Below, in pieces: positions 1 to 64,000 of a stretch of 64,000 nucleotides of DNA. Below the pieces are notes generated by a model that was not told the DNA's origin, did no database searches, and saw nothing but the letters and a program-made list of their open reading frames with translations. The position numbers and the translations under genes are program-made. Positions within the stretch are counted from its first letter, which is position 1. The number at the start of each line of letters is the position of its first letter. This DNA comes from an uncultured Candidatus Saccharibacteria bacterium (lineage in GTDB: Bacteria; Patescibacteriota; Minisyncoccia; Minisyncoccales; CAZUZH01), in contig CAZUZH010000001.1 in the NCBI GenBank assembly GCA_964624815.1, positions 1,090 to 65,089 of the forward strand. Direction: 5' to 3'.

Positions 1-77
1 TATACAATAAGTTTTATAAAATACTAAATAGGAGATAATATAATACTATCTTGTTACTCCACATTAATAAAACATAT

Positions 78-113
78 GTAATAGATATATTGCTATAGCA
101 ATATATCTATTAC
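78..113. terminator. Perfect 16-bp-stem palindrome (gtaatagatatattgc-tata-gcaatatatctattac) just downstream of the minus-strand tRNA-Arg; candidate terminator or REP-like hairpin
   Basis: Perfect inverted repeat read directly. The flanks are only weakly U-rich, so terminator function is uncertain. Confidence 0.3.
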
Positions 114-125
114 ATTAGTTATGTG

Positions 126-199
126 TGCCCCCAGTAGGATTCGAGCCTACAACCTCCGCGTCCGAAGCGCGGCGCTCTATCCAGTTGAGCTACAGGGGC
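126..199 (-). tRNA. tRNA-Arg (anticodon UCG)
   Basis: The reverse complement folds as a cloverleaf. Acceptor is GCCCCUG/UGGGGGC with two G.U pairs, the D-arm has A20, anticodon stem is CCGCG/CGCGG with loop CUUCGGA (anticodon UCG), T-arm GUAGG-CUCGAAU-CCUAC, discriminator A. No CCA is encoded. Confidence 0.85.
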
Positions 200-201
200 T
201 T

Positions 202-476
202 AGGGATGCAGGATGCGAACTATCATCAATTTAGCAAAGCCAATTTGAGCCATATTCAAGGCGCGAGGAGCGATGCGATGCCGGAGTGCATCGTGAGCGA
301 CCGAGCAACGCAGAAGATGGCTCAAATTTGCCTGCCCGAAGGGAAGCGAAATTATGGGCCAATTTCTTTGTTACTCCTCCTCAATGGGCTATAAATAGCC
401 CAATTTCGTCGTAGTGCCTTGAACTTGACCCATTCTTTTGCTTCTAAAGCTGATGATAGTTCGCATCCTGCATCCC
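202..476 (-). ncRNA. tmRNA-like structured RNA, short paralog (ssrA-like), separated by 2 nt (UA) from tRNA-Arg on the same strand
   Basis: The minus-strand transcript starts GGGAUGCAGGAUGCGAACUAUCAUCA and ends UGAUGAUAGUUCGCAUCCUGCAUCCC, a 26-nt perfect terminal complementarity. Its 5' end resembles the tmRNA D-analog (GGAUNCGA) and its 3' end is T-arm-like. It is collinear with the 56572-57117 RNA through shared blocks, with compensatory changes. The T-loop analog has C at the A58 position and the acceptor has G3:C70. Confidence 0.5.
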
Positions 477-482
477 AACATT

Positions 483-510
483 ATTATACTAAAAATTTGA
501 AAAAAATCAA
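483..510 (-). promoter_or_regulatory. sigma70-like promoter (TTGATT-16 nt-TATAAT) placing the TSS at the 5' G of the 202-476 RNA
   Basis: On the minus strand TTGATT sits at 510-505 and TATAAT at 488-483, with 6 nt before the GGGAUG 5' end. Confidence 0.45.
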
Positions 511-532
511 ATTTTGAGATAGAATAAGTTTA

Positions 533-1981
533 ATGATTATACCAAAAGAAGTAAAATCTGTTTTGGAAAAATTGCGGAAAAAGAAGCACGAAGCTTACAT
601 TGTCGGAGGTTGTGTTCGGGATGCTTTAAGGGGCTTTGAACCTTTGGATTGGGATGTAGCAACAAATGCCAAGCCGGAAGAAATTACAAAGATTTTCCCA
701 AAAAGTTTTGCCGACAATAAATTCGGCACAGTAACAGTTTTAACTAAGAGCAAAGATAAACCACTAAAGGAAGTTGAAATAACGCCTTTTAGAACAGAGG
801 AAAAATACACTGATAAAAGGCATCCAGATAAAGTTGAATGGGCAAAGACCATTAAAGAGGATTTGAGTCGTCGGGACTTTACAATAAACGCAATTGCTAT
901 GGATCTTGATGGAAATATTATTGATCATTTCAATGGCAAAAAAGATTTGGAAAAGAAAATTATCCGGGCAGTTGGCAAAGCAGAGGATAGATTTTCTGAA
1001 GACGCTTTAAGAATGCTCAGGGCAGTCAGGTTTGCAACTACCTTGAACTTTAAAATTGAGGAAAAAACATCAAAGGCAATTGAGAAAAATGCTTTTTGGC
1101 TTCAAGCAATTTCCCACGAGAGAATAAGAGACGAGTTTTTAAAGATCGTTATGGCTGATAAGCCGTCAAGCGGAATTGAGCTTTTGCGCAAATTAGGACT
1201 TTTGAAATATATTATTCCGGAATTGGAAGAAAATTACGGAGTGGGACAGAACAAGCATCATATTTATGATTGTTATGAGCATGCTCTTCGTTCTTTGGAA
1301 TACGCTGCAAAGAAGAAATTTAACAGTGATGTTAGATTAGCTTCGCTTTTTCATGACATTGGAAAGCCTCGTTCCAAGCGGGGCGAGGGTAAGGATTCCA
1401 CTTTTTACGGCCATGAGGTTGTGGGAGCCAGGATGACGGCCCGTATTTTGAACCGGTTAAGATTTTCCAAAAAAGATATTGAAAAAATTGTAAAACTTGT
1501 AAGATATCATTTATTTTACTATAATGTTGACGAAGTTTCCGAGTCTTCGGTTAGAAGGTTGGTTCGCCAGGCAGGACCGGAAAATATGGATGAGTTGTTG
1601 CAGGTGCGTATGGCTGACCGGATTGGGTCTGGAGTGCCAAAAGCTGAACCATATAAACTGCGTCATCTTCGTTATATTATTGAAAAAGTTAGCCAGGATC
1701 CGATTTCTGCTAAAAAATTAAAAATAAGCGGCGATGACATAATGAAGATTTTAAAGATTAAGCCGGGACCGAAAATCGGAGATGTTTTAGATATTTTACT
1801 GGGATATGTTTTGTCTGACCCAAAAAAGAACAAAAAAGATTTTCTGGAAAGAAAAACCAAAGAATTAGGCAAATTAGAGGACGGAAAATTAAAAGCTCTT
1901 GCAGAAAATGCCAGAATAGAAAGAAATGATATTGAAACCAAAAAAGATGAAATGACCAAAAAGAAATATTGGGTAACGTGA
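533..1981 (+). CDS. cca: CCA-adding tRNA nucleotidyltransferase with HD phosphohydrolase domain
   Basis: GGCVRD nucleotidyltransferase motif, then an HD domain (FHDIGKP), then a lysine/glutamate-rich C-terminal tail. Consistent with the tRNA genes here lacking encoded CCA. Confidence 0.8.
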   Translation: MIIPKEVKSVLEKLRKKKHEAYIVGGCVRDALRGFEPLDWDVATNAKPEEITKIFPKSFADNKFGTVTVLTKSKDKPLKEVEITPFRTEEKYTDKRHPDKVEWAKTIKEDLSRRDFTINAIAMDLDGNIIDHFNGKKDLEKKIIRAVGKAEDRFSEDALRMLRAVRFATTLNFKIEEKTSKAIEKNAFWLQAISHERIRDEFLKIVMADKPSSGIELLRKLGLLKYIIPELEENYGVGQNKHHIYDCYEHALRSLEYAAKKKFNSDVRLASLFHDIGKPRSKRGEGKDSTFYGHEVVGARMTARILNRLRFSKKDIEKIVKLVRYHLFYYNVDEVSESSVRRLVRQAGPENMDELLQVRMADRIGSGVPKAEPYKLRHLRYIIEKVSQDPISAKKLKISGDDIMKILKIKPGPKIGDVLDILLGYVLSDPKKNKKDFLERKTKELGKLEDGKLKALAENARIERNDIETKKDEMTKKKYWVT

Positions 1982-2001
1982 TCATAAAACATAAAACAAA
2001 A

Positions 2002-2072
2002 CGGGCTATAGTGTAATGGTAGCACGAGTTCTTCGGGAGAATTTAGTTCCGGTTCAAATCCGGATAGCCCGA
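2002..2072 (+). tRNA. tRNA-Pro (anticodon CGG)
   Basis: Cloverleaf with C1:G72 and A73 (bacterial proline identity), anticodon stem AGUUC/GAAUU, loop UUCGGGA (anticodon CGG), T-arm UCCGG-UUCAAAU-CCGGA. Confidence 0.8.
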
Positions 2073-2156
2073 ATAGAAAAAGATGCCGTGAGCGGTCTCT
2101 TTTTCCTTTTTTATTGGGGGATTTTTAAATTATTTTATTTTTGCTATACTGATATT

Positions 2157-3287
2157 ATGAAAAAAATTATTTTTATTATTTTTGTTTTGGCTTTTGCGGC
2201 GGGTGTTTTTAATTTTGCTTTAGCTCAAGAAGAACCTCAAGTTGACATCAGCTTTTTTTATGGCGAAACTTGTCCTCACTGCTCAGCAGAGCAGAAGTTT
2301 TTAGACGCAATGGAAAAAAAATACCCCAACCTTGAAATAAAAAGATATTCGCTTAATGAACCAAAAGCCATTGAGCTTTTGAAAGATTTGTGTAAAAAAT
2401 GTGAATCTGAAAAGTATTTGGGATTAGTTCCTCTGACTTTTATTGGCGATAATTTTTTTCTTGGTTTTGACAATGAAAACGGGATGGGAAGACAAATTGA
2501 AGATTATATACAAAGACATATGGAAAGTGCGGAGAAACCAGAAGAAGATAAAGAGAAAATCCAACTGCCAATCATTGGAGAAATAGATGTTGGCGAATAT
2601 TCTCTGCCAATTTTAGCTGTTGTTTTAGGGACATTAGACGGGTTTAATGTTTGTTCTCTTGGCGCTTTGGTTTTAATTTTAGGTTTGGTTTTAACTATTC
2701 GCTCCCGTAAGAAAATTATTCTTTTCGGCGGACTTTTTATATTAACAACTGCTGTAGTTTATGGCATTTTAATTTTTCTTTGGCATCAGCTTTTTTCCCT
2801 TTTAGCTCCTTATATTAGGCTCATGGAGATTTTGATAGGATTTTTAGGACTTGGTGGAGGAATTTATTTCTTAAAGCAGTTTATTAAATACCAAAAACAC
2901 GGACCGGCTTGTGAAGCCGGTTTTGGGCAAAAAATAGCTTCTAAATTTTCCCAGAAACTTCAAAAATTTTTTGGAACTAGAGATATCTTTGCGATAATTA
3001 GTTTGGTTTTTCTATTTGCCGTTATTATCACTATTGTTGAGTTTCCTTGTTCCGCTGTAATTCCGGTTATTTTCGCCGGTATTGTTGCCAAAGCCGACTT
3101 AGCGTTTTTAAACTATCTTCTAATAATTTCCCTTTTTGTTCTTTTCTATATGCTGGATGAGCTAATTGTTTTTTTAATCGCCGCTTACAAAATGACTCTT
3201 TGGATTAGTTCTGGAAAATTTATTGTTTGGATTACTCTTATTGAAGCAATCGCTTTGTTTTTATTGGGATTTTACTATTTGTTGTAA
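2157..3287 (+). CDS. Membrane thiol:disulfide oxidoreductase. Signal peptide plus thioredoxin-fold domain (CPHC) fused to a DsbD/CcdA-like multi-pass membrane domain
   Basis: The start was moved to M48 of the track ORF because the upstream part overlaps tRNA-Pro. ETCPHC redox motif. Multiple TM helices with conserved Cys (NVCSLGAL, EFPCSAV). Confidence 0.5.
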   Translation: MKKIIFIIFVLAFAAGVFNFALAQEEPQVDISFFYGETCPHCSAEQKFLDAMEKKYPNLEIKRYSLNEPKAIELLKDLCKKCESEKYLGLVPLTFIGDNFFLGFDNENGMGRQIEDYIQRHMESAEKPEEDKEKIQLPIIGEIDVGEYSLPILAVVLGTLDGFNVCSLGALVLILGLVLTIRSRKKIILFGGLFILTTAVVYGILIFLWHQLFSLLAPYIRLMEILIGFLGLGGGIYFLKQFIKYQKHGPACEAGFGQKIASKFSQKLQKFFGTRDIFAIISLVFLFAVIITIVEFPCSAVIPVIFAGIVAKADLAFLNYLLIISLFVLFYMLDELIVFLIAAYKMTLWISSGKFIVWITLIEAIALFLLGFYYLL

Positions 3288-3337
3288 ATAGCAATGTTTG
3301 TTTTTACCTCAAAAAATGCTAAAATAAAATTGATTTC

Positions 3338-3408
3338 GGGCTTGTAGTATAATGGCATTACACCGCATTCGCATTGCGGAAATGCGAGTTCGATTCTCGC
3401 CGAGTCCA
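3338..3408 (+). tRNA. tRNA-Ala (anticodon CGC)
   Basis: G3:U70 wobble and A73 (alanine identity elements), anticodon stem CCGCA/UGCGG, loop UUCGCAU, T-arm GCGAG-UUCGAUU-CUCGC. Confidence 0.85.
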
Positions 3409-3410
3409 TT

Positions 3411-3827
3411 ATGAACACTCCAACTGCTTTAACCCGGAAAGAGGTTGGGAAATTGGGAGAGGATATTGCTGTTAAATATTTAAAGAAAAAAGGATGTAAG
3501 ATTTTACAAAGAAATTATCTGCCGAAATTCATAAAAAGCTTTGGAAGAGGAAAAGGAGAAATTGATATCATTATTAAGGAAAAAGATACAATTTGCTTTA
3601 TTGAGGTTAAAAGCGTGATTAAAGGAACTCAGAAATTTCTACCCGAAGATAAGGTGAATTTTTTTAAACAGAGGAAATTAATTAGACTTGCCAAAATGTA
3701 TTTTTTAGAAAACAAAATTTCCCAGAATAGAAAATGGCAAATTGATGTTATTTCAGTTATGATTGATTTAGACTCTAGGAAGGCAAGGCTTCGACATTTT
3801 GAAAATGCTGTTGCTGATATCTATTAG
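3411..3827 (+). CDS. YraN/UPF0102 family endonuclease-like protein
   Basis: 138 aa. EIDIIIKEKDTICFIEVKS is a PD-(D/E)xK-like core typical of UPF0102. Confidence 0.55.
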   Translation: MNTPTALTRKEVGKLGEDIAVKYLKKKGCKILQRNYLPKFIKSFGRGKGEIDIIIKEKDTICFIEVKSVIKGTQKFLPEDKVNFFKQRKLIRLAKMYFLENKISQNRKWQIDVISVMIDLDSRKARLRHFENAVADIY

Positions 3828-3920
3828 CCTTGCTATAATTAGTAGTGAAGAGAAATGAAAGCTTGCTTTTGTTTCAACTTAACGACTAATTACGTCTAAA
3901 GTTCACAATTAGAACAGATT

Positions 3921-4226
3921 ATGTATGTTGCGATTCTCATTGCTGGTTTTGGAGGAGGAGTTCTGCGAGGCTTAGTTGGGTATATCAAGCATCAGTTCTC
4001 ATACAAAAACGTGGGATTTAAACTCCCCTATTTTTTGGGGATGATGTTTTTGTCCGGGATAATTGGCAGCTTAACCGCAATGGCAATCCGTGAAGCTGGC
4101 ATTACTTTTTTTCAAACAGGATCTCTTGTTCCAGCTTTGGCTTTTATTATTGGTTATGCAGGCGGAGACTTTTTGGAAAATGTTTATAAAATAATTGTAA
4201 AAAAATCATCTTTATATGAAGAGTAA
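3921..4226 (+). CDS. hypothetical small membrane protein
   Basis: 101 aa with 3 predicted TM segments; no recognisable motif. Confidence 0.4.
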   Translation: MYVAILIAGFGGGVLRGLVGYIKHQFSYKNVGFKLPYFLGMMFLSGIIGSLTAMAIREAGITFFQTGSLVPALAFIIGYAGGDFLENVYKIIVKKSSLYEE

Positions 4227-4566
4227 CATTAAAAAATTAATTGGCTGGTTATTGTTGATAGCCGGATTAATAATAATTGCATGGGCTTTGTATTCCTCAT
4301 ACAATATTTTTTCCGCCAAGGACGAAGCGCCGGAGATTTTTTCCTCCTCGGCACGGCTAGAGGATGGCGACAAAGTAGAAGAAGAGATACCTGATATTGA
4401 AGAGCAGATGAAGCAAATGATGGAGGAGCATCTGGAAAGTTTGTTTCCTAAAAGTTTTGGTCCCAGATTTCTTAATTTAATTACTTGGTCAATTTTCGCC
4501 GGGATTTTAGTTTTCGGCGGCGGAAAAATTTCTATTATTGGCATTAAATTAATCGGAAATAAATAG
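4216..4566 (+). CDS. hypothetical membrane protein with acidic central region
   Basis: 116 aa with TM segments at both ends. Overlaps the upstream ORF by 11 nt. Confidence 0.4.
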   Translation: MKSNIKKLIGWLLLIAGLIIIAWALYSSYNIFSAKDEAPEIFSSSARLEDGDKVEEEIPDIEEQMKQMMEEHLESLFPKSFGPRFLNLITWSIFAGILVFGGGKISIIGIKLIGNK

Positions 4567-4568
4567 CC

Positions 4569-4592
4569 AAAAAGGAGCTTAGCTCCTTTTTA
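4569..4592 (+). terminator. rho-independent terminator (aaaaaggagcttagctccttttt)
   Basis: GC hairpin followed by a T-run. Confidence 0.6.
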
Positions 4593-4638
4593 ATTATAAT
4601 TAATTTTTCCAGCCCAGCAGTGCTCGCGCCGCTGGGAT

Positions 4639-5478
4639 GTGGAAACCATAACTATGGAAAATCCATTTGAACATTTTAATAATATCAGAGAGGCCCGAAA
4701 GAGATTTATGCCAATGGTTTTTGCTCTTTTATCCCTTTTTATTTTTGTTTTGATAATTTCTTTTATTGTTGACATTAACAACAAGATTAAACAAGGGAGA
4801 TACATTGGACAGGATATTGAATCGCAGAACACTATTAGTGTTTCAGCAACCGGAGAGGTTTATACTAAGCCGGATTTAGCTATAACCAGTTTTTCTGTTC
4901 TCACCGAAAAAGCAACAGTTGATGAGGCTTTGAAAGAAAATAGTGAAAAAATGAACAAAATAATTGAGTTTGTAAAATCCCAGGGGGTTTCTGATAAAGA
5001 TTTAAAAACCACTGGCTTGAATATTTATCCGCGCTATGAGTGGAAGAGAGAAACATTAATTTGGCCCCAGCCAGAGGGAAAAAGAGTTTTAATTGGATAT
5101 GAAGTTCGTCAGTCTTTACAGGTTAAAATCAGAGAAATGGAAAAAGTGGGGGCTATTATTCAGGGAGCAACTAGTGCCGGCGCCAACCAGATAGGTGATT
5201 TAAGGTTTACTATTGACAACGAGGATGAGTTTAAGAATCAGGCAAGAAAACAGGCAATTCATGAGGCAAAAGAAAAAGCCAAAGAATTAGCCAAGCAGTT
5301 GGGGGTGAAATTAGTAAAAATTAAAAACTTTTCCGAGAGCGGAATATATCCTCGTTATTACAGTTTGGATGTTGCCGAAGCCGTTGGCAAAGGCGGGGGC
5401 GAAACGCCAACGCCCCAAATAGAAACCGGCGAAAACAAGATAGAAGTAACGGTGAGTATAATTTATGAGATAAATTAA
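4639..5478 (+). CDS. SIMPL/DUF541 domain protein (BP26-like periplasmic protein)
   Basis: N-terminal TM anchor and the SIMPL-family length and architecture. Confidence 0.6.
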   Translation: METITMENPFEHFNNIREARKRFMPMVFALLSLFIFVLIISFIVDINNKIKQGRYIGQDIESQNTISVSATGEVYTKPDLAITSFSVLTEKATVDEALKENSEKMNKIIEFVKSQGVSDKDLKTTGLNIYPRYEWKRETLIWPQPEGKRVLIGYEVRQSLQVKIREMEKVGAIIQGATSAGANQIGDLRFTIDNEDEFKNQARKQAIHEAKEKAKELAKQLGVKLVKIKNFSESGIYPRYYSLDVAEAVGKGGGETPTPQIETGENKIEVTVSIIYEIN

Positions 5479-5484
5479 AAAATA

Positions 5485-5560
5485 GACACCGGGTCTCTGT
5501 AAACTATACAGACACCGCGTCTCTATAAACTATACAGACACGGTGTCTCTGCGGATTTTA
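5485..5560. repeat. Tandem array, 3 copies of a ~26-nt unit (tacagacaccgcgtctctataaacta)
   Basis: Read directly. Each unit holds the imperfect dyad agacacNNNgtctct. Confidence 0.6.
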
Positions 5561-5572
5561 AAAAATTAACAC

Positions 5573-5625
5573 CCTGTACAGCGGTTGGACATTTTTAGCA
5601 AACGATCGTTTACTAAAAATGTCCA
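5573..5625. repeat. REP-like palindromic element, copy A (cctgtacagcggttggacatttttagcaaacgatcgtttactaaaaatgtcca)
   Basis: 52 of 53 nt identical to 24042-24094. Core palindrome GCAAACGA-T-CGTTTGC, shared with 19137-19172. Confidence 0.6.
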
Positions 5626-5713
5626 GCATGGGTTTTTTCGAAAAAGGAGCTAATCTCCTTTTTTAATTTCTCAAGAGCAACCTTTGAGAAAAATTGAATT
5701 TTCTGAATTAATT

Positions 5714-5722
5714 TGATAAGAT
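5714..5722 (+). promoter_or_regulatory. Extended -10 (TGATAAGAT) 6 nt upstream of ATG; probable leaderless transcript
   Basis: The identical motif and spacing recur at 24175-24183 before ileS. No Shine-Dalgarno sequence is present. Confidence 0.4.
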
Positions 5723-5728
5723 AAAATT

Positions 5729-6997
5729 ATGAAATTCATTGCAGATTTTCATATTCATTCTAAATATTCCAGGGCAACGAGCAAGGATATGGATTTAGAG
5801 CATTTGGACAAGTGGGCGAAAATAAAGGGCGTCAATGTTTTGGGAACTGGGGACTTTACGCATCCGGAGTGGTTAGCTCATTTGAAAGAAAATTTGGAAC
5901 CGGCAGAATCCGGACTTTTTAAATTAAAGTCTCCTGTCCCGACTTCGGTCGGGGCACGGCAAGAAACTCGTTTTATTCTCACCAGCGAGATTAGCTGTAT
6001 TTATTCCAAGAACGGGAAAGTGAGAAAAGTTCATATTTTAGTTTTTGCTTCTGATTTTAAGACAGTTGAAAAAATAAATGCTCACTTGGGCTGTATAGGG
6101 AATTTAAAATCAGACGGACGGCCTATTTTAGGATTAGACTCTAAAGAATTAGCAAAAATTGTTTTAGAATGTTCGGCTGACTGCTTGGTGGTCCCGGCTC
6201 ACTTATACACACCCTGGTTTTCTTTATTTGGTTCTAAATCAGGGTTTGATTCAATAGAAGAATGTTTTGAAGAATATTCAAAATATATTTTTGCCGGGGA
6301 AACGGGACTAAGTTCGGATCCCCCGATGAGCTGGCGGAATTCATCTCTTGATAAAATTACTCTAATCAGTAATTCAGACGCGCACTCGCCCCAGAAAATA
6401 GGAAGAGAGGTAAATGTTTTTGACACAGAAATTAGTTATTCAGCTATTGCCAAGGCTATAAAAGAAAAAAATCCCAAAGAGTTTTTATATACCGTAGAGT
6501 TTTTCCCCCAGGAAGGCAAGTATCATTATGACGGCCATAGGGCTTGCGATATAAGTTTATCACCCCAAGAATCTAAAAAATATAATAATATATGCCCGGT
6601 TTGCGGAAAACCTTTAACCATCGGCGTTTTGAACCGAGTTGAAGAATTAGCAGACAGAGAAGAAGGTTTTAAGCCGGAAAATGCCATTCCTTTTAAAAGC
6701 CTTATTCCTTTGCCCGAAATTATCGGTTCAGCCGTTGGCGTGGGACCGGCCAGTAAGCAAGTTGCCAAGGAATATGATAATTTGATTGAGAAATTTGGCA
6801 ATGAGTTTAATATTTTATTGGAGGCAAGCCGAGGGAATTTGGAAGGAGTCACTAAGCAGGAAATTGCCGAAGGGATTATTCGGGTAAGGGAAGGAAAAGT
6901 TTATGTAGAACCCGGCTATGACGGAGTCTATGGAAAGATAAATATATTTTCACAAGAAGAAAAGAAAAAACCGACAAAACAAGATACTCTTTTTTAA
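5729..6997 (+). CDS. PHP-domain nuclease, endonuclease Q-like
   Basis: N-terminal DFHIHSKYS PHP motif, about 420 aa, C-terminal CPVCGK zinc-finger-like motif as in EndoQ. Confidence 0.5.
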   Translation: MKFIADFHIHSKYSRATSKDMDLEHLDKWAKIKGVNVLGTGDFTHPEWLAHLKENLEPAESGLFKLKSPVPTSVGARQETRFILTSEISCIYSKNGKVRKVHILVFASDFKTVEKINAHLGCIGNLKSDGRPILGLDSKELAKIVLECSADCLVVPAHLYTPWFSLFGSKSGFDSIEECFEEYSKYIFAGETGLSSDPPMSWRNSSLDKITLISNSDAHSPQKIGREVNVFDTEISYSAIAKAIKEKNPKEFLYTVEFFPQEGKYHYDGHRACDISLSPQESKKYNNICPVCGKPLTIGVLNRVEELADREEGFKPENAIPFKSLIPLPEIIGSAVGVGPASKQVAKEYDNLIEKFGNEFNILLEASRGNLEGVTKQEIAEGIIRVREGKVYVEPGYDGVYGKINIFSQEEKKKPTKQDTLF

Positions 6998-7006
6998 AAT
7001 TAAAAA

Positions 7007-8047
7007 ATGATAAAATCCAAAACCAAAAGTATAATTTTTTTTGCCTTTTTAGTTTTGATATTTTTAGCAGATTTAATTTTTATAAACTTTCTTTTAGAAA
7101 AACAAGAGGAATTTTACTCTGGTATCTTTAACCGGGCAGTAATTAATTTTTCAGAGATAAAAAAACTACGAGAAAATAGAACAGCAATTTTAATATTTGT
7201 AGGAGACATTATATTAGATAGAGGGGTGAAATATATGGTGAATAGAGAGGACAACGGGGACTGGAAATTTCCATTTTTGAAAATCGCTAATTTTTTGAGA
7301 AAAGCCGATATATTATTCGGCAATTTAGAAAGTATAATTTCTGACAAAGGAGAGAAAGTTGGTAGCATTTATTCTTTTCGGGCAGAGCCAGAAGCAATTA
7401 AGGGTTTGATTTTTGCCGGTTTTGATATTGTCTCTGTGGCTAATAACCATACTTTTGATTATGGCAGAGAGGCGATGGAAGACCATTTTAAGAGGTTAAA
7501 AGAGGCAAGGATTAATTATGTTGGCGGTGGATTTAATAAAGCAGAAGCCCAGTCACCAGTTATTAAAGAGGTCGCGGGCACTAAAATTGCCTTTTTGGGC
7601 TATACCAATCTCGGTTCAGAATATTGGAAAGCCGAAGAAAACAAATCCGGTATTGCTTGGCTAACAGAAAATATCGCCGAAGATATAAAAAAAACAAAAG
7701 AAATAGCGGATTTAGTTATGGTTTCTTTTCACTGGGGTGAAGAATATCAAAAAGTTACAGAAGAACAGGAATTTTTTGGCCATTTGGCAATTGATAGCGG
7801 AGCTGATTTAGTAGTCGGCCATCATCCTCATATTGTTCAGGAAATAGAGGAATACAAGGAGAAATATATTTTTTATTCTCTTGGTAATTTTGTTTTTGAC
7901 CAGAGTTTTTCAGAAGAGACTATGCAGGGATTGTTAGTGAAAGTTAAAGTGGACAAAGCCGGGATAAAAGAAATTATTTCTCAATCAATTAAAATTAACG
8001 AGTTTTTTCAACCAGAAGTTTTTTCAACAACAAGTTATTTAAAATAA
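7007..8047 (+). CDS. CapA-family metallophosphoesterase (poly-gamma-glutamate capsule biosynthesis-like)
   Basis: N-terminal TM segment, VVGHHPHIVQ and HWGEEY motifs typical of CapA/PGA_cap. Confidence 0.7.
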   Translation: MIKSKTKSIIFFAFLVLIFLADLIFINFLLEKQEEFYSGIFNRAVINFSEIKKLRENRTAILIFVGDIILDRGVKYMVNREDNGDWKFPFLKIANFLRKADILFGNLESIISDKGEKVGSIYSFRAEPEAIKGLIFAGFDIVSVANNHTFDYGREAMEDHFKRLKEARINYVGGGFNKAEAQSPVIKEVAGTKIAFLGYTNLGSEYWKAEENKSGIAWLTENIAEDIKKTKEIADLVMVSFHWGEEYQKVTEEQEFFGHLAIDSGADLVVGHHPHIVQEIEEYKEKYIFYSLGNFVFDQSFSEETMQGLLVKVKVDKAGIKEIISQSIKINEFFQPEVFSTTSYLK

Positions 8048-9019
8048 TTTCATAGCTTCATTCCAAATTTCTGGGTCGCCCTGCTTCTCTTTTAGCCAGT
8101 ACCACCATTCAGCTCCCCAGAAGTAAAACCGGCTTAATCCGGTTTTTTTAGCGAATTCAATATTCTTTTTAAATTTTTCCAGATCCATTGTCTTTTTCTG
8201 TTCTTGAAGAGGCATATCTTTGACAAAAGTCGGACCCCAGGGTTCAGCCTGAAGCTCCAGGCAAATAACTTCTTTATCAAAAATCTTTTTAATTAACTTG
8301 GCTCGTTTATAATAAAAAGCTGGAGGAAAGGGGTACTTGACATAATTCTTGAACGGCTCAAACCATAATTTTCTGTAAATTGTAATTCCCACCATGTCTC
8401 CGTATTTTCCTGCCCTTGTCCAAAATGACCACTCGCCAGTATCAGAAACAATAATCGGTCTATTGTCTAAAGACTTTACCAAAACAATTTCTTTTTCTAA
8501 AAGAGCTTTGTTTGATTTGGGACATTCACCAAACTTAAAGAAGGGTTCGTTTTCTACCTGCCAGGCTGAAATAGCCGAAGAGTTTTTATATCTATTTACA
8601 ATTTTTTTAATATACGCCAATAATTTTTCTTTGGCAGCAGGTCTCCATTCCAACCAGACAGGAATGTGGCATTCAGGCCAGCGCGGAGTTTTCATGCCAA
8701 TTGTCAAAACGAGTTTAGCTCCTTTTTCTTCTGCTTTGGCAATCTGCCAATCCAAATCAGTAAAATCATATTTATCTTCTTTCGGTTCAATTAAGTCCCA
8801 ATAAGCAATTATTCTTATTTTTTTAACTTTTAAATCATCTAATAAAGCCAAGTAAACTTCTTTCCAGTCTAAATCAAGACTTTTAGTCTGTTTTTGGGAA
8901 AAAGTAACAGCCCAAGTAATTTTCTCAATTTGAGGAGCTTTGCCGACAAAAAAATAACCAGCAATAATTAAAAGTAATAATATTATAGGGAGTAAAAAGA
9001 ATTTTAAAATTTTTTTCAT
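8039..9019 (-). CDS. putative secreted glycoside hydrolase (TIM-barrel, clan GH-A-like)
   Basis: Signal anchor. WQVENEP motif resembling the GH-A catalytic acid. Confidence 0.4.
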   Translation of the reverse strand: MKKILKFFLLPIILLLLIIAGYFFVGKAPQIEKITWAVTFSQKQTKSLDLDWKEVYLALLDDLKVKKIRIIAYWDLIEPKEDKYDFTDLDWQIAKAEEKGAKLVLTIGMKTPRWPECHIPVWLEWRPAAKEKLLAYIKKIVNRYKNSSAISAWQVENEPFFKFGECPKSNKALLEKEIVLVKSLDNRPIIVSDTGEWSFWTRAGKYGDMVGITIYRKLWFEPFKNYVKYPFPPAFYYKRAKLIKKIFDKEVICLELQAEPWGPTFVKDMPLQEQKKTMDLEKFKKNIEFAKKTGLSRFYFWGAEWWYWLKEKQGDPEIWNEAMKLF

Positions 9020-9068
9020 AGACTTATTATTTTATCTGGTGCGTATTTTTAACTAAATACTTAAAATA

Positions 9069-10154
9069 TTATTTTAAAGTTTCAGCGATTGTTCTGGCAA
9101 TTTTATAAACAGGCGCATCTTTTTTTTGGACAGGGTTTAGTTTGGGCAGATTTTTTTTCATTTCTTTTTTTATTATTTCAGCCACTTTTTTGGGGTTTTT
9201 TTGAAAATAAGCGCGAGTTCTTTCTTGGGCATATTTAATATTTGCTTTTTCCTGGCCATGGACATAATCGGTTATAATAATTGGAAGGCCATTGGAGATA
9301 GCTTCTTCTATTGTTCCCGGTCCAGCCTTACCAATTACAATATTGGCTATGGACATAATTTCGGGCATTTTATTCGTATATCCCAAAACAGCTACTGGCA
9401 AAGAAGAAAGTTTTTCTTGAAGTTTTTTATTTCTTCCGCATACAACTAAAATTTGAGTGGCTATTTTTTGAGAGAGAACTTCGCACACTATTTTATAAAT
9501 AGTTCCTCCGCCCTCTCCACCGCCCGTAAATAAAGTTAAATAGCCGGGCTTAATGGCAAACTTTTTACGAATGTTTTCTAAATTTTTTGGTTTTTCGTAA
9601 AAACCCGGCTTTATTGGCAATCCTAATACCTTAATCTTTGATTCCGGTATTCTATAAGCTGAACATTGTTTTTTTGCTTGTTCGGTGGCAACAATAATTA
9701 GGTCTGCCTTTGGCTCAATCCAGCTTGCATGGACGCTTACAGGATCAGCGACAACTATTATTAATGGAATTTGGAGTTGATTGTTTTGGATTATTTTTTG
9801 GCCTAAATATCCTGCCAAACCATGAAGGCTAATAATAGCATCTGGTTTTTTATCTAAAATCAATTTATTTACTCTACGGCATACGAGCCAATAGAGGGGT
9901 TTGATTATTTCTCTCCCCATTTTGTTATTAGTCAGATGATAAACTAAACCGTATCCAACCGAACTTCTGGTGTTGTGTATGGATTTTGAGTAAATTTTTT
10001 TGATAAACTTATTAAACCAGTAGTTGCCCTCATTTAAGAAATCAATTATTTCGGTCTTAAAACAACCCATTTGTTTAAGGGTCAATATTATTGCCTGAGC
10101 TGAGGTTCGGGGTCCCCCTCCTGTGCCTGAAACTAAAAAAATAATTTTTTTCAC
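9069..10154 (-). CDS. GT28-family glycosyltransferase (MGDG synthase/MurG-like)
   Basis: N-terminal LVSGTGGG glycine-rich loop and the two-domain GT-B layout. Confidence 0.55.
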   Translation of the reverse strand: MKKIIFLVSGTGGGPRTSAQAIILTLKQMGCFKTEIIDFLNEGNYWFNKFIKKIYSKSIHNTRSSVGYGLVYHLTNNKMGREIIKPLYWLVCRRVNKLILDKKPDAIISLHGLAGYLGQKIIQNNQLQIPLIIVVADPVSVHASWIEPKADLIIVATEQAKKQCSAYRIPESKIKVLGLPIKPGFYEKPKNLENIRKKFAIKPGYLTLFTGGGEGGGTIYKIVCEVLSQKIATQILVVCGRNKKLQEKLSSLPVAVLGYTNKMPEIMSIANIVIGKAGPGTIEEAISNGLPIIITDYVHGQEKANIKYAQERTRAYFQKNPKKVAEIIKKEMKKNLPKLNPVQKKDAPVYKIARTIAETLK

Positions 10155-10251
10155 GGTTTTATAATTCCTTATAGAAGACCACGGCTTTATTCGTAGGTCT
10201 CTATTCTTTTTGACAACCCCATACTTTTATTTTATACACTTTTAACTAAAC

Positions 10252-10279
10252 TTGACAAGTTTTTTTAGATGACTAAAAT
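10252..10279 (+). promoter_or_regulatory. sigma70-like promoter TTGACA-16 nt-TAAAAT upstream of greA
   Basis: Hexamers and spacing read directly. Confidence 0.4.
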
Positions 10280-10307
10280 TAATAATGTTGGAGGGTAAAA
10301 GATTAAT

Positions 10308-10781
10308 ATGGAAGAAAGAACTTATTATTTAACTAAACAAGGCTTGAAGAAATTAAAGAAAGACTTGGAAGGTCTCAGAAAAATAAGGTATTCTAAGATT
10401 AAAGGAGAGGTACCGAGCATTTTACATTCCGAAGACATAAATTCTGAATATCTTTCTTTTTGGGAAGATGCCGATTTTTTAGAGAATAGAATAGTAGAGT
10501 TAGAGTATGTTATGAAGAACTTTGAAATTATTAAAAAGCCTCTGAAAGAAAGACAGAGCTTTATAGACTTAGGGGCAACAGTTTTAACCGAAGCCAACGG
10601 AGAGAAAGTTAAATTTAAAATTGTTGGAAGTTTGGAAGCTAACCCTTCATTAGGAAAGATCAGCGAAAGGTCTTTGGTTGGAAAAAGTCTTTTGGGCTGC
10701 AAAAAGGGAGATATTGTAAGAGTAAAGTCTTCTTTCCCTATTACTTATAAAATTATAGGAATAAAATATGAAGACATTTAA
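10308..10781 (+). CDS. greA: transcription elongation factor GreA
   Basis: N-terminal coiled coil and C-terminal FKBP-like domain (ISERSLVGKSLLGCKKGDIV). Confidence 0.8.
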   Translation: MEERTYYLTKQGLKKLKKDLEGLRKIRYSKIKGEVPSILHSEDINSEYLSFWEDADFLENRIVELEYVMKNFEIIKKPLKERQSFIDLGATVLTEANGEKVKFKIVGSLEANPSLGKISERSLVGKSLLGCKKGDIVRVKSSFPITYKIIGIKYEDI

Positions 10782-10790
10782 GAAAATTAT

Positions 10791-10817
10791 CCGCCGTGAA
10801 AACGGCGGGTTTGTTTT
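10791..10817 (+). terminator. rho-independent terminator (ccgccgtgaaaacggcgggtttgtttt)
   Basis: GC stem followed by a T-run. Confidence 0.6.
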
Positions 10818-10846
10818 AAGATCTTTTATAGCAAGAGATCTTCTTT

Positions 10847-11536
10847 ATGAAAAATCTAATTAATTTTTTACTTAAAACAGGAAAATTGAAGAAAATAAGG
10901 AGAAGCGGCTGGGTATTAAGGAAAGTAAAAGACCCTGAAACAATTGCTGGACATAGTTTTCGTTTAGCAATACTTGGTTGGATTTTGGGTAAGAAAAAAG
11001 AAATAAATCCGGAAAAAATTATTAAGCTCGCTTTAATTCATGATTTGTGCGAAGTTTATAGCGGTGATATTACTCCCTATGATGATATTCTTCCAAAAGA
11101 TGAAAAAAAACAGAAAGAACTATTAAATAAGTGGCCAAGATTTTCAGACAAAAAGAAAAAGGAATACATTTTTAAAAAACACAAAAAAGAATGGGAATCT
11201 TTAAAAAAAATTGTTTCTGATTTATCAATTCCTGACCAGAAAGAAATTATTAATCTTTGGTGCGAGTATGAATTAGGATTAAGTGAAGAAAGCCGATTTA
11301 TGAAACAGTTGGATAAGGTAGAAAATCTTATTCAGGCCCTTGAGTATTGGCAAGAAGATAAAGATTTTCCAATAGTTCCATGGTGGATTCAGATTAAAGA
11401 AGAAATTGACGACCCGATTTTGCTGGATTTTGTTTATGAATTAGATAAAAAATTTCACCCTCCTAATTTTGCCCGGCAGAGTAAAAAAGCGCCCGACAGA
11501 AAACATGGAATGCAAAAAAGAGGAAAACTTAAATAA
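10847..11536 (+). CDS. HD-domain phosphohydrolase (YfbR-like)
   Basis: GHSFR and HDLCEVYSGD motifs (H...HD...D metal ligands). Confidence 0.6.
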   Translation: MKNLINFLLKTGKLKKIRRSGWVLRKVKDPETIAGHSFRLAILGWILGKKKEINPEKIIKLALIHDLCEVYSGDITPYDDILPKDEKKQKELLNKWPRFSDKKKKEYIFKKHKKEWESLKKIVSDLSIPDQKEIINLWCEYELGLSEESRFMKQLDKVENLIQALEYWQEDKDFPIVPWWIQIKEEIDDPILLDFVYELDKKFHPPNFARQSKKAPDRKHGMQKRGKLK

Positions 11537-11677
11537 TTGTCTCTGCCCCGTTAGATATTTTGGTTTTATTATCGACAATAAAGGTTAAAACCTCTTTTTT
11601 CTTTTGTAAGATTTATTTTGTAATATTGCTCTGTATCTAACGGGACCTGTACTTATCCTAGTTGTGATAAAAAAGGT

Positions 11678-11806
11678 ATGTGCCGTGAGTGTTTAAGGTA
11701 TCATTTAGACAGAGATGAGCTTCCTGCTTTCTATTTTGATATGGCAAGTGAAAAAACTTATGATAGGTCAATAGAAAATTTTATTAGAATAAAATCCCAA
11801 AAATGA
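11678..11806 (+). CDS. candidate small ORF (42 aa, CxxC-containing) in a 350-nt intergenic region
   Basis: ATG..TGA ORF MCRECLRYHLDRDELPAFYFDMASEKTYDRSIENFIRIKSQK. Weak RBS. Not in the supplied track (below its length cutoff). Confidence 0.25.
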   Translation: MCRECLRYHLDRDELPAFYFDMASEKTYDRSIENFIRIKSQK

Positions 11807-11893
11807 TTAGAAAAAATATAAATAGTTTAAAATACTACGAGAACGGTTCTCGTAGTGTTTTGTTATTTATACTTGTGAATAAATAAGTTTTGT

Positions 11894-12934
11894 TTGTTTT
11901 CAAAAACAGGTATAATTATTTATATGAAAAAAGTTTTATTCTTTTTATTAACTCTTTTAATTGGATTATGGATTTTTTACTTTATTATAAGAACTGTTGG
12001 TCTGGAAAGCATGAAGTATGCTTTCTCTATTTTTTTAGGAGCTAAAGGAATTGCTGTTTTTGGTTTAACTTTTCTAATGCTGGTTATTGGGGTTTGGAAA
12101 TGGAAACTTGTGTTGAAAACACAAGGACACAAAGTTTCTTTAAAAGAGTTGCTGGGTTTCCGTTTTTCCAGTTTCTCTATGTTGTTTTTTGCGCCTATGC
12201 TGGTTTTAGGCGGGGATATTTTTCGGAGTTATGCTTTGAAAGAAAAAAAAGACGTGCCATGGGAAAAAGCAATGGGGTCAGTCATAATAGACAGAATATT
12301 GGAGTGGACATGTAATTTAATGATAGTTTTAAGCGGTGTTGTTTTTTTTATCTTAAAAGTCGGAATTATTCCACATAAATTTAAAGTAATTTTATTTGGT
12401 TCTCTCATAATTCTAATCATGGGGGCTGTATTTTTTTATATCAGGTCTTTTAGAAAAAAGAGCATACTAAGGATTTTTATGAGGCGGACCAAACAGAATC
12501 ATTTTCTGGACATAGAACAAGAGGTTTTCAAATTTTTCAAACCTAAAAAAATAGCAATGTGGAAATGCCTTGCCATTTCTTTTTTTAGAAGTTTAATTGC
12601 CGTTTTAAGGTGCTGGCTGGTAATAATGTTTTTAGGAAAAGGATTAGCTGTTTTCCCTGCCATTTCTATTCTCGGTTTTTATTTTTTAGCTCTTTTAATT
12701 CCCATTCCAGCTGCACTGGGAAGCCATGATGCCTTACAGGCTTTTGCTTTTAGCGCCTTAGGCTTGGGGGCCGGCTCCGGAGCAGCTTTTGCCACGATTA
12801 TCAGGGGAGCAGAGTTAGCTGCTGCTTTAATCGGATTAGTTCTTTTATTTAGGCTTGGGGTTGGTTTAATCAGGGATATTTTCTTTAAAAAAATAGATAT
12901 CTTTTTAGGCTCAATTACAAATTCCAAGGAATAA
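11894..12934 (+). CDS. multi-pass membrane protein, flippase-like/LPG-synthase-TM (UPF0104)-like
   Basis: 8 or more TM helices. The start may instead be the MKKV at 11924. Confidence 0.4.
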   Translation: MFSKTGIIIYMKKVLFFLLTLLIGLWIFYFIIRTVGLESMKYAFSIFLGAKGIAVFGLTFLMLVIGVWKWKLVLKTQGHKVSLKELLGFRFSSFSMLFFAPMLVLGGDIFRSYALKEKKDVPWEKAMGSVIIDRILEWTCNLMIVLSGVVFFILKVGIIPHKFKVILFGSLIILIMGAVFFYIRSFRKKSILRIFMRRTKQNHFLDIEQEVFKFFKPKKIAMWKCLAISFFRSLIAVLRCWLVIMFLGKGLAVFPAISILGFYFLALLIPIPAALGSHDALQAFAFSALGLGAGSGAAFATIIRGAELAAALIGLVLLFRLGVGLIRDIFFKKIDIFLGSITNSKE

Positions 12935-13033
12935 TAAAGTTTACCTTATCTACCAAAGGATTTAATGATATAATTGATAAAAGCGGTCTAAGTAAAGGAA
13001 AATATATGTTAAAATAATTAAAGGTTAAATAAT

Positions 13034-13675
13034 ATGTTTAAATCAATCAACAAAGTTATAAAAGTTTTAATCTATAGTGATTTTGTTTTAAATAGCGCTT
13101 GGGGTTTTGTTGCTCCGATTTTTGCTCTTTTTGTTGTTAAAAATATTACCGGAGGCGATGTGGCAAAGGGCGCTGAAGTGGCTGGTTTCGCTGCTCTTTT
13201 TTATTGGGTTGCGAAATCTCTTTTACAGATTCCTCTTAGTAAAGGTTTTGACAAAAGGACTGGAGAAAGAGATGATTATTGGTTTATGTTTTTTGGACTA
13301 TTTATAACCGGACTTGCTCCTTTTGGCTTTTTAATATGCAGTCTGCCTTGGCATATTTATTTATTTCAATTATTACACGCTGCCGGCATGGCAATGTTTG
13401 TTCCTTCGTGGAACGCTGTTTTTACCAGACATATGGATACAAAAAAAGCGGCTTATGAATGGGGAATGGACAGCACGCTTCTTGGCCTTGGAATAGGAAT
13501 TACAGGCGCTATAGGAGGATTAATAGCCGCCTTGATAGGATTTGAAGTGATTTTTATTTTAGCCGGGACATTAACAATAGTTTCTGCGTTTATTCTTCTT
13601 TTTATCCATAAAAAAATTCTTCCCCGTGACCGCTTATTGCCAAAGCTTCCGTTTATTAGGGGCCGCCAATTTTAA
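13034..13675 (+). CDS. hypothetical 6-TM membrane protein (MFS-half-like)
   Basis: Hydrophobic profile only. Confidence 0.35.
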   Translation: MFKSINKVIKVLIYSDFVLNSAWGFVAPIFALFVVKNITGGDVAKGAEVAGFAALFYWVAKSLLQIPLSKGFDKRTGERDDYWFMFFGLFITGLAPFGFLICSLPWHIYLFQLLHAAGMAMFVPSWNAVFTRHMDTKKAAYEWGMDSTLLGLGIGITGAIGGLIAALIGFEVIFILAGTLTIVSAFILLFIHKKILPRDRLLPKLPFIRGRQF

Positions 13676-13768
13676 AGACAGAAGCCATAAAACGCCTTTA
13701 CAACGCCATTAAACTTCTTTATATTTTGTCATATAAAGGCGTAGTAATGGTGACTAAAGGCTTCTATA

Positions 13769-15544
13769 ATGAATAACAGAGAATTAGCTAAAATCTTTTA
13801 TGAGATGGCTCAGTATATGAAAATGGAAGAAATAGATTTTAAACCTTTTGCTTATGAAAGAGCAGGCGCAAGCATAGAAGCCTTGGAGCAGGATGTTGAG
13901 GAGATTTATAAAGAAGGAGGTGTAGCAGGACTGGAAAAGATTTCAGGAGTTGGAAAAAATATTGCCAGAAAGATTGAGGAGTATATAAGCACGGGGAATA
14001 TTAAGACATATCAGAGATTGAAAAAGAAAACACCTGTTAACCTTGAAGAGCTGGTTAATATTGAGGGAGTGGGTGTGAAAAAAGTTAAAATTTTATACAG
14101 AAAGTTAAAAATTAAAAACCTAAAAGATTTAGAAAAAGCTGCCAAAGCTCATAAAATCGCTCCCTTATTCGGTTTTGGTGAAAAAACTGAGAAAAATATT
14201 TTACAAGGAATTAAGTTTTTAAAAAGAAGCAAGGGGAGATTTTTATTAGGAGAGATTTTGCCTCATGTTCGTGAAATTATAGAAAGATTAAAGAGCTTGG
14301 AAGAGGTTGAACAAATCAGCACCGCCGGTTCTTTGAGGCGGATGAAAGAAACAATTGGAGACGCCGATATTTTAGTTGTTTCAGGGAAGCCGTCCAGTGT
14401 GATGGATTTTTTTTGTTCTTTACCAGAGGTCGTAAAAATTTGGAGCAAAGGAAATACGAAAAGTTCAGTAAGGATGGAAAATAGTTTTGGGCACGTTAGA
14501 AATAAGATTTCTAACGGAGTTGATATAGACATTAGGGTCGTAGCTAAAGAAAGCTATGGTTCAGCGCTTCAATATTTTACCGGCTCAAAAGAACATAATA
14601 TAATAACTAGAAAGATTGCTATTGCCAAAAAACTAAAATTAAATGAATACGGAATTTTTCAAGGCAAGAAAATGATAGCCGGCAAAACAGAAAAAGAGAT
14701 TTACAAAATTTTAGGAATGGATTGGATTCCTCCGGAAATGCGTGAGAATCAAGGAGAAATTGAACTTGCCTTAAAGAAAAAACTGCCAAGAATTATTGAT
14801 TATAAGGATATTAAAGGAGATTTACATTGCCATTCTAACTGGGACGGCGGAGTAAATTCAATTTTAGAAATAGCAGAAACAGCCATGGAAATGAGTTATG
14901 AGTATTTAGGAATTTCTGACCACACTAAGTTTTTACGCATAGAAAATGGCTTAGATGAAAGGCAGTTATCCCAGCAGAGAAAAGAAATAGAAAAAATAAA
15001 TGCCAAAATCCAAAACTCAAATGTCAAATCAAGCTCAAAATCCAAATTTCAAATTTTACAGGGATGTGAAACTAATATTTTAAATAACGGCTCGGTTGAT
15101 ATAAAAGACGAAGCCTTGAAGAAATTAGACTATGTTATTGCCGGTGTTCATTCAAGCTTCAAGATGTCTAAAGAAAAAATGACTGAAAGAATTATTAGAG
15201 CAATGAAAAATCCCCATATTAAAATAATTTCCCACCCCACCGGAAGAATTTTGAAAAAGCGGGAGGAATACCAGATAGATTTTGACAGAATTCTACGCGC
15301 AGCCAAACAAACAGAAACAATTTTAGAAATTAATGCCTATCCCGTAAGATTGGATTTAAACGACAAGAATATCAGGCGAGCAAAAAGAGCCGGAGTAAAG
15401 ATGATTATTAACACTGATTCCCACCAAAAAAATCAGCTGCGCTTTATAGAATTCGGCATTGCCCAAGCTCGCAGGGGATGGGCAGAAAAGAAAGACATTA
15501 TCAACACTCAGCCATTGCAAAAACTATTGAAGTTTTTGGAATAA
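13769..15544 (+). CDS. polX: DNA polymerase X family protein with C-terminal PHP domain
   Basis: HhH motifs, a polymerase-beta-like core and C-terminal PHP (GDLHCHSNWDGG). Carries the in-frame insertion at 15005-15058. Confidence 0.8.
   Translation: MNNRELAKIFYEMAQYMKMEEIDFKPFAYERAGASIEALEQDVEEIYKEGGVAGLEKISGVGKNIARKIEEYISTGNIKTYQRLKKKTPVNLEELVNIEGVGVKKVKILYRKLKIKNLKDLEKAAKAHKIAPLFGFGEKTEKNILQGIKFLKRSKGRFLLGEILPHVREIIERLKSLEEVEQISTAGSLRRMKETIGDADILVVSGKPSSVMDFFCSLPEVVKIWSKGNTKSSVRMENSFGHVRNKISNGVDIDIRVVAKESYGSALQYFTGSKEHNIITRKIAIAKKLKLNEYGIFQGKKMIAGKTEKEIYKILGMDWIPPEMRENQGEIELALKKKLPRIIDYKDIKGDLHCHSNWDGGVNSILEIAETAMEMSYEYLGISDHTKFLRIENGLDERQLSQQRKEIEKINAKIQNSNVKSSSKSKFQILQGCETNILNNGSVDIKDEALKKLDYVIAGVHSSFKMSKEKMTERIIRAMKNPHIKIISHPTGRILKKREEYQIDFDRILRAAKQTETILEINAYPVRLDLNDKNIRRAKRAGVKMIINTDSHQKNQLRFIEFGIAQARRGWAEKKDIINTQPLQKLLKFLE
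15005..15058 (+). repeat. 54-nt A-rich 7-nt-periodic element inserted in-frame in polX (encodes KIQNSNVKSSSKSKFQIL)
   Basis: About 47 of 54 nt identical to 31676-31729 inside glyQS, in the same reading frame. Confidence 0.6.
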
Positions 15545-15546
15545 AA

Positions 15547-15588
15547 AACCGGATTAAATTTCTCGTTCAAAGAAATTTAATCCGGATT
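15547..15588. terminator. hairpin terminator (aaccggattaaattt...aaatttaatccggatt)
   Basis: 13-bp stem. Lies between polX and a candidate minus-strand small ORF. Confidence 0.55.
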
Positions 15589-15757
15589 AGAGCCGTCTAT
15601 TTATTTCTGGTCCGGTGCTTCCCACAAGCAAGATTATACCCACAAAAAAGAGAGGATACCATTTTTCAATAAAAACATCTGGATCGTTCAGAAAAATGAC
15701 CACGCTTATAGCGGAACATACCAAACCAAAAACGGCTAATATTTTTTTAATTTTCAC
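15587..15757 (-). CDS. candidate small membrane protein (56 aa, GTG start, AGGAG RBS)
   Basis: Translates to VKIKKILAVFGLVCSAISVVIFLNDPDVFIEKWYPLFFVGIILLVGSTGPEINRRL. Not in the supplied track. Confidence 0.3.
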   Translation of the reverse strand: MKIKKILAVFGLVCSAISVVIFLNDPDVFIEKWYPLFFVGIILLVGSTGPEINRRL

Positions 15758-15831
15758 TTTTATTCTCCTTTCCTTTTTAATAGTTGTGAAAAGATCTATA
15801 AATAGTATATCATAGTTTAAGATTTATTTCA

Positions 15832-17553
15832 ATGAAAAAAATTCTTAAATCACCTGTCTTTCAAATTAGTCTAATTCTTATTTTAGTCACAATCGTTTAT
15901 TTTAATGTTTTTAAGGTTCCTTTTATTTGGGACGATGAAGTTCAAATCGTAGGGAATCAGTTTGTCACGAATTCCGGATTTTTCAAAGAAATTTTTACCA
16001 GTACGGTGATGCAAGGAGGCAGCGGTCCGGGCGGAGCTTCTTTTTATCGCCCCTTAGTGGTTTTATTTTATCGTTTTGAATATATTTTATTTGGATTAAA
16101 TCCAGCAGGCTTTCATTTAATAAGCCTGCTTTTTCATTTCTTAAATATAGTTTTAATTTATTCATTAGTCAGAAAAATCACCCAAAAATACCTTTTAAAA
16201 TTAACTTCATTGGCCCCGTTTTTAGCTTGCTTTTTATTTGCTTTTCATCCGATTAATGTTGAGGCAGTTTCATGGATTGCCGTTCAGGGAGATTTAGTTG
16301 CGGCCTCTGCTCTCTTGACGTCTTTCTTTCTTTTAATTTTTTGGGCGGAAAGCGGATTTCAAAAAAGGAAATATTTAATTGGAGCCCAATGTTTATTTTG
16401 CTCAGCTTTATTTATTAAAGAGCCGACTATAATTTTTCCATTAATATTTTTTATTTACTTGCTTATTTTTTACCCAATTAGAAAAAATTTTTCTAATTGG
16501 GTAGCATATTTAAAATTTATTCTCACTTCTGTTGCAACGGTTTCAATTTATGCTGTTTTTCGTTTTTTAATAGCTAAAATTTATTTTGGTTCATCTCTCT
16601 CCTTAATTGGCAAAGCTTCCAAAATGGAGCATTTTCTTACTGATATAACTTCATTGGGAAATTACTTTAAGCTTATATTTTTCCCTTCTCCTCTTTGCAG
16701 CGATCGCCAGTTTATCATCTCTCATGTATCTGATTGCCGTTTTATTATTTCTGCCCTGTTTTTAATTTTTCTGATATTTTTATTTATTAAATTTCGCAAA
16801 AAAATCAGTCCAATTATTCATTTCTTTACGGCTTGGTTTTTTATTGGGATTTTGATTACTATTAATTTTCTTTTCCCGGGCGGGCCGGTTATGGCTGAGC
16901 GATACCTTTATTTTCCCGCTATTGGATTGATTATTTTAATCGCTTTTGGTCTAAGTTATATTTTCCAGAAGCCATCTAAACGCTGGCGATTTTTTTTAAT
17001 TTTCCTGTTTATAATTAATTTCGCTTTTTGGGGCTATAAAATTTGGACAAGAAATCAACAATGGCAATCTCCCCTGAGTTTTTATCAGCACGATGCACAA
17101 CTATCACAGAATAGCTTTCTTTTAGAGACTAATCTCGGAGTAGAATACTTCCGGCATAAGAATTTTGACGGGGCTGAAAAAGCTTTTCTTAGGGCAATTG
17201 AAATTGAGCCGAGTTACGGCGTTGCCCATAATAATTTGGGAGTGATTTTAAAACAAAAAGGCAAAACGGAAGAAGCGGTTTCAGAATATAAAAAAGCAAT
17301 AACCCTTTCCAATTATTATCTGGCTTATATTAATTTGGGTGATATTTATTTTACGAACCAAAATTATAAGGAGGCGATTCTTCTGCTGAAAAGAGCTTCT
17401 AATTTCTTTCCCTATAATTCAGCCGTGCTTTCCCGTTTAGCCCTGGCTTATTGGCAGACAGAAGATTTTGAGAAAGCCAGAGCTATAGCTGTTAGGCTTT
17501 TAGCCATTAATCCAAATGACCAATTAGCCAAAAGCATTTTACAAGGCAAATGA
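15832..17553 (+). CDS. membrane glycosyltransferase-like protein (GT39/PMT_2-like) with C-terminal TPR repeats
   Basis: About 12 TM helices with a FYRPLV motif; the C-terminus has TPR repeats (AIEIEPSYGVAHNNLGVIL). Confidence 0.5.
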   Translation: MKKILKSPVFQISLILILVTIVYFNVFKVPFIWDDEVQIVGNQFVTNSGFFKEIFTSTVMQGGSGPGGASFYRPLVVLFYRFEYILFGLNPAGFHLISLLFHFLNIVLIYSLVRKITQKYLLKLTSLAPFLACFLFAFHPINVEAVSWIAVQGDLVAASALLTSFFLLIFWAESGFQKRKYLIGAQCLFCSALFIKEPTIIFPLIFFIYLLIFYPIRKNFSNWVAYLKFILTSVATVSIYAVFRFLIAKIYFGSSLSLIGKASKMEHFLTDITSLGNYFKLIFFPSPLCSDRQFIISHVSDCRFIISALFLIFLIFLFIKFRKKISPIIHFFTAWFFIGILITINFLFPGGPVMAERYLYFPAIGLIILIAFGLSYIFQKPSKRWRFFLIFLFIINFAFWGYKIWTRNQQWQSPLSFYQHDAQLSQNSFLLETNLGVEYFRHKNFDGAEKAFLRAIEIEPSYGVAHNNLGVILKQKGKTEEAVSEYKKAITLSNYYLAYINLGDIYFTNQNYKEAILLLKRASNFFPYNSAVLSRLALAYWQTEDFEKARAIAVRLLAINPNDQLAKSILQGK

Positions 17554-17554
17554 A

Positions 17555-17588
17555 GGTCTAAAAAATGCCTAGGCAAGAAAATTAGACC
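17555..17588. repeat. partial copy of the palindromic element gcctaggcaagaaaattagac (full copy at 43625-43666)
   Basis: A 21-nt identical segment. Confidence 0.4.
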
Positions 17589-17633
17589 TCTACTCCCCGA
17601 TTAGCATATAGCGTAGCGGGGACTGGCACATTT

Positions 17634-17915
17634 ATGCAAAATTTTCAAAAAGGAGTTTTTAGAGTTGTAAAGAAAATTTCGCGAGGGAGAGTTTTAAACT
17701 ACAAAGAAGTTGCCAAAAGGGCCGGCAGTTCTCGGGCTTGGCGGGCGGTTGGAAATATTTTGAATAAAAATAAAAACCCCAGAATTCCCTGCCACCGAGT
17801 AATTCGTTCTAACGGCAAAATCGGCGGCTACAATCAAGGAACAAAGAAAAAAGCCTTGCTTTTACAAAAAGAGGGTGTTAGAATTAAAAAGTTCAAAGCG
17901 GAGAAAAAGTTTTAG
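17634..17915 (+). CDS. ogt: methylated-DNA-[protein]-cysteine S-methyltransferase, DNA-binding domain (Ogt/MGMT-like)
   Basis: Active-site PCHRV motif and the surrounding helix-turn-helix. Confidence 0.8.
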   Translation: MQNFQKGVFRVVKKISRGRVLNYKEVAKRAGSSRAWRAVGNILNKNKNPRIPCHRVIRSNGKIGGYNQGTKKKALLLQKEGVRIKKFKAEKKF

Positions 17916-17948
17916 TACCTTAATAGCAGCAAAAAAGGAGGAAAGAAA

Positions 17949-19058
17949 ATGGCTGGAATGAAATATTCAGATTATGTTGACTACGGCAGGCTTGATCCTT
18001 TTAAGAGAGCTATGCTCAATGCTGTGAAAGCAGGCGTTGGCATTATTAAAAAGCTGAACATCAAGATTATCCGAGAAAGTATTGGTGGGCCGGCAGTGGT
18101 TTTTGATTTTTTAGACGCCGATCATATGTTAGCTTTCACCAATGATGGTGTTGGCACTAAAACCATCGTGGATAATATGATGAGCTTTTCAAGGGTTTGT
18201 CAGGGCAAATCTTTTTGTTATAACATTGGGTATGACTTGATTGCTGCTAATGTTAATGACTTAATTTGCGTTGGCGCCGCTCCTTTTGCCCTGCTTAATG
18301 AGTTGATGGTGGATAAAAACAGTTGGTTTGATGGTCCAGTCGGAGATGTCCGAATATTTAATTTAATTTCTGGACTCAGAAGAGCTTGTGAAGAGGCAAA
18401 CATTATTATCCCTGGCGGAGAAACAGCAGTAATGTCGGATGTTTTAAACATCGGTAATTATACGCTTAGCGGTTCTGCCTTGGGAATAATTCAGCCAAAG
18501 AAAAGGGCAATTCTTGGCGGGCAAAAAATCAGGGAAGGGGATGTTATTTTAGGGTTAGCCAGCAACGGTATTCATGCCAATGGCTTAACCTTAGCCAGAA
18601 GAATTGTTGAAAAAAGACTAAAACAGAGATTTTTGACTTCTTTTGGAGAAAAGACTGTTGGCGAAGAATTATTGCGCCCGAGCAAGATTTATGTCAACCC
18701 AGTTTTAGCTCTTTGGGAGGCCGGGATTGCGATTCACTACATGAGCCATATCACTGGCTCGGGCTGGAAGAAAATAATGCGAGCCAGGCAGCCATTTACT
18801 TATCAAATAAACTATGTGCCTCCGCCTCATCCGATTTTTACTTTCTTGCAAAATAGAGGCCAAGTTACTGATAAGCAAGCTTATCAGACTTGGAATATGG
18901 GAGTTGGGTTTGTGGTTATTTTGAAGCCAGATGATGCTAAAAAAGCAAGGAGCTTACGTTGGAAGTCCGGGGCAAGAACGTATGTTTTAGGAATAGTAAA
19001 GAAAGGTCCAAAAGAGGTAAGAATCAGACCGCTCAATATTATTTATAAAGGAGAATAG
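17949..19058 (+). CDS. AIR synthase-related (PurM-like) protein
   Basis: PurM N and C domain pattern (IAANVNDLICVGA, GGETAVM). Confidence 0.5.
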   Translation: MAGMKYSDYVDYGRLDPFKRAMLNAVKAGVGIIKKLNIKIIRESIGGPAVVFDFLDADHMLAFTNDGVGTKTIVDNMMSFSRVCQGKSFCYNIGYDLIAANVNDLICVGAAPFALLNELMVDKNSWFDGPVGDVRIFNLISGLRRACEEANIIIPGGETAVMSDVLNIGNYTLSGSALGIIQPKKRAILGGQKIREGDVILGLASNGIHANGLTLARRIVEKRLKQRFLTSFGEKTVGEELLRPSKIYVNPVLALWEAGIAIHYMSHITGSGWKKIMRARQPFTYQINYVPPPHPIFTFLQNRGQVTDKQAYQTWNMGVGFVVILKPDDAKKARSLRWKSGARTYVLGIVKKGPKEVRIRPLNIIYKGE

Positions 19059-19074
19059 TCTTAAGACTTAGAAC

Positions 19075-19107
19075 AAAAAGCCGTCTCGTATCAGAGCCGG
19101 CTTTTTT
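19075..19107 (+). terminator. rho-independent terminator (aaaaagccg...cggcttttttaac)
   Basis: Stem followed by a T-run. Confidence 0.55.
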
Positions 19108-19136
19108 AACACAATCGGATATCTCGAGAATTTTTA

Positions 19137-19172
19137 GACATAATTGGCAAACGACCGTTTGCCAATTATGTC
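19137..19172. repeat. REP-like palindrome gacataattggcaaacgaccgtttgccaattatgtc (17-bp arms) between convergent genes
   Basis: Shares the core GCAAACGA-N-CGTTTGC with the elements at 5573 and 24042. Confidence 0.5.
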
Positions 19173-19216
19173 TACTTTATTGTAATGATGTAACATTACC
19201 TTTGTGCGTTATATTA

Positions 19217-19564
19217 TTATTTTTTAACTGTTTCAACGATTTTTTTGAAAATTTCTGGATTGTTTTCAGCCAAATCAGCCAATATTTTGCGATCAAGCTC
19301 AATTTTTTTATCTTTTAAAGCTTTTATAAATTTGCTGTAAACAATACCATTAGCCCTAGCGCCAGCATTAATCTTTATATTCCAGAGAGCGCGGAAATCG
19401 CGCTTTTTTCTTCTTCTATCTCTGTAAGCATAAGACCAAGCATGAAACAGAGCCTCTTTTGCCGCTTTATATTTTGATTTTCTTCCCCACCTAAAACCCT
19501 TTGTGTATTTTAACACATTTTTTCTTCTTTTATGCGCAGTTTTTCCTCGTTTAACCCTGACCAC
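19217..19564 (-). CDS. rplT: 50S ribosomal protein L20
   Basis: VRVKRGKTAHKRRK N-terminus. A probable GTG start at 19564; the track ORF extends to 19585. Confidence 0.85.
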   Translation of the reverse strand: MVRVKRGKTAHKRRKNVLKYTKGFRWGRKSKYKAAKEALFHAWSYAYRDRRRKKRDFRALWNIKINAGARANGIVYSKFIKALKDKKIELDRKILADLAENNPEIFKKIVETVKK

Positions 19565-19567
19565 AAT

Positions 19568-19690
19568 ATCGATGCTAATATACAATGGATACTAATGATA
19601 CGAATATATTGTTCCGAGTCAAAACAAGGTAAACCGATTCCATTAGTATAATTAGTATGAATTAGTATGAATTAGTATGAATTAGTATAT
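19568..19690 (-). repeat. ~104-nt repeat module R1, a direct repeat of 19893-19994. Contains TTGACT-16 nt-TATCAT plus 10-mer tandem (attagtatga)x3. Ends 3 nt before the rplT start
   Basis: About 95% identity to R2. Confidence 0.5.
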
Positions 19691-19700
19691 TAGTATGGCA

Positions 19701-19889
19701 TTAACTATGCGATAGCAGTCGTTTAATCTGTTTTGCTTGGGCTTTGGGCATTTCAACCCATTTGCGATTTTTTCTTCTGAATTCGCCGGATTTTTTTGCC
19801 CTATAATGATCCTGACCGCTTGGTCTGCGTAAAACTTTGCCTGCTTTAGTTATTTTAAACCTTTTTTTAATCGCTTTTCTGGTTTTCAT
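19701..19889 (-). CDS. rpmI: 50S ribosomal protein L35
   Basis: MKTRKAIKKRFKITKAGKVLRR. Confidence 0.85.
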   Translation of the reverse strand: MKTRKAIKKRFKITKAGKVLRRPSGQDHYRAKKSGEFRRKNRKWVEMPKAQAKQIKRLLSHS

Positions 19890-19892
19890 CTA

Positions 19893-19994
19893 ATCGATGC
19901 TAATATACGAATGGATACTAATGATACGAATATATTGTTCCGAGTCAAAACAAGGTAAACTGATTCCATTAGTATAATTAGTATGAATTAGTAT
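19893..19994 (-). repeat. Repeat module R2, with the same promoter-like content as R1. Ends 3 nt before the rpmI ATG
   Basis: Direct repeat of R1. Confidence 0.5.
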
Positions 19995-19999
19995 CGCAT

Positions 20000-20515
20000 T
20001 TATTTTTTGGTTACAATGACCGTTAATCTTTTTCCCATTTGTTTTAGTTCTCTTTCAACCTTGAAAGGAATGCGTTTTTCTAAACTTTCCAAAAACTTAT
20101 TTATTTTTTCTTTGGCAAAACCCTTCAGAGCGTTTTCCCTGCCTTTCAACCTCATCTCAATTTTTAACTTATCGCCCTTTTTCAGGAATTTCTCTGCCTG
20201 AATTGCCCTAGTTTCCATATCGTGCTCAGAAATATTAAAGCTTAATCTTATTCCTTTTATTTCTCCGGATTTGCCTATTTTTGCCTTAGATTCTTTTTCT
20301 TTCTTTTCTTGCTTGTAGAGATACTTGCCTCCGTCCATTATTTTACAAACCGGCGGGGCAACTTTTTCTGTTACTTGGACTAAATCTAAATTGCGCTCTT
20401 TTGCTATTTGGAGAGCCTCTCTTAAATCAATAACACCGAGCTGTTTTCCAGTTTCATCAATTACTCTTACTTTGAAAGCCCTTATTCTATTGTTGATTAA
20501 TGGTCGTCTGATGAT
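20000..20515 (-). CDS. infC: translation initiation factor IF-3, probable non-AUG (AUC) start
   Basis: The C-domain matches the track ORF. The N-domain (RRPLINNRIRAFKVRVIDETGKQLGV...) is in frame upstream. The only candidate starts are ATC/ATA. The 5' boundary is uncertain (20515, 20512, or a downstream ATA). Confidence 0.7.
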   Translation of the reverse strand: MIRRPLINNRIRAFKVRVIDETGKQLGVIDLREALQIAKERNLDLVQVTEKVAPPVCKIMDGGKYLYKQEKKEKESKAKIGKSGEIKGIRLSFNISEHDMETRAIQAEKFLKKGDKLKIEMRLKGRENALKGFAKEKINKFLESLEKRIPFKVERELKQMGKRLTVIVTKK

Positions 20516-20956
20516 AGTTTTTTAATTTTACTATGTGGAGGTGAAGGGCTTTGAACCCTTATCCAAAAGGTTTACCAAAATACTTCTACAGAGTTAGTTT
20601 GTTTTATTTTTTTTCAGAATGCTATATAGAAAACAAACAAAAATTATAGTTTCCAAAGCCTTTTTGTTTCTAACAATTTCTCAAGGCATTGAAATTGTCT
20701 ATCCTAACGACATGACATCAGTACTACCCATTAGGAATCAGCAGTATTGACGCCTACTTAGGCGTAAGCGTAAGCAGGAGCTAAATTTTTAGCATTTGCA
20801 ATTATGTTTTCCTTAAAGTTTTACGAGATTTAAGGATACTCGCTCTGCATATTTTAGCTCAACCTTCTGTCGAGTCTATGCACCCCCATATTTATCTGTC
20901 TTCGGAAGGAGTTTTTAATTTTTAATAAATTTTCAATTTTATAATCTTCAAATAAT

Positions 20957-21409
20957 TTATGATCCCTCTCTTAGCGCTCTGTTGATTTGCCTTTCTACCT
21001 CTCTTTTTTTAATTATTTCTCGTTTGTCAGCCTTTTTCTTTCCTTTGGCTAAACCAAACCCCAACTTTATTTTACCTTTCTTAGCATACACCCGGAGGGG
21101 CACCAAAGTCAAGCCCTTTTGTCTTGTTTTGCCCATCAAAGAATTGATTTCTTTTTTGTGAAGAAGGAGTTTTCTGCTCTGGGTTGGATTATAATCAGGC
21201 GGCGTATTTTTCGGCTGATAGGGCGGAATATTAGCATTAGTCAAAAAAGCCTCTTCGTTTTTTATGGTCACAAAAGCTCCTTGCAGAGAAACCCTACCTG
21301 TTTTAATTGATTTAACCTCGTATCCTTTCAATACTAAACCGGCCTCAAAGGTTTCAAGGATTTCATAGTCGTATTTTGCCTTTCTGTTAAAAGCTAAGAC
21401 TGCCATCAC
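20957..21409 (-). CDS. smpB: SsrA-binding protein SmpB
   Basis: GYEVKSIKTGRVSLQGAFV, and a C-terminal basic tail. Confidence 0.85.
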   Translation of the reverse strand: MMAVLAFNRKAKYDYEILETFEAGLVLKGYEVKSIKTGRVSLQGAFVTIKNEEAFLTNANIPPYQPKNTPPDYNPTQSRKLLLHKKEINSLMGKTRQKGLTLVPLRVYAKKGKIKLGFGLAKGKKKADKREIIKKREVERQINRALREGS

Positions 21410-21622
21410 TTTTAATTTAACACTTAAATTTCATTTGAGCAATAAAAAACTCTGTCGTACGTTTTGTATATGATGAGGGAAAAGAAATTGTAATTTTCTT
21501 GCCGATGCATCGTCTGGCCTCGCCTTTGGCGAAGTCAAAGGCTTGCGGGCAATTTTTGTCAGATTGTAGTATAAAAATTGTAAAAAGTTGAATTCAGAAA
21601 AAAATTAAACTATACTAAAAGA

Positions 21623-23203
21623 ATGATAAAAAATCAGATTAAAAAAATAATTAAAAAGGCAGTTATAGAGAAATTTGGAAAGATAAAAATTCCTGAAATT
21701 AAAATTGAGAAGCCGGAGAATAAGAAGTTTGGAGATTATTCTTCAAATATTGCTTTACAATTGTCAAAGGTTTTAAAAAAGAAACCGATTGAAATTGCGA
21801 AACGATTAAATCTTATGTTCCAGATTAAAGATTCCAGATTATTTGACGAAGTCAAAATAGCCAACCCTGGCTTTCTTAACTTTTATTTGAATAAAGAATA
21901 TTTACAAAATCAGATTCTAGAGATTTTGAAGAAATGCGAGAAATTTGGTGATTTGGATATTGGAAAAAATAAGAAACTACAAGTTGAATTTATCTCTGCT
22001 AATCCAACAGGTCCCTTAACAGTAGGTAATGCAAGGGGGGGTCCTTTTGGCGATGTTTTAGCCAATGTTTTGAAAAAAGCTGGGTATAAAGTTGAAAAAG
22101 CTTATTACATCAATGATTATGGAAATCAGATTTTGGCTTTGGGTCATTCAGTTTTGAAAGACAAATCCGCAAAGTATAAGGGAAAATATATTGATGATTT
22201 GAGAAAGAAAATAAAAGACAAAAATCCTCAAAAAGTTGGACAAAAAGCAGCCAAAATTATTATCAAAGAAATAATAAAGAAGACGACTAAAAAGATGGGA
22301 ATTAGACTTGATGAATGGTTTTTGGAAAGCAGGCTTTATAATTCAGGTGAGGTTGATAGGGTTTTGAAACTTTTGAAAAAGAAAAAGTTGATTTATAAGA
22401 AAGACGGAGCAGAATTTTTCAAATCGTTAAAGTTCGGGGATCAACGAGACAGGGTGCTTGTAAAAAAAGACGGAACCAAAACTTATTTAGCCGGTGATAT
22501 TGCTTATCATAAATATAAATTTGAAAACAAAAAATTTGATAAAGTGATAAATGTCTGGGGAGCTGACCATAGCGGTGATGTTCCGGGGTTGCAAGCCGGA
22601 GTTAGTGCTTTAGGACACAAAGGAAAATTAGATATTATTCTTTTGCAGTTTGTTACTCTTTTGCATGGAAAGAAAATGTCAAAAAGAAAAGGGATTTATG
22701 TTACTATGGACGAACTGCTTGATGAAGTTGGAAAGGATGTAACCAGATTCTTTTTCTTACAAAAATCAGCTGATAACCATTTAACTTTTGATATGGCATT
22801 AGCCAAGGAACAATCAAAGAAAAACCCGGTTTATTACATACAATACGCCTACACAAGAATACATAGTATCCTGAACAAAGCCCCAAATCCCAATGCCCAA
22901 TACCTAATTAAATCCAAAATCCCAATGACCAAATTGGAGGCTCCCTCGGAATTAGCACTTATTAAGCAACTTATTCGCCTGCCGGAGGTTGTTGAAGATA
23001 CTGCTAAAGATTATCAAATTCAGCGCTTGCCGAATTATGCCATGGAATTAGTAGCAGCTTTTCATAAGTTTTATGAAGAGTGCAGGGTAATTAGTAATGA
23101 CAAAGAAAAAACTCAAGCCCGACTTAATTTAGTAATGGCAACAAAAATCGTTTTAAAAAACATTTTATATTTAATGGGTATCTCGGCCCCGGAAAAAATG
23201 TAA
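21623..23203 (+). CDS. argS: arginine--tRNA ligase
   Basis: The N-terminal add-1 domain has FGDYSSNIALQLSK; a class I catalytic core and DALR anticodon-binding domain follow. Carries the insertion at 22880-22933. Confidence 0.9.
   Translation: MIKNQIKKIIKKAVIEKFGKIKIPEIKIEKPENKKFGDYSSNIALQLSKVLKKKPIEIAKRLNLMFQIKDSRLFDEVKIANPGFLNFYLNKEYLQNQILEILKKCEKFGDLDIGKNKKLQVEFISANPTGPLTVGNARGGPFGDVLANVLKKAGYKVEKAYYINDYGNQILALGHSVLKDKSAKYKGKYIDDLRKKIKDKNPQKVGQKAAKIIIKEIIKKTTKKMGIRLDEWFLESRLYNSGEVDRVLKLLKKKKLIYKKDGAEFFKSLKFGDQRDRVLVKKDGTKTYLAGDIAYHKYKFENKKFDKVINVWGADHSGDVPGLQAGVSALGHKGKLDIILLQFVTLLHGKKMSKRKGIYVTMDELLDEVGKDVTRFFFLQKSADNHLTFDMALAKEQSKKNPVYYIQYAYTRIHSILNKAPNPNAQYLIKSKIPMTKLEAPSELALIKQLIRLPEVVEDTAKDYQIQRLPNYAMELVAAFHKFYEECRVISNDKEKTQARLNLVMATKIVLKNILYLMGISAPEKM
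22880..22933 (+). repeat. In-frame repeat element in argS, 7-nt periodic (cccaaat/cccaatg...) with the AAAATCCCAATGACCAAA core (encodes APNPNAQYLIKSKIPMTK)
   Basis: The core recurs in ileS (26815-26848) and in intergenic 38279-38384 and 59070-59194. Confidence 0.55.
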
Positions 23204-23204
23204 C

Positions 23205-23828
23205 ATGAATAATAATTATTTTCTTTTGCGGCACGGGGAAGCTTTATCCAATCAAAAAATGATAAGTTCTTGCTGGCCGGAAAAATTTATTAATCCTTTA
23301 ACTAAAAAAGGGAAACAAGAAGCAAGAGAAGCGGGTTTGAAATTAAAAGATAAGAAAGTTGACCCTGTTAGAGATTACGGGAACAAAAATAAAACGCGTA
23401 GAGGGCAAATCTCTAACGGGGTTGATTTAATTTTCACCTCCGATCTTTTAAGGACAAAACAGACGGCCGAGATTGTCGGAAAAGAAATAGGCATTAAGCC
23501 AAAACCGGACAAAAGATTAAGAGAATATAATACTGGAATTTTTAACGGAGGGTCATTACATAAGTTTAGAGAAGTTTTTAAGAAAGAACAAGAAAGATGG
23601 AAAAAGAAACCTGTTAAGGGAGAAACTTATACTGATATAACTAAAAGAATGTATGATTTTTTTCAGGATATTGATAAAAAATATTCCAACAAAAACATCC
23701 TTATAATCAGCCATCAGCTTCCCCTTATACTGTTGGAAGGAAAGGTTAAAGGTTATTCCCAAAAGGGAATTTTAGAAAAATTTCCCAAAGGAAAAAGAAT
23801 CCAAACCGGCGAAGTTAAGCAATTATAA
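23205..23828 (+). CDS. histidine phosphatase family protein (phosphoglycerate mutase-like)
   Basis: LLRHGEALSNQ catalytic RHG motif. Confidence 0.65.
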   Translation: MNNNYFLLRHGEALSNQKMISSCWPEKFINPLTKKGKQEAREAGLKLKDKKVDPVRDYGNKNKTRRGQISNGVDLIFTSDLLRTKQTAEIVGKEIGIKPKPDKRLREYNTGIFNGGSLHKFREVFKKEQERWKKKPVKGETYTDITKRMYDFFQDIDKKYSNKNILIISHQLPLILLEGKVKGYSQKGILEKFPKGKRIQTGEVKQL

Positions 23829-23856
23829 ATATAAAGTGAGTTGTACTTGAAATCCA

Positions 23857-23906
23857 CCCACAAAAAAGCCCTGTGGCAATAAAGATTGCGCAGGGCTTTT
23901 TTGTGG
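23857..23906 (+). terminator. hairpin terminator (ccacaaaaaagccctg...cagggcttttttgtgg)
   Basis: 16-bp stem with a T-run. Confidence 0.6.
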
Positions 23907-23949
23907 CAAAATGAAACGCAGAAAGGTGACGTTTCATTATTTTTGATGT

Positions 23950-24035
23950 TTTAGTTAATTCTATGTTTTTTAGTTAATTCTATTTAGTTAATTCTATGTT
24001 TTTTAGTTAATTCTATTTAGTTAATTCTATGTTGA
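23950..24035. repeat. Tandem array of tagttaattctat(gtttt) units (about 5.5 copies, alternating 14 and 19 nt)
   Basis: Read directly. Confidence 0.55.
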
Positions 24036-24041
24036 TCACGT

Positions 24042-24094
24042 CCTGTACAGCGGTTGGACATTTTTAGCAAACGATCGTTTGCTAAAAATGTCCA
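24042..24094. repeat. REP-like palindromic element, copy B
   Basis: 52 of 53 nt identical to 5573-5625. Followed by the same TGATAAGAT-6 nt-ATG arrangement. Confidence 0.6.
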
Positions 24095-24189
24095 ATATTG
24101 GTTTCTTTAAAAAATGAGTTAAGCTCCTTTTTCTGTATCTGCGGGAAAATTAAATTGAATTATTAGGATTAATCTGATAAGATAAAAAT

Positions 24190-27100
24190 ATGATAGATTT
24201 TCCAAAAACTGAAGAAAAAATATTAAAATTCTGGAAAGAAAAGAAGATTTTTGAAAAAAGCCTTAAAAAGACAAAAAAAGGCAAACGGTTTGTTTTTTTT
24301 GAAGGACCGCCTTTTGCTAATGGGTTGCCCGGAATTCATCATCTTTTGTCCCGGGCCTTCAAAGATGTAATTCTCCGTTATAAGACAATGCAGGGCTTTT
24401 CTGTTGAAAGAAAGGCTGGTTGGGATACGCATGGTTTGCCAACGGAAATGGAGGCGGAAAAAAAACTGGGAATTAAATCTAAAAAAGACATAGAGAAAAT
24501 CGGGATTAAGAAATTTATTGAAACATGCCAAAATAGTGTTTTCACTTACAAAAAAGAATGGGAAGAATTTACAGAACGAATTGGTTTTTGGCTTGACTTA
24601 AAAAATGCTTATATCACCTGTAGTAATGGTTATATTGAGAGTTTATGGTGGATTTTAAAAAAGGTTTGGCAAAAAGGACTTTTATACCAAGATTATAAGG
24701 TTGTTCCTTATTGTCCGAGATGCGGAACCTCGCTTTCTTCCCATGAGGTCGCCCAGGGATATAAGAAAATAACTGAAGAATCAATCACGGTTAAATTTGA
24801 ATTAGCTGATGAACCGGGAATATATATTTTGGTTTGGACCACCACGCCTTGGACATTGCCCGGTAATGTTGCCTTAGCAGTCAATCCTGCTATAGTTTAT
24901 GTTAAATTTTCTTTAAAGAATTATCCTGGAATTTCTGATGGGATTTATATAACTTCAAAAAAGGACTTTGATAATTATAAAAAGGAGATAGAAAAAGCTA
25001 AATCTAAAAAGGGAGCCGGAGTAGAAATTTTAGAGCAGACTAAAGGAAAAGATTTAATCGGAAAGAAATACAAACCCCTTTATCCTAATAGAGCGCCTTA
25101 TAAAATAATTGGAGCTGATTTTGTTTCAAATAAAGAGGGCACTGGAGTTGTTCATATTGCTCCGGCTTTTGGCGAAGACGATATGAAAGCTGGTAAAGAA
25201 AATAATTTACCAGTTCTTACTACGGTAGATGAACAGGGCAGAATGTTAACAAAAGATTATCCCTGGAATGGAAAATTTATAAAAGAAGCTGATCCGCTTA
25301 TTACTCAAGATTTAAAAAATAGAGATTTAATTTTTCATACCGAGGACTATGAACACGACTATCCCTTTTGCTGGCGCTGCGACAGCCCATTGTTGTATTA
25401 CGCTAAAACCTCTTGGTTTATTAAAATGTCAAGTTTGAGAAAAAAACTGCTTGAGAACAATAAAAAAATTAATTGGATACCAAATTATCTAAAAGCGGGC
25501 CGTTTTGGCGAATGGTTAAGAGAAATTAAAGACTGGAATTTGTCCCGAGAAAGATTTTGGGGAACGCCTTTGCCGATTTGGAAATGCCAAATCGGCAAAA
25601 GTCAAAAGTCAAAAGTCAAAAGTCAAAAGTATTGCGACAATATTAAAGTTATTGAGTCAATCAAAGAATTAGAAAAATTAAGCGGGAAGAAAATTAAAGA
25701 TTTACATCGGCCATATATTGATGAAATAACTTTCAAGTGTGAAAAGTGTGGAGGGCAGATGAAGCGAATTCCCGAAGTGGCTGACTGCTGGTTTGATTCT
25801 GGTTCAATGCCTTATGCTCAATGGCATTATCCTTTTGACCCCGATATTATATCCTCGCAGAGCTCGGATAACTACGTGGCAAGAAACAAAGAATTATCAA
25901 TTCCGTTGCCAAAGAATTTTCCAGCTGATTTTATATGCGAGGGCATTGACCAGACCAGAGGCTGGTTTTATACTTTGTTGGCCGTTTCTACTCTTTTAGA
26001 ACTAGAACCAGCCTATAAAAATGTTATTTCTCACGGAATTGTTTTAGACGCAAAGGCGCAGAAAATGTCAAAATCAAAAGGTAATATTGTTTTGCCCAAA
26101 GATGTTATTGATAAATGGGGCGCTGACTGCGCGCGATTCTATTTTTACACAATAAATTCAGTAGGAGAACCTAAGAGGTTTGACATTAAAGATGTTCAAG
26201 AGATTTCGCGGCGATTTTTCGGAACCTTGTGGAACTGCTGGATATTTTTTTCTACTTATACCCCGTTAGAGATTAATGGATTTCAGCAAAAGCGCAGAGA
26301 AAACAAACCTCTAACGGGGTATAGTGATAAAAGTTTTAAACCTAAAAAAGGTTTTGAATCTAAGAGTTTGCTTGATTGCTGGATTATTTCTCGTTTCCAT
26401 AATCTTTGTAAGCAAGTGATAGAGGATTTAGATAGATATTATGTGGTAGAAGCAGCCAGGCTTTTTGAAGACTTTGTTGATGATTTGTCTAATTGGTATA
26501 TTCGGCGATCTCGCCGGAGATTTCAAAAATCTGAAAACAACAAAGAAAAAGAAGGAGCGTGTCAAACCCTTTATTATGTTTTGTTAAATCTAAGTAAACT
26601 AATAGCTCCATTTACTCCATTTATTAGCGAGGAAATTTATCAAGGATTAAAGACTAAAGATTCAGTTCACCTTTGCGATTACCCCAAGCCAAATAAAAAA
26701 TTAATTAATAAAGAACTGGAAGAACGAATGAAGCAGGTTCGGGAGATAGTAACCATAGGTTTAGCTCATCGGTCCGAAGCCGGAATAAAGGTAAGGCAAC
26801 CCCTTTCTATGCTCAAAATCCCAATGGCTAAATCCCAAATTCCAAATGAAATGTTGGAATTAATAAAAGAAGAAGTAAATGTTAAGAAAATAATTGGGGG
26901 CAAGAAAATAGAATTAAATACTAAAATCACACCTAAATTAAAGGAAGAAGGAATAATTAGAGAGGTTATCCGGAATATTCAAACAATGCGGAAAAGGGCT
27001 GGATATATTCCAAAAGACAGGATTTTAGTTCAGGTTTCTTGCAACCCTGATTTAGAGAAAATTATAAAGAAAAATAAAAATTTAATTCTGAAAGAAACCC

Positions 27101-27210
27101 GGGCGGATAAATTTGAATTTGGTAAAAAATCAAAACAAAAACCTGCTATTGAACAGGAATTTAAAATTGACCAGCAAAAACTTTGGATAGCGATTAAAAA
27201 GATTAAGTAA
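24190..27210 (+). CDS. ileS: isoleucine--tRNA ligase (type 2, eukaryote/archaea-like)
   Basis: HIGH-class motif (PGIHH), KMSKSKGN, editing domain. Carries two in-frame repeat insertions (25596-25630, 26815-26848). Confidence 0.9.
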   Translation: MIDFPKTEEKILKFWKEKKIFEKSLKKTKKGKRFVFFEGPPFANGLPGIHHLLSRAFKDVILRYKTMQGFSVERKAGWDTHGLPTEMEAEKKLGIKSKKDIEKIGIKKFIETCQNSVFTYKKEWEEFTERIGFWLDLKNAYITCSNGYIESLWWILKKVWQKGLLYQDYKVVPYCPRCGTSLSSHEVAQGYKKITEESITVKFELADEPGIYILVWTTTPWTLPGNVALAVNPAIVYVKFSLKNYPGISDGIYITSKKDFDNYKKEIEKAKSKKGAGVEILEQTKGKDLIGKKYKPLYPNRAPYKIIGADFVSNKEGTGVVHIAPAFGEDDMKAGKENNLPVLTTVDEQGRMLTKDYPWNGKFIKEADPLITQDLKNRDLIFHTEDYEHDYPFCWRCDSPLLYYAKTSWFIKMSSLRKKLLENNKKINWIPNYLKAGRFGEWLREIKDWNLSRERFWGTPLPIWKCQIGKSQKSKVKSQKYCDNIKVIESIKELEKLSGKKIKDLHRPYIDEITFKCEKCGGQMKRIPEVADCWFDSGSMPYAQWHYPFDPDIISSQSSDNYVARNKELSIPLPKNFPADFICEGIDQTRGWFYTLLAVSTLLELEPAYKNVISHGIVLDAKAQKMSKSKGNIVLPKDVIDKWGADCARFYFYTINSVGEPKRFDIKDVQEISRRFFGTLWNCWIFFSTYTPLEINGFQQKRRENKPLTGYSDKSFKPKKGFESKSLLDCWIISRFHNLCKQVIEDLDRYYVVEAARLFEDFVDDLSNWYIRRSRRRFQKSENNKEKEGACQTLYYVLLNLSKLIAPFTPFISEEIYQGLKTKDSVHLCDYPKPNKKLINKELEERMKQVREIVTIGLAHRSEAGIKVRQPLSMLKIPMAKSQIPNEMLELIKEEVNVKKIIGGKKIELNTKITPKLKEEGIIREVIRNIQTMRKRAGYIPKDRILVQVSCNPDLEKIIKKNKNLILKETRADKFEFGKKSKQKPAIEQEFKIDQQKLWIAIKKIK
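25596..25630 (+). repeat. Perfect tandem (caaaagt)x5 heptamer array in-frame in ileS (encodes KSQKSKVKSQK)
   Basis: Read directly. Related arrays occur in pth (56261-56291) and topA (53881-53905). Confidence 0.6.
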
Positions 27211-27215
27211 TAACT

Positions 27216-27563
27216 ATGGAAATTAAAATAATAAAAGAAAAAATAACAAAGGAGGAATTAAAAGAAATTGCCCAACAGGGTTTTGGAGATCTGATTAAAA
27301 TAGTGGTTGATATTGAAAAAGAAATCATGGCAGTAGGGGGAGAACTTCACTCTGACGAACAGGAATTGCTTATAGAAAAAGAGAATTGCCAGAGCGAGAA
27401 TCTTTGGGGAATAAATATGCGTTTTACAAAACCAAAAAAAGAATGGCTGGAGTTTAATTCTTTTATCAACATTAAGCCCTTAAACAATAATCGTTCAATG
27501 GAAATTCAAAATCCAGAGATTAAAAATAAAATAAGGCAAATTATTAATAAGCTTCTCCAATGA
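27216..27563 (+). CDS. hypothetical protein (115 aa)
   Basis: First gene of a three-gene overlapping operon downstream of ileS. Confidence 0.4.
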   Translation: MEIKIIKEKITKEELKEIAQQGFGDLIKIVVDIEKEIMAVGGELHSDEQELLIEKENCQSENLWGINMRFTKPKKEWLEFNSFINIKPLNNNRSMEIQNPEIKNKIRQIINKLLQ

Positions 27564-27886
27564 GTCCAATCCATAAAAATTTAGCAAATGGGAGATGGCA
27601 GAAAATGTCTTTCACTGAACAAATGGGTAATATCGGCAGTGAGGTCAATCGCGTTATTAATTGCTATAATGAAGGCGATAAAAAAGATATGAAAAAGGCA
27701 TGTTGGAGGGCTTTAGAGTTGATTGATTTAACAATTGATGATAAAAGATGGAGAGGTCGGCTTTTAGAGATATTACGTCTGCGCGAAGTTTTCTGCGATT
27801 TATTTTTGGGAGATAATTCTTACAATACTTTGCCAAAGTTTTTCAAAGATTACTTTTTACACCTTGCCTTACAAGCAAAGAAATAA
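27560..27886 (+). CDS. hypothetical all-alpha protein (108 aa)
   Basis: ATGA start/stop overlap with the upstream gene. Confidence 0.4.
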   Translation: MSPIHKNLANGRWQKMSFTEQMGNIGSEVNRVINCYNEGDKKDMKKACWRALELIDLTIDDKRWRGRLLEILRLREVFCDLFLGDNSYNTLPKFFKDYFLHLALQAKK

Positions 27887-28178
27887 TATGGGCATTTTTG
27901 ATGAAAAAAAACAAATATCTAGAATAAGTTTTAGGGAGAAACTAAAAGGAGTTTCGGGTCAAATTCCTGGTTCTCCGGGAAGAAGATATTCTATGAAAGA
28001 GAGAGTAAAGATAGAGAAAGAGCTTTTCGGGCCCAAATTCGGAGGACATATTTCTGAAAAAGAATTTAAGTATGGACTTAAAAAGCTGAGTCGAGAAAGA
28101 TTAAAGTGTAAGACTCTTGAAGAAAAGAGGAGCGTTGAAAGAAAGATTAGATATTTGAAGAAAATCGGAGGAATATGA
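27864..28178 (+). CDS. hypothetical basic protein (104 aa)
   Basis: Overlaps the upstream gene by 23 nt and is Lys/Arg-rich. Confidence 0.35.
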   Translation: MPYKQRNNMGIFDEKKQISRISFREKLKGVSGQIPGSPGRRYSMKERVKIEKELFGPKFGGHISEKEFKYGLKKLSRERLKCKTLEEKRSVERKIRYLKKIGGI

Positions 28179-28374
28179 TTTTGCTTTGCAAAATAAATTC
28201 GAAATTCGAATGTAGAAATTCGAAACCCCGACACTACAAATCCTTCGGATTTGAGTACGGGGCAGGCAAATTCAAGACTTAGATATTGCTTGCCCCGTAG
28301 TTAACGAGCGATAGCGAATTATGCTACGGGGTTTAGCGCTTCGCGCTTCGGATTTCCGTTGCGGAGCAACGGCT

Positions 28375-29121
28375 GTGGCTATTCACTACCGTACCAAAGG
28401 AATTATCTTAAAGAAAGAGGAACGAGGGGAGGCCGATTTTTTATTTACCATTTATACCAAGGATTTCGGCAAGCTGGATATTTTGGGAAAGGCAATCAGA
28501 AAAATTAAATCAAAGCTGCGAGCTGGAGCACGGGATTTTTGTTTAAGCGAAATAGAGTTTATTCAAGGAAAAACTTATAAAACTTTAACCGATGCCATTT
28601 TAATAGAGGAATTTAAAAATTTAAAAACAGATTTAAGGAAATTAAAAATTACTTATGAAATCACTAAAATTTTAGATAATTTAGTCAGCGGTCAAGAAAA
28701 AGACGAAAATATTTGGAATTTACTAATTGAAACTTTCCAGAGATTAAACAGCAGTCAATTGTCAATCATTAATTGTCAATTGTTATATTATTATGTTTTT
28801 CTATACAACCTCTTTTCTTTTTTAGGATATCAGCCCCAGCTTTACAATTGCGTTTTGTGCGGCAAAAAATTAGAGATAGAGAAACTTTATTGGAGCCCAG
28901 AAGAGGGCGGGGTTGTTTGTAAAAAGTGTTTTAATAACATAGATGAAAAATCAAAACTTCAAAAAATAGATGTTGAGATAATTAAGATTTTACGGCTTTT
29001 ACTTCAAAAAGACTGGCAGACAATAAGTAAATTAAAATTATCACCCATTCATTTAGAAAAATTAAAAAGCATTTCTGATGATTATCTTTTACATATTTCT
29101 GGCAACATTCACCCAAATTAG
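28375..29121 (+). CDS. recO: DNA repair protein RecO
   Basis: An OB-fold N-terminus (TKGIILKKEERGEAD) and a zinc finger CVLCGK...VVCKKC. The start was moved to the in-frame GTG at 28375, because the 28321-28374 extension of the track ORF is GC-rich hairpin sequence. Confidence 0.7.
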   Translation: MAIHYRTKGIILKKEERGEADFLFTIYTKDFGKLDILGKAIRKIKSKLRAGARDFCLSEIEFIQGKTYKTLTDAILIEEFKNLKTDLRKLKITYEITKILDNLVSGQEKDENIWNLLIETFQRLNSSQLSIINCQLLYYYVFLYNLFSFLGYQPQLYNCVLCGKKLEIEKLYWSPEEGGVVCKKCFNNIDEKSKLQKIDVEIIKILRLLLQKDWQTISKLKLSPIHLEKLKSISDDYLLHISGNIHPN

Positions 29122-29188
29122 GCGTGAGGGTTGACATAACCTTATATAATTGATAGATTAAATAAAGAAACATTTCGTTCTTTATATA

Positions 29189-29272
29189 CTGCCTGATTGA
29201 GCTCCCCTTTCCAGTGACCCCTGTCACATTTTACCCCCCCCCGGCTCAATCAGGCAGCCTTTTTTATTTTTG
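29189..29272 (+). terminator. Long-stem hairpin (ctgcctgattgagc...gctcaatcaggcag, 14 bp) enclosing a C-rich 42-nt loop, followed by a T-run
   Basis: Read directly. Probably the recO terminator. Confidence 0.45.
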
Positions 29273-30964
29273 AGAAATGTGTATAATAAAATTAGTATGA
29301 GCTTTGGAAAATTCTTAACCATCTTTATAATATTTTCAACTGTTATTTTAGGGATAGCCGGTTTTTGGTATTACCAGAAAAACATTTATTCAAAGGAAAT
29401 TCTAAAGCTGGAAATTATTGGCCCGGAAAGAGCTGAGGCTGGAGATGAGGTTGAATATACAATAAAGTATAAAAATAATGGCAATGTTAGACTTGAAGAG
29501 GCCCGACTTATTTTTGAGTTTCCCAAAAATTCTATTCCTATCAGTGAAGAATCTACTTGGATAGAGAGAGATTTAGATGATATTTATCCAGGAGAGGAGA
29601 AAACTCTAAGGCTCAGGGCAAGAGTTTTAGGCAAGGAAAAAGAAATAAAAACAGCCCGGGCTCTTTTAACTTACAGGCCGAAAAATCTTAATGCTTTTTA
29701 TGATTCAGAAACTACTTTTACCACTGTAATTGAATTCGTTCCCTTGACTTTTGAGTGGGATTTCCCATCTAAAATTGAGCCGGACAAAGACTTTCGTTTT
29801 AGAATAAACTACTTTTCTAATATTGATTACCCTCTTTCAGATTTAAGATGTATAGTTGATTATCCTGATGATTTTGAGTTTATTAGCTCTATTCCGAGAG
29901 CTTTGAATCAAACAGAATGGGAAGTCGAGCTTTTAAATAAAGCTGACGGAGGGAGAATTGAAATCACTGGCAGTCTTTCGGCAATGGCTGGCGACCAGAA
30001 AATATTCCGTGCTCGTTTAGGCATTTGGCAGAAAGGAGAATTTGTCTTATTAAAGGAAATAGCCAAGGGAATGGAAATTGTCCAACCCTCTTTATATCTT
30101 TCTCAAATGATTAACGGCAAATCTCAACCTACCGCTAATCCAGGAGAACTGCTTCGTTATGAAGTTTTCTTTAAAAATATCGGAGAACAACCGCTTACAA
30201 ACTTGTTTTTAATAGCAAAATTAGAAGGAGATGTTTTGGATTTTGAAAGCTTAAGGTCTGAAACTGGAGAATTTAATTCGGGGGACAATTCAATCATCTG
30301 GGACTGGAAAAGGGTTCCACAGCTTCAGTTTTTAGACGCACAGCAGGAAGGTTTTGTCGAATTTTGGATTAAGGTGAAAGAAGATTGGCAGATTTCTGAA
30401 ACTAAAGGAAAAAATACAAGCATTACGAACAAGATTTTTTTAAGCAAGGTTCAGCAGGAATTTATAACGAAAATCAATTCAAAACTTGAAATTTCCCAGA
30501 AAGCATATTTTGAAAATGAAGTTTTTGAAAATTCTGGTCCGTTGCCGCCGCAAGCCGGACAAAGCACAAAGTACGTTGTTATTTGGGAAGTTAAGAATTA
30601 TTTCAATGATACGACTAATGTAAAAGTAAAAGCAGTTTTACCAAATCAAGTTCGATTAACTGGCGAAATTTTCCCAAAAGAAGCAAACCTTACTTTTGAT
30701 TCTCAAAGCAGGGAGATAGTTTGGGATGTTGGAGATGTTGAGGCTGGAGCAGGAGTTGATAAACCTCATCCAAATATTGCTTTTCAAATTTCCTTAACGC
30801 CGAATACATCTCAATCAGGCAAAATAGTTGATTTAATAAGCAATGCAGTAATTTTAGGACAAGATGTCTGGACAGAAAGTTCTTTGGAAAATGGTGATGG
30901 AAAAATTGATACTACCCTGCCGAACGATGACAGCATAAGTGACGCAATGGGAAGAGTGCAGTAG
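29270..30964 (+). CDS. DUF11-repeat cell-surface protein with N-terminal TM anchor
   Basis: Repeated ~100-aa beta-rich modules (GDEVEYTIKYKNNGN, GELLRYEVFFKNIGE). The start may be the ATG at 29297, behind TGTGTATAAT. Confidence 0.45.
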   Translation: MRNVYNKISMSFGKFLTIFIIFSTVILGIAGFWYYQKNIYSKEILKLEIIGPERAEAGDEVEYTIKYKNNGNVRLEEARLIFEFPKNSIPISEESTWIERDLDDIYPGEEKTLRLRARVLGKEKEIKTARALLTYRPKNLNAFYDSETTFTTVIEFVPLTFEWDFPSKIEPDKDFRFRINYFSNIDYPLSDLRCIVDYPDDFEFISSIPRALNQTEWEVELLNKADGGRIEITGSLSAMAGDQKIFRARLGIWQKGEFVLLKEIAKGMEIVQPSLYLSQMINGKSQPTANPGELLRYEVFFKNIGEQPLTNLFLIAKLEGDVLDFESLRSETGEFNSGDNSIIWDWKRVPQLQFLDAQQEGFVEFWIKVKEDWQISETKGKNTSITNKIFLSKVQQEFITKINSKLEISQKAYFENEVFENSGPLPPQAGQSTKYVVIWEVKNYFNDTTNVKVKAVLPNQVRLTGEIFPKEANLTFDSQSREIVWDVGDVEAGAGVDKPHPNIAFQISLTPNTSQSGKIVDLISNAVILGQDVWTESSLENGDGKIDTTLPNDDSISDAMGRVQ

Positions 30965-31014
30965 ACTTAAGAAACCAGAAACAAAATGTCCTTTGTGAAA
31001 GATAATGAACATTT

Positions 31015-31055
31015 AATGTGACGGCTGTTTAGCGGCGTCACATTTTAAATTTTAT
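31015..31055 (+). terminator. rho-independent terminator (aatgtgacggctgtttagcggcgtcacatttt)
   Basis: Stem followed by a T-run. Confidence 0.55.
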
Positions 31056-31119
31056 CTACTCTTATTTTATCTGCGGCAGCTTGTGAAATAAGCGTAGATA
31101 GTATTTATATATAAAAAAA

Positions 31120-31230
31120 GCGGCAGCAAAAGAAAGTAAAAGGTCCAATAGCCGTGTGGAAGCTATGTGACCCTTGGGGGGGTGATACGGTCCGGGGGAC
31201 GGATTTTGTATCAATCTTTCTTTTGCTGCC
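31120..31230 (+). promoter_or_regulatory. Structured, GC-rich element upstream of glyQS: a 17-bp closing stem around a ~75-nt core holding TTGGGGGGGTGATACGG
   Basis: The inverted repeat gcggcagcaaaagaaag/ctttcttttgctgcc. The G-run motif is shared with 35481-35500 upstream of metG. Confidence 0.35.
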
Positions 31231-31306
31231 ATTATATTCTAATTATATTTTATCATTCATCAAAATGGTTGTCAATACCTTTTTAAAGTATTATACTTAA
31301 TGTAAT

Positions 31307-32740
31307 ATGAGTAAAGAACAAAATAAAAATAAAGATTTAATGGAAAAAATTGTATCTCTTGCCAAAAGGCGGGGCTTTGTTTTCCTTTCGTCAGAAATTT
31401 ACGGCGGTTTTTCAAGCTCCTATGATTATGGACCATTAGGAGTTGAACTAAAAAATAATATCAAGCATGCATGGTGGAAAACAATGGTAAGAGAACAAAA
31501 GAACATTGTTGGATTAGATTCGGCAATTTTAATGTCGCCGAAAATATGGAAAGCTTCAGGTCATTTAACAGCTGGTTTTGCCGATGAGTTAGTTGAATGC
31601 AAAAAATGCCATAAACGATTTCGAAAAGACGAAATTGAAAAATTCCCGCTTTCGCTAAGGCTTCGGCGGGCAAGCAAAATCCAAAATCAAAATGTCAAAT
31701 CGAGTCCAAAATCCAAAATTCAAAACCTAAAGTGTCCGGAGTGCGGAGGCGAGCTTACAAAAGAAAAGAAATTCAACTTGATGATGAAAACTTTTGTAGG
31801 ACCAGTAGAAGATGAAGCGGCAGTAACATACTTAAGAGCAGAAACTTGTCAGGGAATTTATATGAATTATAAGAATGTTCTTAATTCAATGAGAATGAAA
31901 ATTCCTTTTGGTATTGCCCAGATTGGAAAAGCCTTTCGTAATGAGATTACTCCCGGAAACTTTACTTATAGAACTAGAGAATTTGAGCAGATGGAGATGC
32001 AATTTTTTATAAATTCAAAAGAGTCCCCAAAATGGTTTGATTATTGGAAAAAAGAAAGAATGAAATGGTATTTGGATTTGGGAATTAAAAAAGAAAATTT
32101 AAGATTTAGGGAGCATAAAAAAAATGAACTGGCTCATTATGCTAAAAGAGCAGTTGACATTGAATACAAATTTCCCTGGGGCTGGAAAGAGATCGAAGGA
32201 ATTCATGACCGTGGGGATTGGGATTTATCAAATCACTCAAAGCACAGCGGTAATGATCTAAGTTATTTCGACGAGAATACAAAGAAAAAATATACTCCTC
32301 ATGTTATTGAAACTTCTGCAGGAGCTGACCGCAGTACTTTGGTTCTCTTGGTTGATGCTTATTCTGAAATAAAAGGAGGTAGAACAGCTACTACTAAGTC
32401 GGCCAAAGAAATAGAAGTGGTTTTGAAATTTCATCCAAGCTTATGTCCTTTGAAAGTTGCAGTTCTGCCTTTGGTGAAAAACAAACCCGAATTAGTTAAA
32501 AAAGCTAAACAAGTTTATAAGCTCTTGCAGCCTCACTTTATGTGCCAATATGATGAAGTCGGATCTATTGGCAGGCGTTACCGCCGCCAAGACGAAGTAG
32601 GAACCTTATGGTGTATTACGATAGATTTCGAAAGTTTGGAAAAAGATGATGTAACTATCAGAGATCGCGACAGCATGAAACAAGAACGAGTAAAGATTAA
32701 TGAACTAATTGAGGTAATCAATCAAAAATTTAATGTTTAA
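31307..32740 (+). CDS. glyQS: glycine--tRNA ligase (alpha2 homodimeric type)
   Basis: N-terminal SSEIYGGFSSSYDYGPLGVELKNNIK signature of glyQS-type GlyRS; class II motifs; C-terminal anticodon-binding domain. Carries the in-frame insertion at 31676-31729. Confidence 0.85.
   Translation: MSKEQNKNKDLMEKIVSLAKRRGFVFLSSEIYGGFSSSYDYGPLGVELKNNIKHAWWKTMVREQKNIVGLDSAILMSPKIWKASGHLTAGFADELVECKKCHKRFRKDEIEKFPLSLRLRRASKIQNQNVKSSPKSKIQNLKCPECGGELTKEKKFNLMMKTFVGPVEDEAAVTYLRAETCQGIYMNYKNVLNSMRMKIPFGIAQIGKAFRNEITPGNFTYRTREFEQMEMQFFINSKESPKWFDYWKKERMKWYLDLGIKKENLRFREHKKNELAHYAKRAVDIEYKFPWGWKEIEGIHDRGDWDLSNHSKHSGNDLSYFDENTKKKYTPHVIETSAGADRSTLVLLVDAYSEIKGGRTATTKSAKEIEVVLKFHPSLCPLKVAVLPLVKNKPELVKKAKQVYKLLQPHFMCQYDEVGSIGRRYRRQDEVGTLWCITIDFESLEKDDVTIRDRDSMKQERVKINELIEVINQKFNV
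31676..31729 (+). repeat. 54-nt in-frame insertion element in glyQS (KIQNQNVKSSPKSKIQNL), homologous to 15005-15058
   Basis: Nucleotide-level identity to the polX insert. Confidence 0.6.
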
Positions 32741-33998
32741 AAAAACAACTTTAAAAAACGGGTTGCGGATTATTACTGTTCCACAGAGAAATACAAGGAC
32801 AGTAACAACTTTGATTTTGGTCGGGACCGGCTCTAAATACGAAACTAAGGAAATAAACGGTATTTCTCATTTTTTAGAACATATGTTTTTTAAAGGGACG
32901 AAGAAAAGGCCTAGTAAAATGGCTATCAGTGAGATTCTTGACGGAGTTGGAGGGGATTATAATGCTTTCACCGGAGAAGAATATACTGGCTACTACGCTA
33001 AAGTTGAAAAATCTCATTTTGATTTAGCATTGGACGTAATCTCTGATATTTTTTTAAACTCAAAATTAGAAGAAAAAGAAATAAAAAAAGAAAAAGGAGT
33101 GATTATTGAAGAGATTAATATGTATCGAGATCATCCTTCGCGCTATATTCAGACTTTGTGGACAAAGCTTTTATATGGAGATCAGCCGGCCGGATGGGAT
33201 ATTGCCGGCACCAAAAAGACAGTATCTGCCGTTAATCATCAAAAATTAGCTAATTATATGAAAAACCAGTATGTGGCGGAAAATACAGTTATTTGCGTTG
33301 CTGGTAATATAAATCAAAAATCAGCAATAGAGAAAGTTAAAAAACAATTTCAAGGAATAAATATCACTAAGCCAATTGAAAAACTGAATGTTATTGAAAA
33401 ACAAATAAAACCGGCCTGCCTTTTGGATTATAAAAAAACAGACCAGGTCCATCTTTATCTTGGAGTAAGGGGTTATAACATTTTTCATCCCCAAAAATAT
33501 ACACAAGATCTTTTGGGAGTAATTTTAGGAGGAATGATGAGTTCCAGGTTGTTTATTAAAGTGCGAGAAAGATTGGGAGCAGCCTATTATATCAAGACGG
33601 ATGTTAGTGCTGATACTGATACTGGATATTTTGCAACATGCGCTGGTGTAGCAAATAAATTAGTCGAGAAATCTATTAAGGGAATTTTAGAGGAGTACAA
33701 AAAAATCTCTATAGAAAAAGTTTCTCCCAAAGAATTAAAAAAAGCTAAAGACTTTATTAAGGGGAAAACAGCTTTATCTCTTGAGTCCTCTGATGCCCAG
33801 GCTTCATTTTACAGCTTACAAGAGCTTTTGAAAAATGAAATTTTAAGCCCGGAGGAAATTCTTAAAAAGATTGACAGGGTAAAAGCCAATGATATTTTAA
33901 AAATTGCCAAAAACCTTTTTCAGGAACGGAAGCTGAATTTAGCATTGATAGGACCGTTTAAAAATAAAGAAAAGTTTCAGCAGTTGCTGAAACTATAA
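32733..33998 (+). CDS. M16-family zinc peptidase (insulinase-like)
   Basis: HFLEHMFFKGT inverted zinc-binding motif (HxxEH). Confidence 0.8.
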   Translation: MFKKTTLKNGLRIITVPQRNTRTVTTLILVGTGSKYETKEINGISHFLEHMFFKGTKKRPSKMAISEILDGVGGDYNAFTGEEYTGYYAKVEKSHFDLALDVISDIFLNSKLEEKEIKKEKGVIIEEINMYRDHPSRYIQTLWTKLLYGDQPAGWDIAGTKKTVSAVNHQKLANYMKNQYVAENTVICVAGNINQKSAIEKVKKQFQGINITKPIEKLNVIEKQIKPACLLDYKKTDQVHLYLGVRGYNIFHPQKYTQDLLGVILGGMMSSRLFIKVRERLGAAYYIKTDVSADTDTGYFATCAGVANKLVEKSIKGILEEYKKISIEKVSPKELKKAKDFIKGKTALSLESSDAQASFYSLQELLKNEILSPEEILKKIDRVKANDILKIAKNLFQERKLNLALIGPFKNKEKFQQLLKL

Positions 33999-34002
33999 TT
34001 TT

Positions 34003-35079
34003 ATGAACAATGAAAAACTATTAGACATAACATGGAAAACGATTATTAAAATTGCTATTACTGTTGTTTGTCTTTATGTTCTTTTTTCAATCAAAGAGAT
34101 TATTATTTGGTTTGTTTTTGCATTGATAATTTCCATTTTATTTAATCCGATTATTGATTTTTTTCAGAAATTCAAAATTCCAAGAGCTTTAGCGGTAATT
34201 TTTGTTTATCTTGGGATTTTTGGAATAATAAGTATGTCTGTTTATTCTATTGTTCCTATGTTTTCTGAGGAAATTCAGCAATTTTCAGAAAACTTACCCG
34301 AATATTTTGAGAAAATAATTCCTTCTTTGAAAAATTTAAAAATTCAGGGCTTTGACAGTGCTGAACAATTTATGGTAGAGATAAACAGTGTTTTGGAGAA
34401 AATGGCTTCCAATGTTTTTAATACCCTCTTTGTTATTTTTGGAGGAATCTTTTCAACTCTTTTTGTAATTACATTAGCTATTTTTCTTTCTTTGGAGAAA
34501 AAATCAGTTCAGGAAGGTTTTGCCCTTTTTTTCCCAAAAGAACACGAATCTACTGCTTTGAGCATTTGGAAAAAAACCCAGAAAAGAGTCAACCTCTGGT
34601 TTTTAACCAGGGTAATAGCCTGTTTATTTGTTGGATTAGCCTCCTTGCTTACTTTTTTGATATTTCAAATAAAATACCCTTTTTTCTTAGCTTTTCTTGC
34701 TGCTATATTTAATTTTGTTCCTATAATAGGGCCAATTGTTATTGGCATTATTATTTTTATTATTGTCGCCTTAAGTTCTTTTACTAAAGCCCTGTTTATA
34801 GTCGGAGCATTTATTATTATTCAGCAGTTGGAAGGTAATTTTATTACACCAGCTGTATCTAAAAAAATAATTGGAATTTCACCAGCCCTGGTTTTGATTG
34901 CTTTGGTTGTAGGCGCCAAGATGTGGGGATTCTTAGGAGCAGTTTTGGCAGTTCCTTTATTTGCTATTGTATTCGGTTTTTTAAAGGATTTTTTGAAAAA
35001 GAGGAAAGAGAGTAGAGACGTGGCTGCCCCGCTCGTAAAAGAATCACTCCAAGAGGGTTATAAATTAATTGATGATTGA
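34003..35079 (+). CDS. AI-2E family transporter (PerM/UPF0118)
   Basis: 8 TM helices, AI-2E length and topology. Confidence 0.6.
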   Translation: MNNEKLLDITWKTIIKIAITVVCLYVLFSIKEIIIWFVFALIISILFNPIIDFFQKFKIPRALAVIFVYLGIFGIISMSVYSIVPMFSEEIQQFSENLPEYFEKIIPSLKNLKIQGFDSAEQFMVEINSVLEKMASNVFNTLFVIFGGIFSTLFVITLAIFLSLEKKSVQEGFALFFPKEHESTALSIWKKTQKRVNLWFLTRVIACLFVGLASLLTFLIFQIKYPFFLAFLAAIFNFVPIIGPIVIGIIIFIIVALSSFTKALFIVGAFIIIQQLEGNFITPAVSKKIIGISPALVLIALVVGAKMWGFLGAVLAVPLFAIVFGFLKDFLKKRKESRDVAAPLVKESLQEGYKLIDD

Positions 35080-35087
35080 AAAATTCC

Positions 35088-35396
35088 ATGTCTATTCTCT
35101 TTATTGTCGCCACCCTTGTTGGGAGCTTAAAAGATATTTCAGAAAGAGCATTGGAAACCCTTAAAAGGGTTGATTTAATTTTGTGTGAAGATACCTTGTT
35201 TTTTTACGAATCTCCTTATAGAATTATTGAGAGCTTAAAATAGTTAGAAGATATGGATAAAAAGCTGGAGATAGTTGTTTATCGGGGAATGACCAAGAAG
35301 TTTGAAACAGTTTATAGAGGAAACATTAAGCAGGTTATTGGGGAAATAGAAGAACATCTATCAAAATGGGAGTTTGTGGTGATTGTTAGGAAATAA
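35088..35396 (+). pseudogene. rsmI: decayed rsmI (16S rRNA C1402 2'-O-methyltransferase) remnant with internal deletions and an in-frame TAG
   Basis: It translates to MSILFIVATLVGSLKDISERALETLKRVDLILCEDT... then an in-frame TAG, then ...LSKWEFVVIVRK, about 100 aa of a ~280-aa family. Confidence 0.6.
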
Positions 35397-35403
35397 AAAA
35401 CAG

Positions 35404-35507
35404 CGGCAAGACCCTATAACCTCAAGCCACTGTCTAATCTTCCTTTTGGAAAAGGGCCTTGCCGCCTGTCTCTCCGTTAAGATCGTGGGGGGTGATCGCG
35501 GAGAGAC
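35404..35507 (+). promoter_or_regulatory. Structured GC-rich element upstream of metG: long hairpin gcggcaagaccc/gggccttgccgc, then a terminator-like hairpin gtctctccg-loop(GATCGTGGGGGGTGATCG)-cggagagac followed by a U-rich tract
   Basis: Read directly. Confidence 0.35.
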
Positions 35508-35582
35508 CTGATAATTTTATTTTATTCATTTCAAGAATATTGTCAAGTGAAGGATAAAATATTATACTAAAATCGTAAAATT

Positions 35583-37001
35583 ATGAAAAAGTTTTATATC
35601 ACAACGCCAATTTATTATGTTAATGATAAGGCCCATTGCGGCCATGCTTATACGACTATCGCAGCCGATGTTTTTGCTCGTTATCACCGTTTAATTGGAG
35701 ATAAAACATTTTTTTTAACTGGTCTGGACGAACATGGTCAAAAAGTTAGTCAGGCAGCTGAAAAATCCGGGAAATCTCCTCAAGGGTTTTGTGATAAGCA
35801 AGCAGAGAGTTTTAAAAAAGCTTGGCAGCAGTTAAATATCTCTAATAATGGTTTTTTGAGAACCACTGATAAGGAGCATGAGAAAGCTGTTCAAAAAGTT
35901 TTACAGATATTATGGGATAAAAAGTTTATTTACAAGGGTCAATATCAAGGCCTTTATTGCGTTGAGTGTGAGCAGTATAAGACAAAAAATCAGCTTATCA
36001 ATGGTAAATGTCCAGAGCATCAGAAGGAACCGGAAATAATGTCTGAAGAATGCTATTTTTTTAAATTGTCTCAATTTCAAAAGGAATTATTAGATAAAAT
36101 TATTAATAATATTTTTATTATTGAGCCCGAGAGCCGAAAAAATGAAATGATTAGCTTTTTTAAAAATGAAAAATTACAAGATGTGTCTATCTCTAGAAAA
36201 AATGTTCAATGGGGCATCTCTTTGCCATTTGACAAATCGCATACCTGTTATGTTTGGTTAGACGCTTTTTTGAACTACCTTACTGGTCTTTGTTGGGAGG
36301 GCGATAGTAAGAAATTACCTGATTTATGGCCGCCAGACGTTCAATTGATGGCTAAGGATATTTTAAGGGTACATTCAACGATTTGGCCGGGAATACTTCT
36401 GGCCTTAGGAATATCTTTGCCAAAAAAATTGTTTATTCACGGCTTTTTCACAATAAACGGGCAGAAAATGAGCAAGTCCTTAGGAAATGTTATTTGGCCC
36501 GAACAAATGGTTGATAAGTTTGGTGTTGACGGAACAAGGTATTTATTAATCTCTTCTTTATCTTATGGTAAAGACGGTGATATTTCCTGGCAAAAATTAA
36601 CTGAAAAATATAATGCTGATTTGGCTAATGGCTTGGGGAACTTGGTTGGTCGAGTGATTGGATTGAGCCAAAAAATTGGCCTTCAGCCAGTCACCGCGCC
36701 GAACGCCGCCGGCAAAATCCGGATTAAAGATCTGGATAAACTTTTTCAAGAATTTAAATTAAAAGAAATTTTAGACGAAGTTTGGAAACAGATTAATTGG
36801 GCGGATAAATTTATTGAAAAGAAAAAATTATGGGATTTAGTGAAAACAAACCCAGAACAAGCTAAAAAAGATTTATCAGAACTTTTAGGTTTGATTTCAG
36901 AAATTGGCAAAGCCATTACTCCTTTTTTGCCTGAAACTTCAGAAAAAATTTCTCAAATTTTAAAAACCGGAAAAATCCAAGCGCTTTTCCCAAGGGTTTA
37001 A
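35583..37001 (+). CDS. metG: methionine--tRNA ligase
   Basis: HIGH motif as HCGH, KMSKSLGN, zinc-knuckle CxxC pairs. Confidence 0.9.
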   Translation: MKKFYITTPIYYVNDKAHCGHAYTTIAADVFARYHRLIGDKTFFLTGLDEHGQKVSQAAEKSGKSPQGFCDKQAESFKKAWQQLNISNNGFLRTTDKEHEKAVQKVLQILWDKKFIYKGQYQGLYCVECEQYKTKNQLINGKCPEHQKEPEIMSEECYFFKLSQFQKELLDKIINNIFIIEPESRKNEMISFFKNEKLQDVSISRKNVQWGISLPFDKSHTCYVWLDAFLNYLTGLCWEGDSKKLPDLWPPDVQLMAKDILRVHSTIWPGILLALGISLPKKLFIHGFFTINGQKMSKSLGNVIWPEQMVDKFGVDGTRYLLISSLSYGKDGDISWQKLTEKYNADLANGLGNLVGRVIGLSQKIGLQPVTAPNAAGKIRIKDLDKLFQEFKLKEILDEVWKQINWADKFIEKKKLWDLVKTNPEQAKKDLSELLGLISEIGKAITPFLPETSEKISQILKTGKIQALFPRV

Positions 37002-37017
37002 TTTACATTAAGATTAG

Positions 37018-37046
37018 TTGACAAAGATATTAACATAACCTAATAT
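37018..37046 (+). promoter_or_regulatory. sigma70-like promoter TTGACA-17 nt-TAATAT
   Basis: Near-consensus hexamers 50 nt upstream of the 37098 ORF. Confidence 0.5.
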
Positions 37047-37097
37047 CCAAATTAGAAGAAATTAGTTCTTTTAATTTTGAAAAGGAGGATTGGGATT

Positions 37098-37319
37098 ATG
37101 ACATTAGACAACGAGGGAAAGAAAATAGAAGTTGATGACAGGGTCCGAATTAGAATGAAATCCGGATTTTCTAGATACGGATGGGTAAAAGAAGTTTTTG
37201 GCGATCGGGTGAGAGTTATGGCTGATGGCAATACCAATTTCTATTTAGCTATGCCTGAAAATGTCACGGTAATAAATCAACCTTGTTTAGAAAGACAAAA
37301 ACCCAATTCAAAAATCTGA
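37098..37319 (+). CDS. hypothetical small protein (73 aa)
   Basis: AAAGGAGG RBS 9 nt upstream of ATG. The track ORF's TTG extension is unlikely. Confidence 0.45.
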   Translation: MTLDNEGKKIEVDDRVRIRMKSGFSRYGWVKEVFGDRVRVMADGNTNFYLAMPENVTVINQPCLERQKPNSKI

Positions 37320-37338
37320 AAGGAAGGTTTTTGAACAC

Positions 37339-37376
37339 GGTCACCGAAAAAATTAGGTGGCCTTTTTTATTTTTAT
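37339..37376 (+). terminator. terminator ggtcacc-loop-ggtggcc followed by a T-run
   Basis: The same stem recurs at 38163-38200. Confidence 0.55.
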
Positions 37377-37510
37377 ACTTTTCTTGATTTTAACGAACAA
37401 AAAGAAAGGAATCAAATAAACAGTTGACATATTTTTTCTTTAGAGTAAGGTATAGGCAAAAGGAGAAACTGAACCTTGATAATTTAATTTCAAAAGACAG
37501 GAGGGAAAAA

Positions 37511-37837
37511 ATGACAGAAGAGGCAGCAGGATGCGAGGCCACGCAGGCTTTTACTGTTGGTATAGGGCCAATAAGTGCTGGAATGCAGGTTCAATATGAA
37601 CCATGTGAAGAGAAGAACTCCGGGTACAGATGTAAGGAGTGTGGCAAGCGTCTTTGCCATCTGCATGTAGTTATTATCGAAGGGGGTCCTGAGACCTTGC
37701 ACCCACACCCAATTCAAGGCGGAGGATGGTATTGGGAACGAGACACTTATGAGTATTGTAGAGATTGCTCGCCCGATGAAAGTCATCGAGATCCCCGCAA
37801 TTGGCCGATTCTCGTCAAAGACCCCATAAAAGAATAG
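37511..37837 (+). CDS. hypothetical Cys-rich zinc-ribbon-like protein (108 aa) with locally elevated GC
   Basis: AGGAGGG RBS. CKECGKRLC...CRDCSP motifs. Codon usage is more GC-rich than the neighbours. Confidence 0.45.
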   Translation: MTEEAAGCEATQAFTVGIGPISAGMQVQYEPCEEKNSGYRCKECGKRLCHLHVVIIEGGPETLHPHPIQGGGWYWERDTYEYCRDCSPDESHRDPRNWPILVKDPIKE

Positions 37838-37888
37838 CAGAATGTTGGTATAAGAACCCAATTCAAAAATCTGAAAGGAGGGATTGTG

Positions 37889-38110
37889 ATGGCTAAAAAA
37901 AGGAAATATCTTGTAGGGATAAGACATCAATCCGATAAGTCCTTTTCAGCTGTAGCGAGGAATGGCATGCCGTTATTTGGTAGCGATGAAGATAGGGTTT
38001 TGATGACCAAGGAAGAAGTTGAAAGACTCCAAAAAGAATATCATGAATCCGATGCAATTAGGAAAAGGAAGACTGAGCTTATAGTTTTTCAACCAGTTGA
38101 TTCCGAATAG
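37889..38110 (+). CDS. hypothetical small protein (73 aa)
   Basis: AGGAGGG RBS. Preceded by a 25-nt duplicate of the 3' end of the 37098 gene. Confidence 0.4.
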   Translation: MAKKRKYLVGIRHQSDKSFSAVARNGMPLFGSDEDRVLMTKEEVERLQKEYHESDAIRKRKTELIVFQPVDSE

Positions 38111-38162
38111 CAGGATAAAAATTGATATCGAAATAAAGAGATAACAACCTAAAACCCAAATG

Positions 38163-38200
38163 GGTCACCATGGACTATCTTCAGGGTGGCCTTTTTTATT
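38163..38200 (+). terminator. terminator ggtcacc-loop-ggtggcc followed by a T-run (second copy)
   Basis: Read directly. Confidence 0.55.
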
Positions 38201-38238
38201 TGCCTAAAATTAAAACTTCAGCTAAAATATAAACAGCA

Positions 38239-38384
38239 AATTAACCTAATTATTCTAATTAACCTAATTAACCTAATCAATGTCTAAATCCCAATACCCA
38301 ATGACTAAAATGATTGATACATTAGACATTTTGTCATTGGGATTTGATTAGAAATTAGAAATTAGAAATTAGAAATCGAAAATT
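38239..38384. repeat. Composite intergenic repeat X: aattaacctaattattctaatta, then inverted copies of the AATCCCAATACCCAATGAC unit, then (gaaatta)n heptamers. Abuts the tatD ATG
   Basis: A 25-nt identical block and related architecture are found at 59013-59194. Confidence 0.55.
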
Positions 38385-39263
38385 ATGCTAATTGATACTC
38401 ATGCCCATCTTAATTTTGCTGTTTTTAAAAATGATAGAGATAAAGTAATAAGACGGGCGCTAGACAATAATGTCTGGTTCATTAATGTTGGCTCAAATTA
38501 TGAAAGAAGCAAAAAAGCAGTAGAAATTGCTCAAAAATATGCTGAAGGGATATATGCGGCAATTGGTTTACATCCAATTCATCTCCAAGAAACAAAAGAC
38601 CCAGAGGAATTATCTGGAAGTTTAAGCCCAGCAGAGAAATTTGATAAAGAAAAATATTATCAATTAGCGCAGTCACCAAAAGTAGTAGCAATTGGCGAAA
38701 TAGGCTTGGATTATTATCATTTATCAGGGAATAAGAAATCAACGAAATGTGCGGAGGCCTTGCCTCCGCACATTTGCGGAGGTCTTGCCTCCGCACACTC
38801 TACACAGATAGAATTGCAAAAGCAAGTTTTTGTTCATCAATTAGAATTAGCTAACGAAATAGACAAACCAGTTATTGTTCATTGCCGGGAAGCGCACAAG
38901 GATGTTTTAGAAATTTTAAAGAAGCGAAAACAAAAATTAAAAAATCTGCGTGGAGTTATTCATAGTTTTTCCGGCCGTTGGTCCCAAGCTCAAGAATATT
39001 TTGATTTAGGATTTTTAATTGGTTTGAATGGCATTATTACTTTTGCCCGTGATTATGACAAGGTTATTATAAACAGTCCTTTGGAAAAAGTTCTAATTGA
39101 AACAGATTGTCCATATTTAACCCCAATTCCTTTCCGTGGCAAACGCAACGAACCTTTGTATGTAAAATATGTAGCAGAAAAAATCGCAGAGATAAAAAAC
39201 ATATCAGTTGAAGAAGTAGTAAGAACAACGACAGAGAACGCAAGAAAATTATTTAGTTTTTAA
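38385..39263 (+). CDS. tatD: TatD-family metal-dependent hydrolase (DNase)
   Basis: N-terminal MLIDTHAHLNF motif and TatD length. Carries the GC-rich insertion at 38748-38797. Confidence 0.8.
   Translation: MLIDTHAHLNFAVFKNDRDKVIRRALDNNVWFINVGSNYERSKKAVEIAQKYAEGIYAAIGLHPIHLQETKDPEELSGSLSPAEKFDKEKYYQLAQSPKVVAIGEIGLDYYHLSGNKKSTKCAEALPPHICGGLASAHSTQIELQKQVFVHQLELANEIDKPVIVHCREAHKDVLEILKKRKQKLKNLRGVIHSFSGRWSQAQEYFDLGFLIGLNGIITFARDYDKVIINSPLEKVLIETDCPYLTPIPFRGKRNEPLYVKYVAEKIAEIKNISVEEVVRTTTENARKLFSF
38748..38797 (+). repeat. Two tandem copies of a GC-rich palindrome (tgcggaggccttgcctccgca) inserted in-frame in tatD (encodes CAEALPPHICGGLASAH)
   Basis: Perfect hairpins, about 60% GC within an AT-rich gene. 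Confidence 0.6.
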
Positions 39264-39441
39264 AGATTAGAAAAAATAATTGACCCCGCAAAGCGACAAT
39301 CCCCGATGCTTGGCATCGGAGTATACATTACCAATTTTACTTGACAAACCTTTTTAAAACGAGCAAGATAAGATTAGTCCTTAAAGTTACATATTTTAGT
39401 TTATTATTATAAGTCGTCTATCAGATTATTAATGACCAAAA

Positions 39442-40863
39442 ATGTCTAAATATCAAATTAAAAAAATAGAAAACAAGAATAAGTCAACGATTTCAATAAT
39501 GGCTTTATTTTTGGTTTCTTTTGTCGCAATTTCGTTAATTATTATAACCAGCCAGAGTGTTTTAGCTATTCCCAATCCCGCTTCTGCATATTGCGTAGAA
39601 CAAGGCTATACTTTGGAAAATGGATTGTGTATTTTTCCAGACGGTAATAGTTGCGGACAATGGGATTTTTATCAAGATGAGTGCGGTGAAGAATATAAAA
39701 AAGAAATTCCTTGCAAAAAAGAAGGCGAGGAATTAACTCCTGGAAGTCAATGCTGCGAAGGATTGATTGGAATAGGCAGGTCTGTACCAGCTTCAGACAG
39801 TGAAACAATAGGTGATTTATCAAGCGCGAGCGACATCTGTATAAGTATTATAGGCGGTTGGTCAATTTGTGCCCCTTGTGGCGACGGTATATGTGATTCT
39901 GTTTTGGAAAATCGGTGTAATTGCCCGGAAGATTGTGAGGTTAAATGTAAAAAAGAAGGCGAGTCAATACCTGTTATTGCTAATCCTCCAGAATGTTGTG
40001 AGGGATTGACTTTAATTCCGCCTCCATATCCTAATCTGGTTGGCAGTATGGGTATCTGTACTGCTAAATGCGGTAATGGAGTTTGTGATTCAAAAACAGA
40101 GACACGATACAACTGCCCTGAGGATTGTCCATGTACAGGAGAAGGAGAAAGAATAAGCGGCATTGGCCAGGAATGTTGTTCTGGTTTAAAGCAGATAGAT
40201 GATTGTCGGGAAACAGACAGAGGTGAATGTCTTTGCGTCGAAGTTCTCGGTGGTGCCACTGGTTATTGCACCAACTGCGGAGACAATATTTGTAAATCAC
40301 CAGAGAATAGATGTAATTGTTCTGAAGATTGCAAAGTAGTTGTTGTGTCAACCGAGACCGAGGAGATTACTGAAGCTATTCCCGAAACTCCTTCCACCCA
40401 ACCACCTGTTACTAAAACCAAAGAAGAAGAACCATCTCCTCCAACTCCGGGAATCGAAACTAGTGTCGGGAATCTTAAAGCCCAGATTGCTGAACTTCAG
40501 CAAAAAATTGTTCAACTTACAAGCCAGTTAAACATTATGTTAAAAGTTCAAGGAAAACCAGAAGTATCAGTTCCCGGTTTTGAAAAGCCAACGGCTTTAG
40601 TAATTCCATCTGATCATTCTTTTGTTCGGCCCCTTTACATAGGACAAAAAAACAATGATGTTAAATACCTTCAGGAGTTTCTCAAAAAACAAGAATCTGA
40701 TATATATCCCGAAGGTTTAGTCACTGGTTATTATGGTCCATTAACCAAGGCAGCAGTAACAAGATTTCAGCTCAAACATGGAGTAGTTGATTCAGAATCA
40801 AGCTGGGGCGCAGGATATATGGGACCTCAGACAAGGACAAGGATAAATGAAGCGTTGAAGTAA
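39442..40863 (+). CDS. secreted or membrane-anchored Cys-rich repeat protein with Pro/Thr linker and C-terminal peptidoglycan-binding domain
   Basis: Four CG(D/N)GxCD...N(R)CNCPEDC repeats, a TQPPVTKTKEEEPSPPTPG linker, and a C-terminal PG_binding_1-like motif (GYYGPLTKAAVTRFQ). Confidence 0.45.
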   Translation: MSKYQIKKIENKNKSTISIMALFLVSFVAISLIIITSQSVLAIPNPASAYCVEQGYTLENGLCIFPDGNSCGQWDFYQDECGEEYKKEIPCKKEGEELTPGSQCCEGLIGIGRSVPASDSETIGDLSSASDICISIIGGWSICAPCGDGICDSVLENRCNCPEDCEVKCKKEGESIPVIANPPECCEGLTLIPPPYPNLVGSMGICTAKCGNGVCDSKTETRYNCPEDCPCTGEGERISGIGQECCSGLKQIDDCRETDRGECLCVEVLGGATGYCTNCGDNICKSPENRCNCSEDCKVVVVSTETEEITEAIPETPSTQPPVTKTKEEEPSPPTPGIETSVGNLKAQIAELQQKIVQLTSQLNIMLKVQGKPEVSVPGFEKPTALVIPSDHSFVRPLYIGQKNNDVKYLQEFLKKQESDIYPEGLVTGYYGPLTKAAVTRFQLKHGVVDSESSWGAGYMGPQTRTRINEALK

Positions 40864-40874
40864 GTACTATTTAT

Positions 40875-40962
40875 GGCAGGAAAGAGAAGAACCCGCGCTA
40901 AGATGCTTCTCCATTTTAGGGCGTGCGTTCCCACCAGTTCTACATCTTTCCTGCCTTTTTTA
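40875..40962 (+). terminator. Long-stem hairpin (ggcaggaaaga...tctttcctgcc) followed by a T-run
   Basis: Read directly. Confidence 0.5.
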
Positions 40963-41152
40963 TTCTTCTTTGATAGAACGACCCCCTTCTTTTCACGCTT
41001 GCCCCGCGAGATAGGCTTAGCCGCTATCTCATAGGGCCTGTGCAAAAGGAGGGGTTTTACAAATCAAAAAGAAAAAGTTAAACCCTTCACCTATTTTCAG
41101 AAGGTTTATTATCTAGTGTTGATTTTTAAATAGGTGAAGGGTAAAATAAGAA

Positions 41153-43618
41153 ATGTCTAATATGAAATATAATCCTCAAAAAATTGAACCCAAATGGCAG
41201 AAATATTGGGAGAAGAAGAAACTATTTCAAGCTAAAGATTTTGACAAAAAACCAAAATCCTATATTTTGGTTGAATTTCCTTATCCTTCTGGAGACGGCA
41301 TTCATGTAGGCCACTGCCGTTCTTATTCTGTTTTGGATGCAGTTGTTAGAAAAAGAAGGATGCAAGGTAATAATGTTCTTTTTCCAATGGGCTGGGACGC
41401 TTTTGGCCTGCCAACCGAAAACTATGCCATCAAAGCAGGAATCCATCCCAGAAAAGTCACTGAAAAGAATACAGCTATTTTCAGACGTCAGTTGAAAAGC
41501 TTGGGTTTTTCTTTTAACTGGAACAGGGAGATAAATACCAGCAGTCCGGAATATTACAAATGGACCCAATGGATATTTGTCCAGCTTTTCAAAAAAGGAC
41601 TGGCTTATAAAGATAAGATAGCGATTAACTGGTGTCCGAGCTGTAAAATTGGTCTGGCTAACGAGGAAGTTGTTGATGGAAAGTGCGAGCGGTGCGGCAC
41701 TCCAGCAGAAAAAAGAGAAAAAGAGCAATGGATGCTAAAAATTACTAAATACGCCGATAGATTAATTAAAGACTTGGAAAAAGTTGATTATCCAGACCAA
41801 GTGAAAATAATGCAGAAAGAATGGATTGGTAGATCAGAAGGAACTTATTTTGAAATGCCTATATTTATCGGTAGTTCTAAAAAAGAATCAAAAGAGAAGT
41901 TGGATGTTTTTACTACTCGTATTGATACTGTTTTTGGCATGACTTATGTTGTTTTATCAGCCGAGCATCCTTTAATTGAAAAAATAACTACATCCAACAA
42001 GAAAAAAGAAGTTCAAAAATATATTCAAGAAGCAAAAAATAAGATGGACTTAGAAAGGATTACCTCGGAAAAGGAAAAAACCGGAGTTTTCACTGGCAGT
42101 TATGCTTTGAATATTTTTAATAATCAGAAAATCCCAATTTATATCTCAGATTATGTTTTAATGAGTTATGGAACCGGTGCTATAATGGCAGTGCCTGCCC
42201 ACGATGAAAGAGATTATGATTTTGCTAAAAAATATGTATTGCCGATTGTTGAAGTTATAAAGCCGGAAAAAGGCAAGTCTGATATTAGCAGAGAGGTTTT
42301 TGTTGATTATGGAGTTTTAGTAAACTCCGGGCAGTTTAGTAATATGACTTCAGTTGAGGCGCAGAAGAAAATGACTCAGTGGCTGGAAAAGGAGAAAAAG
42401 GGGAAGAAAGCAGTTTATTACAAAATTAGGGACTGGGTTTTTTCCCGTCAGCATTATTGGGGAGAGCCAATTCCAATGATAAATTGTAAAAAATGCGGCT
42501 GGCAGCCAGTTACTGAAAAAGATTTACCAGTAGAGCTGCCTGATGTTAAAAAATACAAACCAACTGATACTGGCGAATCCCCTTTGTCGGCAATTAAAAA
42601 CTGGGTTAAAACTAAATGCCCAAAATGCAAAGGACTGGCGCAAAGAGAAACAGATACAATGCCTAACTGGGCTGGCTCTAATTGGTATTTTCTTCGTTAT
42701 TGTGACCCAAGAAATAGGAAACAATTGGCTGACCAGAAAAAATTAAAATACTGGGTACCAGTAGATTGGTATAACGGCGGCATGGAGCATACCACCCTGC
42801 ATTTACTCTACTCTCGGTTTATCTATAAATTTTTATGGGACATTGGAGCAGTGCCAAAATCCTGCGGTCCAGAGCCATATAAAAAAAGAACTTCTCACGG
42901 AATGGTTTTGGGAAAGGGTGGTGTAAAAATGTCAAAATCAAGAGGGAATGTTATTAATCCCGATAATGTAGTTAAGCAATACGGGGCTGATACTTTAAGG
43001 ATTTATGAAATGTTTATGGGCCCCTTTGGCCAGATGATTTCCTGGGACAGCAAAGGAATTGTTGGTATACGGAGGTTTTTAGACAGAGTCTATAAACTGG
43101 CTAATCAATTTATTAGAAAATCAGTCTCAAATCAGCGTAGAAATCAGAGCTCTGTTAGCGGACTAAGAAAACAACTCCATAAGACAATTAAAAAAGTTTC
43201 CGAGGATATTGAGGCAATGAAGTTTAATACGGCAGTAAGCGCTATGATGGAATTTTCCAATGATTGGCAGAAGTATGGTAAAATAAAGAAAGAAGACTTT
43301 GAAAATTTCCTGAAAATCTTGGCGCCCCTTGCTCCGCATCTTTGCGAAGAGATTTGGGAGAGGTTGGGTAATAAAAAAAGCATCTTTTTAGAGAAATGGC
43401 CAGAATATAATAAAAAACTTATTCGGGAAGAAAGAATAAATTTAATCGTTCAGATTAACGGAAAAGTCCGCGATAAGATAGAAGTTAAGGCCGGAATAAA
43501 CAAAGGGCAAGCCAGAAAAACAGCTTTGGACAGTAAGAATATTAAAAAATGGCTCGGCAGTAAAAAGATTAAAAAAGTAATCTTTGCTCAGGGAAAACTT
43601 ATAAACCTTGTGATATAA
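41153..43618 (+). CDS. leuS: leucine--tRNA ligase
   Basis: HVGH (HIGH class), VKMSKSRGN, CP1 editing domain. Confidence 0.9.
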   Translation: MSNMKYNPQKIEPKWQKYWEKKKLFQAKDFDKKPKSYILVEFPYPSGDGIHVGHCRSYSVLDAVVRKRRMQGNNVLFPMGWDAFGLPTENYAIKAGIHPRKVTEKNTAIFRRQLKSLGFSFNWNREINTSSPEYYKWTQWIFVQLFKKGLAYKDKIAINWCPSCKIGLANEEVVDGKCERCGTPAEKREKEQWMLKITKYADRLIKDLEKVDYPDQVKIMQKEWIGRSEGTYFEMPIFIGSSKKESKEKLDVFTTRIDTVFGMTYVVLSAEHPLIEKITTSNKKKEVQKYIQEAKNKMDLERITSEKEKTGVFTGSYALNIFNNQKIPIYISDYVLMSYGTGAIMAVPAHDERDYDFAKKYVLPIVEVIKPEKGKSDISREVFVDYGVLVNSGQFSNMTSVEAQKKMTQWLEKEKKGKKAVYYKIRDWVFSRQHYWGEPIPMINCKKCGWQPVTEKDLPVELPDVKKYKPTDTGESPLSAIKNWVKTKCPKCKGLAQRETDTMPNWAGSNWYFLRYCDPRNRKQLADQKKLKYWVPVDWYNGGMEHTTLHLLYSRFIYKFLWDIGAVPKSCGPEPYKKRTSHGMVLGKGGVKMSKSRGNVINPDNVVKQYGADTLRIYEMFMGPFGQMISWDSKGIVGIRRFLDRVYKLANQFIRKSVSNQRRNQSSVSGLRKQLHKTIKKVSEDIEAMKFNTAVSAMMEFSNDWQKYGKIKKEDFENFLKILAPLAPHLCEEIWERLGNKKSIFLEKWPEYNKKLIREERINLIVQINGKVRDKIEVKAGINKGQARKTALDSKNIKKWLGSKKIKKVIFAQGKLINLVI

Positions 43619-43624
43619 ATTTGT

Positions 43625-43666
43625 AGAAGTCTAATTTTCTTGCCTAGGCAAGAAAATTAGACTTCT
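43625..43666. repeat. Palindromic element agaagtctaattttcttgcc-taggcaagaaaattagacttct (terminator-like REP)
   Basis: Perfect 20-bp arms. A partial copy lies at 17555-17588. Confidence 0.5.
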
Positions 43667-43685
43667 AACTCAATGTTCGTCCCTT

Positions 43686-45311
43686 ATGGAAGACATATTA
43701 GAAAATAAACCAGGTAAAAAAATGATTTTATTGGGCAACGAGGGAATTGTCCGCGGTGCTTTGGAATCCGGGGTTCAGTTTGTTTCCACTTACCCCGGCA
43801 CTCCAGCTTCGGAAATCGGCAATACTTTTTATAAGATTGCCAAAAAAGCAGGTTTATATTTTGAATTCTCCGCTAATGAAAAAGTTGCATTGGAGGCTAG
43901 TATTGGAGCCAGCTTTTCTAATTTAAAAACTCTTGTAGCGATGAAAAATTTTGGTTTAAATGTTTGCTCAGACGCGTTACTGCCCTTTGTTTATACTGGT
44001 GTTAAGGGGCCCACAATAATTGTGGTAGCAGATGATCCTTCTTGCCACAGTTCAGCTCAATCAGAAGAAAACTCAAGACCTTTTTCTTATCTAGCTCATA
44101 TTCCGACATTAGAACCTTCTGACCCTCAAGAATGTAAAGATTTTGTTAGGTTGGGTTTTGAAATTTCTAAAAAATTTAAAATTCCAACAATGCTCAGAAT
44201 AACAACTCGAGTTGCTCATCAGAAAATGCCGGTTAAATTAGGAAAAATAATAAAAAATAGTTCTACTGGCAAGTTTATTAAAAACAAAAAGCAATTCGTG
44301 ACAATGCCTCCCCGCGTTTTGGAAATGAAAAAAGAGCTTTTGGAAAAAATAGAAAAAATAAGAGAATTCGCTGAAAAAAATAAAATTAACAAAATTATCC
44401 AGATTCCAAATTTCAGATTCCAGATTCCCAAAATCGGGATAATTACTTCTGGGGTTTCCTATTTATATGTAATGGAGGCTTTAAAAGAATTGAAATTAAA
44501 TCTGCCTCTTTTGAAGCTTGGATTTTTTTATCCTTTGCCGGAAAAGAAAATTAAAAATTTTATCAAAGACTTAAAAAAAGTTTTAGTTATTGAAGAATTA
44601 GAACCTTGGTTGGAAAAAGAAGTTAAAATTTTAGCCAGAGAAATAAATCCTAAACTGCGAGTTTTTGGCAAAGATGTTCTTCCGGAGATAGGAGAGTTAA
44701 ATACAGATGATGCTCTATCTGCCATAGCTAAAATTGCGGGGAGGAAATTAAAATTAACCAAAAGGAGCTTGCCTCCTTTTCCAAAAAGATTTCCCCAGCT
44801 TTGTCCTGGTTGTCCATACTGGTTTGTTTTCGGAGCAATTAAAAAAGCTGTTGATCCTAAACAAGTAATTTTCGGCGGAGACATCGGCTGTTATATGCTG
44901 GCTGGTCTGCCGCCCCACAACATCCAGGATTATTTATCTTGTATGGGGTCTTCAGTTGGCATAGCTCACGGAATAAAAAAAGCAACTGGTCAAAAAGTAA
45001 TTACTTTAATCGGCGACTCTACTTTTTTTCATGCCGGCATTCCTGCTTTAATAAATACAGTTTACAACAAATCAAACCCTTTAATTATAGTAATGAATAA
45101 TGAAATTACTGCTATGACCGGCCATCAACCCCATCCTGGCGTAGATGGAATAAAGATTGAAAATATTGTTAAAGCTTGCGGAGTGAAAAATCTTAAAGTG
45201 ATTGACCCAATAAATCAAAAAGAGATGATCAATACTATTAAGGACTTTTTGAACAAGAAAGAAGTATCGGTAATTATTGCTCGGAGACCTTGTGTTTTTG
45301 TTAAAACATGA
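43686..45311 (+). CDS. iorA: indolepyruvate/2-oxoacid:ferredoxin oxidoreductase alpha subunit-like (TPP enzyme), lacking the C-terminal ferredoxin domain
   Basis: LLGNEGIVRGALESGVQFVSTYPGTPASEI and the GDIGCY TPP motif. Confidence 0.7.
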   Translation: MEDILENKPGKKMILLGNEGIVRGALESGVQFVSTYPGTPASEIGNTFYKIAKKAGLYFEFSANEKVALEASIGASFSNLKTLVAMKNFGLNVCSDALLPFVYTGVKGPTIIVVADDPSCHSSAQSEENSRPFSYLAHIPTLEPSDPQECKDFVRLGFEISKKFKIPTMLRITTRVAHQKMPVKLGKIIKNSSTGKFIKNKKQFVTMPPRVLEMKKELLEKIEKIREFAEKNKINKIIQIPNFRFQIPKIGIITSGVSYLYVMEALKELKLNLPLLKLGFFYPLPEKKIKNFIKDLKKVLVIEELEPWLEKEVKILAREINPKLRVFGKDVLPEIGELNTDDALSAIAKIAGRKLKLTKRSLPPFPKRFPQLCPGCPYWFVFGAIKKAVDPKQVIFGGDIGCYMLAGLPPHNIQDYLSCMGSSVGIAHGIKKATGQKVITLIGDSTFFHAGIPALINTVYNKSNPLIIVMNNEITAMTGHQPHPGVDGIKIENIVKACGVKNLKVIDPINQKEMINTIKDFLNKKEVSVIIARRPCVFVKT

Positions 45312-45416
45312 TGTAAATCTACGAATGAAATGAGAATGCCGCGAATATATGAATAATAATAGTATCATATATTAGCAATTTGTAGATTGGAATTAAATTA
45401 GCATATTGGCATAACT

Positions 45417-46034
45417 ATGAATGATTTTAATATAATAATAAATGGAGTCGGGGGGCAAGGATTGATTACTCTGCTCCAGATTTTAGCTGAAGCGGCAATG
45501 CTTGAGCATTTTGAAGTTAGAACATCAGAACTTCACGGTCTTTCCCAGAGAGGCGGAAGCGTTGAGGTGCATATCCGTTGGGGCAAAGAAATTTTTTCTC
45601 CCTTAGTTCAATTGGGTAAGGCCGATTTGATAATTGCATTAGAAGCGCAGGAATCTCTAAGGGCTTTGAAATATTCGTCAAAAGGCACAATTTTCCTTGT
45701 TAATGAATTTTTGAAAATTATTCCCGGCGAGAAACTTTTAGAGCTGGAAAAGATTAAAAAAGAACTTAAGAAATTTTCAAAAAAAATAATTTCAGTTCCA
45801 GGCTCTAAAATTTGCAAAGAGAAATTAGGCAGCGATGTGGTGACTGGTATTTATCTAATTAGTTTGGCGTCTTTTAAGAAAATAATTCCTTTAAAACCCA
45901 ATTCAATTTTGAAAGCAATTAGAAAAGTTGTTCCAAGAAAATATTTGGAATTGAATGAGAAAACTTTTGAGATAGCGAAAGCTATGAAATATGAAACCCA
46001 TATTAAACAAATCCGCAGTCGCGGATTTTCTTAA
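45417..46034 (+). CDS. iorB: indolepyruvate oxidoreductase beta subunit-like
   Basis: NIIINGVGGQGLITL N-terminus of the POR gamma/IorB family. Confidence 0.65.
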   Translation: MNDFNIIINGVGGQGLITLLQILAEAAMLEHFEVRTSELHGLSQRGGSVEVHIRWGKEIFSPLVQLGKADLIIALEAQESLRALKYSSKGTIFLVNEFLKIIPGEKLLELEKIKKELKKFSKKIISVPGSKICKEKLGSDVVTGIYLISLASFKKIIPLKPNSILKAIRKVVPRKYLELNEKTFEIAKAMKYETHIKQIRSRGFS

Positions 46035-46133
46035 CAGACAAAAATTTACAAAATAATGAATAATAACATAAAACAAATAATCTCGCGATCGCGAGATTAC
46101 TGAATAGGACTAAGCAATCTAAAAAAAGAAATA

Positions 46134-46162
46134 AGCTCTGATGTCTCGCACCAGAGCTTTTG
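46134..46162 (+). terminator. rho-independent terminator (agctctg...cagagctttt)
   Basis: Stem followed by a T-run. Confidence 0.5.
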
Positions 46163-46250
46163 ATTCGGATGAGTTACAATAGAACTACTTTGTTTCGGGA
46201 ATCATAGCATAAAGTTTTTTAAATTACCAATTTCTTCCATTTCTTTTTTC

Positions 46251-46526
46251 TCAGTTTCTGTTGATTTCATTTTCATAGCCTTGTTCGCTAATTGCAACCT
46301 TTTTTATTTTAAGGAGACGACTACAGGCTGGACAGTAGAGCTTACGAGAAGTGTTTTTGAATATTAGGACTAAATCATTACTGATGGTCTTTGACCATTG
46401 GTGACCTCTACTCGGACAAAAAGCAATCTTTTTATAGCCCGCCCTCAGCTTTGCTTGGTTGCCGTTTCTTTCAAAACCGCCGTCATAGAAAATACTAAGC
46501 TCAATGACTGTTTGGACTCTTTCCAT
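46251..46526 (-). CDS. hypothetical protein with C4 zinc-ribbon-like Cys pairs (91 aa), an isolated minus-strand gene
   Basis: CPSRGH...CPAC. No family recognised. Confidence 0.35.
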   Translation of the reverse strand: MERVQTVIELSIFYDGGFERNGNQAKLRAGYKKIAFCPSRGHQWSKTISNDLVLIFKNTSRKLYCPACSRLLKIKKVAISEQGYENEINRN

Positions 46527-46731
46527 TTTTCTTCCCTCCGCTTGAATTTATCTTAAAGCCGTAAAGAGCTATTTTGGATATTAGCATATATTATTATTTA
46601 TGTCAAATTTTTCTACCTTTCTATTTTTCAATAGGCTTTATTTTGTTGGGGGCAGATGATATAATAAAACAAAGAAAATGAATATTATAAAAATTAACTC
46701 CGAAACTTTTAAGAATTATAAAAAATAGAAC

Positions 46732-47271
46732 ATGAACATAGATATTTTATTATTTCAGCAAATTAATCAATTGGCTGGTAAATGGATTTACTTGGATTCT
46801 TTGGAGATTTTTTTTGCCAAATATTTTGAATATTTTTTAATAAGTGTTTTGTTTCTGTTTTTAATTTTGAATTTCAAAAAATACTGGAAAATGATTGTAT
46901 ACATTTTTGCATCAGTGATTTTGTCGCGATTAATTATTGTTGAAGCTATCAGGTGGTTATTGCCAAGAGCAAGACCGTTTCTTGAAAATAATGTAAATCT
47001 ACTTTTACAGCATAATTCCACTTCATCTTTTCCTTCTGGCCACGCTGCTTTTTATTTTGCTGTAAGCATTATTGTTTTTCTTTATCTGAAAAAAGTTCAG
47101 CAAAAATATTGGAAAGCAATAAGTATTGGGTTTTTTGTTTCAAGTTTTTTAATTTCTTTTGCTAGAGTTTTTACGGGTCTTCACTGGCCTTCTGATATTT
47201 TGGCTGGCGCTCTGGTCGGAATTTTTTCCGGCTGGACGATTTTTAAAATTTTGCCGAAATTTTTCAAATAA
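46732..47271 (+). CDS. PAP2-family phosphatase (undecaprenyl-diphosphatase-like)
   Basis: PSGH (SFPSGHAAF) and SR...H (ARVFTGLHWPSD) motifs. Confidence 0.75.
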   Translation: MNIDILLFQQINQLAGKWIYLDSLEIFFAKYFEYFLISVLFLFLILNFKKYWKMIVYIFASVILSRLIIVEAIRWLLPRARPFLENNVNLLLQHNSTSSFPSGHAAFYFAVSIIVFLYLKKVQQKYWKAISIGFFVSSFLISFARVFTGLHWPSDILAGALVGIFSGWTIFKILPKFFK

Positions 47272-47313
47272 AAATCTCTGTTGTGGTAAAATCTACAATA
47301 GAGAATAAAGTTG

Positions 47314-47397
47314 TGCCGGAGGAGGGAGTCCAACCCTCACGAGCTTGCGCTCACAGCATTTTGAGTGCTGCGTGTATAGCAGTTTCACCACTCCGGC
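47314..47397 (-). tRNA. tRNA-Leu (anticodon CAA), class II with a long variable arm
   Basis: Acceptor GCCGGAG/CUCCGGC with A73, anticodon stem CAGCA/UGCUG, loop CUCAAAA, and a variable arm with GNRA loop. Atypical features: the D-loop lacks GG and the T-loop reads UUGGACU (G where C56 is expected). Confidence 0.7.
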
Positions 47398-47749
47398 GTT
47401 AGTTTATTCTAACAAAAAATTTGGATTTTGTAAATACTTACTTACTCAATTTTTGTTCTAATAGCATTTTTTAATAAAATATAGATAGGAAAAAAACTAA
47501 AAATCCGGAGAAAGTAGTTGAATTTTTACAAAATTATAAATAGTTAAATTCTTCTGACTATATTTGAAGTAAGGATTTAAACCAAGAACAGTCCTCGATT
47601 TCTTCTTGTTTATCCACAAGAGGGTATTGACTCATGGTTTTAATGGGGAGAAAATGATATAATATTGTCATTTTGTTTTCAATATATACATTTTGCACTT
47701 AGAATAGTTTAAGAAATTGTATAGTTTGCAAAATTAGTGAATTTTTAAT

Positions 47750-48736
47750 ATGGACAAAAAGAAAAGAAAAAAAATATTAATTGGAGGATTGGCTATGTTG
47801 ACTTTTTTAGTTGTTTTGTTTTTTAGTTTTGGAAAACAACTTTCAAGTTTTCTTGCCTCTGTTTTTTTAACGGCCGCAAATAAAACAGTTGCTTTAGAAA
47901 TTTTATACCCTGGAGCCTATGAATATTCTGCCAATCCCGGCGACACAATTACCTTCCCTGTTTTTATTGAAAACATTTCTCCAGAAAGAGTAAAGATAAC
48001 ACAGATAGTCTTGGGAAGCCAGGATTATAATAATTTCTTAGAATTTATTGAGGAAAACTCTTGTACTATTGATTATATAGATTCTAAGGGCATTCATGAG
48101 TATTATTTAGTTGATTCCGGTCAAAATTCTTCTAATGGCTGCAGAATTTTTAATATATCTCCTAATATTGGTTTAGCAATAGGACGCATCTATAGGTATC
48201 AAGTCTCAGCCACATTAAAGGACAATATTTCCATAAACGAGATAAGGATTGAATTAACCGATATTTATGGTTCCAATATCAACAGCGGCACTCCGATAAA
48301 AAGTCAGGGTTCTTTATCGGCAAATATAAAGATTTTGCAACCCGCACCAATATGTCAAAATCCTTTTTATCAGTGTTCCGCTGATTTAAAAAAGGTTTTA
48401 AAAGTCTGTGAAGATGGAACAAGCTCTACTTATCAAGATTGTTCTCAAGAGAACAAGGTTTGTTCTAATGGACAATGTATTGAAAAAATTATTCCTATTC
48501 CTCAAGCCTGTTCTGACGGCACCGTTTACGGCGAATGCTCCCAAACTAAACCAAAATACTGCCAAAACGGAATTTTGATTAATCATTGTAAGTACTGCGG
48601 TTGTATTTCTGGTCAAATTTGTGAAAGCGATAGCACTTGTCAATGGCCGGAGTCGGAGCCGGAAGCAGATGGCTATATTCAGATTGAGGGAGTAAAAACT
48701 CAATACAACATTGGAGAACAAGTGATATTAAAATAA
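47750..48736 (+). CDS. hypothetical secreted protein with Cys-rich (EGF-like) C-terminal region
   Basis: N-terminal TM/signal, and a C-terminal cluster of 16 Cys. Confidence 0.4.
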   Translation: MDKKKRKKILIGGLAMLTFLVVLFFSFGKQLSSFLASVFLTAANKTVALEILYPGAYEYSANPGDTITFPVFIENISPERVKITQIVLGSQDYNNFLEFIEENSCTIDYIDSKGIHEYYLVDSGQNSSNGCRIFNISPNIGLAIGRIYRYQVSATLKDNISINEIRIELTDIYGSNINSGTPIKSQGSLSANIKILQPAPICQNPFYQCSADLKKVLKVCEDGTSSTYQDCSQENKVCSNGQCIEKIIPIPQACSDGTVYGECSQTKPKYCQNGILINHCKYCGCISGQICESDSTCQWPESEPEADGYIQIEGVKTQYNIGEQVILK

Positions 48737-48761
48737 GTCGGATTTTACCGACTTTTATTTT

Positions 48762-50453
48762 ATGGAGAAAAAATTACTATCAAACAAAATTAGATTTCCT
48801 TTTCTGATAAGTTTTCTTTTAGCGCTTATTTTGTTGTTTTCATCTTTGATAGCTTTAGGCCAGGTAACCATTCCTGAGAGCATTATTGATCTTCTCAAAA
48901 TTCCTCCCGAAATTAAAAAACCACTTCGTGGAATTTTAATTCAGAATGGAAATAAGGAACCAATTATAGGGGTAGCAGTTGAGAAACAGCCGGATATTCC
49001 AGCTGAATTTTTTGAGAAAGGAAGGACAAAATATTGGATGGAGGTAGAATATGACCCGGAAAAAACTGAAATAGTTCGCGACTACTTGGAAGTTGCTTAT
49101 ATAACCCTGAGAGTTTGGCAGGCCCACATAGACGAGAGCGGGGCTCGGAGGATTACTAAGGGCGGATATGCCGGCTTGGTATACTTTCAAGAGTTAAGCA
49201 ATCCGGCAATTTATGATGGATTAAGCGGAGCAACACGACTAGGAGATCCGGAAGTTGCAAAATCAAACGATTGGCTCTGGGTTCAGGGCAAAGATAATAA
49301 ATATAATCAGGAATTAAGCTTCGGCTTAACTTCAATCCATTATAGATATGCGAGCCAGAAATTAGCTAAAATAAAAGTTTATTCAAAAGATGACGCAACT
49401 AATCTTTGTCAAAAACCTGAAATTAAAGAAATAAAACAATGGGTTGATTACCGGAAAATAATCGGACAAAAAGATCCTGCCGGCAATTATCGCTATCACT
49501 TAGTCAGGAGAAAACCGTTGCCCGGGGAGACGTTGGGTGAAATTGTTGGCGCTGAAGATATATGTGACGGTGGCGCTGATTGGTTTAAGGCGGCTATCGT
49601 TGACGCACTAAATAAAAACAATGATATTTTTGGCAAGGTCCAAGCCGTTAATATTTCATATGAGATAAAAGAGTCTGGAGAAAAATACGGCACGGCAGTG
49701 ACAGCTGAAACCGATGGCAGAACGATTACATTTTATATTGCCAAACCAGAACAAAGCGCAAAGATTTTAAGGTTGAATTTACCCTACAAAAGTGTGTATA
49801 ATTATTATCATCAATTAACTCGGACAGATATTATTAAACACGAGGCAACCCATACTTATCATAATTGGGCTTTGGCTAATAAAAGTGCGAGCGGAATAAA
49901 AGACATTGATACCGATAAACTTCCTGCTTACGACAGAGACATGGGAATAGCCTGGGGCTGGCAGATTGATTCTTCGCAGAAAAACGGATTCAGAGGCGAC
50001 TTGAAGTCGGACGATTCAGTTTATATTAGGCCAAAAACTAATATTACTAAAAGCTTTACAATTACTCCAGCTACAAAAAATAATTGGCAGTATTTCAAAG
50101 ATTTGATTTTTAGTAATATCCCAGATGAAAAACCAATAGTTGGCCTCGGAGAGGTGCCAAATGGTTATATTTATCCCAATATGGCTACTGTTACTTTTTA
50201 CTGGATAGAAGATTTTTCACTTTCTTATCAGGCTAAGAATGTTTTAAAAGCTTATTCTGAATGTGTAGACCTTGAACAAAACTCGCTTACCTTTGAGGTA
50301 AGCCGTGGAAATGATTTTGTAAATATGCTGATTTTTAAAGATTTTTTACCAAAAGTAAATCAGTTGGAGATTACTTATGCTATAGCAACGCCGCATCATC
50401 CTGAAGAGTATGATTGTGAACAAACGGCTGGCGGAGAATATGTTGGCAAATAA
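48762..50453 (+). CDS. hypothetical secreted protein with an HExxH motif (candidate zinc metallopeptidase)
   Basis: Signal peptide. IIKHEATHTYHNW contains HEATH. Confidence 0.35.
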   Translation: MEKKLLSNKIRFPFLISFLLALILLFSSLIALGQVTIPESIIDLLKIPPEIKKPLRGILIQNGNKEPIIGVAVEKQPDIPAEFFEKGRTKYWMEVEYDPEKTEIVRDYLEVAYITLRVWQAHIDESGARRITKGGYAGLVYFQELSNPAIYDGLSGATRLGDPEVAKSNDWLWVQGKDNKYNQELSFGLTSIHYRYASQKLAKIKVYSKDDATNLCQKPEIKEIKQWVDYRKIIGQKDPAGNYRYHLVRRKPLPGETLGEIVGAEDICDGGADWFKAAIVDALNKNNDIFGKVQAVNISYEIKESGEKYGTAVTAETDGRTITFYIAKPEQSAKILRLNLPYKSVYNYYHQLTRTDIIKHEATHTYHNWALANKSASGIKDIDTDKLPAYDRDMGIAWGWQIDSSQKNGFRGDLKSDDSVYIRPKTNITKSFTITPATKNNWQYFKDLIFSNIPDEKPIVGLGEVPNGYIYPNMATVTFYWIEDFSLSYQAKNVLKAYSECVDLEQNSLTFEVSRGNDFVNMLIFKDFLPKVNQLEITYAIATPHHPEEYDCEQTAGGEYVGK

Positions 50454-50468
50454 TAATAAAAATAAAAA

Positions 50469-52034
50469 ATGATGAAAAACAATACAATTTTTAAACTTTT
50501 TATTATTGTTATCATTTCTACTTTCTTCTTTGTCAACAGAGCTGATGCTTTGAGTGTTTTGAAGTTTATTGGAAACGAAACAGAAATAGAAAAAATATCA
50601 GTTATTGAAAATATTTCTGATGAATTCGCTATGAAAACTCGAATAGAATCATTAATAAACGATTCTTCAGTGAATATTCGCTGGAATGCGGCAAAAATGT
50701 TATCTGACATTGGCGATGACCAGAGTTTAAAACTTCTGCAAATTCAAATAACAAGAGAGACAGATAGATTAGCGAAAGACCAAGAAATACAAGCTATTTA
50801 TGCTATAAAATTCAGATTAGCTGTTCTATCTGGAGGCAATCCCGAAAATGAACTCTTGGAATTTTTCTCTTCTGGATATTATCCCCTAAGAAGCGGTATG
50901 ACCTCTAGAGAATCTTATGGAAGCGCCGTTTATGCAATAAACCAATTAGCCTTGATTGGTTCTTCCACTGTGCGTTCTTATATTGGTCAAATTTTGGATT
51001 TAAGCAATACTCAAGATCTCGGCCTTCTACCAGAAACCTGCAACAGGTCTATTTATATATTAGATAATTATCGCATCCCGCAAAAATATGTAGTGGCTTT
51101 AAAGACAGGAGATTTGGGATTAAAATACTGGGCAGCTAAAGAGTTAAGAAAAAGAGCAAAAACTGAAGTTTTGACTGCTGATAACAAAACAGTAATTGAT
51201 TTATTGAAAGCTCAGTTATTTTTTGCCCAAAATAATGGATATGAGGATTATTATAATTACATCAACGATATTCTTAAAAATACCTTTAGAGAAACAGTGA
51301 GTTATGTTGAGCCTCAAAGTGTTTATGAAAATAAACCTCCAGTCATTACTCAAATACCCGACAAATCTATTTATGAAGGCAAGAGCTTGACCATTAAAAT
51401 TACAGCTGATGACCCAGATGGGGGGTTGCCAAAATTAGTACCATATATCACGATAAAGCCATTGCCAGAAGGAGCAACGCTTCAGAGTAATGTTTTTCAT
51501 TGGACTCCGGAAATTAATCAAGAAGGCTCTTATAGAACAACTATTTTTGCCCAAGACGAATCAGGAAGCGTCTCTTCTGTATCCTTTAACATCAATGTTT
51601 TAGGATTAGCGCCAGAATCAGTCCTTAAAAACACTGGCAATACGGCTCTTTCAGGCTATTTGTTAATGAAGGTTCAAAAATTAATAGACAGCAACAGCTG
51701 GCAGGATTATAGGCTTGTAGCAATAGACGGGGCATCAAGAACGATTCAACCTGGCGAAACCGTAAATCTTAAACATATCTTGAATATCCGGAACTACATC
51801 GCCGAAGAAGCCGGAAGCTTCAGAATTTACGCCAGTTTTCTTAATGAGCAAGGAGATGTTTTATTTTCCGACACTGATGAATTTGAAGTTTTGGCATCGC
51901 AGGAAGAAGTATTGATTCCAATATCATCATTAAGCCAAGAGAAAACAACTATTGAAAAAATTAAACAAAAAATCGCTATCACTCAGCAAAGAATTATACA
52001 GCTTTTAAGTCAGCTTATTCAAATTTTAAGGTAA
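50469..52034 (+). CDS. hypothetical secreted protein with HEAT-like repeats and a cadherin-like/Ig-like domain
   Basis: Signal peptide. PVITQIPDKSIYEGKSLTIKITADDPDGG is typical of dystroglycan-type cadherin-like domains. Confidence 0.4.
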   Translation: MMKNNTIFKLFIIVIISTFFFVNRADALSVLKFIGNETEIEKISVIENISDEFAMKTRIESLINDSSVNIRWNAAKMLSDIGDDQSLKLLQIQITRETDRLAKDQEIQAIYAIKFRLAVLSGGNPENELLEFFSSGYYPLRSGMTSRESYGSAVYAINQLALIGSSTVRSYIGQILDLSNTQDLGLLPETCNRSIYILDNYRIPQKYVVALKTGDLGLKYWAAKELRKRAKTEVLTADNKTVIDLLKAQLFFAQNNGYEDYYNYINDILKNTFRETVSYVEPQSVYENKPPVITQIPDKSIYEGKSLTIKITADDPDGGLPKLVPYITIKPLPEGATLQSNVFHWTPEINQEGSYRTTIFAQDESGSVSSVSFNINVLGLAPESVLKNTGNTALSGYLLMKVQKLIDSNSWQDYRLVAIDGASRTIQPGETVNLKHILNIRNYIAEEAGSFRIYASFLNEQGDVLFSDTDEFEVLASQEEVLIPISSLSQEKTTIEKIKQKIAITQQRIIQLLSQLIQILR

Positions 52035-52046
52035 AAAGTCATATAA

Positions 52047-52077
52047 CAAAAACCCCGCGCAGATCGCGGGGTTTTTG
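52047..52077. terminator. Bidirectional terminator (aaaaaccccgcgcagatcgcggggttttt) between convergent genes
   Basis: Perfect GC stem flanked by A and T runs. Confidence 0.65.
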
Positions 52078-52092
52078 TTATATGTAATCATA

Positions 52093-54228
52093 TTACTTCA
52101 CAAAATCGCATTCTTTATTGCTGCATTTGATTTTTTTACCGGATTCCACAAGCAAAGAGCCGCATTTTGGGCAATTTTCTCCAGTTCCTGCCTGCCGGCC
52201 AGGCAGGGGTTTGTCCCACAAAGCAAAATCGCATTTTGGATATTGGTTGCAGGCATAAAATATTTTTCCTTTTTTAGTTTTCTTTTCAGTAATTTCGCCT
52301 TGACCGCACTTAGGGCATTTTATTCCAAGAGTTTGTTTCTCTAATGGTTCAGTGTATTTGCATTCAGGAAACTTTGGACAGGCGTAGAATTTGCCAAATC
52401 TGCCAAGCCGAATGACAAGTTTTGCTCCGCACTTGGGGCATTTTTTTTCAGTTTCTTTAATAATGCCTTTTTTAGAAACCTCTTCATATTTCTTTTCAAG
52501 ATTTTTAGCAAAAGGCTCATAAAACTTTCGGACAATCGGCTGCCATTTTTCTTTGCCTTGAGAAATTTTGTCTAAATCTTTTTCCATATTAGCTGTAAAT
52601 TTAATATTAACAATTTTTGGGAAATGTTTAACTAAAAGGTCATTAACAATTTCACCAATTTCTGTTGGCTGGAATTTTTTATTCTCATTTTTTTCAACAT
52701 AATTTCTTGTTTGAATGGTGGAAAGAGTCGGAGCATAAGTTGATGGACGACCAATATCATTTTGCTCCAAAGCCTTAATCAGGGTCGCCTCACTGTATCT
52801 CGGAGCAGGCTGGGTAAAGTGCTGGGAAGGAATAAGTTTGAGCAGTTCTAATATTTCATTTTCTTTCAGTAAAGGCAATTCTGCTTCCTGAAACTTTATG
52901 GGAAAGATTTTCAGAAATCCGTCAAATTTTAAAATTTGGCCCGTGGCCCGAAAAGTATAGTTATCGGCTTCAATATTTATTGCAGTGGAGTCAAAAACAG
53001 CTTGAGCCATTTGAGATGCTGTAAATCTTCTCCATATTAAATCATAAAGCTTAAATTGCCTGCTGTCTAGTTTTTCCTGCCCAGTAGCATCCCGAAGGGA
53101 TTGCTTCGGGGCCTTAATTTTCAATTGGTCTGGAATACGGTCAGGATAAGTTGGTCTAATTGCTTCGTGGGCTTCCTGGGCCCTGCCTTTAGCCTTGTAT
53201 TTTCTCAGAAATCCAGCCCAGTATTCTTTTCCATAGTTTTCAAAGATAAATTTTTTAGCCCCGAAAAGAGCTAAATCAGAAAGATTCAAAGAATCTGTCC
53301 TGTGATAAGTGATATGTCCTCTTTCATAAAGCTGCTGTGCTAAGCTCATTGTCATTTTAGCTGGAAATCGGAGTTTTTTCCATGATTCCTGTTGAAGGGT
53401 ACTAGTAGTAAAAGGAGGCAATGGATTTCTTTTTACTTCTTTTTTTTCAACATTTGAAATCTTATATTCTGTTTTGTCCAAATCTTTAACAATTTCCTCA
53501 GCCTCTTTTTTGTTTTTAATTCCAAGCTTGGGAATTGTTTTTCCATCTTTTTTTATCAGTAAAGCTTTAAATTCTTGCTTTGCGTCAGTTTCGCGCGATT
53601 GAAGCAAGGCTTCAATTGACCAGTATTCCTGCGCTTTGAAGTTCTTAATTTCTTTTTCTCTTTCAACTACTAAACGGACAGTCACTGACTGGACCCTGCC
53701 GGCAGAAAGTCCTTTGACAACCTTTTTCCATAAGAAAGGTGAAAGCTTGTATCCAACAATTCTATCCAAGACTCTCCGAGCTTGCTGTGCATCAACCAAA
53801 TTCATATCAATTTCCCTTGGCTTTTTCACAGCTTCCTTAATCGCCTGTTTAGTAATTTCGTGAAACACTATCCTTTGATAGGGTTTGGTGTTTGGTGTTT
53901 GGTGCTTCCCAAGTCCTAAGGCTTTGGTAAGATGCCAGGCTATTGCTTCACCCTCTCTATCCTCGTCAGTAGCCAAGATAACTGTTTCTGTTTTTTCTAA
54001 TGCTTTTTTCAAAATATTTACATTTTTTCTGGCTTTAAGCGGAACAACATATTTAGGTTTGAAGTTATTTCCAAAATCTATTCCCAATTCACCTTTTGGT
54101 AAATCACGAATATGACCCATAGTTGCGGCAATTTGGTAATTTTTTCCAAGAAACCCTCTCAGGGTCTTGGATTTTGTTGGTGATTCGACTATTACGAGAT
54201 TCATAAAAGAAAAATTTAAAATTGTCAA
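52093..54228 (-). CDS. topA: DNA topoisomerase I
   Basis: Toprim (NLVIVESPTKSKTL), a catalytic Tyr region and C-terminal CxxC zinc ribbons. Carries the (caccaaa)x3 insertion at 53881-53905. Confidence 0.9.
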   Translation of the reverse strand: MTILNFSFMNLVIVESPTKSKTLRGFLGKNYQIAATMGHIRDLPKGELGIDFGNNFKPKYVVPLKARKNVNILKKALEKTETVILATDEDREGEAIAWHLTKALGLGKHQTPNTKPYQRIVFHEITKQAIKEAVKKPREIDMNLVDAQQARRVLDRIVGYKLSPFLWKKVVKGLSAGRVQSVTVRLVVEREKEIKNFKAQEYWSIEALLQSRETDAKQEFKALLIKKDGKTIPKLGIKNKKEAEEIVKDLDKTEYKISNVEKKEVKRNPLPPFTTSTLQQESWKKLRFPAKMTMSLAQQLYERGHITYHRTDSLNLSDLALFGAKKFIFENYGKEYWAGFLRKYKAKGRAQEAHEAIRPTYPDRIPDQLKIKAPKQSLRDATGQEKLDSRQFKLYDLIWRRFTASQMAQAVFDSTAINIEADNYTFRATGQILKFDGFLKIFPIKFQEAELPLLKENEILELLKLIPSQHFTQPAPRYSEATLIKALEQNDIGRPSTYAPTLSTIQTRNYVEKNENKKFQPTEIGEIVNDLLVKHFPKIVNIKFTANMEKDLDKISQGKEKWQPIVRKFYEPFAKNLEKKYEEVSKKGIIKETEKKCPKCGAKLVIRLGRFGKFYACPKFPECKYTEPLEKQTLGIKCPKCGQGEITEKKTKKGKIFYACNQYPKCDFALWDKPLPGRQAGTGENCPKCGSLLVESGKKIKCSNKECDFVK

Positions 54229-54333
54229 ATTTATTTTTAAAGCAACCCTACGGGTCCCGTTAGAGGCAACGCCTCTAACGGGACGGAGAGTCTGACGATT
54301 AGAGTCATCCAGGTAAAATTGTAAAATTAGAAA

Positions 54334-55230
54334 TTAGCGCTTTAGCGCGAAGGTATTTCCTCCCAAATTTCTGACCCTGCCCTTTATCTCTAATATAGTG
54401 AGACTACTTGAGACTTCTGGAGCAGGAAGTTTTGTTTTTTCAATGATTTTATCAATAGATAAAGCTTCTTGCCTTAGCACTTGTAAGATTAATCGATCAT
54501 TTTTATTGGCTGCGTTTTGAGGAGCGGCTTTAGGAATTGCGCAAGTTAAATTTAGTTCTTGTAAAATATCATTAGCGTTTTCAGCTAATTGGGCGCCAGT
54601 TTTGATTAAATAATTACATCCTTTGCTGTTGGGAAAATAGATAGAGCCTGGTATAGCAAAGATTTTTCTTTGGTGTAGACGGGCATAGTTAGCAGTAATC
54701 AGGCTTCCTCCTTTTTGCGGAGATTCAATTACTAAGACGCCAAGAGATAACCCTGAAACAATTCTGTTTCTCCGCGGAAAAGTGAATTGAGTGCCTCGGG
54801 TGCCGGGCGGATACTCCGACATTAGACAGCCGTTATTTTCTAAAATTTTTTGAGATAATCTTAAATTTGATTGAGGATAAATGCTTTTTTCATCAATGCC
54901 TGTTCCCAAAACGGCCATTGTTCGTTTTTTATTTTCTACTGCGGCTTGATGGCTAAAAGTATCAATTCCCGGCGCCAGACCGCTGACAATGGTTAAGCCG
55001 GCATCAGCTAATTGGCCAGCAATTTCCAGAGCAACTTGCTTGCCGTAGTTGGAATATCGGCGAGTTCCAACAATCGCAAAACAATTTTCATCAGTTTTTA
55101 TTTCTCCTCTGATATAGAGCTTTTCCGGCGAGTCAGGAATTTGCCTCAATAGTTTTGGATAATTTTTATCGTTTATAGTTATGGTATAAATTTGTTGACA
55201 ATCCATTTTAAATGAGTATAATTGAACCAT
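54334..55230 (-). CDS. dprA: DNA processing protein DprA (Smf)
   Basis: Rossmann-like core with a GSLITA motif and a C-terminal winged-helix domain. Confidence 0.8.
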   Translation of the reverse strand: MVQLYSFKMDCQQIYTITINDKNYPKLLRQIPDSPEKLYIRGEIKTDENCFAIVGTRRYSNYGKQVALEIAGQLADAGLTIVSGLAPGIDTFSHQAAVENKKRTMAVLGTGIDEKSIYPQSNLRLSQKILENNGCLMSEYPPGTRGTQFTFPRRNRIVSGLSLGVLVIESPQKGGSLITANYARLHQRKIFAIPGSIYFPNSKGCNYLIKTGAQLAENANDILQELNLTCAIPKAAPQNAANKNDRLILQVLRQEALSIDKIIEKTKLPAPEVSSSLTILEIKGRVRNLGGNTFALKR

Positions 55231-55266
55231 AGCACATTGTCAAAAGGTAATCATTGAACATGGAAA

Positions 55267-55845
55267 ATGGAACAGAGAAAGGAGAAAAGGATGTTTGAAA
55301 AAGAAAGTTTTAGCGAGAAAGAAATACGGAAGCATCGCAAAAATTTTATAAAAAGGAGAATCTTAATTCTTAGTGGAGAGATTGACGAAGACAAATCGAA
55401 AATCTTAAGAGGGTTTATTTATGCCTTAAATGAGCGTCCCAAAAAAGAAATTATTCTTTATATTGATAGCATTGGAGGAGACGTAGAACCAGGTTTGTGG
55501 CTCTACGACACAATAAGACTATCTTTGGCACCAATAAAGGGAATAGTTAATGGGAGAGCTAGCTCTATGGCAGCTTTAGTATTGCAGGCTTGTCAAAAAA
55601 GAGTGGCTATGGAACATAGCCAACTTCTACTTCACGCAATCAGAAGCCATGGCATTCCGATGGAGGACGAAGATAAGATTAATGAAGAAATAGAGAAGTC
55701 GCGAGAAATACAAGAGAGAGTTCATAAGATTTTAGTAACAAGAACCGGGAGATCTTTTGAGGAAATTAAGGCACTAGAAAAAAAAGATAAATATATTTCA
55801 GCAAAAGAAGCAAAAGAATTTGGATTAATTGATGAGATTATTTAA
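55267..55845 (+). CDS. clpP: ClpP-family serine peptidase (S14)
   Basis: LYIDSIGGDV, the GRASSMAALV active-site Ser, and downstream His/Asp. Confidence 0.65.
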   Translation: MEQRKEKRMFEKESFSEKEIRKHRKNFIKRRILILSGEIDEDKSKILRGFIYALNERPKKEIILYIDSIGGDVEPGLWLYDTIRLSLAPIKGIVNGRASSMAALVLQACQKRVAMEHSQLLLHAIRSHGIPMEDEDKINEEIEKSREIQERVHKILVTRTGRSFEEIKALEKKDKYISAKEAKEFGLIDEII

Positions 55846-55852
55846 GTAAGGA

Positions 55853-55882
55853 GCCGAGGGAACTTACCTCGGCTTTTTTTTG
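55853..55882 (+). terminator. rho-independent terminator (gccgagggaacttacctcggcttttttttg)
   Basis: Stem followed by a T-run. Confidence 0.6.
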
Positions 55883-55943
55883 TTTATCCCGTTTCAATGT
55901 CCCGTTTTTCGATATCCCGTTGCCAAGCAACGGGATATCGAAA

Positions 55944-56522
55944 TTAATTAAATTCACTCATTGCTTTTTCAATTCCCTGCCTTAAACTTGTTTCAATTGC
56001 TTTAACTATTTTCTGGAGAGTTTGCTTCAAGATTTTCTTTTCGTCTCTTGTGAATTTTTTGAGAACAAATTTTTTTTCAATCAGTTTGTAATGTTCGTAC
56101 GACGAGACGATAGGCCTAATTCCAATTCGGAAGCGGACAAAATCTTTTGTTCCCAAGTTTTCAATAATTGATTTAATTCCATTGTGGCCAGCTGGACCTC
56201 GGTTTTTAACAATTTTAATTTTGCCTATTTCTAAATCTAAATCATCGTGAACAACCCAAACATTTGACATTTGACATTTGACATTTGACATAATTTTCTT
56301 TACTGTCCTGCCCGATTCATTCATATAGGTCTGGGGTTTGGCTAAAATCACTTCATCGCTATCCCAAAACTTTTTAGAAATTTCAGCATTAAATTTTTTG
56401 GAAAACTTAAATTCAAGAAAATCATTTTCCTTAGCAAATTCATCAATTATTGTAAATCCAAGATTATGCCGCGTCTTGTCAAATTTTTTCCCCGGATTGC
56501 CTAATCCAATAATTAGTGTCAT
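55944..56522 (-). CDS. pth: peptidyl-tRNA hydrolase
   Basis: The start was moved to MTLIIGLGNPG. Conserved His/Asn region. Carries the in-frame (atgtcaa)n insertion at 56261-56291. Confidence 0.85.
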   Translation of the reverse strand: MTLIIGLGNPGKKFDKTRHNLGFTIIDEFAKENDFLEFKFSKKFNAEISKKFWDSDEVILAKPQTYMNESGRTVKKIMSNVKCQMSNVWVVHDDLDLEIGKIKIVKNRGPAGHNGIKSIIENLGTKDFVRFRIGIRPIVSSYEHYKLIEKKFVLKKFTRDEKKILKQTLQKIVKAIETSLRQGIEKAMSEFN

Positions 56523-56558
56523 GATTATATTATAGCACTCTTGCATAATTAAAAAAAA

Positions 56559-56564
56559 TATAAT
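56559..56564 (+). promoter_or_regulatory. TATAAT -10 hexamer 7 nt upstream of the tmRNA 5' end
   Basis: Read directly. The same geometry is found at the 202-476 paralog. Confidence 0.4.
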
Positions 56565-56571
56565 ACAATAA

Positions 56572-57117
56572 GGGGGACGGGATTCGAAATAGAGTCAGCT
56601 TTAGAAGCGAAAGAATGGGTTAAGTTTAGTGCTCTATCTGCGAATATAACATTGGACTGGAAGCTCAAAATTAAGCGAGGTCAAGGAGCGACGACGAAAG
56701 TGTGCTTGAAAAGCACATTGAGGAGGAGCAACACAGAGATCTCTTAATTTTGAGCTTCCCCAAAGGGGCCAGGATATTTTTCCTTCTGGCGTTGTTGCTC
56801 GTCGCTTATGTGCCTAAGGGCACACTGCGCTCTTCGCGCCTAGCCAGAAGAAAAAATCTCTCTGGCCAGTACAGTGTTATGTTCGCAGAGAGAACACCAG
56901 GCACGACGACGAAGGAGTATTAGAACCTAATACTTCAAGGAGGAGTGACGAAGAAATTAGCCCATTCTTTCGCTTCCCTTCGGGCGGGCGAATTCGGGCA
57001 ATCTTCTGCGTTGCTCGTCGCTTATGTATCGCAGAGGATACACTGCTCTCGCTTGCGCCTTGAATATTGCCCGAATTCGCTCCGCTAAATTGATTCTGGT
57101 TCGAATCCCGTCCCCCA
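56572..57117 (+). ncRNA. ssrA: tmRNA (ssrA)-like RNA, 546 nt, with an internally duplicated ~230-nt module
   Basis: The 5' end GGGGGACGGGAUUCGAA resembles the tmRNA acceptor plus D-analog. The 3' end UCUGGUUCGAAUCCCGUCCCCCA is T-arm, acceptor, A73. The 5' and 3' ends are complementary. smpB is present in the window. Atypical: G3:C70 rather than G3:U70, and no clear ALAA-type tag. Confidence 0.6.
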
Positions 57118-57125
57118 AGAACAAT

Positions 57126-57677
57126 ATGAACAAAATAATACACTTTATCTGGGAATTAGTCAAAATTATTGTAATTACCCTTGTGATTGTTTTGCCAATC
57201 CGCTATTTTTTATTTCAGCCATTTATTGTACGGGGTCAGTCAATGGAGCCCACCTTTCAAAACAGTGATTATTTAATCATTGACGAAATATCTTATCGGT
57301 TCCAAGATCCCCAAAGAGGAGAGGTGGTGGTTTTCAAGTCTTTAAACAATTCTTATTATTTAATTAAAAGAGTTGTTGCTCTTCCAGGTGAAACAATAGA
57401 AATAAAAGATGGTCAGGTAATAGTCTATAATCATGATAACTTCCATGGTAAAATTTTAGATGAAAAAGATTATCTTTCTTCTGATTTTATTGAAACGCCT
57501 GGAAATATAAAAATAGCCTTGTCTCAAGACGAATATTTTGTTTTAGGGGATAATCGTTCAGCATCATATGATTCCAGGCGCTGGGGTCCGCTTCAGAAAG
57601 AAAATATAATCGGTAAAGTTTTTATAAGAGCCTGGCCTCTAAACACATTAGCCAAATTTCAATTGCCGATTTATTAA
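57126..57677 (+). CDS. lepB: signal peptidase I
   Basis: SMEPTF (catalytic Ser) and GDNRSASYDSRRWG motifs. The start was moved out of the tmRNA overlap. Confidence 0.8.
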   Translation: MNKIIHFIWELVKIIVITLVIVLPIRYFLFQPFIVRGQSMEPTFQNSDYLIIDEISYRFQDPQRGEVVVFKSLNNSYYLIKRVVALPGETIEIKDGQVIVYNHDNFHGKILDEKDYLSSDFIETPGNIKIALSQDEYFVLGDNRSASYDSRRWGPLQKENIIGKVFIRAWPLNTLAKFQLPIY

Positions 57678-57695
57678 GAAATAAAGCAACAAAAT

Positions 57696-59012
57696 ATGAG
57701 AAAACCAAAATTTCAAGCACCAACAGGTATGCATGATATTTTGCCGAAAGACCAGAAATACTTTAAAAAGATTTATAATGTCGTTGACAAGATAGTTGCT
57801 TTTTATGGTTTTGAGAAAATTGACACGCCGACTTTGGAGCAGGCGGAACTTTTTTCAAAAGGAATTGGACTGACAACAGAGATAATTGAAAAGCAGATGT
57901 ATGTTCTTCGCACAAAGGGCAAAGATCTTTTGGCTTTGCGTCCGGAAGGAACTGCTTCTGTTATCCGCGCCTATATTGAGCAAGGCATGGCAAGCCTTCC
58001 GTCGCCCATAAAGCTTTGGTATTTCGGACCATTTTTTAGATACGAGAGGCCGCAGGCCGGACGGTATCGTCAGTTTCATCAATTCGGTTTAGAAATTTTG
58101 GGAGAGAAAAGTTCAGCAGCTGATGCTCAGCTTATTCAGATTTTCTTCAATATTTTAAAAGAGCTAAAGATTAAAAATTTATTAGTTGAGATAAACAGCA
58201 TTGGAGATTCTCAATGCAGGCCATATTATAAAAAACTTTTAGTGAGCTATTTCCGCTCTCGTCAACAATCTTTATGTGCTGACTGCCGAAGAAGAATTCG
58301 GGAAAATCCCTTCAGAATCTTGGATTGCAAGGAAGAAAAGTGCCGGAGAATCAAAGCTCAAGCGCCTCAGATTATTGACCATCTTTGTCAGGAGTGTAAT
58401 ACACATTTTAGAGAGGTTTTGGAATTTTTGGATGAGCTGGAAATACCCTACAATCTTAATCCTTATTTGGTTCGCGGTCTTGATTATTATACTAAAACAG
58501 TTTTTGAAATAAGCAGTAGAGCTGAAGATACTTTTCTTTCTAATAATAAAGATTATAATGAGAAAAAAAATCTCGGAGCATTGGTAGGGGGAGGCAGATA
58601 TGATGCATTAATAAAGACTTTGGGCGGGAAGGAAGCTCCAGCTTGCGGCGGAGCTGCAGGCATAGAGAGAATTATAGAATTAATGAAAGAGAAAGACAGT
58701 AAAAAAGAAAAAGACGCAGCAATTGCTAAAATTTACTTAGCTCAGCTTGGTGGTTTGGCAAAAAGAAAAAGTTTAAAGCTTTTTGAAGAATTCCGCAAAA
58801 ATAAGATAAGAGTGGCTGAATCTTTTGGAAGGGATTCCTTAAAGGCCCAGTTAAAGACAGCTGATAAACTGGGAGTAAAATATACTTTGATTCTTGGACA
58901 GAAAGAGGCTATAGAAAGAACGATTATTGTCAGAAGAATGGATACAGGGAAACAGGAAATAGTGAAATTGGATAAAATTGTGGAGGTAATGAAGAGAAAG
59001 CTGAGAAAATGA
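57696..59012 (+). CDS. hisS: histidine--tRNA ligase
   Basis: Class II motifs 1 to 3, an HisRS-specific GGRYD motif and a C-terminal anticodon-binding domain. Confidence 0.9.
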   Translation: MRKPKFQAPTGMHDILPKDQKYFKKIYNVVDKIVAFYGFEKIDTPTLEQAELFSKGIGLTTEIIEKQMYVLRTKGKDLLALRPEGTASVIRAYIEQGMASLPSPIKLWYFGPFFRYERPQAGRYRQFHQFGLEILGEKSSAADAQLIQIFFNILKELKIKNLLVEINSIGDSQCRPYYKKLLVSYFRSRQQSLCADCRRRIRENPFRILDCKEEKCRRIKAQAPQIIDHLCQECNTHFREVLEFLDELEIPYNLNPYLVRGLDYYTKTVFEISSRAEDTFLSNNKDYNEKKNLGALVGGGRYDALIKTLGGKEAPACGGAAGIERIIELMKEKDSKKEKDAAIAKIYLAQLGGLAKRKSLKLFEEFRKNKIRVAESFGRDSLKAQLKTADKLGVKYTLILGQKEAIERTIIVRRMDTGKQEIVKLDKIVEVMKRKLRK

Positions 59013-59194
59013 CCAATTAACCTAATTATTCTAATTAGTATAATTTCACCCCGTTAGAAAATCAAAGATTTCTAACGGGGCAAGAATCCCAATGACGAAA
59101 TGTCTAATGTCTAAATAGTTTTGGTCATTGTGTATTGGGATTTTGGCATTGATTAGGTCAATTAGATTAATTAGAATAATTAGAAATTTTCATT
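59013..59194. repeat. Composite intergenic repeat Y, related to 38239-38384. Includes the hisS terminator hairpin ccccgttagaaa...tttctaacgggg and inverted AATCCCAATGAC units. Abuts the HIT ATG
   Basis: The 25-nt block ccaattaacctaattattctaatta is identical to X. Confidence 0.55.
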
Positions 59195-59530
59195 ATGCCT
59201 TGTCTGTTCTGTAAAATAATTAATAAACAAATACCGTCAGATATTGTTTATGAAGATGACAGTTTTATTGCTTTTAAAGATATTAAGCCTAAGGCTTCTT
59301 TGCACATTTTAATTGTTCCAAAAAAGCATATTACATCGGTGGCTCATTTAGATTCCAAAGACAGAGAATTAATCGGAGGATTGATTTTAACAGCTAAAAA
59401 TATTGCGCAAGATCAGGGAGTTTCAGAAAAAGGATATAGGCTTATTTTTAATGTTGGCAGAGGAGGAGGACAGATGGTTGATCATATTCATTTACATTTA
59501 CTTAGCGGTAAAGAAAGCGTGACTATCTAG
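59195..59530 (+). CDS. HIT-family (histidine triad) hydrolase
   Basis: HIHLHLL histidine-triad motif. Confidence 0.8.
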   Translation: MPCLFCKIINKQIPSDIVYEDDSFIAFKDIKPKASLHILIVPKKHITSVAHLDSKDRELIGGLILTAKNIAQDQGVSEKGYRLIFNVGRGGGQMVDHIHLHLLSGKESVTI

Positions 59531-59548
59531 TTTTTTAGACACTTAACC

Positions 59549-59607
59549 CCAATTTTCAATTTTCAATTTTCAATTTTCATTGAATGACTCAATTTTCAAT
59601 TTTCAAA
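59549..59607. repeat. (caatttt)n heptamer arrays arranged as inverted blocks
   Basis: Read directly. Confidence 0.5.
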
Positions 59608-59691
59608 CCCTTGTTTATAAATAAAAGTTTGAAAATTGTATCATTGAAAATTTATTGTAAATTGAGCCTTGAAAATTAAAAATTTATTAAC

Positions 59692-59910
59692 TTGCCTATT
59701 GAAGTAAAAAAACAAGAAAGAGAAAATTCTCAAAATGTTATTCGCCGCTTTTCTAGGGCAGTTCGCCAGAGCGGGGTTTTAAGACGAGCCAGAGATAATC
59801 GATTTAGAAAGAGACCTAAGTCTGCTTTAGCCAAAAAGAAAGCTGCCATAAGAAAAGACAAAAGAAAAAAAGAGTACCAAAAGAGACAAAAGATGGAAAA
59901 AAGTCAATAA
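59692..59910 (+). CDS. rpsU: 30S ribosomal protein S21 (TTG start)
   Basis: IRRFSRAVRQSGVLRRARDNRFRKRPK S21 core. Confidence 0.75.
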   Translation: MPIEVKKQERENSQNVIRRFSRAVRQSGVLRRARDNRFRKRPKSALAKKKAAIRKDKRKKEYQKRQKMEKSQ

Positions 59911-59935
59911 AAGCTAATTATTTCGCAACCAAAAC

Positions 59936-60430
59936 GTGTTAAAAACAAGAATACAAAAAGACCTTAATTTTGCCATAAAGGAGAAAAGAGAATTAGAGAG
60001 GACAACTTTGCGCATGCTTAATGCAGCGATTTTGAATAAAGAAAAGGAAAAAAGGGCAAAATTAAGTAAAGAGGAAGAGGATTTGAAAGAGCAAGAATTA
60101 ATTGAAAAAAGCCAGCTTGATGATGAAGAAACAATGGAAATTATTTCCTCAGAAGCTAAAAAAAGAAAAGAGGCGATTTTAGCTTTTGAAAAAGGTGAGA
60201 GAACAGAATTAGCAGAGAAAGAGAAAAAAGAATTAGAAATTCTTCAGAAATATCTACCTGAGCAGATGCCGGAACAGGAAATAAAAAAATTATCCCAGGA
60301 GGCTATCAACAAAGTAGGCGCTTCCGAGTCCAAAGACACAGGTAAAGTAATGGCAGAACTAATGCCCAAAGTTAAAGGCAAAGCCGATGGAAAAATAGTA
60401 AGCCAAATCGTTAGAGAATTATTATCATAA
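59936..60430 (+). CDS. GatB/YqeY domain protein
   Basis: The GatB_Yqey fold is indicated by LRMLNAAILNKEKE...ILQKYLPEQM. Confidence 0.7.
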   Translation: MLKTRIQKDLNFAIKEKRELERTTLRMLNAAILNKEKEKRAKLSKEEEDLKEQELIEKSQLDDEETMEIISSEAKKRKEAILAFEKGERTELAEKEKKELEILQKYLPEQMPEQEIKKLSQEAINKVGASESKDTGKVMAELMPKVKGKADGKIVSQIVRELLS

Positions 60431-60481
60431 AATCTTGGCAGAAAAAGAATCAACAATTAAAATTTTAGAAAAAATACTAAA

Positions 60482-60703
60482 ATGAAACTTAATAAAAAAT
60501 ATATTTGGGATTATAACCTGCCTAAAAATTGGAGGCCTAAAACCGAAGGGCAATGGCTTTGGTTTTTAGAAAGAAAAATAAATTATAATGATTGGAGAGG
60601 ATTAAAGAAAGAAATAATAAAGAAATATTTCAGAAAACTAAAAAGAAGATTAGACCCGGGTAAAAAAATAATGTTGGAGTTATATTTCAAAAAATATGGC
60701 TGA
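60482..60703 (+). CDS. hypothetical small basic protein (73 aa), translationally coupled to the downstream nucleotidyltransferase
   Basis: 8-nt overlap with the next gene. Confidence 0.35.
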   Translation: MKLNKKYIWDYNLPKNWRPKTEGQWLWFLERKINYNDWRGLKKEIIKKYFRKLKRRLDPGKKIMLELYFKKYG

Positions 60704-61370
60704 AATTACTCCTATTCAAAAAAAGGTTTTGGATTTATTTTCTAAATCCCGCCTTAAAAATAAATTTTATTGGACCGGAGGTACTTTGCTTTCTGCTTTG
60801 TATTTGCATCATCGCAAATCAAAAGACATTGATTTTTTCAGCGATAAGCCATTTAGTTACAATCAAATAATTGGTGTTGTTCGAAAATTCAAGAAACAAC
60901 TTAAATTAACTAAAATAGAAGAAGAAAAAGTTTTTGACCGTTGGGAGTTTTTCCTTCACAACAAAGAAAAATTGAGAATTGAGTTCGTTTTTTATGAACA
61001 TCCCAAAATTAAGCCCCGAAAAAAATGGCAGGGAATTTCTATAGATTCTTTAGAAGATATTGCTGTTAATAAAGTAATAGCTCTTTTTGATAGAAACGAT
61101 CCAAAAGATTTAGTTGATTTATATTTTTTATTATTTAAAAAGAGGTATAAAATTAAACAACTTTTGGGATTAGTTGAAAGAAAATTTGGAGTAAAATTGG
61201 AAGAGGGAACTTTTTGGAGCGAAAGCTGTAAGTCCCTTAAAGATTTAGACGAAGTTGCCCCTGTTTTGCTGGCAAAAAATTTGAGAGAAAAGAAAAAAAT
61301 CATCAATGAAATAAAGAATTACTTTTCTTCCCAATCAGTTAATTACTTAAACAAACGATTAAAAGAATAA
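60696..61370 (+). CDS. DUF1814/AbiEii-like nucleotidyltransferase
   Basis: N-terminal GGTLLSALYLHHRKSKDIDFFSD matches the GG[ST]...hDhD minimal nucleotidyltransferase signature of AbiEii/AbiGii toxins. Confidence 0.5.
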   Translation: MAEITPIQKKVLDLFSKSRLKNKFYWTGGTLLSALYLHHRKSKDIDFFSDKPFSYNQIIGVVRKFKKQLKLTKIEEEKVFDRWEFFLHNKEKLRIEFVFYEHPKIKPRKKWQGISIDSLEDIAVNKVIALFDRNDPKDLVDLYFLLFKKRYKIKQLLGLVERKFGVKLEEGTFWSESCKSLKDLDEVAPVLLAKNLREKKKIINEIKNYFSSQSVNYLNKRLKE

Positions 61371-61465
61371 TTATCTAAAACTTTGGAACACTAATAGTCG
61401 GTTAGATAGTAAACATCCAATGGATTAAAGGTTGAAGGGATATAAATTAATAAAAGTTAAAATTT

Positions 61466-61918
61466 ATGATTAATCAAGCTTTTTCTAAAATTGGTATTCT
61501 AATTATTGTTATTATTCTCATTGGCGGAGTATTTTTAGCTTGGCAGTATTCTTGGCAGTATTTAGGAGGACAGAAAGGGGGAATAAAACTTTCAGAAGGA
61601 GAAGAAATTTTTCCCTCAGAAGGTGATGAGGTTGTAAGTATAGGAATGTTTCCTAACATTGATAGTTTTGATTTAATAAATAAAACATTTGAGGGGCTCA
61701 CTCAAACCGAAGGGAAGAAGATAAAAGTAATAACTAGTGATTCTACAAAGTTTTATAGCACGGCAGAACCAGACTGGGAAAAAGAGCATTTCACCTTTTC
61801 TGAATTTCACTCATTACTTAAAAATTGGGATGGCCCACCTTGGCCCTTTACGGTAAAGGGAATTTTTGAAGAGGAAAGCGTGATAAAAGCCGAAAAGATA
61901 TTTTATATTATACAATAA
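61466..61918 (+). CDS. hypothetical membrane-anchored protein
   Basis: A single N-terminal TM segment. Confidence 0.35.
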   Translation: MINQAFSKIGILIIVIILIGGVFLAWQYSWQYLGGQKGGIKLSEGEEIFPSEGDEVVSIGMFPNIDSFDLINKTFEGLTQTEGKKIKVITSDSTKFYSTAEPDWEKEHFTFSEFHSLLKNWDGPPWPFTVKGIFEEESVIKAEKIFYIIQ

Positions 61919-62042
61919 AAATAATTTGTAGTTTCTATTTCTTCGCTGTTTGTCAAGAGTAGAGTTTAACTGCATAAATTGCAGTTTCTCCTCACGCCCG
62001 CCTGCAGCCGGGCGGGAGGAGGTAAACTCTTTTCTTATACTT

Positions 62043-62486
62043 ATGATTGAAATTAATAACCTAACAACTGTAGAAATTGATGAGAAAAAAATAAAAGTTA
62101 TTATTGAGAATATTTTAGAAAAAGAAAAAAAACGAGGTGATGTTTCTCTTGCTTTTGTTGGACAAGGACGAATAAGAGTGTTAAACAAAAAGTATAGGGG
62201 AAAAAATCGAGTCACTGATATTTTAGCTTTTTCTGAATCAAAAGTATCTTTTGAAAAATTTAGAGTTGGTCCAACAAAAAAATTTCCAGGTTTGGGGGAA
62301 TTAGTTATTTGTCTGCGGGAAGTTAAAAAGAATGCCAAGAAATATAATTCAAGTTTTGAAAAAGAATTAGCCCGGATTTTAATTCACGGAGTTCTCCATC
62401 TTTTGGGATACGAGCATGAGGGAGACAGGGAGGCGGAAAAGGAAATGGAGGAGAAACAAGAATATTATCTTTCGCAAGTAATATAA
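62043..62486 (+). CDS. ybeY: rRNA maturation endoribonuclease YbeY
   Basis: The zinc-binding motif HGVLHLLGYEHE. The start was moved to MIEINN; the upstream track extension covers a GC-rich hairpin (61990-62021). Confidence 0.8.
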   Translation: MIEINNLTTVEIDEKKIKVIIENILEKEKKRGDVSLAFVGQGRIRVLNKKYRGKNRVTDILAFSESKVSFEKFRVGPTKKFPGLGELVICLREVKKNAKKYNSSFEKELARILIHGVLHLLGYEHEGDREAEKEMEEKQEYYLSQVI

Positions 62487-62489
62487 TAA

Positions 62490-62610
62490 AGTTAAAAGTC
62501 TAAAGTCCAAAGTTAAAAGTCGCAGTATTAAATATAAAGTATTTTATTTCATATTTTACTTTTAACTTTATACTGGTATTTTTAATTTTTGACTTTTAAT
62601 TTTTAATTAA
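62490..62610. repeat. Heptamer arrays (gttaaaa/gtctaaa/gtccaaa) and inverted copies flanking an AT-rich core upstream of ftsA
   Basis: Read directly. Confidence 0.5.
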
Positions 62611-62621
62611 GCAAAGCGCTT

Positions 62622-63848
62622 ATGTCAAAACCATCAATCATTGCAGGTTTAGACGTAGGGACAGAGAGTATAAAACTGTTGGTTGTCAAAAATACAAAAG
62701 GAGAGCAAGTCTCCGAGGTTTTAATTCAACTTATTGAACCTTCTTTTGGGGTTAGAAAGGGGGTAGTTGTTGATGTTGATGCGGTTTCAAAAATCATTTA
62801 TTCAACACTTGCCAAGGCTCAAGCTTTCACCAATCAGAAAATTAATAATATTTTTGTTAATGTGGGCGGCGCCCATATTTTTATTACTGATTCTCATGGA
62901 GCTGTCGCTGTTTCCAGGGCTGACCAGAGAATTTCCCAAGAGGATATTGATAGAGTGATTCAAGCTGCCCAGACAATTTCTTTACCGTCCAACAAAGAAA
63001 TTCTAGATATTTTTCCACAGGAATTTATTATTGATGGAGAGAAAGGAATTAAAGAGCCATTGGACATGACAGGCATTAGACTTGAGGCAAGGATTCTGGC
63101 AGTCTGCGGGTTCTCTCCTTATATGCGGAATTTGACCAGAGCTGTTTTAGATTCTGGTGTTACAATAGGGGAAATAATGCCATCAGTTTTAGCTTCTGCC
63201 ATGGCTGTTTTAACGCCTAGGCAAAAAGAGTTGGGAGTGGCGATTTTGGACATTGGCGCCGGCACGTCAGACTTAGCTGTTTTTGAAGAAGGAAATTTAG
63301 TTCATGCAGCCGTTTTCCCATTCGGCTCAGGACATATTACTAATGACATTGCAATTGGTCTTCGGACCGATGTTGATACGGCCGAGAATATAAAGAGGGA
63401 ATTCGGAACTTGTATTTTTAATAAAAATTCAAAGAAGAATATCAATTTTAACGTAAGTAGTATTTTGGAAAGCGAGGAGGAGCGTTCTATGGTTTTCTCA
63501 CATAAAAAACTTAATAATATTATTGAAGCCAGGGTTTCTGAAATTTTTGATGAGACCAATAAAGAATTAAAAAAGATTTCCAGAGCAGGTCTTCTTCCGG
63601 CTGGAGTGGTTTTGACGGGTGGAGGAGTAAAACTTTCAAAGATGGTTGAATTAGCCAAAGCCGAACTAAAGCTTCCGTGTAGAATAGGTGTACCTCAGAA
63701 TTTAGAGGGATTGAAAGAGGACCCGTGTTTTGCTGCTGTTTCCGGCCTTGTTTTTCAGGGCAGGGACTTGACAGAAGCGCATGGAGGGTTTTCTCAAAGA
63801 GGAATACTTAACTGGGCAAGGAGGATGTTCAGGATATTTATACCATGA
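62622..63848 (+). CDS. ftsA: cell division protein FtsA
   Basis: Actin-like ATPase motifs ([18 protein letters not shown]). Confidence 0.85.
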
Positions 63849-64000
63849 AAAACGCAACCAAGATTAAGGTAGTGGGGGTTGGGGGTTCAGGATCAAACGC
63901 TGTTTCCAGAATGATGAGCTGCAATATTAAAGGCGTGGAACTGGTGGCAGTAAATACTGATGTTCAGGATCTTCAGAAAACCAGAGCTCATCGCAAGATA
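63845..64000 (+). CDS. ftsZ: cell division protein FtsZ (5' partial, runs off the window)
   Basis: [24 protein letters not shown], the tubulin GGGTGSG-type loop. ATGA overlap with the ftsA stop. Confidence 0.8.

Follow-up and report, generated by a model that had tools for sequence, protein, structure and literature searches.

The RPEs of Rickettsia are about 100-150 bp long, occur in many copies per genome and belong to defined sequence families. In-frame RPEs consist of translated palindromic DNA located in tolerated parts of proteins and absent from the orthologues, and RPEs carry a CGTC terminal tag, REPs and RPEs being defined by their GTAG/CGTC tags (PMC3733652). A minority of the REPs are intragenic, and different REPs have been observed at one recB site in related Xanthomonas species (PMC3733652). 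Mitochondrial GC clusters, double-hairpin elements and repetitive hairpin-forming elements are known from the AT-rich genomes of yeast, Allomyces and sponges (PMC2800124), and coding palindromes are known from the mitochondria of Nematomorpha (PMC6649704). The insert described here is of a known kind, comparable with the in-frame palindromic inserts of Rickettsia RPEs, the intragenic REPs and the mitochondrial GC clusters (PMC3733652, PMC2800124, PMC6649704); in the searchable literature, no description of in-frame palindromic inserts was found for the candidate phyla radiation (CPR).

The locus lies in the tatD gene of a Parcubacteria bacterium, within a stretch of 64 kb that was analysed as a whole and is referred to here as the window. 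Like the Rickettsia RPEs, the TatD insert is in frame in a housekeeping gene of a small, AT-rich, host-dependent bacterium; unlike them, it is built of a 25-nt unit present twice, it shares with them neither sequence nor tag, and within the 64 kb it is seen at this locus only. It resembles the REPs, which are mobilised by RAYT tyrosine transposases and are GC-rich imperfect palindromes of 20-40 nt, often dimeric, its units of 25 nt with stems of 8-14 bp falling within this size range. However, its two units are in direct tandem and not in the inverted arrangement usual for REP dimers, no tag abuts its stems, no RAYT gene was found in the window, and, in contrast to the high copy number of REPs, the palindrome is present at one locus only within the 64 kb. 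The mitochondrial GC clusters and hairpin elements are likewise short, GC-rich, sometimes paired and occasionally found in protein or rRNA genes at length-variable sites, but they are organellar, are dispersed in many copies per genome and have no sequence relationship to the TatD insert. Intrinsic (Rho-independent) terminators are similar to the TatD hairpins in stem size, GC content and loop, whereas the TatD hairpins are situated within a coding sequence and lack a U-tract on the sense strand.

The tandem hairpin of tatD and its protein context

The window has a GC content of 35% and carries housekeeping genes including those for LeuS, TopA, DprA, RecO and SmpB, together with tmRNA. The MetRS gene is located directly upstream of tatD, and the neighbours of tatD are all on the plus strand. 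The assignment of the gene to TatD in an earlier note on this DNA is confirmed by a Pfam match to PF01026 over residues 3-291 (E = 1.9e-82), by TatD/YcfH homologues in PDB (down to E = 4.9e-56) and by the presence of the motifs HxH, GExGLD, HxR, H-F-G and ETD-P with the invariant residues H6, H8, E105, H166, H193 and D241. The closest homologues of the protein are encoded by Parcubacteria and Portnoybacteria MAGs. The gene contains the following features (positions are those of the window).

38385..39263, plus strand: gene for a TatD-family metal-dependent hydrolase, 292 aa, frame intact across the insert
38718..38747, plus strand: part of the native beta4-alpha4 loop lying 5' of the insert, H112-K121, HLSGNKKSTK, which can be aligned to the loops of 13-16 aa in orthologues that lack an insert
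38748..38798, plus strand: in-frame insertion of 51 nt, 17 codons, C122-H138, translated CAEALPPHICGGLASAH
38745..38775, plus strand: hairpin 1, a perfect 14-bp stem AAATGTGCGGAGGC, loop CTT, GCCTCCGCACATTT, the stem reaching into the flanks
38775..38795, plus strand: hairpin 2, an 8-bp stem TGCGGAGG / CCTCCGCA with the 5-nt loop TCTTG, a tandem copy of the core of hairpin 1

Read by codon, the insert and its flanks are AAA TCA ACG AAA TGT GCG GAG GCC TTG CCT CCG CAC ATT TGC GGA GGT CTT GCC TCC GCA CAC TCT ACA CAG. The GC content of the segment 38748-38798 is 64.7% as against 33.2% in the remainder of tatD, and the ORF is intact, which agrees with the earlier description of GC-rich palindromes read in frame within an AT-rich gene. 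The sequence TGCGGAGGCCTTGCCTCCGCA is located at 38750-38770 and its one-mismatch copy TGCGGAGGTCTTGCCTCCGCA at 38775-38795. Both of the adjacent copies described earlier were thus recovered, with their coordinates refined to 38750-38799 and a period of 25 nt; the two units (38750-38774 and 38775-38799) stand in direct tandem and are identical at 23 of 25 positions. Each copy had been described as a perfect hairpin, which holds for hairpin 1, with a stem longer than had been claimed, and fails for hairpin 2, where a T/G at the loop-proximal position makes the pairing imperfect. The length of the insert corresponds to two 25-nt units and one additional base. Since 25 nt is not a multiple of three, a single unit would break the frame, and a history of one copy followed by its duplication therefore needs an extra step.

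The palindrome is not expected by chance, the expectation in dinucleotide-preserving shuffles being 0.00 for the palindrome and 0.01 for the stem-only pattern. The segment 38738-38805 folds at -40.2 kcal/mol as RNA (z = -8.6) and at -25.5 kcal/mol as DNA (z = -9.1), with none of the 200 shuffles folding as well in either case. As an alternative in RNA, the two copies of the insert can pair mutually to form one nested helix. The identical insert sequence is present in seven independent assemblies, obtained from JGI and Logan samples, and the inserted DNA is therefore real and not an artefact of assembly. The source metagenomes are JGI 3300031620, 3300031654, 3300032062 and 3300031553 and the runs SRR9707467, SRR9707468 and SRR9707989.

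Among the 120 best homologues of the protein, two, P0001 and P0121, have the peptide CAEALPPHICGGLASAH, and the other 118 lack it. P0001 is 100% identical to the TatD of the window, and in P0121 the gene is the same but for 14 substitutions, all of them within nt 18-68; the two are near-identical variants from related samples and belong to one population. The earlier note had considered the peptide unlikely to be ancestral and had named its occurrence in orthologues as the observation that would speak against this; among these 120 homologues, no orthologue beyond the same population has it. In the closest insert-free relative, P0003, the loop comprises 15 aa as against 33 aa in the TatD of the window, and the gap in the DNA alignment of the two genes falls at 38748..38798. 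The comparison with known TatD structures, also proposed earlier, gives the same picture, as the alignments with the TatD/YcfH structures of PDB cover residues 2-112 and 141-290 and leave out residues 113-140. Judged from these alignments, the TatD insert is non-ancestral and lineage-specific.

The active site of a TIM-barrel TatD lies on the face formed by the beta-alpha loops, at the C-terminal ends of the strands. The insert is located between strand beta4 (100-109, VVAIGEIGLD) and the long helix alpha4, which opens with the conserved LQKxVF motif, and its loop is, as we assume from the TIM-barrel topology, a beta-alpha loop on the catalytic face. An AlphaFold model of the protein, built on 35 orthologues, has a mean pLDDT of 89 and a pTM of 0.88, with pLDDT below 50 at residues 116-134 only. 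The insert is translated as 17 extra residues, which, according to this model, are predicted to form a disordered loop. As in the case of the in-frame RPEs, the insert is thus found in frame in an intact ORF and in a tolerated part of the protein, the beta4-alpha4 loop, pLDDT being low only there.

Hairpins in the TatD loops of relatives and in other genes

The length of the beta4-alpha4 loop in the Parcubacteria TatDs varies from 8 to 43 residues. This loop (loop 1, after GLDYY) has 8-16 residues in 85 of the 117 orthologues and 19-43 residues in the other 32, while a second loop (loop 2, after the HCR motif) has a baseline length of 16-23 residues and reaches 26-63 residues in about 20 orthologues. 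Both expansions are patchy on a neighbour-joining (NJ) tree of the conserved columns, on which the TatD of the window clusters with P0003, whose 15-aa loop is free of an insert, and with P0002, whose loop has 32 aa. Eight expanded orthologues were read as DNA, and seven of them have clear GC-rich hairpins within the extra sequence (fold z down to -8.4), no clear hairpin being found in the expanded loop of P0023/L139 (z about 0). Loop 1 of some other orthologues is occupied by AT-rich low-complexity expansions rich in K/N/Q. The hairpins of the seven orthologues are as follows.

P0002: loop 1 hairpin CCTCCTCCTCCTCC-TTT-GGGAGGGGGAGG
P0017: hairpin CCCCGCACCGATATATCGGTGCGGGG
P0028: three hairpins
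P0102 (L136): hairpins CCTACCGGCAGGCAGG and CCCCG...CGGGG
P0059, P0034 and P0117: loop 2 hairpin CCCCTCTTAATTTAAGAGGGG, translated PPLNLRGG, P0034 having two tandem cores

Alignment of the DNA of the window with that of P0003 and P0002 places different hairpins in P0002 and in the window, at positions a few nucleotides apart. On the NJ tree and this alignment, the two inserts are likely to be independent events at one site. The two loops are 32 and 33 aa long, respectively, with GGAGG/CCTCC stems in both, and because the inserts are nearly equal in length and position, they may alternatively descend from one old insertion that has been kept as a hairpin.

The loop 2 hairpin belongs to a longer conserved element, about 50 nt in length with the consensus TAACGCCCCC-N-CCCCTCTTAAWTTAAGAGGGG-N-GGGGGAGTTA, for which no published name was found in the literature. 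A scan of IMG/VR gave exact matches to this PPLNLRGG element on seven contigs, one of which carries two copies. On five of these contigs the element is in frame in ORFs other than TatD, of 188, 268, 314, 517 and 749 codons, and on the remaining two, which have identical flanks, the longest open frame across the element is 31 codons. The presence of the element in frame in unrelated ORFs implies that this part of the tree has palindromic elements which enter many genes in frame. The PPLNLRGG element is similar to the TatD insert of the window in being in frame and in having a GC-rich stem, and it occurs in the TatD loop 2 of L132, L137 and L138, with tandem cores in L137; it differs from the insert in its consensus and in its dispersal among unrelated ORFs. 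It is absent from the 64-kb window.

A second in-frame hairpin of the window was observed in the gene for topoisomerase I (ORF 52093-54228).

52187..52207, minus strand: TopA hairpin CCTGCCTGGCCGGCAGGCAGG, 21 nt, 81% GC, 8-bp stem

This hairpin overlaps an addition of seven codons, LPGRQAG, located between WDKP and TGENCPKCG of the last zinc ribbon. The number of residues from (K/R)P to CxxC is 4 in 80 of the 85 TopA orthologues and 11 in the window (WDKP...CPKC); among these 85, one shares the insert and another has a longer relative of it. The core of the TopA hairpin, CCGGCAGGCAGG, is also present in the TatD loop of P0102 (L136).

Two other palindromes, at 28235-28374 and 61990-62021, had been regarded in the earlier note as similar to that of tatD. 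They are indeed GC-rich hairpins, but no match to the TatD palindrome is present in them at up to 3 mismatches, and neither of them is the same element as that of tatD. The recO-upstream region (28215-28385) is strongly structured (-68.5 kcal/mol, z = -5.6) and precedes the conserved domain, RecO_N beginning at residue 23 of the long recO ORF; the segment 61986-62027, also GC-rich, forms a hairpin in the interval that separates the probable start of ybeY from the ORF before it. Neither hairpin reaches into the conserved portion of an adjacent gene. Among the other GC-rich islands of the window, one in the gene for the CCA-adding enzyme (1365-1390) is ambiguous, and one in that for HisRS (58631-58662) presumably corresponds to a conserved class II motif, as it reads like one.

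Copies, marks of mobility and competing explanations

Within the 64-kb window, searches at up to 3 mismatches located the TatD palindrome at this one site only, and its half-sites are not found there beyond chance. A scan of GTDB genomes, in which the source genome was not included, gave 5 matches, some of them terminator-like or intergenic hairpins in Saccharibacteria and others in high-GC genomes. A metagenome scan gave, among more than 119 matches listed, mostly unrelated GC-rich contigs and other repeat families, and a scan of viral contigs gave 2 matches, both unrelated. In Saccharibacteria and in further AT-rich contigs, the 19-mer GCGGAGGCCTTGCCTCCGC is found as a terminator-like hairpin accompanied by A/T tracts. 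In databases of this size, a GC-rich hairpin of such small length is expected to have exact matches by chance; these matches elsewhere are therefore no sign of homology, and no family for the TatD palindrome was recognisable among the matches listed for GTDB, metagenomes and viral contigs. A concatenated six-frame peptide query returned 71 word-sharing candidates, none of them with E <= 10, in a search that was underpowered and left TatD itself unscored. No Rfam family was found at the TatD hairpins, in the recO-upstream region or on the metagenome contigs with the 19-mer.

The marks by which mobile palindromes are recognised were also looked for around the insert. No GTAG/CGTC tag abuts the stems, the flanks being ACGAAATG ahead of TGCGG and CACTCTAC behind GCA, and the nearest CTAC is 5 nt away. 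There is no terminal inverted repeat (TIR) beyond the palindrome itself and no convincing target duplication (TSD), the flanks TCAACGAAA and TCTACACAG matching at 5 of 9 positions. A RAYT gene is as a rule present once per genome and may lie outside the window; no transposase domain, RAYT/IS200 included, was found in the 41 ORFs of the window scanned against Pfam. The interpretation of the palindromes as REP/RPE-like selfish DNA, offered in the earlier note, is thus supported in part, by the hairpins in the TatD loops of relatives, by one dispersed family and by the TopA case, and is left without support by the search for a second locus in the 64 kb, a tag, a TIR, a TSD or a transposase.

Several known classes of elements were considered and rejected. 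A MITE, with terminal inverted repeats around an internal region and a target-site duplication, does not fit, as the whole element is palindrome and the flanks TCAACGAAA / TCTACACAG match at those 5 of 9 positions only; membership in an RPE sequence family was excluded because of size and host alone (an insert of 51 nt, a host among the Parcubacteria and not the Rickettsiales). A CRISPR or TIGR mini-array is contradicted by the presence of two repeats only, with a 4-nt spacer, within a conserved ORF. Translational bypass of the T4 gene 60 type, which involves a gap of about 50 nt with an in-frame stop and with matched take-off and landing codons, was discarded as the 51 nt are open and the conserved TatD sequence downstream is in the same frame, and an intein or intron as the insert is far too short and is translated. 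Adapter contamination was dismissed, there being no resemblance to adapters and the insert being present in seven assemblies. In the case of an intrinsic terminator, the sense strand is without a U-tract and the consensus scan was passed by the minus strand of hairpin 1 only.

The explanation that is favoured, and that we hold to be somewhat probable, is a young, lineage-specific insertion of a GC-rich hairpin, tandemly duplicated and carried as a passenger in the tatD of a Parcubacteria (CPR) bacterium. Small hairpin DNA would arrive throughout the genome by a transposition-like or repair-mediated insertion of palindromes, and selection would retain only the in-frame, stop-free copies in structurally permissive loops. 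It is proposed that the same TatD loops have been hit repeatedly because of this filter of permissive loops acting on widely landing insertions, and that the insert of the window has been tolerated owing to its position in the TatD loop that varies most in length. The insert would be a passenger without a function for the host, its 25-nt duplication may have resulted from slippage promoted by the hairpin, and its near-perfect palindromy would reflect youth rather than constraint. That the TatD palindrome is, in addition, a copy of a mobile family is a tentative suggestion, with the balance slightly against it. A broader reading, which is possible and rather less probable, is that the Parcubacteria harbour diverse and still-active ultra-short (about 20-55 nt) GC-rich palindromes that time and again colonise the same permissive loops of housekeeping enzymes, TatD and TopA among them, with palindromy kept for mobility or for a role in RNA or DNA and with the TatD hairpin as a young, low-copy member.

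An origin of the insert at the locus itself, by template switch or snap-back synthesis followed by slippage, with the inserts of the orthologues marking a fragile and permissive site, is considered improbable. The restriction of the palindrome to a single locus of the 64-kb window and the failure to see a TIR, TSD or transposase speak for such an origin, the 25-nt tandem duplication indicates that slippage has acted at the insert, and the K/N/Q low-complexity expansions in the same loop of orthologues are typical products of slippage. However, template switching copies local sequence, and the arms of the palindrome are unlike both the AT-rich flanks and the orthologous loop, and a segment of 65% GC within a gene of 33% GC is left unexplained. 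In addition, at least one hairpin in the TatD loops of relatives belongs to a dispersed multi-gene family with conserved termini.

Less probable still is a selected nucleic-acid structure, serving as a pause, as a target or stabiliser with respect to RNase or as an antisense terminator, in which palindromy would be kept by selection. The great stability and perfection of the helices would be in keeping with such a role, as would the finding that many diverged orthologues have retained hairpins in these same loops, the similar length and position of the P0002 and window inserts, and the loop 2 inserts, which keep their PP...GG symmetry while the residues of the loop differ. Hairpin 1 read on the minus strand and followed by a T-rich tail also scores as terminator-like, but no antisense source is evident at tatD because all the neighbouring genes are on the plus strand, and the sense strand has no U-tract. 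In most of the orthologues, among them the closest (P0003), there is no insert at all, and the hairpin sequences are wholly different between lineages; the two available copies of the insert are identical and hence provide no measure of constraint.

It is very unlikely that the insert is an adaptive protein loop, in which the pattern C-x6-H-x-C-x6-H at the catalytic face would form a new metal site or a substrate flap. The insert does follow beta4 with its conserved GEIGLD, which places it on the beta-alpha loop face, and it offers two Cys and two His at symmetric spacing. Such a residue pattern follows automatically, however, when a palindrome is translated, AlphaFold models the insert without confidence (pLDDT 43-62), and other lineages have unrelated peptides or none, conservation being limited to one population. 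Chimeric reads can create palindromes, but the view of the insert as an error of sequencing or assembly, or of the gene as a pseudogene, is refuted by the identical insert in seven assemblies that differ in sample and pipeline, by the intact frame and by the conservation of all the catalytic motifs.

Significance for the Parcubacteria and their proteins

The TatD insert and its relatives show tiny, AT-rich genomes in which GC-rich hairpins are scattered over conserved enzymes, lodged in a small number of loops that tolerate them. For the annotation of CPR proteins, this means that Pro/Gly/Arg/Cys-rich 'junk' peptides and inflated lengths are to be reckoned with, and the finding is also relevant to the alignment and phylogeny of marker genes and to structure prediction. 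The inserts, in turn, provide a natural map of the insertion-tolerant loops in TatD and TopA. If the hairpins prove to be mobile or structurally constrained, they would make up a new family of selfish elements, very small in size. If the reading of an active population of palindromes is true, the Parcubacteria would possess a CPR counterpart of the Rickettsia RPEs and the mitochondrial GC clusters, and with it a steady supply of new protein loops amid genome reduction.

GC-rich hairpins within coding sequences

The gene for topoisomerase I (TopA; ORF 52093-54228, minus strand) and one other ORF of the window carry GC-rich hairpins in their coding sequences.

52187-52207, minus strand: hairpin CCTGCCTGGCCGGCAGGCAGG within topA, 21 nt and 81% GC
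53091-53110: further hairpin CCCGAAGGGATTGCTTCGGG within topA, whose minus-strand translation is APKQSLRDA
5931-5963: hairpin GTCCCGAC-TTCG-GTCGGGGC, with a UUCG loop, within ORF 5729-6997

The first of these overlaps seven additional codons (LPGRQAG) in the last zinc ribbon of TopA, an insert that is missing in 80 of the 85 orthologues, and it has the core CCGGCAGGCAGG in common with a TatD insert of the orthologue L136. The hairpins at 5931-5963 and 53091-53110 may be additional in-frame inserts. When the first hairpin of the TatD palindrome is read on the minus strand (38775-38745), where it is followed by CGTTGATTTC, it passes an intrinsic-terminator consensus scan.

Repeated elements beyond the window

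A dispersed palindromic element of ~50 nt, TAACGCCCCC..CCCCTCTTAAWTTAAGAGGGG..GGGGGAGTTA, was found at the following positions and also in L141 and L143-L145.

L132:1545-1600, L137:1040-1145 and L138:1095-1140: DNA of TatD orthologues with a hairpin in loop 2
L140:620-680 and 4950-5015: two further positions

Its in-frame translation is (N)AP.PPL(N/K)LRGG.GGV, hosted both by loop 2 of TatD and by unrelated ORFs of 188-749 codons; a literature search returned neither a published name nor a peptide match for it.

Many contigs with a GC content of 45-60% (L008, L009, L015, L021, L031, L037, L038, L049 and some 15 other PDWI/PDWJ contigs) carry the 19-mer hairpin sequence of the TatD palindrome within a conserved context (ctggaNtGCGGAGGTCTTGCCTCCGCtctgcggcca...). 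These surroundings point to an unrelated family of repeats or RNAs in another organism; the three contigs searched against Rfam (L009, L021 and L031) matched no family.

Structured and palindromic sites between genes

Several intergenic sites of the window are also strongly palindromic or structured.

28215-28385: GC-rich, strongly structured stretch upstream of recO (fold -68.5 kcal/mol, z = -5.6)
61986-62027: hairpin CTCCTCACGCCCGCC-TGCAGCC-GGGCGGGAGGAGG, lying after ORF 61466-61918 and before position 62044, where ybeY probably starts
5586-5625, 19135-19174 and 24054-24095: three AT-rich, near-perfect palindromes of 38-42 bp
43624-43667: separate perfect palindrome of 44 bp, after leuS

The stretch upstream of recO, in which TACGGGG/CCCCGTA motifs recur together with UUCG-type loops, matched no Rfam family and could represent either a novel small RNA or several hairpin elements clustered together. 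The hairpin before ybeY, which has no sequence relationship to the TatD palindrome and is followed by a T-rich tail, is probably a terminator. The three AT-rich palindromes have a common pattern, T(G/A)GACAT...GCAAACG followed by CGTTTGC...ATGTC(C/T)A, and possible roles for them and for the 44-bp palindrome are those of operator sites or of terminators acting in both directions.

The tatD gene of the second strain

The tatD of the second strain (L134:1110-1988) is identical to that of the window (38385-39263) outside nt 18-68, where 14 substitutions cluster, and the region upstream of it is highly divergent from the window. This pattern looks like a recombination breakpoint within the 5' end of the gene.
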